DNA of 64,000 nucleotides from Spizellomyces punctatus DAOM BR117 (lineage: Eukaryota): NCBI GenBank assembly GCA_000182565.2, contig KQ257456.1. The stretch is one strand, 5' to 3'. Made by a program: the position numbers and the translations under genes. Below are positions 1 to 64,000 of the stretch, one piece after another (within the stretch, counting starts at the first letter, position 1; each line of letters begins with the position of its first letter). The notes beneath the pieces were generated by a model, which saw only the letters and a program-made list of their open reading frames with translations, had not been told where the DNA came from and made no database searches.

Positions 1-1600
1 GAGCGCGACGGGTTCTTTCACGAGGTGGCGTCGCCATCGCATTGGAAGAGGTCGAATGAACACTGGGTATATGGTTTCCGCTCGCCATGGCATCGTACAT
101 GACCGAATTGGGGACTGGAGGAGCAAGCAGATGCGGTTGGACATGATGAGGGTATAAGTCAGAGTAGTTGGCTGCCTCCTCGGCAAAAGTGACTTCATGA
201 CGCATTTCGGCATAGCTCAGTCGACGTTGTTCCGTATAGCCAGCTAACGGAAGTGAGACCATGCCCACCTCCGTAGGGGAGCCGAGGCGTGTATCACGGA
301 GCATCTTGTTGAGATGCTCAACATCTTGATCTTGTTGAGCGCTATAACCGTCCGCCATCGGGGCAATGTCTACCGACGGTCGACGGCCAGAAAAGTAGGC
401 ATCGGCAATGGCGCGGTGGTCATAGAGATGCGTCGGAGCTGCCGTAACAGACTTTGGCGGAGCTGAATTGACAAACGTTGCATGCGTGGGCGACTGCACA
501 TTGTCGTCAGGCTCATCACCCACCCCCATGGTGCTCTCATGGCTGCTAGACAGCGTACGAGCGCGATCCCTTGTTTGCACAGATAGGCCAGCTGCCTTTT
601 CATCACCCGGCTTGCGAATAACGATAAGCTTCTTATCAATGTCTTGAAGTTTCTTCTCTACATCTTTCTCAGTATGGATGAAACAACACCGCTTGCCATA
701 CGGACAGGTGCCTTTCTCCCAGAAAGTCTTGCACATTTCGGTCTTGTATTTGGGATGACGATCCACAGGCCGGAGCTCTGTTTCAGAGTGCGCAAACTGA
801 CACTTGTTTCCATAGCGGCAAGTACCAGTTTCCTCCCAGGAGCGACAGAGCTCAGTCTTGTATAAACTCATCTTCTTCAGCTCTCGGTCAATCTTTGTAG
901 GGCTACCAGAAGCTGTCGTTTCGCCAGAGCCTCGACGTTCGGTCGTAGCTGAGCCACTTGAGGTAGAGCCGTCAGAGGTCACTGAGCGCTTCCGCGTGTA
1001 AGGAGGGCGAGTCGCCGGAGGAGAAGGGAGTGGAGCGGAATTATAGGGGCGTGCACCTGCCATATAACGGGCTGGCACATTACCCAAATGGCTGTTAACA
1101 CTGGCAGTTGTAAGCTGGTGCTGATGCATCAACAAGGCATGTGCGGTAGGAGTGAAAGCTCCTAGAGCCATTTGTGGAGTTTGCGGGGTGGCCAATCCTC
1201 CTAGTGCGTAAGAGGGGCGGACAGCGGCGTAAGGAGTACCGGGTAAGGAGGCAGAGTTCATGACCAGAGCGTCTTGATAGGCAGCCGCTGCTGCAGCGTA
1301 TGCGGCAACATCTGGATGAAGGGCAGCGGAAGTATCTTCGGTATCGATGGGTAAGCCATTCTTCATAGCAAAGTCGTGGTTAGCGGAAGGACGTCGAACG
1401 CGACTAGCACCCGTTGAAGAGGCAGGATCGAACATCCTTGCCTCTCGACTATAATTGTCTTGCTGCATTTCCCTGACGCTCGGGCGGCGATGGGTCAATG
1501 GTCCCCCTTCAGAAGGCGCCATCTCATACGACGGAACATCATACAGCTTTCCCTCACCCATGGTCGGATGGCGCGGTCGTTGCTGAAGCAAGATGCTCAT
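1..1600 (-). CDS. Tandem CCCH zinc-finger mRNA-binding protein (TTP/ZFP36/Cth1-2/Zfs1 family), 3' end off window
   Basis: Manually read open frame from ATG at 1600 to the window edge (absent from the ORF track). It contains [26 protein letters not shown] and [26 protein letters not shown] at ~670-870, the canonical tandem CX8CX5CX3H fingers with YKTEL lead-ins. Confidence 0.92.
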
Positions 1601-3801
1601 AAAGTTGGCTTAAAAGGTGAAAGGCAGGCGACGTCTAGCTGCAGTTGCTAGGTGTTGTCTGGGACGGGGTGAGCAAGGGACAAGCGTTTGAAAGGAGAAA
1701 GATTGCTACAGAACGTGACAACAAGAAGAGATCAATAAACAGCGTGACAAGTCTGATAAACAACCAACAACGTACCAGAGAGGCTTTACAAAGCCAGTAG
1801 AATATTTGTCAATACAATCTGACAAGCGACAAGGGATACAAGGCAACCAAGAGCCGTTTTAGGTAAACACTTTTATCCAGGACGTGCCGAAACCACAGGA
1901 ATAGAAAGGAAATACAAGGGAGAGCCTAGTTAGCGGTGGAGAGGAGACAAGGAGAAAAGGTGGACCATGGGCATGACAAGACAGACAAGGGAGGTCACAA
2001 AAGGTCTCTCTCTCTCCTCCCAAAGACCGTGAGAAGCCAAAGCTGTCACCACCAAAAGGTCCTTTGCAAAGATGTCGGTGAAGCCAATGAGGAAATCCTC
2101 CAAGAAAGCGAAAGCGAAAAGAGCGATACGAGAGAAGGGCTTTGTTGGTCCCCTTTTGGCGCACACTCCCAACAATTGTATGACTGTGCACAACCGTGCC
2201 ACATGCGCTACTTAACTCCTTCCGTCCGCTTGGGCGCTTTCTTCTCATGAACCACCCAGCCACCTGACAATAACACTCACCTCTTTTTGTTAAAACGACG
2301 ACGAACGACGACGATGCAACTATCGCTGAATTTGTAAGAGCAAGATGTGCAAGCAAGGGTATTCTGGGTGAGGTGAAAAAAAATAGGAAATGCTCCACGC
2401 TCAAAGGACTTTTGAACGAGAAAGCTGGGAGAGAAACGTGCAGTCGTGCCTCGTCCTTTTATATAGAGTCCCACTCCGCACACAACAAAAAGGAACTGTC
2501 AGTCGTTTGCAAGTGGGAACTTGTGAAAAGCGTGGGTTACGTGGCTTGAAGAAGGTGTGTTGCGTGGTGGTGGTGGAGGGGAGGTGGGAGCACACTACTA
2601 TTAACGGCAGCCTTTGTCTCTCGTGTAGAGGGCGCGACCGGCAAGTTAGCTGGTTGAAGGGACGGAAAGACAAACTGCGCAAGGGGTAAATGACATATTC
2701 ACAGTGTTTGATTTGCTGACATTATGATAGATATAGTTGTTGTTGAACACTCTCTCAACTTGCAAGCAAAAGCATTAGAAAAGTAGGATTGGAAAATAAA
2801 CCAGAAAAGGGTTACGCGTTCAGCCCTCCCGTTACTATAAGGCTTTCCAACAACAACACACACAAAACAACATCTCCATAACCAAAAGACAATGTTTGAT
2901 TGGTAAAGTTGTCAGTCCGTCCCGTCAATCCCTGATGGGTTTTACAAGTTGTGTGTTTTTTTGGTTTGCTGAGGACTTTAAATGTCATATTACAATAGGT
3001 GGTAATCTGATCATTTTTTGCTGATGAAATGCTTGTGTGCTTGTAGTGTTTTTGATTTCCAAAAGGCTTCAAGGCGGAACCAGTTTTTTTTTTCTTCTTT
3101 TCCAACTTGCAAGCGTGGCTTTAGGCGAGAGTCACTTGCAAACGCCTCTCCTCTCCAATTAAAAAGGGTACAAGTTGCAACAGTGAAGTTTGGACACCTC
3201 AACCATCCCTTTTGGGCCGAGCTCAGGAATGGTGTCGCAAAGCAAAGAGGAAGGGGTATCCGTTCTCAGCTAGTTATAATGGGTTCAGATTGATTTCTGT
3301 GTGTGTGTGTGTGGTAAAGAGTCCAAATGAATACTACTGATATAGCAAATCAATTAGTGTGCACACCTATCTCTTTCCATGCATAGCCATCCTTTACGAG
3401 TCAAGACAACTACATCCCGCCCTTTGTATTAACCTCCTTGACAGTCTTGCAAGTTGCGTCAGTTTGCGCATCAAGACAGGTCACTAATCTCTCCTTTCTG
3501 GAGCTGTGCATGTGTGCACCCCAAATCCACAGTCCCCCCCAAAATAGTTTCCATGCATTATCTAGTGTGTGTGTGCATGTCATGATAGAATCCATCATCA
3601 ACAAAAGACGATTTAACATTCATCCCTAAAATAGCATCTACAAATATCGAATTATTCCATCTTTCGAACGTTTCATCTTTTTTGAGTCTCGAACGTTTTT
3701 GTCTCGCATGAGTGGCGCAGTCTATCTGGGACGCTGTGCTGATAATTTTGGGCACACTTCCCCCCAACCTGCCATCTCCAACCACGACATTTCGTGACCA
3801 A

Positions 3802-5030
3802 ATGGCCATTACAATAGATGCCATTTACATTTATCCCATCAAAAGCTGTAGAGGAATAGCTGTCCAGTCAGCTGCTATCAGTCAATGTAAGTAAATCTGA
3901 TATAGTTTATATGATTGATTCATTTCTAATTGGATCTTGTTTCCATCAGATGGTAGGTTTTTCTGACGGATCGATGATGGGTTTAGGGCTTGCAAAGGAA
4001 CCAATCGTTGTTTTATTTTTCCTTAGGCTTGGAACTTGATCGCTTTTGGGTTCTATCAGACTTGGAGGGTAATCAAGTAACTCAAAGAAAACATCCCCGC
4101 CTGGCTCTCGTATCCCCTCGCATCAAGTTAAACACTTTATCAGAACAACATGATATCCCCGTCAACGCTTACCATCTTGGTGGTCAGTTGATTGTATCAG
4201 CACCAGGCATGGAAAAGGACCTTGTTATCGAGTTCAAGAATCAAAGTTGTGCATCAATGCGGCGACAGGTTCAAGTGTGGGCAAGTTTGGTGGACGGGTT
4301 GGATGAAGGGGACGAAGCCGCCGAGTGGTTTTCCAAGTATTTGGAAATGGATGTTAGGTTGTTGGTCAAGGACGTCTCATGCATCCGATCATTGGACAAA
4401 CGACATGTCCCTGCACGCAAACTCTTTAGCCACGAACCACAAACAGCCTTTTCAGACGGATTCCCCTTCCTCATCACGAATACCGCTTCGTTAGCCGATC
4501 TTAACACACGCCTCGCTACCAAAGACATTTCCCCAGTCTCCATGGAGAACTTTCGTCCCAACATTGTCATCACATCACCTTCCCTCGCCCCGTACACTGA
4601 AGAAACCTTTGTCAAACTTTCCGTTAATGGAGCAAACATGCTTTATATTGCGTCCCGGTGTACCCGGTGCACTCTCCCAAACAACAATCCCGTAACCGGT
4701 ATCCCCCACGTTCGTGAACCACTAGCGACACTCATGCAGTACAGAAGGAGTGATCCTGGAGCACAATTCAAAGCATGTTTTGGTATGAATGCCATTCAAG
4801 CGACAACAGGGTGGACTCTACGGACGGGTGATGTTGTGACGGTGGTTGAACAGGGTGTACATGACCAACGAGGTGTATGGTTAGGAAACGAGACCATCTC
4901 CCTTGTTGGCAAAGAAGAGTGCAAGCAATTGGTGCGAGCTGATGATCGGTGGTGGAGATTTTATAATGCATTGATGTCGTGGTGGACCTTGTCGATTGCC
5001 CCTGTAATTTGGAGCTGGTGGCCCTTGTGA
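3802..5030 (+). CDS. MOSC-domain protein (mARC-like molybdenum cofactor protein), 2 exons
   Basis: Exon 1 MAITIDAIYIYPIKSCRG (MOSC_N motif IYPIKS), GTAAGT intron to ~4026. Exon 2 has DRFWV, FSDGFPFL, NFRPNIV, RCTRC and CFGMN motifs. Confidence 0.9.
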
Positions 5031-5269
5031 TGCAGCATGTAAGAGGCAATATAGATGTAGATGTTGTGATGGTAGAAATATATCACATTGACAGAAACGC
5101 TGTGAACGTAAATAAATGAGTTCTGAGAAGGTGATGTACAAGTGTACTAGACAGCTTATTTCTTGGAAGTCTAGTACAGACCAATATACACAATGATAAC
5201 ATTATACTTTCGAACAAAACGCTTTTACAGGAAGAACCCCACACCACAAATGCTAATGCACACAAGTGG

Positions 5270-6708
5270 TCAAACTACTGTCGCAGAGCTGTCACTCTTC
5301 AATCCTTGTTCCTCATACTTGTCCCCCTTCTCAACGTGATGCCTTTGCCCCACGCGGAACTGCAGGTACGCAAACACACCCACCCAGAGCGCACACAGAA
5401 TTCCAAACACTACATACGGCCAGGTCTTTTTGGTCCCTTCATGGTCGTTGTATAAGGCGATTCCAAGGGGTATGTTGACCAAGGCAAGGAGGAACACAAT
5501 ACGTCCCAACCACCAGTGGACTTTATCCCACCATGGGATATATTTTCGGGTAGGATTGAACAACCTGTCGATGATCCAGCCAAGAGCCAGCTGCGGTGCA
5601 GATAGTATGATAATCAAAAGACCAATCACCTAAAAAAAATGCGATTCCATATCAGTGACAGAACTCGATAAAAAGTCTAGAGCCATCAGCTACGAAAACT
5701 CACCACATGCGCACCGTTCGCTTTCACATTGAAATGACTTGCACCCTTGACACCCACCACATGATACACCAATCCAAATCCAACATATGTAAATACCCCT
5801 GCTGCCAACAACATGAGTGCCCAGTGGAGCCTAAACCACCATACACCCAAAGCAGGCTTAAAGAAGCGTGCAATGACAATCGCCAATGGCGCGAGGACAA
5901 CCCATCCGAGAAACATGAGGATCCCATGAGCTTGAATGAGATTGCCGGTGTTGGCCGCAGCGTCGTGGACCACGTTTGAGGTTGTTCCATCTGGTTGTGT
6001 TTCAGAGAAAGCCATCGAGCCGTCCATCAGGTTCCCGGTTGTGGTGCCTCGAGCAGTGTGCCGAGGAACATTTGTGGCACTGGCGGGTGGAGCACCCGCA
6101 TATCCTGCCCAAATGAAGCTTTGACTAGACGACTGTATGGCAGGAAGGTTGTTCCCCGGTGAAGCGATGGATCGGTCAAATGTGACAACATATTTTTGGA
6201 CATTGTTGATGGTGAAGATTCCAGTACTGTTTGCGATGATCTGGAGGTCTTGGGTTGGATTTAGAGTGGGGAGGCGGTGTCCATTGGCTGTTCGGCGGGT
6301 TATTGCGACATTTTGGCCGTTTGAAACGGGGTAGGCCATCTATGCAGATGTCAAAGTGAATACACTCGCAACCAAAGACACAAAGCAAGCACACGAACCA
6401 TGACATCCGCCGCATCCATACTCGCCCCAATCCCAAACCCAACCCACCCAAGCTCTTTTGGAAATTCCATACGAATCCTCACTTCATTGTTTCCAATGTT
6501 ATTGGAGTACACGCAAAAGACGGGTTGTCCAACCTGGAAACATTGTGGGCTGGCAAGGACGGCTGGTTAAAGACAAAACAATCCAAAAAAGATGAGATGT
6601 TCTGCCCCCTTCCTCAGTAGGACGAAAAACAAAAAAATGGTAAAACCTACTCTGTATGAAGAGAACAAAAAGTCCAAGAGTAAAAGATAAACGTCGTCGG
6701 TCGAGCAT
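5270..6708 (-). CDS. DOMON + cytochrome b561 domain membrane protein, multi-exon
   Basis: GWVGFGIGASMDAADV (DOMON) at ~6400-6450. b561 heme histidines in AHGILMFLGW, WFRLHW, GAH, LQ-like PQLALG and VHWWLGR. Start position is approximate. Confidence 0.82.
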
Positions 6709-8364
6709 GACGGACAATGATGGAGAATGTCACAAGCGACAACAGTCAATAGCGTTAAAATATTGTTTTTGACGACAAATCCAGTCGTAATCAAGCCCTT
6801 TAAAACCGACTGACAATTTAACAAAAAGAAAAAAAAGAGACCTTGCCTCCTCCCTCAGCCAAACTTTAACAAAAAAACCAACCCTTTCCATCGTAGAGTT
6901 CAAGTGTGCAAAAAACCCAACCCACACACGCCGATGCTCCGCCCCCTCCTTCGTCCCCCAAGGGGAGGGCTTGGAATGATCGCGGTCATTGTTTTTTCTT
7001 GGAACACTTTCTGAGTCACACTGCCACGACGCGGACTTGAACGGCTGGTGAGTTGAAGAGAAATAACAATGGGTTGAAAAGGTTTTTGTGTGTGATAACG
7101 AATCAACAAGGAAGAAGCAACATGTGTGCTCTTGGGTTTCGCTCTTGGGTTCTAATTACAAGTGCTCAGTAACTTGCAAAAAAACCAGCGTGCATCACCA
7201 GCCCCAATCACGCTTTGCGGATAAGGTTTTTGATGTGGGCAAAGTCAAAATGGATTGCGCCAAGTGAAAACCCCTTCAAGCCATGCTCTCCATACCCAAA
7301 AGTGCTGAACTGCCACCATGGGTCTCATTTCACCTCCACTCTTTATCGTTTATTTCACTCAAAGTGGGGAAACCGCTTGTTCAAGGGCTTCATTTTGGAC
7401 TCTGAACCAGGGTTCCCCATCTTCGGAAGATACAGTTGATTTATACTAGTAGCCGGCAGCATCGGATTGGTTTGAATGAAACAAGAGCAGAACATTCCAT
7501 GATGGGCCATGATGGGCGATGCTAATCATCCAAAAGGTAGATACTCGCTTAATAGCGATAGATACAATCGCCATGTTTTTGAATGACCACAAAAAAGAAA
7601 ACAGTCCGGGCTGATGGAAACCAGACTTGGAATCATGCTATGATTCTGCTAAAAGGCGGACCCACTCGAAAACGTGTTCTTAACGCTTACGTAAAATAGT
7701 CATCCCAAGCTGAGATATTTCATTGCTTGTGATAGCTTCCGAGAAAGCCCCAATCATCGCTCTAATAATAACTTTTGGATCTTTTTCTAGTCCATATGGC
7801 GGGTCTAAAAAGTGGTGTTGGTGCTTCTAGCATATTCATCGCCTTCTGTATTGTTGTTCGACTGCCACTGGTGATGACGATGATTTACTATTTCTGGCCA
7901 TGTCAGATACTCGTCGTTCATTGTTCCGATCTCCTCTTGACCCTCAATTCTGTGATGTATCCTCATCTTACAAGGCCAAAAAAAAGGCGAATCATAACCT
8001 CTTGACTATAATTGACCACATTTTTTAGGGAGAGTGGCCCATCGAGTGGAGTGGAAGAAAAAGTAATTGCGTTTGATGTGTTTTAACCTCGGCGTAAAAA
8101 AAAGGAAATAGGGATCACTCTGCATTCAAATATCGAAATCACAGGAAAACTCATTGAATCCGTCTTACGGAAAAGAAACGAGGGACTTCTCTTTTTTTTG
8201 CAACACGGGTTTCCGGGCCTTTTTTCTCTCTCCTTTGAAACCCAAAGTGAAGGGTCCTTGTGTGTGATTTCAAGTACAAGACTCGCTTTCGATTCCATCT
8301 CCTGGGGCACCGCTTTCGTCGTTTTCCTCTCGAGCTGTTTTGACCTGTCCAACCGAATTCCACC

Positions 8365-10788
<2,424 letters not shown>

Positions 10789-11309
10789 TAACTTTTAAAT
10801 TCATTCACAACGTTGGGAATAGATCTAAGGCAAAAAGTTCTTCGATGGGTCCGTTATTAAATAGGTTGGAAAGAGGGGGAAAGCGGAGGTTGGGCACTCC
10901 TCTCTCATTTTTCGTGTTTTGTTTACCCTTGCAGTCTTGTATACCACTCCTTCTTTAATAGAACATCATGTGTTCAAACTTAGGCTGTGGTTTCTATTTT
11001 TTGCTTTGCATCGTACGGGATATGCATAGCATTCATATGCAGCTTGTAAAAGTACTGTACATTGCAGTTTGTGATGCTAATGACGTTTTGTCCGCATTTC
11101 GCGTTGTAACAGATCTAATATGGGAGCAAATATGAAGAAGCAAAACCTGCCCGTTGCCTATCGAATGTCAGATAGGAAGTTATAGCAGCCGGTCCAAGCG
11201 ATGTTTGCAACCCGAATACTCCACAGCGATCCGGTTTTGGAAAAGCTTATCGTGCCTCAGTCCCACTGGGTATGATTTTTTAAAAAAAAAGTTCAAATGA
11301 TATCACGAC

Positions 11310-11756
11310 TCAAATGACTCTCTTCATGTCTGCCTTCACCTGTCTTTTCAACCCAACCGGTTCCCCATCCTCCAGCTCTACTCCACTAATCCCCCCTTCT
11401 CGTTCCAACAATTTTTCCAAATATTCCCTATCCTTTTCTAAAAACGGAGACATATTTTTGTCTCGCGCTGACATGCAAGGAGAAACGTCCCCATTTTCTG
11501 TCGAATCGGAAGCCAAAGGTGTATGTGCCGTTGAAGAAGGGTAAGACGACGAGTCCGCCATCTCTATCGATGTCGATTCAGATGGGTGTGACGGTTTGGG
11601 GCGGGAGAAAAAAGATGATAGGAACGGAGATCGAACGGTAGTTGAAAATAAAGACTAGGTAGCGAAAATAATTAATGGTTACATCCTGGGTTTGCCTGTT
11701 GGCTACATGCGTACCTGTGGATGACGGCGCAGCGATGGCAACCGACATCGCACCAT
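11310..11756 (-). CDS. Small (~128 aa) fungal uncharacterised protein, probable mitochondrial presequence, 2 exons
   Basis: ATG at 11756, 42-nt exon, 60-nt GTACGC...CTAG intron (11655-11714), then an in-frame exon to the stop at 11310. C-terminus is EREGGISGVELEDGEPVGLKRQVKADMKRVI. Confidence 0.6.
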
Positions 11757-11939
11757 TGGCCTGTTCACCCGTAGACACTTGATCATGATATGCGCTGTTC
11801 TGCCAATAAAACCCCTTTAACGGAAATGGAGTCAATGATGAATCCTTTTGGAATAAAAGGCTGCAATGTTGCAATGACCAACCTTCCAGACGATGAGGCT
11901 TGCGTTGAGCACGTTCGCATCGAATATTTGATCGGACAA

Positions 11940-12145
11940 GAACACAGCCGGTTAACACAGCGGTTTGAATTTGTATTTAAATGATGCGACTGTTGGATGG
12001 GGAGATTCGTAATTTATTCCGCTATGAGTTGTTGTGGTTGCATTCATTCAAACTCGCTATCTTATAGCAATTGCTATGGCGGTACAGCTATGCCATGAAA
12101 CCTGGTTTAAACGCAATGCAGCTACTCTGTTTCTGCTCTGTTCTG
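11940..12145. repeat. Dispersed repeat, similar to 39050-39235
   Basis: Shared collinear blocks GGTTAACACAGCGGTTTGAATTT, GTTGTGGTTGCATTCATTCAA, ATAGCAATTGCTA, ATGCCAT.AAACC.GGTTTAA. Confidence 0.75.
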
Positions 12146-12409
12146 TCCGATCAAATATTCGATAATAGTTTAGTCATCAAGCATGCGCCACACGATGAGG
12201 TCATGGTGGAAATGACGCCTGTTGAGCTTTGCATCTTTTGGTAAAAACAAACAAAATCAGGTTCTGCCAAGTGGGGACTTGGTTTCTGGCATCAGGGTTT
12301 CGTTGAGCATCTGTTCCATTAGTTTGTTCCATAGGTTAGATCTGGTCCTACTCTGGAAAAACAGCCATTACCTTGTTTTGTTTTCCTGTCATCTCGAGCA
12401 GCTGTCTGG

Positions 12410-13693
12410 GTGTGTGAAGGGCTGATAAGAGGGTGGAGGGGGCTTTTACATTGTGGGACTGTCAGCAAGACAAAAACAAAACACTGGTTTTTGGAGGACG
12501 ACAAGTTCATTTTATTTAGCTTGCAACTGTTCTGCTTTTTTTTTGGCGCCTTCGGACAGGAGAAGGATTTTTTGGAGGAGATAAACTTTTTCGATATGCG
12601 AGTTTTTCAGTTGATTTACAGCATAGAGGCGAATCCGCCTGTAGCTCCACATCCGCAACCACCCATTGAGGCTCCTCCTCCCTGCGCCCAAAGCCTACCA
12701 TCTCGCAGCGATTCATCCGACACGATCGTTGTTATTCCCGCCCAGCTACCAGTTACCCCTCTGCGCGCCAACTCATACTTTGGCGAAATAGCCTCCGACA
12801 ATATCTCGCCAAATCCAACATCCCCTGGCGGAATATACGAGAACCTTGTTTGTCCATTATGCTTTACCTTACCGCAACGACTAAAACGATTGCCATGTTG
12901 CGGGAATCGCATGTGTGCTCATTGTGGGAAGGAGTGGGTATCGGGGCACGGGACATGCCCCTTTTGCAGAGCAGATCTGGAAAAAATTATAGCTGATGCG
13001 GACGTCAAAACAAGCGACTGTCAAAATGTTCAGACTGAGCATGTGGAGCAAGAGCATCATCAGCACACTCGTTCATACATTCGCAGTCGACGAAAACTGC
13101 ATCTCCCGGACGACCTGGAAGCACAGGAACAACTGGATGAAATAGATGTGCTATGTCCTCTTTGTTTGCCTAATGCAGGACACTGGATCGGAGAATGTAC
13201 GTGGGTTGGTCCGAGAAAGGACGTTCGCAGACATATGGAGGAGGATTGTCCAGGGCGAATCGGTATGTACCTTGACTTGTGGGAGCGGTGTTTGGTTGTT
13301 TTTTTTCTTGGTCTGATTTTTCCGCATCATTCAGATCCAAACACAGGGCATGTTTCCTCAGAATTCAAGTCCTTTGCATTCCTCGGGCTGGACGATATAG
13401 ATTCGGACGATGATCGCGATAGCATTATCGCCGAACACACCGCAGTGTCAGTGGACGAGGAAGGAACACCTCTGGCTCTGCTCGCCAGGGGCCGTTTGCA
13501 GTCCATGTCAAACGGTGATTACCAGGTGGAATTGCACGACCAGGAGCCATCGTCTTACTGGAGGAGTGTCCTTTGCTCAAAAGTGACGTGGACGCTGTTT
13601 ACGTTGGGCATCCTGGCAGGATTCATTTTGTACATGGTTTTTGGCACGGCCAATTCGGGATCCAATACGCCTGCCACCTCGAAAATTTCTTAA
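12410..13693 (+). CDS. RING-finger protein with TRAF-like Zn finger and C-terminal transmembrane helix (putative E3 ligase); true start uncertain
   Basis: RING CPLC...LPCCGNRMCAHC...TCPFCR, then VLCPLC...CTWVG...RHMEEDC. TM segment VTWTLFTLGILAGFILYMVF. Probable in-frame intron ~13263-13334. Confidence 0.75.
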   Translation: MCEGLIRGWRGLLHCGTVSKTKTKHWFLEDDKFILFSLQLFCFFFGAFGQEKDFLEEINFFDMRVFQLIYSIEANPPVAPHPQPPIEAPPPCAQSLPSRSDSSDTIVVIPAQLPVTPLRANSYFGEIASDNISPNPTSPGGIYENLVCPLCFTLPQRLKRLPCCGNRMCAHCGKEWVSGHGTCPFCRADLEKIIADADVKTSDCQNVQTEHVEQEHHQHTRSYIRSRRKLHLPDDLEAQEQLDEIDVLCPLCLPNAGHWIGECTWVGPRKDVRRHMEEDCPGRIGMYLDLWERCLVVFFLGLIFPHHSDPNTGHVSSEFKSFAFLGLDDIDSDDDRDSIIAEHTAVSVDEEGTPLALLARGRLQSMSNGDYQVELHDQEPSSYWRSVLCSKVTWTLFTLGILAGFILYMVFGTANSGSNTPATSKIS

Positions 13694-14491
13694 AACACGA
13701 GCTTGGGGGTCTCTATTTCCTGTAAAATGCTTTTGGTTAATTTTCAGTATGTATCAATAATAGCAATTTTTTTTAAGTACAAGTAATAAATTTATAAAAG
13801 TTGTCAGTCACTGCAAGTGCACTGCAGTTGTTGTCTGTTGTCGTTGGCCATCTGGCCATCTACAATGTAAAACGCAAGAGATAATAAGGTCCATCAAAAG
13901 GGCCATGCATGCTTAATCAACCTTACAAGTAATCAGCTCAGCCTAAACAAATGATTGGGCAGATGACACCCGAAAGCCCGAGCAGCGCAGGGGAGCAAAA
14001 GGCAATCCGATAAGCAAATCTATCCAACTTGCCCTTTGACGTCATGTGCACACGGCAGTCCTTTTTGCTTGCTACCCCCTCCAAGCGTGCTTTTTTCAAA
14101 CGCTTTGGTTGCTCTGGTCTTTTCACACTCGTGGATAGAATGCCCTCAAATTTAGTACTAACCATGACTGTGCCATTGTAATCGATTGCAACCAATTCCA
14201 TTATCGGCAGCGTGTTCTTCTTTGGTTGCTGTGGTGAAAAAGCCGCGCAAAGGGCCAGATGAATTGATTATTAGAGGTATCGTCGTCGTCTCCACCCTCG
14301 ACAAAACATTTGGGGTCATTAGTCGTCTTTTGAACCATTCAAGGGCTTGTTGGGGATATTCTTTAGCGATTGACCTGCTGCTGCACAAGACGACGACAAC
14401 GATTTACAAGTTTTGTTGAACAAAACTCCCAAAACCCTAACGCGTCTCGACCCCAACGGTTTATTTCCCATTGCTTTGCGGAACCCCAACC

Positions 14492-15257
14492 ATGCGTGTC
14501 CTTCCGAGTCTTTTGATATGTCTCACCGTTTTCTTGGTGCAGGCGCTTTGTCAAAGTCCTGCGGCGCCGATTGGTGCTGTTACGTCCCAAGTGGGTCAAG
14601 ATGGTGCTTGGACGGGGTCGGTAGAGGTATGCAGTAACAAGGTCTCCTGTTTGAGATCCGCGATCACAGACCTGACATGTCTATTTTCCCCAGACGGATC
14701 CGAGTGTTACGTCCATGACAATCGTACCCATTGTCAATGGCAACACAGCCCCTGCAAAGAGTTTCCAAGCTGCTATCGGCGCCCCACCAGGGGACCTTAC
14801 TCCGGGACATATCTACTGGACCTTTGAAGGAAAAGCCGACCCAAATTATAATGGTTTTATCCTGCAATACGAACAGACAGGCGCTCAAGGCATACTCGAA
14901 TATCCAGCAGCAAGTTTCCTTCCAATGGGTCCAGGACTCAACCCTTTTCCTTCAGCGTCGTCAAAACCCTGGATAGCATCAGGCAAACCCGTCACATATG
15001 CCATCATCGCCGTCGCCGGCGCCACGGTCCTCTTTGTGGGCATGTTACTCTGGATTGCGAGCAAAAATCGGGCGACGCCGACGGGTTATGGTACGGGCAC
15101 ACTTGGCAAAGGCGGCAGTCTTCGTTCCAGACCAAGCATCACAAACAAGCCAGATGTTGAGGAAATTATTGTGGAGGCCCCTCCTCTTCCGATCAAGCAA
15201 CATGAGCCTGGACCATCCGGCAGTGGCAGGGCGAGAGTTATGGACCTTGAAGCGTAA
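14492..15257 (+). CDS. Small single-pass membrane protein with signal peptide, 2 exons
   Basis: Signal MRVLPSLLICLTVFLVQALC, intron ~14627-14693, TM segment YAIIAVAGATVLFVGMLLWIA. Confidence 0.65.
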
Positions 15258-15609
15258 TACTGGACAGTAATGCATATATTGGTGTAATCATATATAGCTG
15301 GATTTTGAACGTTGAGGTTTAATAGGCTCTGGCGTGCGACTGGCGTGGGCGACTCCAGAGAGGGGGTTTGTTGGTGGAACATGTATATATGCATATTATT
15401 TCTAGAGTGAAAAATGTATCACTTGTCCTAAAAAAGTATTTCAAGACTGAAAACCAAAGTTACAACTAGGCCGCTGGGACATCCTAAAATTGTTTTGCAA
15501 AGATTTGTCTTGATCCAATATACTGACCAATGTCAGAGATGCTTTGGTCTACAGACACAAACTTGACCTGCTTACAACATGACGGTCAAAGCAAAAATAT
15601 TTCCCCATC

Positions 15610-18600
15610 CTAGTCCACAATATAAACACCTTCATGAGATGTAACCATCTCCCGACGCTCTGTATCATCAACAAGAATCGGTCCATTCGACGACCCCTGC
15701 ACCTCGATAATTTCTCCCTTCTGATCCCGCTCGTCCGCTTCCACAACCATGACATCGGAATCCGAATCCACAAACTCCATATCCGTTTCTCTTGTTTCCT
15801 TCTCTGACCGGTCAATCTCATCATCGTCGTCGGACGTGACATCGTCCTGGGTATACCTTGCTTCTCGGAGCTGTTTCAACGTCATCGTCATGGGTAGTAC
15901 CTTGTACTTGACAGAGCGGTTGGACCGTGGTGAGGATCGAAGGGAGCTTTTGGGAGTTCGTGCGGCAGGAGTGCGTGATTTATTATTCTCCACTGCAGGG
16001 ACGCTGTTCGGTAGGGTTATGATCGGAAGAGGAGTATGAACGGGCCCAGATGGATCAACGATGGCCTCTGCTGATGATGGTGGTTGATGATGGGTTCCCT
16101 CCGGTGATTTGGTCGAAAAAGCTTGGTCTCGCGTAGTATGAACAGGCGAAGACGGCTCCTCCACCTTTGGAGTCACTTTGGGTATTATGACATGAGCCAT
16201 CGCTTTCTTCCCCTTTTTGACAACTTTGGCGGGCGGTACGGAGGCGGCATCCGCTTTCTCCCGGATTTCATCAATAAGTATTCGATATAGATCCTATTCA
16301 CCAGGCGTCAGAATGAGCACCAAGGGACTACTCTTCCACTACCAAGAAAATCATACCTGATCGATGCGTATTACTTCTTTCCTTTGTCTCGTAGTCTGTG
16401 GGGGGGGGGGGGGGGGGGCCGTTTAGATCCTATCCAGTGAACCTTAAACACATAATCTCCGCACCATTAAGCCCATAAAAAATTTGATGTCCACACTTTC
16501 GACATTGGATGACAGAACATGCGCTGGAAGGAACTTTCGGTAGATTCGTTCCTCTTCCCACTCATCTAACTGGCTAGGGAGTAGTGCCAGTACTTTGGCA
16601 TGAGCCTGAGAGGGCCAAGTATGAGTATACAATGGTTTCTTGACACGTAGCAGAGTGTTGAACTATACCGGTAGTAGTTGGGCCGAATCAAGGCCCGGTT
16701 CGGGGGAAATGAGAATGCGATCGGCCTTGATTTCCTCTTCAACATCTCCAAAATCCACAATGTACTTGTCCAAAGCCTGTCTTGAAACGATTCTTCCTAA
16801 AAATGCAAGTCCGCGGATGGTCAGCGGTTTGCTGGAGGTCAATCACGGAAAAGACTATCGGGCACCTTCGTAAAACACGTTATTCTCGGGCCTAACGAAA
16901 GAGACAACTCTTAACTATTTGTCAAGCGAACTGATAAAGGAAACCGTGCGTACCACTGCGCGACAACACGTTGACCTGGCGCGAGCCCGAAAAACTATAC
17001 ACAATCCAATAGTGAGAAAACGATTCCCCGGAATTCTGAGCAGCTGTCATTCTACCTTTTTAATCAATTCCTGCATGGCCATACCCGACGACTGTTGCGA
17101 TCGCCGAACTTTGGCATGACATTCGGTACATACGCTGTTTTCAACCAGCCCTTCACACTCCCGACAAAAGGAAATCGTCTCCGACAATCGCCGCTGAAAC
17201 AACTTTTCAAAACTGTCTGCAATTTGTGGGTATCCAGTTTCTGGTGCGTTGAATTTCCGGCAATTGATAAAGACCAATAAAACGTCCTTGACGAAATCTT
17301 GTATTTTCGTATAGCAGTTGTCGTCCAGCTTCGCCCCAATGGTCCCAAAGTCCATGGGTTGATCAACAAAATCAAGATACTGAGGAAATCGTTCCAGATC
17401 GACTGGTTCTGCAAAAACATCTGATCCGTTGGCTCGCAGTAAGTCTGCTAAAACCGCACCACAGAGCCTTTGTACAACTGTATCCGTTTTATGCCGAAAT
17501 ATCATTTTTGCCCGTTTAACCGGAGTCACAGTACTCGCTACAGAGCTCGCTCGTCCTCGCTTCAAGGATTGATCGCTTCTGGTAGGAGAAACTGTGGCCG
17601 GACGCGTTGTGGAACGATAAAGATCCTCCGGACCATCTGTGGCAAAGGTTCCGTTCTCCAACGCGACCGGCAAGGAGTCGTTCAAGCCGTGCAATCGACC
17701 TGCCCCAGCATCATGTCGTGAAGAAGACCCTTGAACTAGAGTGTGCACTAGTGATTGATGGTGCTCGTGGTCATGCGACGAGCTTCGTCCTCTAGTATTG
17801 GACATTGATTCCTTTATCGAATTCGGGCCATTTGACCGTGTAGAAGATTTTGACACATCGCTAGCAATGTCCATTAGCCCGTCAGCAATGCTTGCACTAT
17901 TTGTCAATGGTGTGATGACGTCGCGTATTAGCTGAAGACGATTACGGAGATCCCGGATTTTGGGGTTGATTTGCATTGACGTGGGTTCGAATAGAGATCG
18001 CACTGCGACGGCAAGATCCTCGAGGGCACTGTCCACATGGGCCGCATCCAGTCGATCTTCCTCAGCCGCATTTTCCATGCGAAAGATTTTGCCCAAGCTT
18101 TGAATTGAGTCTTCTAGCTCAGCTTGTTTGGCGGAAACACGTTGAAGAAGGGTATTGATCCTTTGTAGATTTTCGCCAAGTGGTTTGACTATGTCATTCA
18201 TCATATTTTCGACAACCTTCCAATCCCGATACGCGCTTCGAATCGTCGACCACGTTTCTTGCCCGTAGTCGAGAAGGAGTTCTTCACCCTTTGCTATGTC
18301 ACTTCTGGCCATGACAAAGATATGCGGCCTACGAGAAATGTTAAGGGGCAACGTTACAGAGCATATTTAGCCCACAGAACGCACCAGTTGAACAGGATAA
18401 CTTCTACAAGTTTGACATTTGGCTGTCCTTCTCCATCTCCAAGCCCCCGCAGGTTGAATGGATCCAAACGGAAATCGTTCAGCTCTGTCGTCCACTGCTT
18501 ATCATGTTTAAATTCATCACTAAATCTTTCATGGATGCAGATGGAAGACCGACCTTGTAGTAACCTGTTGTTTCTTCGCCCTTGACAATTAGCGGACACT

Positions 18601-19100
18601 TGAAGGTCCCTTTCTCCGACGCGTTCATTGGGAATTCTTTGACGTCGTTTGGGTTCAGCTGGTATTCGACATCGGCTACTGATGCGTATTCAACGGTGTT
18701 CCTTTCGTTCTGTAACCGATTTAGCACATTGACACTGTATAACTGTCGGTTAATCGTCAGACGTATGGACATGGAATGGTTAACACTCAACACCACTTTT
18801 GAATACAGACCTGCTCCGCTTCGAACATGGTTTTCCCTTCAAAGACGCCGATAACTTGATTTCTCTTTATGTCCATATCGGCAATAACCTAGAATGATTG
18901 ATGTGGGTTGAGGGCATTTGCATTATATATACACTTGCATGCGAATCATGAACGAACCTTCTTATGGCCTCGTAACTCCTGGCGGGGATCATCTTCAGAT
19001 ACTGGAATGATCGAGCAACATGGTTCAATTGGGAAAGGATCTGGTGATTCCTCCATTCCCGGTTTGAATTTTTCATAATCGTCGATCTGATACACATGCG
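15610..19100 (-). CDS. Multi-exon chromatin protein: SET domain, coiled coil, bromodomain, C4 motif, tandem Tudor-like domains, acidic tail; 5' exons upstream of 19100 not resolved
   Basis: Spliced SET pieces DPRQELRGHKK|VIADMDIKRNQVIGVFEG, ELNDFR...PNVKL and PHIFVMARSDIAKGEELLLDYG. Bromodomain FAEPVD...YLDFVDQPMDFGTI...VFINCRKFN. Tudor-like PGQRVVAQWPENNVFYEGRIV...YIVDFGD. Confidence 0.75.
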
Positions 19101-20239
19101 CTACAAAAAGCTATTATTGGTGCAGGCATTTTCAGTCCAGTCCAAAAATTCTGCCTTTTTCGGTATTCCGTATATCATATTCAGTAACTTTGGGCACACC
19201 TTAATGATAGTCGACCATGAATGCACCTGTGCAATCTCTGTGAGATGGTGTAAAGCGAAGCATTCGCACAGCTCTTCGGAAAGAACCAACCGCAACGGTC
19301 TTCGCGCCAGAGATTACATTGCATGATGCTCGATTGCTGGAGACTCCATGAAGCTGATAGCATTGGATTTCTGGGCCTTTCCACCGTCGCTGGACATGCC
19401 GGATGAGCAACTGAATTTCTTCCAGAAAAATGAAATCGTACCATTTGCTCTTGCTTGGCAAGATGCGCCAATGGAGACAAGTTTGGACGGACAAAGCCAT
19501 CGTGGCCTCTCTTCCCTGTCCGCCCATCCATGGCCGTGCGGTCTGGCGATCACCCATTTACACAAGCGGACGTTCATTAGTCTCGCTGCTCAAGCCGGAT
19601 GGAACAGGCATCATAGGCTGCATTGCATTCAATCATGGTTTGTCATACTGCTGAAAATGAATCTGCGATTGGTGGACAGAAAGTTAAATAGAGTTGCCCT
19701 TGGAAAGGAGGTCAGGGTTAATGTTGTTTTCCACGTTGTCTATTCATCTGCGCTTTGGGTTTGGGGGATTTTTGCTTGGATGGCTTGGAGCAAACTTCCA
19801 GCGGTAAACGAGGAGGTGGACGCACTCGTCCGAAAATGACTTTTGGGTCGGACATTACGCGCGAAATGTAATTAACGCGTTCGAGAACTCCGACCCACTC
19901 CACATCTTTCTCCTGGGCGGTTACCCCTTTCTGCTCAAAGTAATAATGCATTTCTCCCTGTAACGCATGACCATCGTAAGTCGGAGTTGAGACAATGAAA
20001 CGACGTCTTGTTTGGAGGTACTTGTAATGGAAGGTTTCCAGACCAATATTTGAAGGGATATATGAAGAAGCTTCGATTGCGGGGGCCTATCTTCCCTGAA
20101 GATATTAAAAGGCCCGCATCTCGTCAGCTCCCCTGCTCTCTTCGCACATCCTAGCGCTATATCTATAAAAACGCTCGCATATATTTTAGAAAAGACTTGC
20201 ACCCCGCGACCCTGACCTCTCGTCTATTTCAAGCCCACA

Positions 20240-22026
20240 ATGGCTACCGCATGGTTACCTACCGCATTTTTATCGGCTGCCGTCCCCGACGGAAAATGGG
20301 ACCTGCAATCTGATGAAGTCTACTGCGATATTCCATCCAGTGACGTGCTTCGCGTAACTGAGCCCGTAGACCTCCTCTACTATCACGACACAGCTTCAAC
20401 CTCATGCTCTTCTCCAGCCGGCGATTACGCGGACCTAGCATATCCTCTCACGCCCGCGAACGAGTGCCATTTTGGGTACGCGGATGTACCACTTCACGGC
20501 CTCTGCACACATCCCCGACAGCTCGAAGCGGTTCGCTGCCCATGTGCATGCTGCGCGTACACGCCACCTGACTACATGTACTGTGCTTCCGTTTCGTCTG
20601 TATCCGATGTATCCGCCAGCTCGCCCGTGGCCCGCGCGCAAATATCAGTGCATCCATTCACTGGCTTTCCTTCCCGATCGCCGTCTATCAATGCAGATGC
20701 GTTCAGCTCCTCACCATACAGCAGCCAGGAGTCTGTTTGCCCAAGTCCAATCTCACCGCAAAGTCCTGTAGCCACTGTACCCACCATCGATGAAAAGCCG
20801 TTTTGCATAAAGCGATCTTCTTCCGACGAAGGTTCTTTTCCGATAAATCCGGTACTCTCCATAATTGAGGAAAAGTCAGCCGCGACAGTTTCACCATCAA
20901 GCATCTTTGGTGCCCCACCCACACCTACTACGGCAGAACCCTCAGAAAACATGAATGTCTTTGACCGCTTCATTGATGAATCAAAATGGACAACGACGGA
21001 GACTGGCGGTCTTCTCGGCAAAATTGATCTGTTTGGAGATTTGTTACCCATTCCTGCCAAGGTCTGTGGAATCCTGAATGCTACAGACGCATCCATTGAC
21101 GACGGCATCAAAAGCAATGTGAGCGACAGCCGACTCGAACACCACCTTGCTGACAACGAAGTAAATGACATGGACGAAAGCGATACATCTGACGCTGAGG
21201 AGCTCATCACACAAACGCTGGTATTCGACCATTCACAAACTGTACCTTCTTTAATCGCTGCTTGCAGCAGCGACGACGAAAAGGTTGGCATCTAAGATGG
21301 AATACTTCATTACATCACATCTTTCTAACTTGTTCATTCGTTGTAGGAAATGTGCAATGAACAAGTACCAGTTACCTCTCGTCGACCTGGAAGGCCGCAT
21401 CTGTCAGTCGTGACCAGTGATATGAAGCCGATCAAGAAGCGATCCAGGTCCCCTTCCGCTGATTACTTGGAAGAGATTGAAACGCCAGCTGTGCGACGTA
21501 GCCGCATGGCTGTCTTCACTTATGAGGAAATGTCCTCAGAAGAAGGAGAATACTCTAGCCCCGAAGACGCATTTGCAAATTTCAACGATGGTACCGATGC
21601 GGTCAAGAATCTGACTAGCACTATTGCCTGGAGAAAGAATTCGGCTGGGAGATACATTTGTCCTCACCGCGGATGCTCCAAAACCTTTGAGCGCAAATTC
21701 AACGGAAGCACCCACTATGCAACTCATTTCGACGTGCGAATGCATGCATGTCCAGTTTGCTGCAAAACAGTAAGTATCCTATTTGGAAGATGTTACCTTA
21801 ACGTATACGGTGCTGACATGATCCCGTATCTCCGCAGTTTACTCGTTCTTATGACCTTAAGAGGCACCAAAAACTTCATAAAAGCAGCAAAAGCAAGAGC
21901 CATTCCCCTTCCAAAGCCTCCGAAGCGACCCACTCCTCCACAAAATGCCCAAACAACAAGAAGCGCACATTGCCTGCGAACAGCACCCCCACGCACAAGC
22001 GAAAGAGATCGCGGACAGCGAAATAA
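20240..22026 (+). CDS. C2H2 zinc-finger transcription factor (2 fingers), 3 exons
   Basis: YICPHRGCSKTFERKFNGSTHYATH and HACPVCCKT|FTRSYDLKRHQKLH across a GTAAGT intron (~21770-21837). Ser/acidic N-terminal region. Stop at 22024-22026. Confidence 0.85.
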
Positions 22027-22505
22027 ACATGTTTATGGTTTGAGATTTTGGAGCGTAAATAAAACGGTGTACAAAGCAGAAGGGCGGTTTTTTGTTGAGA
22101 ATAATTTATCGATACCCGATTAGCGATTAGGCTTGTCTTTCTTAGCACATAGTTTTTTGTTGTCTTTATTCCCGCCTGTAAGAATGCCTTAGATGTAGTT
22201 TAGGTGTACTTAAAGTTCTTAATGTATTTATTTATTATCATGTCGTAAAGCGGGCTATACGCAGAGAGTCTTCTGGTGCTTGCCAATGGTTGGCATATCT
22301 TTATTCATTATGGCTCCATAATCCTCATAATAAACACCGGATGCACATTGCGATCAAATAGGAGATTAGTGAAAACCAAGTACAAAAAAAAAAAGGCACG
22401 GTGCCAAAACGTAGACGGAGTCAGGGGCAATGCTACGTACACATGCCGCCAAGAGTGTAGGCAGCAACAATATCTCAAAAAAAAACTTCGTTTGCAGTAT
22501 TCCAA

Positions 22506-22590
22506 CGCACCCTGTGAGATTCGAACTCACAACACGGCTTTCGAGACTGAACTTTTGGCCCAACCTCTTAACCGCTTCCGACAAAGGTGC
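22506..22590 (-). ncRNA. tRNA-Ser-like degenerate element (solo member of the tRNA-like repeat family)
   Basis: Minus strand reads GCACCTTTGTCGGAAGCGGTTAAG...GTGAGTTCGAATCTCACAGGGTGCG: acceptor stem, A/B boxes and long variable region. Flanked by the same linker sequence as the arrays at 32 kb and 52 kb. Confidence 0.75.
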
Positions 22591-23177
22591 TACACAAAAT
22601 CCTCCGGTGAGCATATATATAGATTTTTTCCAGTATAAACACTCGGACAAGCAGTACCTATACACAGAAGAAAAATAGCGATATGGGGAATTCATGTTTT
22701 AATAGTAACACACATGTATCGCTCATGAGTCTACATACACTCAACAAGAGATTGTATATCATGTTCAAAATACCATGGGGAGAATACCCAGGGTCAACGT
22801 TTCGCCAGGGAGTGTAGGCAGGGTGATAGTATGAACACTGCCTACAGTACACAGCTGCATCTCACATCTGGAGATTACGAAACGCGACTCCCTGTTTGGC
22901 GGCTGGCGGCGACAACTCCCTTGCCAATTCAACGGGCCCAACACATAAGGCAACTTTTTCATCTCCTCACGGCTCTCAAGTTCTATTGCACTTTACCATC
23001 TTTGCATTCCCCATGTTTACTATGAGATTCTAATTCACAAGACTGCGACAGTTGCAATATCAAGTTAAGGAACAAAGTGCTGTCCGATACCAGTTGCAAG
23101 TGATCTGGACCCTGCCATTGGCAGTGCTTCTTACCTTGCGTCTGTGGCTTCTTGCTGACACTGCCTTTGCGCTTGCG

Positions 23178-24879
23178 ATGCAAGACCCCTGGGCCAACTT
23201 GAACTTCCTATCTGAAAACGAGTCTTCTTCAACAACCATGAGGGGATCCATTGCTCCTGCTGCCGATTACAATGGAGTTTGGGTGGCCAATAGTGACGAA
23301 GGGTTAGCGAGAGATGGACGTGGAAAACTGGGTGCTGGTCGAAAACCTGCGGATCGGGTAGAGAGCACAAGCTATGAGAGAGGCTGGAAACGAGGACGGA
23401 CTCCCAGTTTACTAGATGGACCGTTCCAACATGAGGAACCCATAGAAGGGTGGACAGACTTTGCACAAGCCCTTTCACCCGATCTTTCCTCTGAAGCATC
23501 CCGCACGAGTCGTTCTGAGAACGGAATTGAACTTACAAGCGGAGAGAGGGGATCCCTGGAACTACCTAGCTTGAGAACTGGTAGTGCAGCGGACCGAGTG
23601 CGGCAGGAAGCCATAGCAGCCATGGGCTCGTCCACTAGACCATTGCTTTCACTGGACGAAATCGACCAACTTGGATCTGTGGCCGATCTCACACGAAACG
23701 ACCACGTGCCATTACGACGATTGTCTTTGGCCAATGGCGAAGAGATAGATACATCTAGCACCACGATGCACAGAGTTTCTCCTAATGATACCCTTGCTGG
23801 CGTAGCGATTCTCTACCGTGTGAAGGTATGTGGATCTCCTTGAACACGAAATTGCCAACTGTCCTAACTTACTACCCCAGCTTTCAGAACTGAAACAAGC
23901 TAATCGGCTGTGGAACGATGATGATATAAAGCTACGAGAGTTTCTAATTATTCCAAGAAACAGAAGCCTAGGTAGGAAGATTTTGTAGCTGTATACTATT
24001 GGAGATTGCCTGAACGATCGTGGCAGGTTCCGCGACGGACTCCGCAGCGCCTTCCTTTGTTTCAAAGATCCCAATCTCCCCACCGTCCAAGATCCCTTCA
24101 GCTGGTGCGTCTACATCAAGTTCCGAAAGGAAACCATTTGGAAAGCGAAGCGTCTCGTCACCAAGTCTAGCCCCTGTAGCTGAAACGACAGAAGACTTAC
24201 TTCGTCAAATTGACTTGGATCTCGCATCTACATTAACAACCTTGGGCAACCAATCCTGGACAGCTGGCAAGTCGTCACATGCTGGTGTTCCATATGGATT
24301 TCCATCTGTATTGGAAGGAAATAACAGCGGGACAGCGTCAAATGGACAGAGTCCGAATAAAGTCAGGCGCGGACAAGTTGGAAGCCTGGAAGACGTTCTT
24401 GGTCTTGCGTATGGCCGGAGTAGATCAGACAGTGGTGGATCGATCTCAAACCCATTTCTTGCCATCGAGAATTGGAATGAATGGATCCTCAAGTGAGCTA
24501 TCATCGTCATTGCGTTATACCTCTAGGCTGTTCTCACAATTTTTCATCGAGCAGCAAGTTAAAATATGTGTCAAATGAAATAGCTAGTCCAAGTAGAGAG
24601 GAATATTCTCCGATTTCGACAGACGAGGACGAAGCGGAATCCACTCCTCAATCTTCCTTCTCTTCTCCTCGGTCTTCTGTCTCCTCCTGGACCGCTCGCA
24701 CATCTTGGGCACTGCCTTCGGGAATACGGCGACGAACAGCATCGGCCACATCCGAGATGCCCGTGGGTCCAAGGCGAGAACTATCCCAAACAAGTTTTGG
24801 TAATACACCTGACCTACTTGACTTTGGACAAGAACCTCGATTGGAAGGAGTACGGGCAAGTGGGCACACTTCCACGTAA
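23178..24879 (+). CDS. LysM-domain protein, intracellular-looking and largely low complexity, multi-exon; 3' structure uncertain
   Basis: HRVSPNDTLAGVAILYRVK|LSELKQANRLWNDDDIKLREFLIIP forms a LysM motif across an intron (~23827-23880). Confidence 0.7.
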
Positions 24880-25197
24880 ATATCTAGTTTTAGTATAGGG
24901 TTAAGAGACAGATAGTTGAAAACTGTGCCGCAATATCTCTATTAGAGGATTAATGGTGAACACAGCCACCTTGGTGTGGTTGCGCATTTTAGGCATAATT
25001 TCCATTAGCAACTTGAGGACTTTGTCTTGTACCGTTGCATATACACTAATCTATAATACGCCATACTGTCAAATATTGGTCAAGTGTACGAGTCGTGGGC
25101 TCATTTGTTTCATTGATTTGGTGAGGTTTGTGCGCTTCTTTGCTGCAAAAGTCTCTGGGAATTTATTGAAGCCAGGTCGTCCTCGTCACAGGTCAAT

Positions 25198-28100
25198 ATG
25201 GGCGGAGCACTCAATGACTTCGTCTCGAGTGAAAGAATCTATAAAGTTGCTGCAGCTGATCAGTTCAGCATCGAAATCTCTCCAGAAATGCCGATAAATA
25301 CGTTGGGGCCTCCAAGAGTTCAAACTGACCTTTTGCACTTGGGTTTCCGGCCCGATGAGCAAGATACACCCTATACACTATTACTGAATGACTCTCCATC
25401 GTTATATTTCGCTGCTATGGCGGAGAAATCTTCCAGCAACAGATATCAAGAACAGCATACTGTAGATAAGAACGATCCATTGGCGGCTAGCGATTCCTTT
25501 ATAGATTTTGCAAATATGTCGGACGCGGGAGTATCAGCAATATGGGAGCAGTCGTTTGAAGATGGGCAGAGATTGTTTGAAGAGTCATTATTGCCTGATG
25601 AGCAAGGTTACGACGAAGGGGTTAGTGTGGATGACAGCCTGCAGCCGTCTCTGTCCGTGGCGGACGTGCCAAATCTAGACGAGAGTCCAAGAGTGCCGAA
25701 AATTCGCATGGAAGGTATATACAAGCAGCATTGTTTACTATAATCAGTAAGCTCACGATAAGGTCATAAGAGCGGGTATCAACAGATCGCAGTAACGGGA
25801 AGACCCTGCAGTGCACAAAAGCTAGATTACTTTCAAATGAAAACCAAACGTCGAGCTCGTCAACATGTGCTAGTCAATCCACTCCTAAAGACAGTCCGAC
25901 GGTAACTGCTGAACAAAGAACAGCCCAAATCATCGAATCTCCGTCATCTGAAAACACCAGCAATCCTCCATTGTTGACATTCGCATCTGCTCTGGCATCT
26001 GTGCGCTCAACAACTTCCGCAACCTCGGACGCTGCACATCCTGTCACTCCGCAATCAAGAGGAAGTATGCCATCGAACCAGCCTGATGAATCTTCTTCTC
26101 CTTCGATAGCTACCAATCATTTCACGGCAATTAAAACCAGGAATGCCATGGATCAAATGGACAAGGCAGCTTTGATCGATAAGCAAGACAGGCCGTTGGA
26201 TTTTATGGGTGGGCCGTCGTCAAGCACAAATAACATACATGGCGAAGACGCACACGACAATGACGATTGTGTTACTGTTGATACGAGAATCAGAGCACAC
26301 AGTGCATACTCACTCGCTCGTCGAGCAAAGGAAATTACTTTGAAGCGTGCCCGTGTCAATATTGTGCACCAAGACGTATCGTCTGCAAACGCCGCTATGG
26401 AGGAACCAACATTCAAGCGACCCAGAGAGAAAGATGCGCTAGCGTCTATAAAGGCAGAGCACCAGTACGGGACAGGTGAAGTCTCCGAAACTCCATCAAG
26501 GATCACTCCCTCGTCACATACGATATTCCGACCTTACAGTGTATCCGAATCATCCTTTGGTGCAGATCGTACTGGAGATGGCCAATTTCCAGCTGGATTG
26601 GCCGGCCGCTTTCGAAATATCTCGCCGTCTCCATCTGAACTCACAGATAGCAGCGATATGTCGAGATTTTCGTCGAATTTTCGACCATGGCAAAAGGTCC
26701 CATCGTTTTCCCAAGCGAATCCAAAGAGCAGGCCCTTTCTGTCACATGGTGGAGATGACACTGCTTCCGAAATCTCATCTGTGGCCTCCTCGCGGCGTAA
26801 CCGAAACAATAAAACTCCTCATAATAAATCCTCAGAGAATCTCAAGAACGTGCCGCAAACAGTGAAACTAGAGAGACGAGTGCATTTCGACCATGATTCC
26901 GATGAGCACGGTAGTCTGATGTTGGATGACAAGGTAAGAAGTATTGTGGGTAGATGTATCCAATAATTTGATGTAATGTAGTATTTGTTTAGGTTGTAAT
27001 GGCCGTGACCTACAAGAATGGCAAGATCGGTGCTGCTTATTATAGTGTAATGGATTCCAAACTTTATCTAATGGAGGACATGGAGGAGGATATTTCCTTT
27101 GAGATTACGAGGCTATGTAGGTCCCCTCGGGTAAAACTGGTGTGTCATCGAGAGTGTTTGATATTCCTTCTCCACCTCAGTACGATATCAGGTGCAACCA
27201 TCGGTTATCGTCACTAACGCACGGGCCGATGACGCTTTTCTGGAAGTGCTAACTGCACAAGGTATGAACAACCTTGTTTAGTGACTCTGTTGTGATATTG
27301 ATCGCAAGAATGTGTTTGCAAAACCAAAAAGATGGCGCTTTGCCACCGTGCGAGCTAGAAATACGGCCGTCTACGGACTTTGTTTATCAAACGGCAAAAA
27401 ACAAACTTTGTTCCATCCAGATTCCAGCAGCGGGGCAGCATCTCGATGATCGTACGTCGACTCCGCGTAGCGAGGATCACGAGAGTTTCACCAGAAAAAG
27501 AGTTGAAATGTTCCTTTTCCTCGAAAGTATTGTCTCGCTGGACAGCGTCGAAATGGTGTGTTGTGGGTCAAAACGATGAATGTGATCTGTTTCCTGATGT
27601 AGATGGATGGGTAGGTCGGATGCGCTGGCGCATTGCTCAATTACATCACCAAGGCAAGGTTGACGGGCTCCCTAGAGGCGGATGCGGAAATTGAACTCCT
27701 GAGCGTCGAGCAGTTCAGCCTGTAAGACTGTTAGGGTTTCATTTTTGTCGCATATCAAGTTGATATTGGCTCATGACCGACGGTAGCAATCAATATATGC
27801 ATGTAAATGCGGATACCCTTTGGTAAGACGTCGGCTTTGAGGTTACTTGGAATCCCAAACTGATCCCTTTCAAGCTCGTTGCAAATATTTCAAAACGAAG
27901 CACATCCCAGTATGCACTGCAAAAAGGGCAAAGAAGGGTTTTCTTTATTTGGTACGTGGGAAGGCATATCTCGATAAACAGCTCTGTATCTGATTGAATA
28001 CCCAAACGAACATAGGGATTATGGATACTACAAAGACGCCCATGGGTCGAGCTCTTTTAAGACAGTGGTTCCTCCGTCCGTCTATGAGCCTTGATGTAAT

Positions 28101-30795
28101 CAGAGAACGGCACACAGCAGTAGGATACTTCCTTCGGCCTGATATTCAATTCGCAATGAATCAATTGCGGGGTAGCTTGAAACATGTGAAAAACATACCT
28201 GTAAGGAAAGCTTCGTATCGGCTCACTTAGAGGAGCATCAGACTAATTATGAATTGGTCTTTAGAAAATTCTTACGAAAATGCGGACACATGCGTCGATC
28301 GTGGAGTGGCAGGCCATCTTGAAGGTACTTTGTCGCTGCTGCTAATAAACATCATCTTTATATCTCATTTGCAGTTCTCTTACTACGCCTTGAAAATCCG
28401 ATCTGATCTCCGAGAACTGGGTGCGCATGTGAAGATCCCGATTGTTCGCAAGGTGCTGGCTATACCACGCATTGTCCGCTGTTTAGGCCATGCTCATTTT
28501 TCTTTCAATAGATTAATGAAGTCTTTGTGGTTCAGGAATTGAAAGAAGTCGGGTCATTTGTAAACAAAGCCGTACGTGGACTCTCCAGCACGCTGTGCGT
28601 TATTCTGCATAGTGACATCTAAGATGCTAGGTGGATTTTGATGCATCTGTAAATGAAGGTCGAGTCGTCGTGAAACCCCATGTCGATGATGAACTTGATG
28701 AATTGAAACGAACTTATCATGGATTGGATGATCTTTTGGTATGAGAATGTACGCCTCCTATATGAGTAGCAGGTGCGAATTGATACTGCTATGGGGATAG
28801 TCTCAAGTGGCCCACGAGATCAGCGATACCATCCCAAAAGAATTTTCCACGTCATTGAATGTGATATACTTCCCTCAGGTATACGAGTTAATATCATCAT
28901 ATTAAGTTGCTACACTGCGTTGACGTTCAACACCAGTTAGGGTACCTCATCACGATTCCACTGAAAGAAGGCATGACGGAGAGGGAGGATTTCGTTATTG
29001 AAGGGTTGTCGTTTCAGGTACCTGCTTAAAAGTCAGTTATCATGGGTCCGAAGAACTTAATGGCATTTCCACGTAGTTTTGCACGGCAAACGCAGTGTAC
29101 TATAAGAGGTAAGGGTGTATGTTTTGCGTACTCAAAGGAGGTGCTCTCATTTCTCGCCGTGTTAGTGATCGGATGTTTGGTGAGCAATGGAGTTTCATAA
29201 ACGAGTCTTAAACCAAGCCAACAAAGATCGTTTGTAGAACTTGACGAGAGTATCGGTGACATTCATTCCATGATTGTCGGTACGTTGTACTCTAGTCAAG
29301 AATGTTTGGGTTACGACTGACGTTATGTAGATCGAGAGATTGAAATCATTCAGAGGCTACAGGAAACGGTGCTTGGGTATCGTGCGACACTCATTCAAGT
29401 CGCGAATGTGTGCGCAGAGTTGGACTGGTAGGCGTTCGCGCGTTTCTGGGCGGGGTCGTCAGGTATTGATCTGCACATTTTCCTGTCATTTGCAGTATCT
29501 TGTCGTTCGCTGATGCAGCCAAGAGATACAATTGTACACGACCAGAGATGACTGAGGATAATATCTTTCATGTTGTTAAAGGCAGGTAGGTAAGCTTATT
29601 GGTTTGCATTTCTCTGGACAATAGTGATTGACTTGCCATACAGGCATCCTCTTCAAGAACTTTGTGTGGATGTGTTTGTCGCCAATGACACATCAATGGG
29701 GGAAGCAGACGATCTACCACGAATGATTTTGCTCACCGGTGCGAATTTCTCTGGAAAGTCCGTTTACTTGAAGCAGGTGTGAATGTCATGTCGATATGAA
29801 CCTCCCCGAGTAGCTGCGGATGGACTAATTGCATAACAAGATTGCCCTCATCACGTACATGGCACACATTGGGAGCTTTGTTCCTGCTGAGCGTGCCGTG
29901 ATTAGGTTGACAGACAAGATTTTGACGAGGATACAAACTCGGGAATCTGTCTCTAAGATGCAGAGCACGTTTATGATTGATCTCCAGCAAGTGAGTGTTG
30001 CGTTGCGGAGTTCGACTAGAAGATCTTTGGTGCTTTTGGATGAGTTTGGAAAGGGGACGGATACTGCTGGTATGTTTTTTGATATTCTTGTCGGGTGCGA
30101 TATTTTGTGTCTCGCCGACCTTTATTGCGTAGATGGAATCGGCTTGCTCTGCGGCGTTTTAGACAATTTTGCGAAACGGGACGCGGATTGTCCACACGTT
30201 GTAGCGGCTACTCACTTTCACGGTACGTTTCCAAACCTCTCGCCGTCCCATCAAGCATTTCGTGATTAAACCTTCATAGCAGAAATCTTTACATACAACC
30301 TTCTCACGATCCCGGAACCCTTTTTGTTGGAATGCACCATGGAGATAATGGAGACACGCGGATCAGAGGGGCTCACGTTTTTGTATCAGTACGTTTAAAA
30401 GGGTTGTCGTTTTGTGAGAATGCCATTGTGATCCATATGCGTTGTAGCGTCAAGCCAGGGAGATCCCAGTCGTCATGGGGAGTTCACTGTGCGGCTTTGG
30501 CTGGCATTCCACCGCACATTTTAGAAAGAGGTACATGTTCGTGCTTGTCGTTTTCTTGGTCTCGTATTTTCATGCATATGGCCGCGATTTTCATTATGAT
30601 TTTTTAGGCCAAGAAGCTTCTGATGCTCTGGCCAGAGGGGACCCTATTCGACCGATGGAAACCGATGCTGATAAAGCTCAGTATGCGGCGAGTGTAGAGG
30701 TTGCGCGTGTGTTCAGCGAATTGGATCCGTTGAAGGGGGATCTGGATGAGCTTTGGAAAGTTGTCGATGAGGCGTTGGCGTATTTTGCGATATAA
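25198..30795 (+). CDS. MSH5: MutS homolog 5 (meiotic MutS-gamma subunit), many short exons, with long N-terminal extension
   Basis: GKIGAAYY...LYLMED N-terminal motif, TKTPMGRALLRQWFLRP, GRHPLQELCVDVFVANDT, Walker A LTGANFSGKSVYLKQ, and IALITYMAHIGSFVPA...TRIQTRESVSKMQSTFMIDLQQV...LVLLDEFGKGT typical of MSH5. Confidence 0.9.
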
Positions 30796-31459
30796 AGTGC
30801 TGACGACCTATTGATTAGACCTTTTATGTATTATCGGTGTAAGAGGACCTAATATTCGTTTGTTTATCGTGTATTGAAGGATGGGAGTTCAATCTGAGAT
30901 GTATGTATCCTAGTTTCACTGTTCGGTGATGCTTGAGATGTTGGGAGGTTAATTGATCCAGTTAAGCCAAAACGTAAATAAGAATCGATGGATATCCTTG
31001 CTGCCTTGTCATGCATGTACATTCCAATACACTGCAGAATTCCTTTCCAGGTTAGGGTTTACCCAAACCTACACATCTTTGTTTCGGTTTAGATGCAGAA
31101 AGTTTCCGTAGGAAACTCTTGAACGTGTCGACATACATCTCGGTGTTATCGCTTTAAATAAATAAAGCCATCAACATTGAATATTAAATACTACCCAAGA
31201 TGCATACCACGTTCAAGAGTACTGCACTCCCTATACGCTTGTCGCTACACGTAAACACAGTATGTCCCAAAGTAGACTATATAAAGTTTCGCTAAAAAAC
31301 CGATACTGTTGCGGGAACTCCCTCCTCTCCTCTCCCATCCGCATAGATATTCACATTTGTGCATCCAAACTCACTCTTGTAGCGTAATCGAATAATGCAA
31401 CGTTTTCGCTATATACAGTATACAACCTTACATCGAAACTATACGTCAAAATGATCGGA

Positions 31460-31968
31460 TCATCTTCGAGCTCTCCGCCGAAACACCCACACAACACTCC
31501 CGATAACAGCACACCATAACAAGACGCTTCCGACGATGATTCCTGCTACGGCGCCTGTGGTAAGTCGTGATTCTGTGGTAGATTCCATGGTTGCCGTTGG
31601 GGTTTGGGTTAGGCTGGATGTACGAGTTCCGGTTGGTGTGGATGAGGTTGTTCTGGTTGAGGTGAATATTGGTATGGATGTACCGCCTGTACATGTTGGT
31701 GTGCATGGTGGTTCGGTTGTAAAGTTGCTTAAGGGGATGGTACTTGTCCGATGTCTATGTGTCCACCAATTTTCTTCAATTGGTTGCATGGAGTACCGTT
31801 ATTTTCTTCATGTGAGAATGATGGTGGAAGGGGGAGAGGCTTGAAGTGTTGCGTCATGTTCTCACCAATGTGGTGTTGGCCACGACAGGTTAAAGTAGTT
31901 GTGGGTTGCGCTTGGCTGAAAGACAAAGGGAAAGAAAGGAACATGACACGGTTATTGGGTATTTTCAT
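31460..31968 (-). CDS. Possible small Thr-rich single-pass membrane protein; exon structure unresolved
   Basis: Thr/Ser-rich stalk followed by LTTGAVAGIIVGSVLLWCAVIGSVVWVFRRRARR (TM plus basic stop-transfer). Confidence 0.5.
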
Positions 31969-32109
31969 CGCGTAAAAATGGTTGAATTAGTCTCGTTTGC
32001 CAGCCCCCCCGAGGAGTGGAGTAATATGAGTAGGTAGATACAATAAGAGCCATACATCCAGTATAAAAATGCAACATTTTATTTGTTAGATGATAAAACA
32101 GCCGATTGC

Positions 32110-33270
32110 ATTGGTGTGAGATATCCCTAGGACCTTGCCTGTTCGGCAGTGTTCTTACTAGAAAACGAGATATGATTGACTCATAGGCTAGATTTTGTAT
32201 AGCACCTGTATCGGAGCGGTCAAGGTGCTGGACTGGAAAGTCCAGTTTCGAGAGCCGCGTGAATTCGAATCTCACAGGGTGCGTCTTCAATCATTTCCTG
32301 TTGCTTTTTTGCTGGGGGTTATTCTCAAGCGTTAAGAATCTCCTTTTCAATCTTGTTGCAAATCTCATTCTTGCATACGAGATATTGTCCCATCCCTGCC
32401 TGCACTCTTGGCGGCGTGTTTTTACGTAGGAGTCACTTGTATACTGGATGTCCGGCCGTGTTCCCACTGAAAAGAGATAATGTTACCATTGGTCACATTT
32501 AGTGTAGCACCTAAGGGATGAACAAGCCGATACTGGTTGTACGAGATATTGTTACATCATCCTGCCTACGCTCTTGGCACGTAGGTGCCCGTCCGGCCGT
32601 GTTCAGACTGAAAAGAGATATGGTTTTGCCATTGCTTATATTCGGTGTAGCACCTTTGTCGGAGCGCTTAAGGAATGGTCCAGAAGTCCAGTTTCGAAAG
32701 CTGTGTGAGTTCAGATCTCACAGGGTGTATTGGCGGCTTCCTACAATCACGTTTTGCTTGTGGGTTATTGAAACCGTTAAGCATCACCTTTTCATGTTGC
32801 GAATCTCATTGTAGCATATGAGATATTGTCCCATCGTCCTGTCTACACTCTTCGTGGCGTGTGTTGCCCGTCCGACAGTGTTCATACTGAGAAAGATGTA
32901 TCTATTCGCTCGCGTTGACTTCCGAAAAGCACCTTTGTCGGAAGCGGCTAAGGAGTTGAACTACTGTAAAAATCCAGTTTCTCACAGGGTGCGTGTCCTG
33001 TCTCGAATAGACTTTTTGCTTGTGGGTTATTCTCAAGCGTTGAGAACTTCCTTTTCAATATTCTTGCGAATCTCATTGTTGCATACGAGATCATCCTGCC
33101 CACACTTTTGGCTGTTTAATGTCTTGCTACCTAGTGTGAAAAGGAACACTTGCGCAAACAAGCCCAGTATTACCGGCAATGTTCATACTGAAAAAGACGT
33201 ATGCAGTTGCTCACCGCTGCACTTTCTGTAACACCTCAGTCGGAGCGGTCTAAGGAGCTGGCTGCGAAAC
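32110..33270 (+). repeat. Tandem array 1 of tRNA-Ser-like/linker units (heads at 32202, 32507 truncated, 32650, 32929, 33231 truncated)
   Basis: Repeated GCACCT..GTCGGAGCGGT.AAGG...TCTCACAGGGTG heads and a conserved linker (TTTTGCTTGTGGGTTATT...ATCTCATT...GCATACGAGA...CCTGCC..CACTCTTGGC...GTGTTCATACTGAAAAG), period ~280-305 bp. Confidence 0.9.
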
Positions 33271-33658
33271 AGATTATTGTCCATGACGATAAATTCTTTA
33301 GAGGTCCAATGCAGAGAGGGCCCACTCGACAAGACTCTAAAATGTATCAAACGCGCATGTCATCCAAGACGCCAAAAAACTGTTTACATCCAACTGCGCA
33401 AAAATTGGAATATCACAACCTATCCATTTCCGCACATCCTATTCAACATACGCAGCCAAAACCATGCTATACTTCTAGTTACTCAAATATGCTATACCTT
33501 CTCATTGCATCCCAATCTAAAACATAATTACAAAACTCTTGATGCATTCATATATACCCTACCCGTCCAAACCCATATGTCTTTCAGAAGACCGAACCAC
33601 CATTCAAGGCAAATTGATATGCCGGTACATAGAAAGGAAGAAAGATTGGAGTATTCAT

Positions 33659-33731
33659 ACCCCCGTAGTGTAATGGAGATCACGTTGGACTTCTAATCCA
33701 AAGATTGCGGGTTCGAGTCCCGCCGGGGGTG
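33659..33731 (+). tRNA. tRNA-Arg(UCU)
   Basis: Acceptor ACCCCCG/CGGGGGT, anticodon arm TTGGA-CTTCTAA-TCCAA, T arm GCGGG-TTCGAGT-CCCGC, discriminator G, downstream T7 terminator. Confidence 0.93.
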
Positions 33732-34011
33732 TCTGCCAAGTATTTCCAAAAGTTTTTTTGGGGGGTATGCTTTGTATCAGAAAGTGCTCTCACATGCTCA
33801 AGGATAGGAATCTATATTCGCACACTATATAGCATGGGTCGAGTATGAATGTTAGCTCCATTGGGTTTTGGATGTTGGTCATTAGGGTGTCCCCCAGCCA
33901 GGGACATTCAAAAAGCACTTCGAACATCCTTTGCTGCCATTTTTCATTCATAATCAAAAACCAAGAAGAAATCAAAAAACTATATGCAAATTACAGTAAA
34001 TGCATCAGCCA

Positions 34012-36534
34012 TTACGACAAACCCTCAAACCCGTCAACAACCTCCAAAACCCTTTTTTTACAAACCGGTTTCGTCAAATAATCATTCATACCCACCTCAA
34101 ACGCCCGCGAAATTTGGTCTTGTCGTGCATTTCCACTTAACCCCACAATCGGAACCCTTTTGCAATCTTTTTGTTCACGTTCACGTTGACGAATTTCCAT
34201 TGTACATTCCAATCCTCCCATCCCAGGCATGACTATATCCATAAACACCAAATCGGCTTCCTTATAAACCTCTAATGCTTCAATTCCATTCGACGCAAGC
34301 AAGACCCGGTAAAAAGGCGCCAAGAACCTGTACATGATTTTCTGGTTAAGAATGTTATCTTCTACGACCAACACTGTTTGAATCGAACGAGGGGTATGCA
34401 GGAGGGGTTGTGGCGGTGGAGGTGGTGTGCATTCAGCAGGCGGGCCAGAGAATGTAAACGAAAAGCTACTACCAGCGTGTTTGGTAGACGAGACGGAAAT
34501 GGTTCCGCCCATCAGTTCCACCATGCCTTTGGAGAGGTACAGCCCAAGACCTGAGCCGCCGTAGGTGTCCGGGTGGGTACTAGTCGGTTGAGCAAACCGT
34601 TGAAACAACATGGCAAGTTCCGGTTCTGTTAGGCCGATGCCAGTGTCTTGGACTGTGACGCGGTAGGTGATGGAAGTGGGTGTACGGGAGATGAGGAAGA
34701 GGGAGAGGGTGATGCTGCCTCTTTGGGTGAATTTTATAGCGTTGGCCATGAGATTGATGACGATTTGCGAGAGACGGTGAGGGTCGCCGGTGATGGGGAG
34801 AGAGGAGATGGAGAGGTTAACACGGAGGTCGAGGCCTTGTCGAGTTGCTTGCGCTTCAAACATTTTTGCAACATCTGAAAGCGTTGTTTTTGGGTCAAAG
34901 GGAATAGCGCGGAGAACCAGTTTGCCGAGTTCTAGTTTGGATATATTAAGGACGTCGTCTGTGATGATTTTTTGGTGCGCGACGCATTTGGAGATGGCGT
35001 CGATCGAGTCTTGATCGAGGTCCAGCTGGTGTTGAAGAGTGCGCACATCGTCGAGGGCCAACGGGTTTTTGGCGAGCGTGGTGCGCCGCACTTGAAGGCC
35101 CATTTCAAGGAGCTCTACGTTGCCGCTGATGCCGTTGAGCGGGTTACGGAGTTCATGACATAAGCTGTCGATCCATTGATCTTGGTCCTTTTTGTAGCGT
35201 TCGGCTTCTTCGGCGCGATGGCGCTGGTGCTTTTCAGCGGCATTTCGTGCCTCTAGGCGATCCCTTTCGAGGACTTTGAGAGCGGAAATGTCGAGAATAG
35301 TATGAACGTAGCCGCGGAGGTTCCCGCTTTCGTCACGGTTGGCGGCCGTTTGACCTGCGACCCATACAATGGATCCATCCGCGTGGATAAAGCGATACTC
35401 GTGGTTCCCGGTATCAATGTCAGCGCAAGTGTCGCAGGGGGAAAAGGGCCATGTGGAGAGATCCTTCCGGTCCTCGGGATGAACAGCGTCGACCCATCCA
35501 TTAATGCGAATCTCTGTTCGCGTTCGTCCAACAATTTCGCAGAAGCGGTTATTGATAAAGTAATCGTCCTCATCTCCAAATGCCGTGCCATAAACACCTA
35601 CTGGGAGAATGGACAAGAGAGTCCGATATTGGTCCCGTTCGCGACAGAGGGCTTCTTGAGCATGGTCCGAGAGGAGCTTTAGGGAATTATGGAGGGCTGC
35701 TTCGGCGGCTTTGCGGCGTTCAATCTCATTCTCGAGAGCTTTGGCCTTTTGTTGGAGCTGGGCCACCATGAGGGCCTGGTCGTCGGGTTTATCATGAAGA
35801 TCTGCGTAGCCTTCCGAGGGTGTGACTTTTGAATGGGTATGGCACACCTTGTGAAAGACGTCGCGATGGGACTGGTCGCGGAAATTGTTAAGATTATAAC
35901 CGCAGAGCAGCGTAAACGAGACGAGGTTCTGCAAGCCGTTCCAGAGTTGCTCGAGTTCCACTGCCAATTGATAGTCGCCGCGGGAGGCGAGAATATCTAC
36001 AATCTCTCCATACACATAGACGCGACCATGAAATTGGCGAGACAGACGGCGGGCCAATGTCCCGACAAAGTCGTCGAACTTTGCTGCAGAGATTTGCTTT
36101 TGTTCGCGTTGTTCAAGGACGCCTAGGATTTCATGAGCGTCCAGCAGTGTCAATTGACCACGTCGCTTTCTAGCCTCCAAATCCAAGCCCCTCGCCTGCA
36201 ATCTGTGTTCAATGGCTTCCAGGTGCGATTTTGTGGCAATAATGACAGCGGCTTCACGGGCTATGAGAGCGGGCGCCACGAATCCGACAATGACATTGAA
36301 CAAAAATTCTTCAGTGTCGTAAAACTGGACAATGTGATCATGGTCTTTACAGGCCGAGAGCTTTTGGATGCCTATGGCATCCTCATAGGCCGGTAAACTT
36401 TCGTATTCTGATGATCCTACCGAAGAGGCATCGGAGACTGTGTCCTCGTTTGCCGTGATTGCTTCCGCTCTGACGGGTCGAGCAGTTACAGGGGGAAGGG
36501 CAAAGACAGGCAATGCGTTTTGGCTCTGTGTCAT
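34012..36534 (-). CDS. Intronless hybrid histidine kinase: MEDS sensory domain, PAS, HisKA, HATPase, receiver
   Basis: MEDS-like DHIVQFYD...VYGEIVDIL...LEQLWN...LLCGY. PAS GWVDAVHPEDR...EYRFIHADGSIVWV. H-box LCHELRNPLNG, N-box NLMANAIKFT, G-boxes DTGIG and GGSGLGL. Receiver VLVVEDN...FMDIVMPGMGG...YLTKP. Confidence 0.95.
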   Translation of the reverse strand: MTQSQNALPVFALPPVTARPVRAEAITANEDTVSDASSVGSSEYESLPAYEDAIGIQKLSACKDHDHIVQFYDTEEFLFNVIVGFVAPALIAREAAVIIATKSHLEAIEHRLQARGLDLEARKRRGQLTLLDAHEILGVLEQREQKQISAAKFDDFVGTLARRLSRQFHGRVYVYGEIVDILASRGDYQLAVELEQLWNGLQNLVSFTLLCGYNLNNFRDQSHRDVFHKVCHTHSKVTPSEGYADLHDKPDDQALMVAQLQQKAKALENEIERRKAAEAALHNSLKLLSDHAQEALCRERDQYRTLLSILPVGVYGTAFGDEDDYFINNRFCEIVGRTRTEIRINGWVDAVHPEDRKDLSTWPFSPCDTCADIDTGNHEYRFIHADGSIVWVAGQTAANRDESGNLRGYVHTILDISALKVLERDRLEARNAAEKHQRHRAEEAERYKKDQDQWIDSLCHELRNPLNGISGNVELLEMGLQVRRTTLAKNPLALDDVRTLQHQLDLDQDSIDAISKCVAHQKIITDDVLNISKLELGKLVLRAIPFDPKTTLSDVAKMFEAQATRQGLDLRVNLSISSLPITGDPHRLSQIVINLMANAIKFTQRGSITLSLFLISRTPTSITYRVTVQDTGIGLTEPELAMLFQRFAQPTSTHPDTYGGSGLGLYLSKGMVELMGGTISVSSTKHAGSSFSFTFSGPPAECTPPPPPQPLLHTPRSIQTVLVVEDNILNQKIMYRFLAPFYRVLLASNGIEALEVYKEADLVFMDIVMPGMGGLECTMEIRQREREQKDCKRVPIVGLSGNARQDQISRAFEVGMNDYLTKPVCKKRVLEVVDGFEGLS

Positions 36535-37609
36535 GGCTATCGTCGAGAAAGAATCACTGGCGATTTGAACGCCGCGTTCAAATGAGCAAAGAGACCAAAC
36601 GGATGCTTGTTGTTTTTCTTTACAAGTATCTCGCCAGGACCGAACTCGCGTGTTCCATTCCAATTATTGAACAAAAAGGGCGAAGTTTCGCCGAATGTCC
36701 GGAGGTTCCTCGCGCTTGCGACTATTTCAAATGTTGGCGTACACTCTTGTGATATGGATAGTAAACCTGTAAACCACAATAGCATTTGTAAGCCAGTTTC
36801 ATTTCCAAACACTAAAAATAGAGTACCCTCGCTCCAAAAACGAGCCCATCCTTCAGAACCGAACCCAAGAAGCACCACTGCCACAACGACAATCCACTAG
36901 ACATGCGTCTGGACATTCGCTTCGCACGGCACATGCACAGTCAATGTGCCAGGACATTCCTCCATTTGACCCTCAAACAAAAAGGAAGCCCTCCGCGGTC
37001 AGCTCTTGTCCAGACGCTTGCGTTTGTCCTTGCTTCTCAACAAGACCCATTGCTGATAAAGAGTCCCTTCCGTTCAAAGTCCCCCAACGCCCATATCCTG
37101 AATCCATGAAATGAATAGCTTACCAAGATCCGTTTTATATTCGTATCTCAAAAAAAAAAAAAAGTACCCCCGAAACTATCCGAAAACAAAAACAGAAAAG
37201 TGTGAAAAAGCCGGTGGGACAGAAAAGATGACATCATTTCCCAAAGTGCCATGACCATGGTTAGACAACTGCATTTGTCAGCATATAGTAGCGTCTGAGT
37301 AAGCGAACTCGTATTTACTGGACAAGTGGTTTGCAAACCCGTATAATTGACAATGTCCAATGTACCCGTTTGATCCATATGCCTTCCCTTGATCTGTCAG
37401 ATTTCTCTCGTCGTCGGATTGTGATGCATTACTGTCTGATAATCTCTCCACAGCTGGGAACGTCTTCGCTTCAATCATTGGCCTCAGTGCTGTGAATGGG
37501 TGAAATACGTGCGATACAAGTAACAGTAAGCAGAGTGTGAAATGGAATGTGTATCATTACGACAGAAAGTGTGTGTGTCAAAGGCAAACATTTATGCTCA
37601 CATTGGAAG

Positions 37610-39045
37610 GATATAAGAACAAATCGTCTACTTTGCGCAGCAATTCTAGTCCCATCCCTCCAATCATTAATAACGATTATCGTTCTGACAGTATGTCATA
37701 AGACACGAGCAGTCTATTGGGCAAACAAACAGTAATTGGAGGTGGGAGTGTCTAGTACTTACTCGTATCCACAAGTCATCTCACACGCATCGCATCATCA
37801 TCTCTAGGTTTAAGCTTGGTAGCTGAACCGTAGCATCATTATTGTGACAAACATCTACCGTGACAAACACCGATTGTTAGGAGTTGCAAATGCCTTGAAA
37901 GGACCCATTGAGGATAATTACTAAATATTCAACAGTGGTACTATTCCAAACGATATTGAAGAGTTGAAAATTCATATATTAAGATTGCTACAATACATCC
38001 AATAAATCTATTCTATCCAATGTAATGCATGGGAAGCGGCCGGTCTCTTCGAGTCGAGAATCTAGAGGAATATCAGATGAGAACGACCAAGTGTGTAAAG
38101 AGTAATGCGACCTTACCCGAGTCGGGGTAGCAATGATCTGTGATTAAATCTTCTTCGTCTTGTCCGAGTCTTGAGAAATCTAGAGGAATATGAGATCGGA
38201 CTGTCGAGCAAGTGTGAAAAGAGCAACGCGACCTTACCCGAGTCGGGGGCAGCAATAATCTGTGATTGAATCTTCGTCTTGTCCGAGTCTTGATCCGTCG
38301 CGTCGCAGAAAAAGGTACACTGCTACCGTCACAGAAAGATAGCCGCTCCATCGCTGAAGGAAGTTCCCTCGCGTAACTCTCGCGAAAGGGAGACTGGCCC
38401 CGGAGGTAACTGCATGCAGCCACGCGCTGAGAGAGGGTGGTACACTGCTATCGCCACAGACAGATAGCAGCTCCATCGCTGAAGGAAGTTCCCTCGCGTA
38501 ACTCTCGCGAAATGGGGACTGGCCCCGGAGGTAACTGCATGCAGCCACGCGCTGAGAGAGGGTGGACACTGCTATCGCCACAGACAGATAGCAGCTCCAT
38601 CGCTGAAGGAAGTTCCCTCGCGTAACTCTCGCGAAATGGGGACTGGCCCCGGAGGTAACTGCATACAGCCACGCGCTGAGAGAGGACCACTGCTACCGTC
38701 ACAGACAGATAGCAGCTGCCAAGAGGGATGCCGAACTCGTTGTAAAGAAACGCGTTGGGGGAAAGCGAACACGCACGGTTTATAAAGGACTCGAAGCCAG
38801 GGGTAATGAGCTCTTGAGCAGCCAATCAAATACGCGCATGCGCCATGGCTTATCCAAGGTTGATTAGACCACATATGTACTAATGACTGACATCGACCAA
38901 CACTTACCGTGCGGAGGTCACCATATCCAATGGCAAATGACCAACTTGCTCAAGATGCAATGACAATGGGCATTGTGCTCATACTAGCCTACTCCTATCT
39001 AACCCAATCGGAGTGTCAACTTCTGTACTAAAAGTCATGGTGTTA
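37610..39045 (-). repeat. Hairpin-array element copy 1 (internal ~124-bp x3 tandem array at 38320-38718)
   Basis: Flanks align with 39263-41005 and 49372-50330. Shares the CTGCTACCGTCACAGACAGATAGCAG core and the TATA/CCAAT/GCGCATGCGC block. Confidence 0.85.
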
Positions 39046-39262
39046 GGAACAGCACACAGCGGTTAACACAGCGGTTTGAATTTAATATATTTGTACTGTA
39101 ATTTCTTCCATTGTGGGTTCGTTGTGGTTGCATTCATTCAATGCACTATTTCATAGCAATTGCTAAAGCGGCATGGCCATGCCATCAAACCCGGTTTAAC
39201 GCGTGCGCTGCTGTGTTTCTGCTGTGTACCGGTTATCTGTCCATTCACATACTCGATACTAG

Positions 39263-41005
39263 TTGTAAGAACAAATCGTCTACTTTACACAGGCAATTCT
39301 AGTCCCATCCCTCCAATCATAAATAACGAATATCGTGCTGACAGTACGTCATATGACACGAGCAGTCTATTGGGCAAACAAACAGGAATCGGAGCATACA
39401 ACTAGTACCGACTATTTCATCAGACAGATAACGGGAACACAGCAGAAACACTTGTCCGATGAAAAACTCGATACTAGTTATATAACGGTGGGAGTGTCTA
39501 GTACGTACTCGTATCCCCAAGTCACATCACACGCATCGTATGATCATCTCCGATTGTTGAGTTGCAAACATATTCAACTTGGGTACTATTCCAAACGACA
39601 TTTAAGAGTTGAGAATTCATATATTAAGATATTTATAATACATCCATTTCTATCTAATGTACAAGAACTCCTGTGGGCGCGGGCCGGTCTCTTGATATTG
39701 GGCTGATCCTGGATAATCTAATGGAATATGAGATCAAACTGTCGGTCAAGTGTGTAAAGAGCAACAATGCGACCTTACCCGAGTCGAGGAGCAAATCTGT
39801 GATTCGTCTTGTGCACTCGAGTCTTGAGCATCTAGAGAAATGACAAAAGGACATCGGCGGATCCCTCAAAAAGTAGAACAAAAAGTGGAACTGCTCCAGC
39901 TCGGCGCAAAAGTGGGACAGTCCGGCGCAAAAGTGGAGCTGCTACCGCCACAGACAGATAGCAGCTCAGCGCAAAAGTGGGACTGTCCGGCGCAAAAGTG
40001 GAGCTGGCAAGCAGTTCGGCGCAAAATGGGACCCGGCGCAAAAAGTGGAACTGCTCCAGCTCGGCGCAAAAGTGGGACAGTCCGGCGCAAAAGTGGAGCT
40101 GAAAAGCAGTTCGGCGCAAAAAGTGGAACTGCTCCAGCTCGGCGCAAAAGTGGGACTGTCCGGCGCAAAAGTGGAGCTGAAAAGCAGTTCGGCGCAAAAA
40201 GTGGAACTGCTCCAGCTCGGCGCAAAAGTGGGACAGTCCGGCGCAAAAGTGGAGCTGCTACCGCCACAGACAGATAGCAGCTCGGCGCAAAAGTGGGACT
40301 GTCCGGCGCAAAAGTGGAGCTGAAAAGCAGTTCGGCGCAAAAAGTGGAACTGCTCCAGCTCGGCGCAAAAGTGGGACAGTCCGGCGCAAAAGTGGAGCTG
40401 CTACCGCCACAGACAGATAGCAGCTCGGCGCAAAAGTGGAGCTGAAAAGCAGTTCGGCGCAAAAAGTGGAACTGCTCCAGCTCGGCGCAAAAGTGGGACT
40501 GTCCGGCGCAAAAGTGGAGCTGAAAAGCAGTTCGGCGCAAAATGGGATCCGGCGCAAAAAGTGGACCACTGCTACCGTCACAGACAGATAGCAGCTGCCA
40601 GTGGACCACTGCTACCGTCACAGACAGATAGCAGCTGTCAAGAGGGATGCCGAAACCGATGTGAAGAAACGCGTTGGGGGGAACGCGGACGGGCACGGTT
40701 TATGAAGGCCAGAAGCTAGGGGTAAATAGGTGCGCAGCCAGGGGCAGCCAATCAAACACGCGCATGCGCCATGGCTTTTCCAAGATTGATTAGACCATTT
40801 ATGGACTAATGGTTTTGATTAGACCATATATGTACTGTTATTCCCCCACCACCAACTTCAGAAAACAAGGCGGAAATCATCACCAATTCCAATGGTGATG
40901 ACCAACTTGCTCAATATGCAAGGAAAGTGGGCATTGGGTTCATGATGGCCCACTCCTATTCAACGCAATCTGACGTCAACTCCTATACTCAAAGTCATGT
41001 TGTAA
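39263..41005 (-). repeat. Hairpin-array element copy 2 (internal modular array ~39880-40637)
   Basis: Begins AAGAACAAATCGTCTACTT as in copy 1. Array of GGCGCAAAAGTGG linkers separating palindromic modules. Confidence 0.85.
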
Positions 41006-42379
41006 AACTTACTCGAAGACGTGAATTCATCGAACCCACACCAATCATGGAACTATACTGCTTGTCCTGGGGCATCCTCTCATCAAATAGGATTATGACA
41101 CTCGATTCAATGGAGACGATCCGGTCTCAAGGGGAATGCCTATTCAGCTGCACCAAGCTTTCTGTCATGGTCGCTTATATAGAACAACATCCGAATCCTT
41201 CATCAGGGATGCTCAAACAAATAAATTGTTATTCGGCTCGGACATCCCAGGATGGGTTCCCAGACGCTCAAGCGAACAAGGAAAAAAAAACGATCTAGTC
41301 TAAAAGTTCATCTACCGTCACTAAATCATAAGTCTTGCGTGGACTGTCACTATGGCAAGGAGCTCTTCAATAATACAAGCTAAATCCCGGCAGAGAAGTC
41401 TTACAGTGCATCGATACCAGCACAACCGTGATAGACATAATTTTTCCTGGTAATTATTTTCTAACATTCATGTCAAGAACTCACCATACATATTATTGTT
41501 ATGTAGCAAATCAAAATAAACTATTAGACTATCACCAAATAGCGACAATACAAAGGCGTTCCTAGAAGGTTAGCATACTAAGAAGATAAAGGTAGGGAAA
41601 ATATTAAGTAACCCTTTAGTCAACAAACTAGGTAAGATGGAATATCCGTACAAAAGACGCAACCTTTCACCCCGCACCAAAATATCGTCACCTATTGGTA
41701 TAATCAGACCATCAGCAATCAAACACAGGCAATTATGCATAGACGTACATGTATCAAGAGCCCACTCAGATCGTAAGAAGATATCCGCTATTCCACCCGA
41801 CTCAAACTTTGGATCTGCCGTATCTAGCGTTTCTCAAAGGCTTTGTTATCTCAAGACTACTGCAATGGCAGACAAAATATCAACGTGTCCGATCATGTCC
41901 GAAACCAACCGCCCGTCAGGTGAGTGGCGCGTTGACCACGATCATAGCTATGGTAAGCATGACTTCGACGACAGCCATCGGACATACCTGGGACTTGTCC
42001 CTCAAACCGACACGCCGGACATGGAGAAACCAGTTTAAAAGAGTAACACGCAGCAATTGCATGTGAATTTAGTAGAAGCAGATTGTGTACCGTGGATTAC
42101 CGGAAGGATCCAGCAGACCAACTCGGACGAATGGCTCAATGCTCCGAAGAAAAAACAAAACCCAACATGGATGGCACAGTTGTGCTATCGTAAAACATGG
42201 GACCGGGGTCAATGGCCATCAATGCCCAACCGTCGTAGAAGACTGCAATGCCAAATTAACTTCCTTTGACCCCATTGCATCCGTGTCAGCCAGAATGGTA
42301 ACCAATTGCCGTTATCTTTCAAAATTGGAAGGTGCGTATACAGCTGAGGCATGAGTAGATGATACATGTCCTGAGCGAC

Positions 42380-42830
42380 AGCAATAAAAATCATTCCACC
42401 CATTGAGACACCAACGAATAAAACATCTTTTGTCCACCCAGAGTGTTGCTACAAGTTCGTGCGCATTTTCAGTCATATCCATGACCTAGGCGTGCCCATG
42501 AGATCACATGCATGATGGTATAATTGCAAGAGCGGGGACACTAACGAGAAACCCGGTTCAGGCTGATTGGAGTGTCCTGTACCGCGATTATCAAAGATAC
42601 AGACTTGGTATCCGTTTCGGGCCAAAAGTTGTCGAACAGTAGTGTCCCACGCGCGCATGTCTCCCAATAGACCTGCGCCAATATGGTTTTTGAACATTGC
42701 ATGCTCAAGGACGGTCTATCTGTGTATGATTTCATATAGGAATATACCCATGACTAGCATTTATTGGGACCCCACCCGTGCAATTCATAACAGATTTGGT
42801 ACGGACGTCGTACTTTCAAAGCCCCTACTC
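42380..42830 (-). pseudogene. Alpha/beta-hydrolase gene fragment
   Basis: GYQVCIFDNRGTGHS and the nucleophile motif VGVSMGGMI, truncated immediately after. Confidence 0.7.
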
Positions 42831-42879
42831 GTCATAAAAATAGAAATCCTACCGAGGGAAAAGATATAGATCCCAATCA

Positions 42880-43110
42880 TCGACATAAACACAAACTAGC
42901 GGGTCTGTACCCGTCGGTAGTGAACACCAATATGAATTCCAATTTCTTCAAATTGAAGCGCATCGTAATTGGCTCTCCCGCAACCTTTGCCGCATAAGGC
43001 CGAATGACCGCGTCCAAAGCTCTTCCCCCTATATGATGATGATGGTTGTGATCACCTTTGCTGAAATACACGTCCGTAATATCAAAAGGAGTGATCAGAG
43101 TACGTGGCGA
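42880..43110 (-). pseudogene. GH5 (endoglycoceramidase-related) C-terminal gene fragment
   Basis: GGRALDAVIRPYAAKVAGEPITMRFNLKKLEFILVF resembles the junction into the GH5 C-terminal beta-sandwich. No catalytic domain nearby. Confidence 0.6.
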
Positions 43111-43199
43111 AGGGGGTGGACTACAGTCGTGACATACATGCATCCACCCAAGCACAAAAAAAAAACTTGTTCCAGCTCTCTTCACCATAGTCCATGTAC

Positions 43200-43750
43200 C
43201 ACTGGCGCTGATCTACAATACCACAACTTTGCCGTAGTCTCTGTGGCCGTAAACCTAGGTTCCACGCCCACAATAACGTAACGCGCTATCGCATCCCACG
43301 ACCCATCTTTGCACGCCTTTTTAAATAGTCCCATGTGACCAACGTCCTTAGCACCTAGCTCTTTGGGTTCTACGTAATAAGACCGCACCTTGGCATTCGG
43401 CATTAAAGTAAACCACTCATCAAACGCTTACCTTGAGGCAGAAGAGTATGATCGACCAGATTGTAAACCTGCCTGTGACATATTTCCGGTTGACAAAAGT
43501 CCTTTTGTATCGCTTGAAGCAGTACCAAGCCGTGGGGGCTCAGGTTCCTCTTCTCTGCAAGGAGGTAGTTTGGGCCATGCCCCGTCGCCGGGGGACGCTG
43601 ACTCTGTATGTGCTGCCAGCGCACAAGTGGTTATGCGAGTGTTTCCTGTATGGGTGGTTCATAGGTCGATGATATGATTGCAAGGTTGCCATCGGTAGAA
43701 TATAATCGGCTTGACACGTCAGTGTCTATAGACGGTCTTTATAAGGGGTT
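43200..43750 (-). pseudogene. Second alpha/beta-hydrolase-like C-terminal fragment
   Basis: PKELGAKDVGHMGLFKKACKDGSWDAI (catalytic-His GHMGxF motif), interrupted frames upstream. Confidence 0.45.
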
Positions 43751-45644
43751 TCGCCCCATTTGGCCTTCCGTCATTGTTCGTCCACATATTTGCATTATAT
43801 CCGAGACAGTCCCTGCACCACACTACTCCATCCATAAACAAGAAGCATCACTCTAATCGCCAGTACGATGCTTCTCCCATTCACAAAAGTAACCTTCTTT
43901 GATGTAGCTGCCGTAGAATTGCACATCATAGCGCGAATCGCAGCCATTCATGATGCTACTTTCTGTCACAGTGTCATCTAGGACATTTTCCACTAGGACT
44001 AACACAGTCCATACTTTTTACATTTGTATTTGGTCACCGCCGATGTAAGTTCTAGCTAGCATGGCGAGTCGGATGGGAAGACATTTCGTTCTCAGAGCCT
44101 ACCACCTCATGTGTATTATTTTACGAGTAAAAATACACAATTCTAAGCCTCTTTTCGTTCTGATACCTCCCATGGTACTCCACATTCGCTTCCCCCCTCT
44201 TCACCAACACATCAAAATCCACACACACATACCCCTCCCAGAGCCTTTTAGCCACCCCTAGCGCCTCACGCACATCTCCAGTCTCATCTTCTCCATCCAC
44301 AAACGCCAGATCCAAAATATCTGGAATCATGGGGGCCATGATAGGCGTATTCGAGAGGTGCTGTAGAATATGGAGGACAGTTAATGCTCGAGCGGTATGA
44401 GTTGCGTCATGGTACCCAACAACGAGATCAGTGGTAATGTTTGAGAGAGCGGTTTGGGGGATTGTTGTGATATACTCGCCCGTTCCGGGAGGCAACTAGG
44501 ATAATGAACTTTATAAGACCGTCATACGCATGCAAACCCAGGAATGGTTGAATATTGTGGCGAGTAAAAAGAAGGAAAGATTGTCTTTTCAAAACAAAAC
44601 AAGACAAAAACAAAGCTAACTAGACAAAAACAAAACAAGACAAAAACAAAGCTAACTAGACATAAACCCCCTCCACGTAGAACCTCTCGCGTAAAAGTTT
44701 GATCTGACTGGTAGTTCCATAAGCGAAAAATGATTCCCCAGCAAATATTTTAGCCGGCATGCGAAAGGTTGTTTGAAGGTGAACGCATATCTTGGCGGCC
44801 TTCGAAGGGACGTTGGAACGCGGTTGTCGAAACATAAAAAAATTCTTCTGTTGGAGCCGGCGAGCACTAGTTTATGCCATTGCGGCACAACTGCATCAAC
44901 TATTGTCTTATATTTGTCATCTGGAACGGTCTCGGTTTGTACTGCTTGGTCCTCTGTACTCTTTGGTTCTTGAATGTCGTGGGCTCCGTCATTAGTACCT
45001 CCGTCACTTTGTCTGCGTTTCTGTCCTTCTTGATACATTGTGCCGCCGGCTTCGGCTCCATCAACGGTGGAGGTGGAAATGGGGTTGGGGTTGTAGGAGG
45101 TGTCTTTGTCTGCAACATCCCCACGCTCTTGCATATGCTTTTGGCCAGCCAAAAAAAAGAGCACCATTTCTCCTAACCGCTTCTTATTTGCATGATTCTG
45201 AAATATAAAAGTAAGTTCATGGTTCACACATACAGCAGCACAGAATGACTTACGTTTTTTTTGATTCCTGTTAGCTTTTCTAAACCGTGTTGTTTGAGGT
45301 ATTGCAATAATTCATCAAACTGGGCAGAGTGCACGTCCTCAACAGCAGTGTTCGCATCAAACATGGTTGCAAGAGAGCAAGAGAAGCAAACGTTAAAGTG
45401 AGTTCTGGAGTACGAGAAAGCTTTGTGTGTGGGGGGGAGAGGCGGAATCGACCTGCTTAAATACATCGCGTAGCAAGGGGGAAAAAGGAGGTAAGAAATT
45501 GTAAATTGGACTTGTCCGAATCAACACACGCTCACCTTATACTTGAATCATTTAGTTTGGCGGCAGAAATCAGATACGTTCGGACAAAACGTGCAAGTGA
45601 GCTTAGTTGAGCCATAAACACAGCGGAGAAGGACGAACTACTCA

Positions 45645-46060
45645 CCGCATCTGGTTCATGTAAGCGAGATACCAAAACCCAAAGTACATCAAACACATTA
45701 TGGAAACGAGCGGCGCGATTGTCATGTACGTCACTCCAACAGTCGCAATGAAGGAATGGCTCGCCATGGGGACGCCCGATAAGTACACCAGTGGTTGGGA
45801 TTGCCTCCAAATGGCCCGAGGAGTACTCGCGAGAAACCTCAGCTTCAATGGCTTTAAAATCAGGTTCGCAATCTGGAGCAATTCACCAGCTGGACCAGAA
45901 AGGGCCAAGAGAATTACGTAGTTGACGAAGAAGGTTGAAACGCCGGGGATACTGCGGGCCAGGATCTCAAAGACTGCTGTCGGATTGTCTATGATGGTTT
46001 GTATCGTCTGGAAAACGGACCCAGAAATCGTGACGATCAATAGGACGTTGAAAACGAGAA
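45645..46060 (-). pseudogene. CSC1/OSCA/TMEM63 (RSN1_7TM) channel gene fragment
   Basis: FLVFNVLLIVTISGS...ILARSIPGVSTFFVNYVIL...ELLQI...STPR...GVTYMTIAPL...WYLAYMNQM ending at a GTGAGT donor. Only ~135 aa, with no N- or C-terminal parts. Confidence 0.8.
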
Positions 46061-46307
46061 AAGCCCCACCGTTGGATATGCGGCATACAATGGCGGGGCG
46101 CTTGGCTCTTTGTGTCGCCGGGCTTCCCATAGGGTTTCATTCCATTGTCAGAATGGTTATTGGGAGAATTTGGAACACCCGGTTTGAAAGTTCCCGTTAG
46201 TCTCTTTATCAGTGGGAGGTGATCGTCATCAGATTCCCTTTTGATGGTCGTAACATTAATGGCCGATGACGTGACGCTCCCATAGATGACTGGGGATCAC
46301 GAGAGTC

Positions 46308-46940
46308 CGGTAGCAGTACTCCACTTTTTGCGGGATTCGTCCCTACCACTTGAGCTGCTATCTGTCTGTGACGGTAGCAGTGCTCCACTTTTTGCGGGAT
46401 TCGTCCCTACCACTTGAGCTGCTATCTGTCTGTGACGGTATCAGTGCTCCACTTTGTGCGAGATCCGTCCCTACCACTTGAGCTACTATCTGTCTGTGGC
46501 GGTAGTAGTGCTCCACTCTTTGCAGGATCCGTCCCTACCACTTGAGCTACTATGCGGTGATCCACTCTTTGCGGGATCCGTCCCTACCACTTGAGCTGCT
46601 ATCTGTCTGTGGCGGTAGTAGTGCTCCACTGTGTGCGAGATCCGTTCCTACCACTTGACCTACTATGCGGTGATCCACTCTTTGCGGGATCCGTCCCTAC
46701 CACTTGAGCTGCTATCTGTCTGTGGCGGTAGTAGTGCTCCACTTTGTGCGGGATCCGTTCCTACCACTTGAGCTGCTATGCAGTGCTCCACTTTTTGAGG
46801 GATCCGTCCATACCACTTGAGCTACTATGCGGTGATCCACTCTTGGCGGGATCCGTCCCTACCACTTGAGCTACTATGCTGGTGATCCACTGTTTGCGGG
46901 ATCGGTCCCCACTTGGAGCTGCTATCTGTCTGTGGCGGTT
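46308..46940 (+). repeat. Hairpin tandem array of the same family, opposite orientation
   Basis: Repeats of CCACTTT.TGCGGGAT.CGTCCCTACCACTTGAGCTGCTATCTGTCTGTG(A/G)CGGTAG, the reverse complement of the core in copies 1-3. Confidence 0.85.
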
Positions 46941-47118
46941 GCTGGGCGAATGTAGGGGCGAGAGTAGGTGGGTCCCTTCCTGTTATGTAGCGATTCATGA
47001 AGCGGCTGATGCGGAAGGTTAGTGTTAGAATGTGTCGTATCATCCGTACATGTTCCTTTTGTTTAGTCAGATTGAAACTCCGAAATACCTAGGCGATTTG
47101 GTAAGCGCAGACCTTGAA

Positions 47119-47218
47119 NNNNNNNNNNNNNNNNNNNNNNNNNNNNNNNNNNNNNNNNNNNNNNNNNNNNNNNNNNNNNNNNNNNNNNNNNNNNNNNNNN
47201 NNNNNNNNNNNNNNNNNN
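47119..47218. other. Assembly gap (100 N)
   Basis: Run of exactly 100 N, a typical placeholder for a gap of unknown size. Confidence 0.99.
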
Positions 47219-49371
47219 ACACCTACGACGCCGAGGCCAGTTCCGCACATCTACGTACTCAACAATCGCTTTCCGCCGCTGGGCAATCCGCAAAGGCCAA
47301 GTCATACCTTTGCTTCTTGGATTCAAATGTCTTTTGTTTGCATTTTGTCTAGATGACAGGTCGAACTAGGTAGCACACTGAAACGCCCTTTCATGTCGTC
47401 TTCCAAGCAATATCAGGGAAGATATAAGGCTCACGGTGCAAAGGCCGCCCGCAATTAGAAAGATGTGCGCAAGACAAGAAGAGCCCTTGCAATGTCGTGA
47501 CGAAGACTTATTTGCATCGTAGATGAGGCCGAATACAAAGGATGTGAGCTGTCCTCTTAAGTGCGGGCGTCAAGGTCATCCCACCCCCTGCTGTGTTGGT
47601 TAGAAAACGTTGATTTGATCCCTCGCACCAGTTGCAAAATTGTTTTACAAGAAATTCGGGTAACCCGGGTGAACGGAACCGAAAGCCAGGCCAATTAACA
47701 CCGAGTACCAGTTCATTCAATGTGCACAACCCCAAATGAAAAGCGTTTACCGCAGGAAAACGATCAACCATGATGTCGCGGTACATAGGCTTTGATTAAA
47801 AAACTCGAGTATTGCATTTCGCAGTGGATATGGGTGCACATAGGGACACCTTAGATATGATGACTACTACCGCAACGACTATGCACTGGTTTCCAATCAG
47901 TACATCTGGTCATACACCCCGCTATACGGCACTATTTTGCCTTTGCCAGCTGTCAATACAAATCTCCAATTCTACTGCTCACGACTCGTGCACCTATATA
48001 GCAATGCTATGAAGCCAGTGACACATCCTTTTCAGTATATCACCCCCCTAAAGCAAACCAGTAATGCATCTCCGGTACACATATCATACTTTACTGCAAC
48101 TCGTATATCGAAGTGTTCAGTGTTCAAAGCATATCAGCTGGTTTGAACTGGTCTATTGTGGTTGCAATCATTTAGCCCCGTGATCTTCTTGATTTGTTGT
48201 CACATGATCGTATGCACATGACCATGACCTGATGCGGATACAGTATTTTAAGGCGCTCCACAGCTCCACCATTTGCTCTCCTCATGCCCGTTGTTCCATC
48301 TGCTTGATTTATCTCATTAGGATTAGAGCATCCTAGTTACTACAATATACTGAACGTCATCCAAATTACTGTTACCTTATGGCTATTAACTGTATAGCAA
48401 TTACCAAGGCCAGTGGTCTTTTTTTGCCGCCAGGAATTGAGCCCAAAAATGCAGTAGTTTGAAAATACAAAGTCAAAGTAAAGACCTGTTACCGGGATAT
48501 ATACATCATAAAGTATATAGCAAAGTGCTTCCGTACTGTAGCGGTATTTGCTTTATGTCTTATTATTTTTTGAGGTCGTCTGTCAAATGCGGTACACGCA
48601 CGATCTCACACACTAGTTCCTGGAAAGTAGGCCATACATTTAACTTCTTTCACTCACTGCACTGTTTCCTGCCATGCTTAACAGTCAATACTTCGACACG
48701 AGCCTTGCATATCTAGTGTCTGAAACCCACGAATGGAAAGTCTGTTTGTCCTAGCCATTGAATTGATCCCTGCCAACATCTTAAGTGGAAAGCATTCCTC
48801 TGTGCCGACTGTGTGTGGACCGAGCATGGAATCAACAACCCTGAAAAGTAGCGTACGCATGCTTGCGTCGGCAAAGAGCGCCTTCACACTACGGCCATCG
48901 ACTTTGGAAAGGTGGTCGTGGCTCCTCATTCCCTGCGACGTTGAAAGGTCCACGGAGCCATCGACTTTGGAAAGGTAGTCGTGACAGGAGCCACGACCAC
49001 CATCACCTCCTACACCCCCAACCCCATCGTCACCTCCACCGTTGATGGAGCCAAAGCCCTCGGCACAGATCCAGTGGGCACCGTAAAGGCCCACCTTCGT
49101 CATCCAGGCGTGCGCCATTAAATGTGCTTCATCTGTTCTATTTGATGCATGATACAAATGTATAAACTGGCAATATGGGAGCTGTTGCACTATTTACATA
49201 TATTCCGTCTAAAGCCCATAAGAAAATATTGGGTGTACAGCACTTTGCGCGCAATGACCCTGATCGTCGCCCGCAACAACCACTCTCTTCTCTCAGCTTG
49301 TTCGCCTATGTACAACGTCAATGGCGCCTGTTGCTCTTGTTGTCAAATCGAGTTTGGAAAGATCACCTACC

Positions 49372-50330
49372 TGAATCGGGGGCAGCAAATCTGTGATTGA
49401 ATCTTCTTCGTCTTGCGCAAGTCTTGAGAATCTAGAGAAAATCAGATGGGCACGAGCAAGTGCCTAAAGAGGAGCGCGTACTTACCCGAGTCGAGCGCAG
49501 CAAATCTGTAATTCAACCTTCTTCGTCTTGTGCGAGTTTTGAGAATCTAGAGAAATGATAGAAGGAAAGTGGAGTGGCGGCGGATCCCTCAGAAAGTGAA
49601 CTGCTCCAGCTCGCACAGAAGTGGGACCGATCCGGCGCAGAGTGGAGCTGGCAAGCAGTTCGGCGCAAAGTGGGATCGGTCCGGCGCAGAAGTGGAGCTG
49701 CTACCGCCACAGACAGATAGCAGCTCGGCGCAGAAGTGGGACCGATCCGGCGCAAAAAGTGGAACTGCTCCAGCTCGGCGCAGAAGTGGGATCGGTCCGG
49801 CGCAGAAGTGGAGCTGCCACCGTCACAGACATGTGAACATAGCAGCTCGGCGCAGAAGTGGGACCGATCCGGCGCAGAGTGGAGCTGGCAAGCAGTTCGG
49901 CGCAAAGTGGGATCGGTCCGGCGCAGAAGTGGAGCTGCTACCGCCACAGACAGATAGCAGCTCGGCGCAGAAGTGGGACCGATCCGGCGCAAAAAGTGGA
50001 ACTGCTCCAGCTCGGCGCAGAAGTGGGATCGGTCCGGCGCAGAAGTGGAGCTGCTACCGTCACAGACATGTGAACATAGCAGCTCGGCGCAGAAGTGGGA
50101 CCGATCCGGCGCAGAGTGGAGCTGGCAAGCAGTTCCAAAAGTGGACCACTGCTACCGTCACAGACAGATAGCAGCTGCCAAGAGGGATGCCGAACTCGAT
50201 GTGAAGAAAGGCGCGGAACGCGGACGCGCACGGTTTATAAAGGCCAGAAAGCCAGGGGTCAAAGGGGTAATAATGCAATCAAATACGCGCATGCGCCGTG
50301 GCTTATCCAAAGTTCATTAGACCATATACA
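49372..50330 (-). repeat. Hairpin-array element copy 3 (internal array ~49595-50177)
   Basis: GGCGCAGAAGTGG linkers with GGACCGATCC/GGATCGGTCC and GAGCTGCTA...TAGCAGCTC modules. Same TATA (50234-50241) and GCGCATGCGC (50287-50296) block and the same intron-like modules. Confidence 0.85.
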
Positions 50331-51529
50331 GTTGCAGTGTGCCATAAATGGGGTTAATGGTGGTGGAGTGGTATGTACAGTACTAATGGTCATTCCACCC
50401 GCAGTGAGAGCCCACGACATGCAGCAACGTAAGTCCTGGCGAACAAGGGCAGACCAAAGAATGGTTTGCAGATGACGATCAATGCCATGGCCAGCAACGT
50501 GCTGTAGCGTCCAGTCTGGAAGGACAGACGAACAACGACCTGTATTCAGAGACAAAGCTACAGACAAAAGATAGTCGCCGTGTGCAAACATACTAAATTC
50601 TCTGCAACGACTTGCAGTTACTGACCTCTAGTGAACAAACTCATGGGAATCATTGTTTTCTGATCGCTAGCGGGCGGTCTGTCTTCTTGAATTCCATCTC
50701 CACTTCGCGAAGTTCGCATGTTGCGCATTCGACCATTTTTGCAGAGATCGATCGCATTTGAGACGGAGCATTGAGCGATAGCACCCTCTTGTGTCTATCG
50801 CCTTACGCTTGTCGGACGGTTTGTCTATATGCAGTCTGTGCCAGTATGGACCTCTGGGCATGCTGCAGACGCTCCTTCTCTTCTGCCCATGGTGTTAAGA
50901 GAAAGTTTCCTAACGGTCCCTCCCATAGGTGATGAGCGTATTTTGCACGGGCATCAACTATTGGGCATAACTATATTAGTGTGATCAACTACGGTCTTTT
51001 TCCAGCCAGAATTTCTTGAAAACACATGGGATATGCCCAAAGACTGACAAGCCCCGTCATCCTCCTCAGCCGCATGACATCCGCGTGTATTTACGTTCTC
51101 AACCGCCATGTCACATAACCTCGTTTACTTGTACTCACGTAAATGCCCGGAATCAGGGTGGGTCTACCCAATGGCTAACCTTGGCAATGTGGTTTACCAT
51201 CATTCTGAGGAGCCTGAGGAGGACGTCAGGATTGCAGATATTAAACAACGATCAGAAATAAGTGCAAAGAGGCGACCAACCATACACTGGACGTACTCTA
51301 ACGCTGTAGTATTCTCCTTCCCTCTTGATCTGTGCGACTATGTAACAATCGGGATTTATCACTTTTTGAGGCCGCTCAAACGTGGTCCTCAGATATTTTC
51401 AGTTTTGCAAGTCCATATAACAGCCACGACTCCCATACCTAAAGAAGCAAACATTTTGAATTCAGAGAGGCGTTGTGTATGGCCAGTTGAAACTGACGTT
51501 GGATGGATGGGTTGGGGGAGAAGAAGAGA

Positions 51530-52840
51530 TTGTTAAGGGTAAAAGACGAGCTGTGTGGTTAGTATAGCACCTTTGTCGGAGCGGTTAAGGAGTTCGTCTT
51601 AAAGTCCAGTCTCCGAAAGCCGTGTGAGTTTGAATCTCACGGGGTGCGTTCAGAACATGCGCCTCGACTTTTTGCTTGTGAGGTATCGAACGCGTTAAGA
51701 GTCTCTTTTTGAATCTTGTTGCGACTCTCATTGTTCCATACGAGATGATCCTGCCCGCCCCGCACTCTTGGCCGGCGGGTATATCTAGGCTTGCCCGTGC
51801 GTGCCCGACAGCATTAATTATGATTTGAAGTAAACGAATGTTTCACATTGTGTAGCACCTTTGTCCGAAGGGGTTAAGGAGTTGGGCTGAAAGTCCAGCC
51901 TCCTTAGCCGCGTGAGTTCGAAACTCACAGAGTGCATAAACGGTGGTCTTAATGCAATCTTTTTGCTTGTGGGGTATACTCAAGCTTTCAGAACTCTCTT
52001 TTCCATCTTGTTGCGATCCTCATTGTTGCATACGAGACAATGTCTCATCATCCTGCCTACACTCTTGGTGGCGTGCGTACATCGGTTTGCCCTTGCCTTT
52101 CGGGCAGTTCATACTAAAACAGATAAAGCTTCGCCGCATTTTAAATAGCACCTTTGTCGGAAGCGGTGAAGAAGTTGGTCTAAAAGTCCAATTTCCAAAG
52201 CCGCGTGAGTTCGAATCTCACAGGGTGCTTTGTTGACAGTGCCTTCAGAACTTTTTGCTTTTTTGGGTATTCTCAAGCGTGCAGAATCCTCTTTACAATC
52301 TTGTGGCGAATCTCATTGTCGCATACGAGATAATCCTGCCTGCGCTGACTCTTGGCGGCGTGTATACGTACCTACGTATGGCTTGCCTCTGCCTGTCGGG
52401 CCGTTCTCATATCTGAATATTTTCAATAGCATCTTTGTCGGAAGCGGTCCTTAAGCTGGGCTAGTTTCGAAAGCCGCGTGAGAATTTCACAGGGTGCATA
52501 ATAGTCTGGCTGATATTATCATCCTGCCTGCACTCTTGGAGGCGTGTGTACGTAGCCTTGCCCCGGCTGTGTTCATGCTAAAAGAGCTACAAGGTTGCGT
52601 ACTGCTCATTTTCTGTGCAGCACCTTTGTCGGAAGCAGTTAGGGAGTTGGTCTGGAAGTCCAATTTCGAAAGCCGCGTGAGTTCGAATCTCACAGGGTGC
52701 CCTGAGACAAACTCGCTGAACATTTTTCTGCTTTTTGGGAATTTTCAAGCCTGCAGAATTCTCTTTTTCAATCTTGTTGCGAGATGTCATTGTTGCATAC
52801 GAAATCATGTCCTGCCTACACCTCTTGGCGCAACAAACAA
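51530..52840 (+). repeat. Tandem array 2 of tRNA-Ser-like/linker units (heads at 51567, 51855, 52148, 52429, 52620)
   Basis: Five GCA(C/T)CTTTGTC...TCAC(A/G)G(G/A)GTGC heads with spacings 288, 293, 281 and 191 bp, a conserved linker, and unique trailers. Confidence 0.92.
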
Positions 52841-53623
52841 GCGACGTGCACTTTAAGGGTCTGTTTGTGATTTGCCATCTGTTCCTACATTTCCTGAAAC
52901 AACTCAGATACATGTCAATGATATATCTACTAGTAGCAGTTGGATCCAAATGGGAACGCCAAGCGAATAAAAATCATGTGTGTGTCTATACCATCCATGT
53001 CTATTCTCTCTGTCTATTATCAAAAATCCATGCCAAGAGACAGAATGAACAATAATTTACCCGTCCCTTGTTTTAGAAATGCGCGGATGATTCACAAGAT
53101 TAAAGTTAAAGTTTCATATTATTTATAGAATATATTTAAGTATTTGGGATGTTTGTATGGGAATATTCCCATGGGGACAGACGAATAGCAACAGTAACGG
53201 ACTGCATGTTCATCTTACAAGTCTCTTTTGGCACGGTAGGTTGAAATTCATTTGGGAGGCATTTTCATTGGCTGGTCTTTTAGCAAAGGGTTAAATCAGG
53301 ACATGGGATCCTATGGATGTGTAATGGGAACTGCAGTTGGTTTTGACAAAAGTTTCTTTTTTTTGATGGGGACGGTCAGTTGGTGGTATTACGGATAAAA
53401 AGAAGGTTTTTGTTGATGGGACAAGTCATGCCGATCACCTAGTGGGTTTGCAGTTGTGCCGACAGTCGGAGAACAAAAAGACGATGGTGGAAAGTGTTGA
53501 CGTTTTTTTCAACTTTTTTTAAACTTTCTTTTTTTTTTTGGCGAGTAGGACAATTAGGGTCGTCGGTTTGCTTTTCAAGAAAGAACATTGCAAAGTTCAA
53601 CTCAGGTAGTTGCGCGACACACC

Positions 53624-54787
53624 ATGCGTCTGTTTGCTGTCTCGCCACAGCGCTTTCGTCCTCGGTATGGGTACCTCGCCGCCATCACAACCACCGGCAT
53701 CCTCTTCCGGTCATGGCTGTACGCATTCATCGTCATTATGCACTGCTTCCTCACTTGGTCTCTCCGCATCGGATCCGTCAACTACGTCGGTACAAACAAT
53801 GACGGCTTCACCCTCGACTTGGAAGGACTCCCTCCTCCCCCCAACATTGATATCTCCGCCCTCATCTCAGCTCGCATCACTGCATCAAACACCTCGGCCT
53901 CGCCCGCTGATCGCCTTGAAGCCCGTCTGCATATCCAGCAAACAACCGAATCCCTCGCATGGGGCCCTCAAAACAATGACTCTTTCCTCATCCCTCCCAT
54001 CATTCACCAAGTTACGATCGGCATGTCCGGCCCACCGCCCCAAAAATGGCTAGACGCTTCCCAAGCCTGTCGGGCCATTCACCCAGATTACACCTTTATG
54101 ACCTGGAACGACGTCAATGCTCAAGAATTCATTGCCAAAGAATATCCGTGGTTCCTCGAGACTTGGCTCAACTATCCCTACACGATTCAGAAAGCCGATT
54201 CGATTCGATACCTGGCCCTTTACACCTATGGCGGCGCATACCTTGACATGGACCTCTACTGCAAACGGCCTCTAGATCCTCTCCGCAAACTCCCCTTTGT
54301 AACTCCCTCAGCCCACCCCGTCGGGCTCTCCAATTCCATCATCCTCTCCACCCCACACCACCCCTTTACGTCCATCCTCGTCCAAAACCTCCCCACATTC
54401 AACCACTACTTTTTTTCTTCGTACCCAACAGTCATGTTTTCAACGGGGTGCATGTACCTCTCCGCCTTGCACACACTCTACCCGCAGCGTTCCATTGATA
54501 CCAAAGTCCTCGGTGGGGAACGTAATCGAGTGAACGGCCGGGCAGAGACGCCATTGTTTACCCATCTTGGCGCCTCATCGTGGCATCAAGGCGATGCACA
54601 ATTGTTTGTCTTGATTGGACGGTGGATCAAGGAGACGCCTTTGGGTGCCTATGCCCTTCTTTTGGCACTTTCTGGCTTGCTCGTCGGAGTGTGGTGTGTA
54701 TACTCGCGGCGTAAAACCCAGGAATTCAAGGAGACGGTTGTCAGTGTGATGCTGGTTTCGGAAAAGGAAGCGAGTTGGGTGAATTAA
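53624..54787 (+). CDS. Glycosyltransferase family 32 (MIPC synthase Sur1/Csh1-like), intronless
   Basis: IPPIIHQ, YPYTIQKADSIRYLALYTYGGAYLDMD (DXD), HPF, VMFSTGCMYLS and GASSWH motifs. N- and C-terminal hydrophobic helices. Confidence 0.9.
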   Translation: MRLFAVSPQRFRPRYGYLAAITTTGILFRSWLYAFIVIMHCFLTWSLRIGSVNYVGTNNDGFTLDLEGLPPPPNIDISALISARITASNTSASPADRLEARLHIQQTTESLAWGPQNNDSFLIPPIIHQVTIGMSGPPPQKWLDASQACRAIHPDYTFMTWNDVNAQEFIAKEYPWFLETWLNYPYTIQKADSIRYLALYTYGGAYLDMDLYCKRPLDPLRKLPFVTPSAHPVGLSNSIILSTPHHPFTSILVQNLPTFNHYFFSSYPTVMFSTGCMYLSALHTLYPQRSIDTKVLGGERNRVNGRAETPLFTHLGASSWHQGDAQLFVLIGRWIKETPLGAYALLLALSGLLVGVWCVYSRRKTQEFKETVVSVMLVSEKEASWVN

Positions 54788-55377
54788 CAAATGTTCGGGT
54801 GGTTATTCAATGTAGAGCGCCTCTTTGGTCGATGCTTATTTATTTAGCGACATGCAAAGATACCCGTGGTATTGCTTTGCAAGAACAACTATTTATTAAA
54901 CGGTGTAGATTTGCTTTTCGAGAGGGAGGGGGGATATAGCGTAACAGCAAATATGGCTTGGTCCGCCTCATATAACACATGTAGTCTGGGAGGACGGGTT
55001 TTCAATATACACTTTATGACTAGATGAAGGGGTTTAAACTGTTGAGTAATGGAATGTCTTGAAAAAGTCTGTGACTTGCAAGGGCACAGCGCACAGTTTT
55101 GGTGAATTCGTTGCTGCCAGAGTGACAAGGGCGAGATCATAAGAACCGGAAACGAGTTAACCTTGCCTGAGCCGATTCAGTATTGGAAAAAAACATATGA
55201 TGCAAAAGGGAAAAACACACAAAAGCGGATACTGCAAAATATGTATTTACAAACGCACCACACACCTGGCAATTAGAATCGTTGAACCACGCTACTTCTC
55301 ACACCATACGTATACTCCTAAACCAAATATGCCACCACCATCAAAATATACCTAAATCCCATTCCTGGCCAGCACAC

Positions 55378-56052
55378 CTAATGCTTTTCCTCCCCTTCCT
55401 CCTTCTTTCCACCCAACCCGACAACATTCTTGGCAGCATCAAACGTTGCACTCGTGACACCAACCCCAGCCCCAACAGCAGCCCCAGCAACATTGGCAGC
55501 CGTATTCACAACCTTACCCGCCACATCCGCGGCAGCTCCCACCACAGTCCCAGCAACTCCCCTTGCACTCCCAACGGTAGCAGCGGTAGCTTGCACACCA
55601 GTATCGATAGCTTGAGCCGTCAATCCCACAGCCGAATCAGCGACTTTGGAAATCCCAGCAGTGGGGTGCTCGGCGGCCTCATTGTAAGCTTGTCCGGCAT
55701 GCGACGCCAATGTTCCCGTTGCCCCCTGGAAGGGCCTAGCAGTCTCTTGAACACCTTCTTTAGCTTTCTGGGCTGCTTGACCGGCTTTTTCTGTAACGGC
55801 TTCTGTGGCTTCGTATGCGCGGTTCGAAGCACGGTCGTAAGCTGCTTTTGCACTAGAGTTTTGGACACGGTCTGCGGTTGTTTCGATCGTTTCTTGGGCG
55901 GTGGATTTGGCGGATTGGCCCGTTTCGACGGCTTTGGCGTAGGTTTGGGATGCCAGGTTTTGGGCTTTTTCGGTTGCGCTCTGTTTTTTTATGTGAGTTT
56001 CTTGTTGTTTATTGTGATGACATGATGATTTGCTTACCTGGTTGCTCGACAT
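55378..56052 (-). CDS. LEA-like hydrophilic stress protein
   Basis: Ala/Thr/Gln/Lys-rich helical repeats (EKAGQAAQKAKEGVQETA). Probable in-frame 57-nt intron after MSSNQ. Confidence 0.65.
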   Translation of the reverse strand: MSSNQVSKSSCHHNKQQETHIKKQSATEKAQNLASQTYAKAVETGQSAKSTAQETIETTADRVQNSSAKAAYDRASNRAYEATEAVTEKAGQAAQKAKEGVQETARPFQGATGTLASHAGQAYNEAAEHPTAGISKVADSAVGLTAQAIDTGVQATAATVGSARGVAGTVVGAAADVAGKVVNTAANVAGAAVGAGVGVTSATFDAAKNVVGLGGKKEEGEEKH

Positions 56053-57285
56053 TTTTCTTGTTGTGTTTTCTCAGAAAGACTCTTTTAGGATAGTTTCTTT
56101 AAAAGACTGGATTCAATGTTGAAATGCCCTTGACGACACATTCGTCTTCCTTTTATAACCCTCCTCCAGTAACGATCTCCACTCGGACATGACATCATCA
56201 ACTTGCGCGTATTTTTCACATGTCAGCGTATGCTTGTTGCGTCATTTCCTATAAGTGTTCTTTTTTTTTTTCTGATGGGGGGTTTTTGACAGTGAGCGTT
56301 TTTGTGATTTGTGGGTTTGGATATGAGATTATGATGATATGTACACTTGTGTATAGCAATGTCTTGTCAATATCCGTCTCTAACACGGATGACATGTCCT
56401 TAAGTTTCTCTTCATATCGGTGACGGATTGGAATGTGGTATGTGATTCTACATGGGATTCTCCATGGCTTTTATGATATAAGGGGATATGTGGGGCATTC
56501 AGGACATGCCGTAGGGATCTGTACGCGCGGTGCAGTATTGCCCATTTGGAGACGTTTCAGTTAATTATATTATTGTGTTTGTATGGATTTTGCCCTGTTA
56601 ATCATTCAGTATTTTGGGTAATTTGCTGGTTTATGCAGAAACGGGTTGTTTAAGGGAAGGAACGAGCGCTGGGTTATATCTTGCTTTCAATTTGTATTTT
56701 CAAAAGTGATCATAAAGACCATTGTGGTGAGAGTTTCCATAGAGTTAGAACATGATTCTCAAATTGATGATAGGGGAAAACGTCATGTACATGCATGCAG
56801 TTCCCTTGATATGCATGCCGTCTGGACTCTAGGCACATTCTTTTTTGTTTACGGAATACGTAATATGGCGACAGATGCGTAAGGCAGCAGCAATGATCGC
56901 AGCTGTCAGGTTTCTAGACGCTGCTATTGGTAGCCAATGCTTGTCGTTTCCTTGTAGGAAGATTGCGGACAGTTCCCATAGCTGATGTCATACGCTGATG
57001 TCACACCCCATCGGACATTCGGACACGCATTCGGACACGCCCACACTCCATCCACATTTGCTCATTGGAATGCCGACCTCCGCGCGTTGGCTGGTCGTCG
57101 TTGAGGTTTTCATGCACGCGCAAAACGGTTGCTTTCATCTCGGACGTGTTTTCGTTTCCGTTGTTTGTGTTTTTTGGTTTGTTGGGTAATGGTCATGTGG
57201 TGTTTGTTCTTGATTGTTGCTGTTTTGCTGACTTTTATCATAGGCATTCACTCATGTTCATCAAGCTAGCATTGTAAAGAAAATC

Positions 57286-59031
57286 ATGGACGAGAATAGA
57301 GGTGAGTGTGGTGCTATTTGCATCATGTACGTGTGCTGCTGTTAAATCCTACTTTGTTGGTAGTAGAGAACCGTGTGCATACTGGTAAAGAGGGTATGAG
57401 CAAACATGGAACAGTGTTTAGGATAATGGCTCATATGCATTTTTTGTAGGTCAAAGTGTCGAGCGTGGTCGTGAGCCGCTTTCGGGTCGAGCACCTTTTT
57501 CTGTTGTTAATGGCGAGGCCAATATAGGTGTGTTTTTGGCTGTATTTTGTTTTTTTGTCTTTTTGGTAGTTTATAGCTCATCAGCTGCAGGAGCCACGGA
57601 GTGCCCTCAAAAGAGTTCAAGTGCCTGTAGTCGGGCTAGCAGTCCCGCAAGAGGTACAATTCAGCCTATTTCATATTTGGTTATTCCATCGTACTGATGA
57701 CATCACCAGCGGTCTCCCCACACCGCTCAAAACGCAAACTGGTCTTTATTCAAGGCTACAACAAGCGAGTGGTCCGACGTCGCTTTCGGACCACAAAGGA
57801 GCAACTGTCCATCCTCAATGAATTCTTTACCCACACCGAAATACCCACTAGGGACGAGAAAAGGGCCTTGGCGGAACGATTGGGCATGGCGGAGCGGCAG
57901 GTTCAGGTTTGGTTCCAGAATCGACGTGCGGCGAAAAAGACGAGTCCGAGGTCACTGGAGCGGAGCATGTCACCTGCCACGAGTCCTTCCTTGAAACCCA
58001 CCAGTATGTCTGGTGTCTCTCCTAAAATGCTTGTACTGGATTCTCCACCGCGGAAACCTCCACGCGCTGTGAAGCCTGTCCCACCACCGGCACCGACCCA
58101 TCGCACAGCATTGTCTCCCATCAATCTCGACAGTCCCCCACGACCCTCAGATCCCATCCTTGTCTCCAGCCCTACCCCCAAACCCTCGAAACCCTCCGCA
58201 GTAATCTTGCTTGACAGCCCACCCCGACCGCCCACATCCATCGTCCTTGACACACCGACCAAACCCACCACAGTCTCCGAGCTCTTTTCCCCCTCCGATC
58301 TAACCACCCCCGATATCAGCCATGAACTCACATCTGATGCGACTTCCCGTGAAAGCGATTGGACCTTTGTCGATAACACACACAAGTCCCTTCGTCCACG
58401 AAAACGCAAGGCCACGACAGTCGATCACACGCCACGTTCTAAACGCCGAAAAGACGACACCGTGATTAGTTTGTTGAGTTCACCCCTTGCGAGTCCAAAG
58501 GAACCAACATTTGAATTGGACCAACAAGACTGGACAGCTATTTTTGATAGTTTTGTTCGTGCTGAACCTTCCACTGACCTCCCCACTGACCTCCCCACTG
58601 AATCATACACATCACATACGGAACCGCCTACGGAATCAACGACAGAACTACCCACTGAATCCATAACGGAATCAACTACAGAACTATCTACGGAGCCACC
58701 TACGGAACCTCTTACGGAAGCACTAGACTGGTCCACCCTCCTCACATCCCCCTTCCCAACCGACCCACCAACAGATTTGGACCAACTCTTGACGGAATTG
58801 GATCAAACTCCCACGTCACCTACCTTGCTCCAACAAGCACTTGAAATGGAGATGGGATCTTTTGTTGGTGGGTCTTTTGATTTTTCGGATATTTTGGGTG
58901 AGTGTGATGGGTTCGGTGGTGAACCGGGTGAAGGGGCGGGTGATGGGGGGAAACGAGGTCTTGGTGCAAGTGGTGGGATGGAGGATTTGGAAGATTCTTT
59001 GCAGGGGCTTTTTGCTTTTGAGACTTTTTGA
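57286..59031 (+). CDS. Homeodomain transcription factor; upstream exons (from ~57286) tentative
   Basis: RRRFRTTKEQLSILNEFF...PTRDEKRALAERLGMAERQVQVWFQNRRAAKK in ORF 57697-59031. Pro/Ser/Thr-rich middle and acidic C-terminus. Confidence 0.88.
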
Positions 59032-59421
59032 AATTTGTATTTTGTGCGTTTGTGGATTTGGGGGTTTTGTAAAAGCTTTCTTTTTTTTTTTTTTGTAAAG
59101 TGTATGTAATGTGCAGTTACTATCAAGGGGTTTTGGGTTTTTTGCTAAAAACGTTTTTTTGCTTGGCATTGTTTTATCGGTTCTATCCGTGTGCCGACTG
59201 TGTTATCTTCACAATGTATCGCATCGAGTAGCATTTCTGTAGACAAAAAAGAACGATTCGCATTTGTTTATTTTTAATACAATGTTGCTTTTTTGCTAAG
59301 ATTTTCTCGTATCCCTGTAAACTGTTTCTCTTACAGTAAAAATTCCATCATTGCAGTTATATTATTTCTATTTCCCTTCCCACTTGTATAGCCATGCACA
59401 TCATGCCACCATGACGTTTTT

Positions 59422-61099
59422 TTAGTGCCCAGCTCCACCTCCAACCATCAAACTCCCCAAACTCGTCGCCATGATCACGCATCCTGTGAATGCAAGAAGG
59501 ACTGCACCGACCCTTGTTGCATTCCATGGTGTATTTTCCGTTAATTTGTAATAAAAGATTCCGGGGAGGATGTAGCAGATGGTTGTTGAACCCGTTGCGC
59601 CCACATAGGCCAAAACCTATCAAAATCAAATCAATACCCCGCAAAAAAGGACCAACAAACAGTGGAATACGTACCGTTGCAAGATTCTTTAACAGCACAG
59701 CCGCCCCAAAACTCCCTACCATAATCACCACCGTCATGCCTACCCATTTCGTCCATGATAGGTCCTCTGTTTCTGGCTTTCGGATGTGGGTTAGGATTTT
59801 TTCTAGAGAGGCGCGGCAGGGGTGGCATTGGAGGGGGTAGGATAGGAGGACGAGGAGGGCGATGGCGAGTTGGCCGCCGGTGATAAATGGGCTGGGTGGG
59901 TCTGTAATATGTCAAGAGTGAATAAAGACTAACCAAGTGGGAAAACATGAGTGGTAAAAACGTTTACATTGGCCAATGATATTGGATGCTACTTCGTTTC
60001 CAAATGTAAGGTATCCCAATATGCCAATCGTTTCGTACACGGAAAAGGCTGTCCCGACGGATGTCAAGATGACGCCTGTGATGCGTTGGGGACGATTATC
60101 GTCGAGTTCATTGTATACTGCGAAAATCTACAAAAATCGTAAATAACACTGCGACGTACACGTCATGTCCAACATGCCATACTCACATTCTGATGACACG
60201 TAAACGCAAACACAAAAATCGGCAAATACCCAAAAAAAGCTGTATCCACCTTAAACCACCTCACATCCCCCCAAGGTACATGTGGTGGCATGTCGTTTGT
60301 AGGCGCCAGGAAATAATACACGACAATGAGGAGGAGGTATACGACGGAGAGGAGGGCAAAGGCGGATGTGTATCGAAGGGAATCGAGACGGGAGAGGAAA
60401 CAAAAGGGGGAGACGAGGAGGAGAGAAAGAGATATCCAAAAGAGTTTGGTGCGGAGTATAGAGTCTTGTGGTGTCCCTGGTGCAAAGCCTTCAACCACCT
60501 TTGGTAACTAGATAGGAATAAAAGAAGCAGCATGAATACAGACTGCAATGCACACACACACAAAAGAAACTCACCAAATCCCCACAAATAACCAAATACG
60601 AAACCGACACCCCAAAACACTTGACCGCAATCGCCACATCGAAAAACACTGCCGCATTCGGGTATGTCCGTTTTGCACATGCATTAAACGACGAACTCCT
60701 CCCCACTTGAGCTGCAACCCGTGTCAACAAGATTAAACCAAACGCCGATGCCGCCCCCGAGAGTCCAATAAGTATGATTCCAAGGCCGAGACCAACACCT
60801 GCAATAGCCGAAGGCTACCCCATTGAAGAACGTTCAGCAAAACGTAACATTTTCAGTTGAATAAAGGAATGTAAAATGATACACACCATAGCCAACATCC
60901 CAGACCCTAATATCGTATTACAAATATTCACACAAGATGATCCAAACGTTCCCGTCGGTCTCGCTTCGTCTAGGACATTATCCGATAGGTGATCCGAATC
61001 TGCTTCTTCATCATCTGGGAGGGCTGCGTATTGGGTTCGGGATGTGCGGGGTGTGGTCGTGGGACTGCCTTGCGGTGTTAGGAATTCTGAGGAGGACAT
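59422..61099 (-). CDS. Amino acid transporter, AAAP/Aa_trans family (vacuolar Avt5/6/7-like), multi-exon
   Basis: NICNTILGSGMLAM|P, FFDVAIAVKCFGVSVSYLVICGDL, RLDSLRYTS, IFVFAFTCHQN, SYPLQCHPCRAS, VGATGSTTICYILPG. Confidence 0.92.
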
Positions 61100-62891
61100 A
61101 CCGAATGGTGGCCATCAAGATGCTGACAAGAATGTAATGGCTGCGTCGCCTTTTACAGCGGTTTTGGGGGCTTTTTGATTACTCGATGAAACACGCGTTG
61201 GGTTATCGAGTCTTTTTTTTTTTTTTTTGTGGGTTCTCTTAAGTTTGTTGGGATCGCCAATGGTTCTTTCTTGTATTCGTCTGGCTTAACTCTTTTGTGT
61301 AGGATTGGATTGGATGGGCAAAAATCCTTTGTTAAAAAGGCCTTAAATGTTTTGTCTGATGGATAATGTCACTTGACCTTCGAAAGGCTGTTCTGGAAGG
61401 CAGTAAACACTTTCAAGGGACAAAGTAGCAAAAGTTCATTTTTGAATGTCCAAAAGCATGCATTGCAAAAGAATCTGATTATGGGCATATGAACTCTCAT
61501 CCTGTCAAATAGCAACAAAGTTTATTATTCTGATGCACTGGGTACCGGTGGATCCGACATGGTAATGGACTCGGTTAGCAAGCGTTGCATTTGCTTGTTC
61601 ACATCAATAGCATGTACTGGAAAATGCCCTAGAGTTAGATTGCAAGGCCTTATCGTTTACTGCCATACGGCCCAATTAGCATCCTGTCGAATAGCCACCC
61701 AATTCTTTATTCTGCTGCACCGGGAATAGGTGGATCCGAGATGAAAAAGGACCTTGTAGTCCAATTTGTTTCCTGAGACCTCTTTTGTTCCATACACCAC
61801 GATCACCTGCTCGTAGTGGATGTCGTGGACGTACGAAAGGGTCCTTGTCTTCTTCATGCTCTGGTCCCTGCCCCATTCCTCCTCTGCGAAGAGTGGGAAA
61901 GGGTTACGCTGCCCCCCACCAGAAATCTAACGCCCTGTTCCATAAAACGGAGCATTCGGAGACTGCGCGAAAAGTGCGTTGGCGGAGTGGGCTGGAGTAA
62001 AATCCATAGGTCCCCCCGCATAAGCAAAACTGAACAAAAATCCACATTGAAACGTCGTCCCAGCGGAACACTTGTATGAGGCGCAGTGCCAATGACATAA
62101 TCGCCTGACGTGGCGCAATATTGAATGTTCACCTGAAAACCGTCAGGAAATACGCGGTGATAACATCAAATTCCTAAGAACTTGGCAATTCACGTGAGAG
62201 TCTATAAAATGTTCAATGTATAGCCCTTCCAAAGGTCCGTTATAATCCCTTTTGTAAAGAGGCCGCTGCCCTTCGTTACAAAACGACGGGAAGAAAAACA
62301 CAAAACATCCCCCCAGCATTGGGTTCATCAACTTTTGTCAAATGTCGTTCTATCCACCGCACTGCAAAAACGTTTTGATTAACATTCGCAAAAGTCGAGA
62401 GGTTGAATTGCGCGACAGGGAAAGAGTCGGTCGTTCCCGAATATAGAAGCGACCAGCCCTTCCGGTGACGGCATCGTATTTTTGTTGCTCCTTCTTCCGA
62501 GCTTGCTTGTGCAATTCTGTTCTGGAGAGAATTTCATTGTATAGCTATCAAAAACTCCGATCCCAGAAGCCTCTTCTTTTTCGTTGGTCGGTGATTTTTC
62601 AAAGTCCTCTTTTTCCAACATTCCTTCTCGGCGAAATCGGTTCTTTGGCCTGCGCTGTGCTGGGGAGCTAAACGGTCCTGGCAGTCAACGTTGTAATATA
62701 GTGTGTGAAAGTATAAATCAATCAAGAAGCAAACGTAGTACACAGTAAGCACATATACCTTTGATATTCTTTTTGTAAATTAGCACGGGAGTGAACAAGT
62801 TCAAGGTGAGCAGTCAAAGTTTTGTGGAGATTTGGCGTGAAAGACATTTGAGCTGACATTATATTCCAGTCTTATAACACAAGAAACAAAG

Positions 62892-64000
62892 ATGGCTACA
62901 TTCGCAACTGAAATTTGGACGCCTGGTTTGGTAGAAAAGCCCACGCACAGGCATCCCAGCGTGGCCTCCAGACAATCATCTGTGGCGTCTCACAAGGCAC
63001 CATCGAGAAATCCAAGCGGTGCGGCTGGTAGACCTCCGCCAGCCCCAGTGAGCAGTAGTAATGGCTCAGTCTCGGGAGCATCGACCGTGTCCGGTGTGGC
63101 TGACGATAAGGGGTGAGTACTCACAGTGTTGACATTGTTATTCTTCGTGGATCTGACATGTATGACGTACAGGCGACCTCCTTCACCTAGTAGCATCACC
63201 TTTCCAGTCCCGCCTCGTCGTAATATTCTATACCGCATCTTCCATCCGGGGGAATCCGACGGAGAGCCTGTCTTTGGTCGTTCGCGCCGGTCCTATGGCA
63301 GTGGCAGTGAGGCAGAGTCCGAAGGTGAACACTCGGATGAGTCTGATACGGAAGGATTCTTTGGACGCCCACGTCGTCGACAGAACAGTCTCACGGAAGC
63401 AATGCGCAAAGTGGAACTTAATGATTTGACCCGTCGCAGTGTCTCGACCAAGGAAAAGCCCAAACACCGCGGTCCTTCCATGTTCAAGGGAGCGTCGGAT
63501 ACTGAGGGTAGTGGCTCCGAGACAGAGCCTGAACCGGCTCAACCCAAGCGTTCGACATCAAAGTCCAACATCTTTTACGACCTGCTTCACGGTGGTAGGA
63601 AGCCCAAGAGTCAATCTGCGCCTACGAGCCCTGGCATCAATCCCGTCGCTGCCCCGCTCGAGTACAGCTCTGACGACAGTAGCAAGAGCAGTGACTCGGA
63701 AGTGGAAACCAAAGTTGAACATTCTCACAATCTGTTCAAGGATCTCATTATGCATGCGCGACAAAAGAAGCATGCTGTCGCTGGGAAAGCCGCCGAAAGT
63801 CATGCTCGTACCGCAGGTCCTCCTAGCCCCGGTGCGGATGACAAGCCGGCCATGATGAGGTCCTTGTCTGAGAACTCGCTCACCAAATACGGACGCAAGG
63901 AAGAGATTCTTGGTAGAGGTGCGAATGCGGTCGTTCGCTTGTGTTGTCCTGCCGACAATAAGGAAAAGAAGCTCGCCATCAAAGAGTTTCGTAAGCGCCG
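62892..64000 (+). CDS. HAL/Npr1/Hrk1/Sat4-type Ser/Thr kinase, N-terminal part (runs off window)
   Basis: Exon 62892-63112, GTGAGT...TACAG intron, then an open frame to the edge ending KYGRKEEILGRGANAVVRL...LAIKEFRKR (kinase subdomains I-II). Confidence 0.8.

Follow-up and report, generated by a model that had tools for sequence, protein, structure and literature searches.

Layout of the array and of its relatives in the window

The window, by which we mean the whole 64,000-nt stretch of contig KQ257456.1 of Spizellomyces punctatus DAOM BR117 that was analysed, includes genes for homeodomain, bromodomain, KA1-kinase and hybrid histidine-kinase proteins. It also contains a gene for a GT32 glycosyltransferase (53588–54787), whose closest named relatives, with 51–59 % identity, are from Thoreauomyces, Powellomyces, Geranomyces and Gaertneriomyces, genera that we take to belong to the chytrid order Spizellomycetales. 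A protein atlas had pointed to Ascomycota, and we follow the GT32 relatives in placing the host among these chytrids. Between positions 32111 and 33270, on the plus strand, there are five tandem tRNA-like units, recognised by alignment and by profile matches and designated A1 to A5 (array A). Three of them (A1, A3 and A4) contain a tRNA-like head, a unique trailer and a run of T, and the other two (A2 and A5) are truncated.

Unit A1 begins with a purine-rich upstream motif with a TATA-like end (32151–32173; column identity 0.58), a motif that is found in most units ca. 30–50 nt 5′ of the head. The head of A1 with its discriminator base (32202–32283) scores 24.7 bits against the Rfam tRNA model, below the gathering score of 29 bits, and is followed by a unique trailer of 21 nt (32284–32304), a Pol III terminator-like run of six T (32305–32310) and a conserved linker (32311–32440) composed of segments L1 and L2a/L2b. 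Unit A3 comprises a head with discriminator (32650–32729), a trailer of 22 nt (32730–32751), four T (32752–32755) and a linker (32756–32866). The corresponding parts of unit A4 are a head at 32929–32993, a trailer of 19 nt (32994–33012), five T (33013–33017) and a linker at 33018–33116. Each of these three trailers is situated immediately after the head and one discriminator base and starts with T, and about 110–130 nt of conserved linker are found 3′ of each T-run. Unit A2 is a remnant (32450–32579) in which the upstream part and the first ca. 10 nt of the head are followed by unrelated filler and by the 3′ part of the linker, and of A5 (33173–33267) there remain the upstream motif and a head cut off after its 5′ half, followed by unrelated DNA.

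Much of this layout had been proposed in a preliminary description made from the sequence alone, and the coordinates and sequences that it gave for the three trailers of the array are all exact. The units that it considered truncated, at ca. 32507 and 33231, indeed gave only partial nhmmer matches (32450–32512 and 32539–32579 in the case of A2). The head at 32929, said to lack the variable arm and half of the B-box, belongs to A4, and the alignment shows that this head has lost the variable arm as well as the 5′ half of the T arm, which corresponds to the B-box region.

A genuine tRNA-Arg(TCT) gene (33659–33731, plus strand) is situated 390 bp downstream of the array and was the only sequence to pass the gathering threshold in an Rfam tRNA scan of the whole window, with 71.6 bits. 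It is followed by a T-initial trailer of 21 nt (33732–33752) and by a run of seven T, gene and flank together extending to position 33759. The combination of a T-initial trailer of ca. 20 nt and an oligo-T run occurs, then, in an ordinary Pol III gene of this genome as well, a control that consists of a single gene.

Positions 51501–52854 of the plus strand hold the same family in a second array (array B) of five units, B1 to B5, of which four are full and one (B4) is degenerate, with trailers at 51649–51668, 51937–51959, 52230–52251 and 52702–52722; the recurrence of the head and linker in an array at ca. 52 kb, also reported in the preliminary description, is thereby confirmed. A solo unit, designated C, lies on the minus strand (22380–22660) and consists of the upstream motif, a head (22590–22507), a trailer (22505–22486), a run of nine T and a linker from which L1 is deleted. 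A family profile made from the eight full units yielded 13 nhmmer matches in the 64-kb window, corresponding to the eight full units and five fragments, and all of them were confined to array A, array B and solo unit C. Since the full units match the family profile with E values from 1e-56 to 1e-80, their likeness goes beyond chance, and both the alignment and the profile matches support the notion that the units are tandem copies of a single family. Four of the 11 units are decayed, being either truncated or internally deleted. Additionally, differences of the type expected from paralogues were observed among the reads of both an RNA run and a DNA run, which implies that more copies of the family exist elsewhere in the genome. 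The open-access literature searched contained no account of such arrays in Spizellomyces or in other chytrids.

Conservation of heads, trailers and linkers

In intact units the head forms a class-II tRNA-like body of 80–84 nt. Rfam scans of small regions gave 31.0 bits for the head of B3 and 31.6 bits for that of B5, above the 29-bit threshold that A1 fails to reach, and there was no tRNA match at E ≤ 10 for the remaining heads in these scans. ARAGORN called just two heads, with anticodons gaa and aaa; the triplet in the anticodon loop varies from unit to unit, and there are mismatches in several of the anticodon stems. We rejected the possibility that these are functional tRNA genes because the heads score low on the tRNA model, the anticodon is not fixed and stem pairing is lost. 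Across the eight full units, column identity was 0.95 for the acceptor stem, 0.89 for the T arm with the B-box, 0.80 for the variable arm, 0.73 for the anticodon arm and 0.71 for the A-box region. The A-box and the B-box are Pol III promoter elements, and the parts retained are those that serve transcription and end-processing. A T-run of four to nine residues is situated 19–23 nt after the discriminator in all eight full units, and with the retained A-box and B-box regions upstream of it the layout by sequence is that of a type-2 Pol III gene.

The acceptor and T-arm pattern of the family heads is also that of a metagenomic eukaryotic tRNA-Leu(CAA), which makes a leucine tRNA their likely ancestor; no tRNA-Leu-derived family is described for this fungal group in the literature searched. 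When metagenome contigs were scanned once with a degenerate pattern of the T arm and acceptor, three loci matched, all of them ordinary tRNAs unrelated to the family. As far as can be judged from their sequences, the heads are derived from a tRNA and yet are not working tRNAs.

Sequence variation was not evenly distributed along the unit. As the preliminary description had anticipated, conservation is lowest in the trailer, with a column identity among the eight full units of 0.28 (bootstrap 0.24–0.34), a saturated value, versus 0.73 (0.68–0.78) for L1 and 0.62 for L2a; the columns of the trailer thus vary more than those of the linker. Mean identity over the 28 pairs of trailers is 0.49 (range 0.35–0.61), near the level of shuffled sequences (0.44 ± 0.065), and it also holds that no trailer is common to the two arrays. 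Nevertheless, trailer length was 19–23 nt in all eight full units, and seven of the eight trailers start with T (binomial p = 0.0008 at T = 0.28). The spacer that separates the upstream motif from the head, on the 5′ side, has a column identity of 0.34 and is nearly trailer-like, although the 10 nt directly 5′ of the head reach 0.57, versus 0.34 for the spacer further upstream. Expressed as Jukes-Cantor distances, divergence amounts to 2.3 for the trailer, 1.6 for the 5′ spacer and 0.33 for L1, that is, both inner flanks are ca. 5–7 times more diverged than the linker.

The preliminary description had explained the differences among trailers by their replacement or hypervariability. A special mechanism of this kind is not needed, because the 5′ spacer is about equally scrambled, the tRNA-Arg control has a trailer of the same format and the flanks of tRNA genes are known to diverge. 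Comparison of nine trailers with the rest of the family in a shuffle test gave lowest p values of 0.10 for the sense and 0.06 for the antisense orientation; the idea that the trailers are mosaics of unit sequence, suggested by 7–9-mers that they appear by eye to share with the linker, was rejected by this test (p ≥ 0.10 sense). A search of the 64-kb window for matches to the trailers or for sites complementary to them identified one match with four mismatches, at 9857 on the minus strand, with ca. 0.1 expected; this match falls within chance. The eight folded precursors had no trailer structure or hairpin in common.

On neither strand does the linker have a conserved fold (energies of −3.7 and −4.8 kcal/mol and one and zero compensatory pairs, respectively). 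We also discarded a structured RNA or a snoRNA in the linker, for which no Rfam family was found, the best being chance-level snoRNA matches of 13–16 bits. Between units there were 34 transitions and 22 transversions in the head, and 48 and 59, respectively, in the linker. Repeat-induced point mutation was rejected as a source of these changes because transitions are not dominant, C>T and G>A changes are not in excess and the host is not an ascomycete.

A tree of seven units, from which the trailer and the spacer were left out, was star-like, with end branches of 0.12–0.24 and a sole grouping of A1 with A3 (93/89); arrays A and B did not form separate clades. The absence of within-array clustering in this tree led us to reject concerted evolution or gene conversion as the process that holds head and linker alike. 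Of the birth-and-death turnover postulated in the preliminary description, the part that stands is the decay seen in the truncated and deleted units, whereas nothing in the star-like tree points to turnover or homogenisation still under way.

Antisense transcription across array A

A transcript contig of 738 nt is identical to the window, with positions 32536–33148 joined to 33215 onward. The 66 nt skipped at this joint (33149–33214) are bounded by CT..AC on the plus strand and, therefore, by GT..AG on the minus strand, which indicates that they are an intron and that a spliced Pol II transcript crosses units A3 to A5 in antisense. The run from which this contig originates is labelled as possibly DNA and behaves as a transcript assembly. 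We read it as such because its contig joints skip intron-like segments and are absent from the DNA run: ten joints skip 55–77 nt each, seven of them with GT..AG, two with CT..AC and one with TG..TA borders, and none of the ten is present in the DNA run.

In a 3′-tag RNA run, depth over array A was low, with 2.09 on the minus versus 0.73 on the plus strand; the first mate in this run is on the RNA's own strand, as seen with the minus-strand histidine-kinase gene (51 versus 0.15). The RNA data comprise this 3′-tag library and the transcript contigs, which are types of data that miss small Pol III RNAs. Downstream of the antisense transcript there is a minus-strand ORF (31460–31789) for a small, Ser/Thr-rich product with a hydrophobic stretch at its C-terminal end. 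A ChIP run whose target is not stated had a depth of 5–12 over the arrays.

Origin and possible roles of the family

We consider it probable, with some reserve, that the units belong to a family of Pol III pseudo-tRNA genes, old and lineage-specific, which descends from tRNA-Leu, was amplified in tandem and is decaying, and whose inner flanks are free of constraint and probably evolve faster because of transcription. An intact unit consists of the upstream motif, a short conserved start region, the tRNA-like body, a trailer of ca. 20 nt and a T4–T9 terminator; in the body, acceptor stem, A-box region and T arm/B-box are retained, and there is neither a stable anticodon arm nor a fixed anticodon. 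From this architecture we infer that Pol III would produce a precursor of ca. 110 nt, from which RNase P and RNase Z could release a non-decoding tRNA-like RNA, the trailer being set free as an oligo-U-tailed by-product. The arrays would have arisen when a segment of ca. 290 bp containing the gene and its flanks was duplicated in tandem; the copies would then have diverged independently, and several of them have since been reduced by the loss of parts. The trailer would then be an unconstrained, transcribed 3′ flank, saturated in the same way as the 5′ spacer. Its divergence would likely be caused by a lack of selection together with a faster, transcription-caused mutation of tRNA-gene flanks, while the untranscribed linker would have stayed near background divergence and the body would have retained its promoter and processing elements.

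Such a pattern has a precedent in active tRNA genes, whose inner flanks show, in the available text of Thornlow et al. 2018 (PMC6130373), a 3–4 fold excess of divergence and a 7–10 fold excess of mutation rate, ascribed there to transcription-associated mutagenesis. The excess of 5–7 times in the flanks of our units appears to be of the same order, and by analogy a body that is conserved amid scrambled inner flanks can be taken as the hallmark by which transcribed tRNA-type genes are known. The units resemble active tRNA genes, as portrayed in that text, in their conserved body, in their several-fold diverged inner flanks and in the poly-T after the trailer. In contrast, the bodies here are non-decoding pseudo-tRNAs with 60–91 % pairwise identity, arranged in tandem with a shared linker. 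The literature searched, as far as its available text goes, did not include a report of fast tRNA-gene flanks in fungi.

Certain features fit the pseudo-tRNA family less well. With a neutral linker, the degree to which the anticodon arm (0.73) and the variable arm (0.80) have been preserved in a non-decoding RNA comes as a surprise; with a constrained one, the linker's function lacks an account. The better-kept 10 nt immediately 5′ of the head fit an unconstrained spacer between motifs better than a purely transcription-driven mutation, and a neutral flank need not have a length as narrow as 19–23 nt or start with T in seven of eight cases. Finally, the occurrence of three loci in 30 kb, together with the further paralogues implied by the reads, hints at mobility beyond simple tandem duplication.

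We regard it as unlikely that the units derive from a mobile element driven by a Pol III promoter, be it a TRIM of the Helenus type (TRIMp3) or an element akin to a SINE, whose insertions would have been concatenated or recombined into the arrays. The presence of the family at three loci and on both strands, the additional copies implied by the reads and the star-like tree, which fits an amplification burst, are all consistent with an element of this type. The available text of Kojima 2024 (PMC10886601) describes Helenus/TRIMp3 as miniature LTR retrotransposons that have a tRNA-like sequence in the LTR and form LTR-internal-LTR-internal arrays, and that among fungi are given only for Basidiomycota, in the Pucciniales and some Agaricomycetes. 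Our units share with them the non-functional tRNA-like heads with A and B boxes, a fungal host and a small size (ca. 290 bp, near the 311 bp of the shortest Helenus in that text). A TGG-initial stretch right after L2a and a purine tract of the upstream motif can be pointed to at the positions that a PBS and a polypurine tract would occupy. However, arrays A and B and solo unit C start and stop within the putative internal region and not at LTR ends, and no copy is bounded by LTRs. The putative 5′ end of the LTR would fall in the 5′ spacer (identity 0.34), its TG..CA termini are not kept, and the PBS-like stretch is not matched by the 3′ end of tRNA-Arg, the sole tRNA compared. Target-site duplications are likewise absent at the edges of the arrays and of the solo unit, although this argument is weak given that the edges are not element ends. 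Additionally, the trailer is inside the unit, so the copies of a mobile element should all carry the same one, but every trailer differs. Fungal SINEs such as AfuSINE2 from Aspergillus fumigatus also have, according to the available text on them (PMC5063351), a head that is related to tRNA and contains a Pol III promoter, and they likewise occur as multiple dispersed copies. Unlike these, our units have a terminator ca. 20 nt after the head and no co-transcribed body, A-rich or repeat tail or target-site duplications, and they are mostly in tandem.

The trailers might alternatively be the product, with the head acting as promoter and RNase Z handle for a guide of ca. 20–25 nt with a 5′-U, destined for a Dicer-independent effector of the Argonaute type, and the array acting as a library of guides. 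The constant length of 19–23 nt in the eight full units, the T at the start of seven trailers and the uniqueness of every trailer agree with such a role, as does a head in which precisely the parts required for transcription and end-processing persist and the anticodon drifts. Likewise, tRNA 3′ trailers enter Argonaute in other eukaryotes (PMC4203973, PMC10191329, in their available text). But the trailer of the genuine tRNA-Arg gene has the same format, the 5′ spacer varies nearly as much, the trailers share no structure and have, in the 64 kb, no complementary site beyond chance, and four of 11 units are decayed, so that a guide library seems to us very improbable. We give hardly any credence to the wider proposal that an early-diverging fungus would keep Dicer-independent Pol III tRNA-guide cassettes with diversity maintained in a slot of 19–23 nt. 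It is also highly unlikely, in our opinion, that the conserved parts act as DNA or as part of a long RNA, be it as a TFIIIC/Pol III chromatin boundary or within an antisense Pol II transcript, which could then be a long 5′ leader or lncRNA upstream of the minus-strand ORF at 31460–31789. The 738-nt spliced contig, the excess of minus-strand reads over array A and the conservation of a linker that has no RNA fold speak for a role of this sort, but the splice sites occur in a single unit and are not family-wide, the transcript evidence comes from array A, and read depths are low.

Compared with other short RNAs and gene arrangements, the predicted trailer RNA matches the definition of a tRF-1, in that it would start at the RNase Z cut and finish with oligo-U (PMC4203973, PMC6765225, PMC10191329). 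In the available text of those papers, tRF-1s arise as by-products of genuine tRNA genes, and arrays of dedicated pseudo-tRNA carriers are not described. A tRNA-type promoter or handle placed before a short RNA is also found in the dicistronic tRNA-5S rRNA genes of Yarrowia (PMC2566860) and in the tRNA-like/miRNA genes of gammaherpesviruses (PMC4337559). In these, according to the portions available, the downstream RNA is structured and conserved (5S rRNA and pre-miRNA hairpins, respectively), whereas here it would be 19–23 nt long, unstructured and unconserved. The head-to-tail disposition of tRNA-type genes with shared spacers recalls the tandem tRNA arrays of Entamoeba (PMC2888827); those arrays, as the available text presents them, contain functional tRNAs in near-identical units, in contrast to the diverged and decaying pseudo-tRNAs of S. 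punctatus.

Were the trailers guides after all, they would represent a new route to guide RNAs. If the units are instead a decaying family of pseudo-tRNA genes, as we favour, the arrays would be nothing out of the ordinary, namely a repeat family derived from a tRNA, and one that would leave chytrid genomes with an inflated or confused tRNA annotation. It would add a tRNA-Leu-derived family to a fungal group for which the literature searched describes none. Finally, if the cause proposed here for the fast inner flanks is true, their position beside a slow linker could serve for the study of Pol III transcription-linked mutation in a fungus.

Sequences around the family units

A short GC-rich inverted repeat that resembles a hairpin, recognized by eye at 32135–32149 and at equivalent sites upstream of other units, directly precedes the purine-rich upstream motif of the tRNA-like units. 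The sequence of its arms, likewise compared by eye, varies from unit to unit, and their complementarity is kept in several of them. Solo unit C, the single minus-strand copy of the family in the window (22380–22660), showed a mismatch to the ChIP DNA run at one linker position, 22444: 29 of the 39 reads carried a C in place of T there, a return to the family consensus. This C is either a strain allele or comes from reads of a perfect paralogue.

Minisatellite blocks between the arrays

Three large minisatellite blocks, with periods of 21–237 bp, are situated between tRNA-like arrays A and B (38059–40637, 46308–46909 and 49607–50135). Their motifs are related to each other and occur on opposite strands, the 46-kb block being in reverse orientation with respect to those at 40 and 50 kb. 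Comparison of the blocks with Rfam identified no family, except for one miRNA match at chance level.

Minus-strand genes and antisense transcription over array A

A hybrid histidine kinase gene (34012–36663, minus strand) codes for an N-terminal MEDS domain followed by PAS, HisKA, HATPase and receiver domains; oligo-T loose ends in the 3′-tag RNA run point to a poly(A) site for this gene near 33930. On the same strand, a 109-aa ORF (31460–31789) codes for a Ser/Thr/Pro-rich product with a C-terminal hydrophobic stretch and then basic residues, a make-up suggestive of a small protein with a single membrane pass or of the cell-wall-sensor type. Units A3–A5 of array A are crossed in antisense by a spliced Pol II transcript (region 32536–33340), with a 66-nt GT..AG intron at 33149–33214 on the minus strand. 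Upstream of the 109-aa ORF, this transcript may be a lncRNA or form a long leader.
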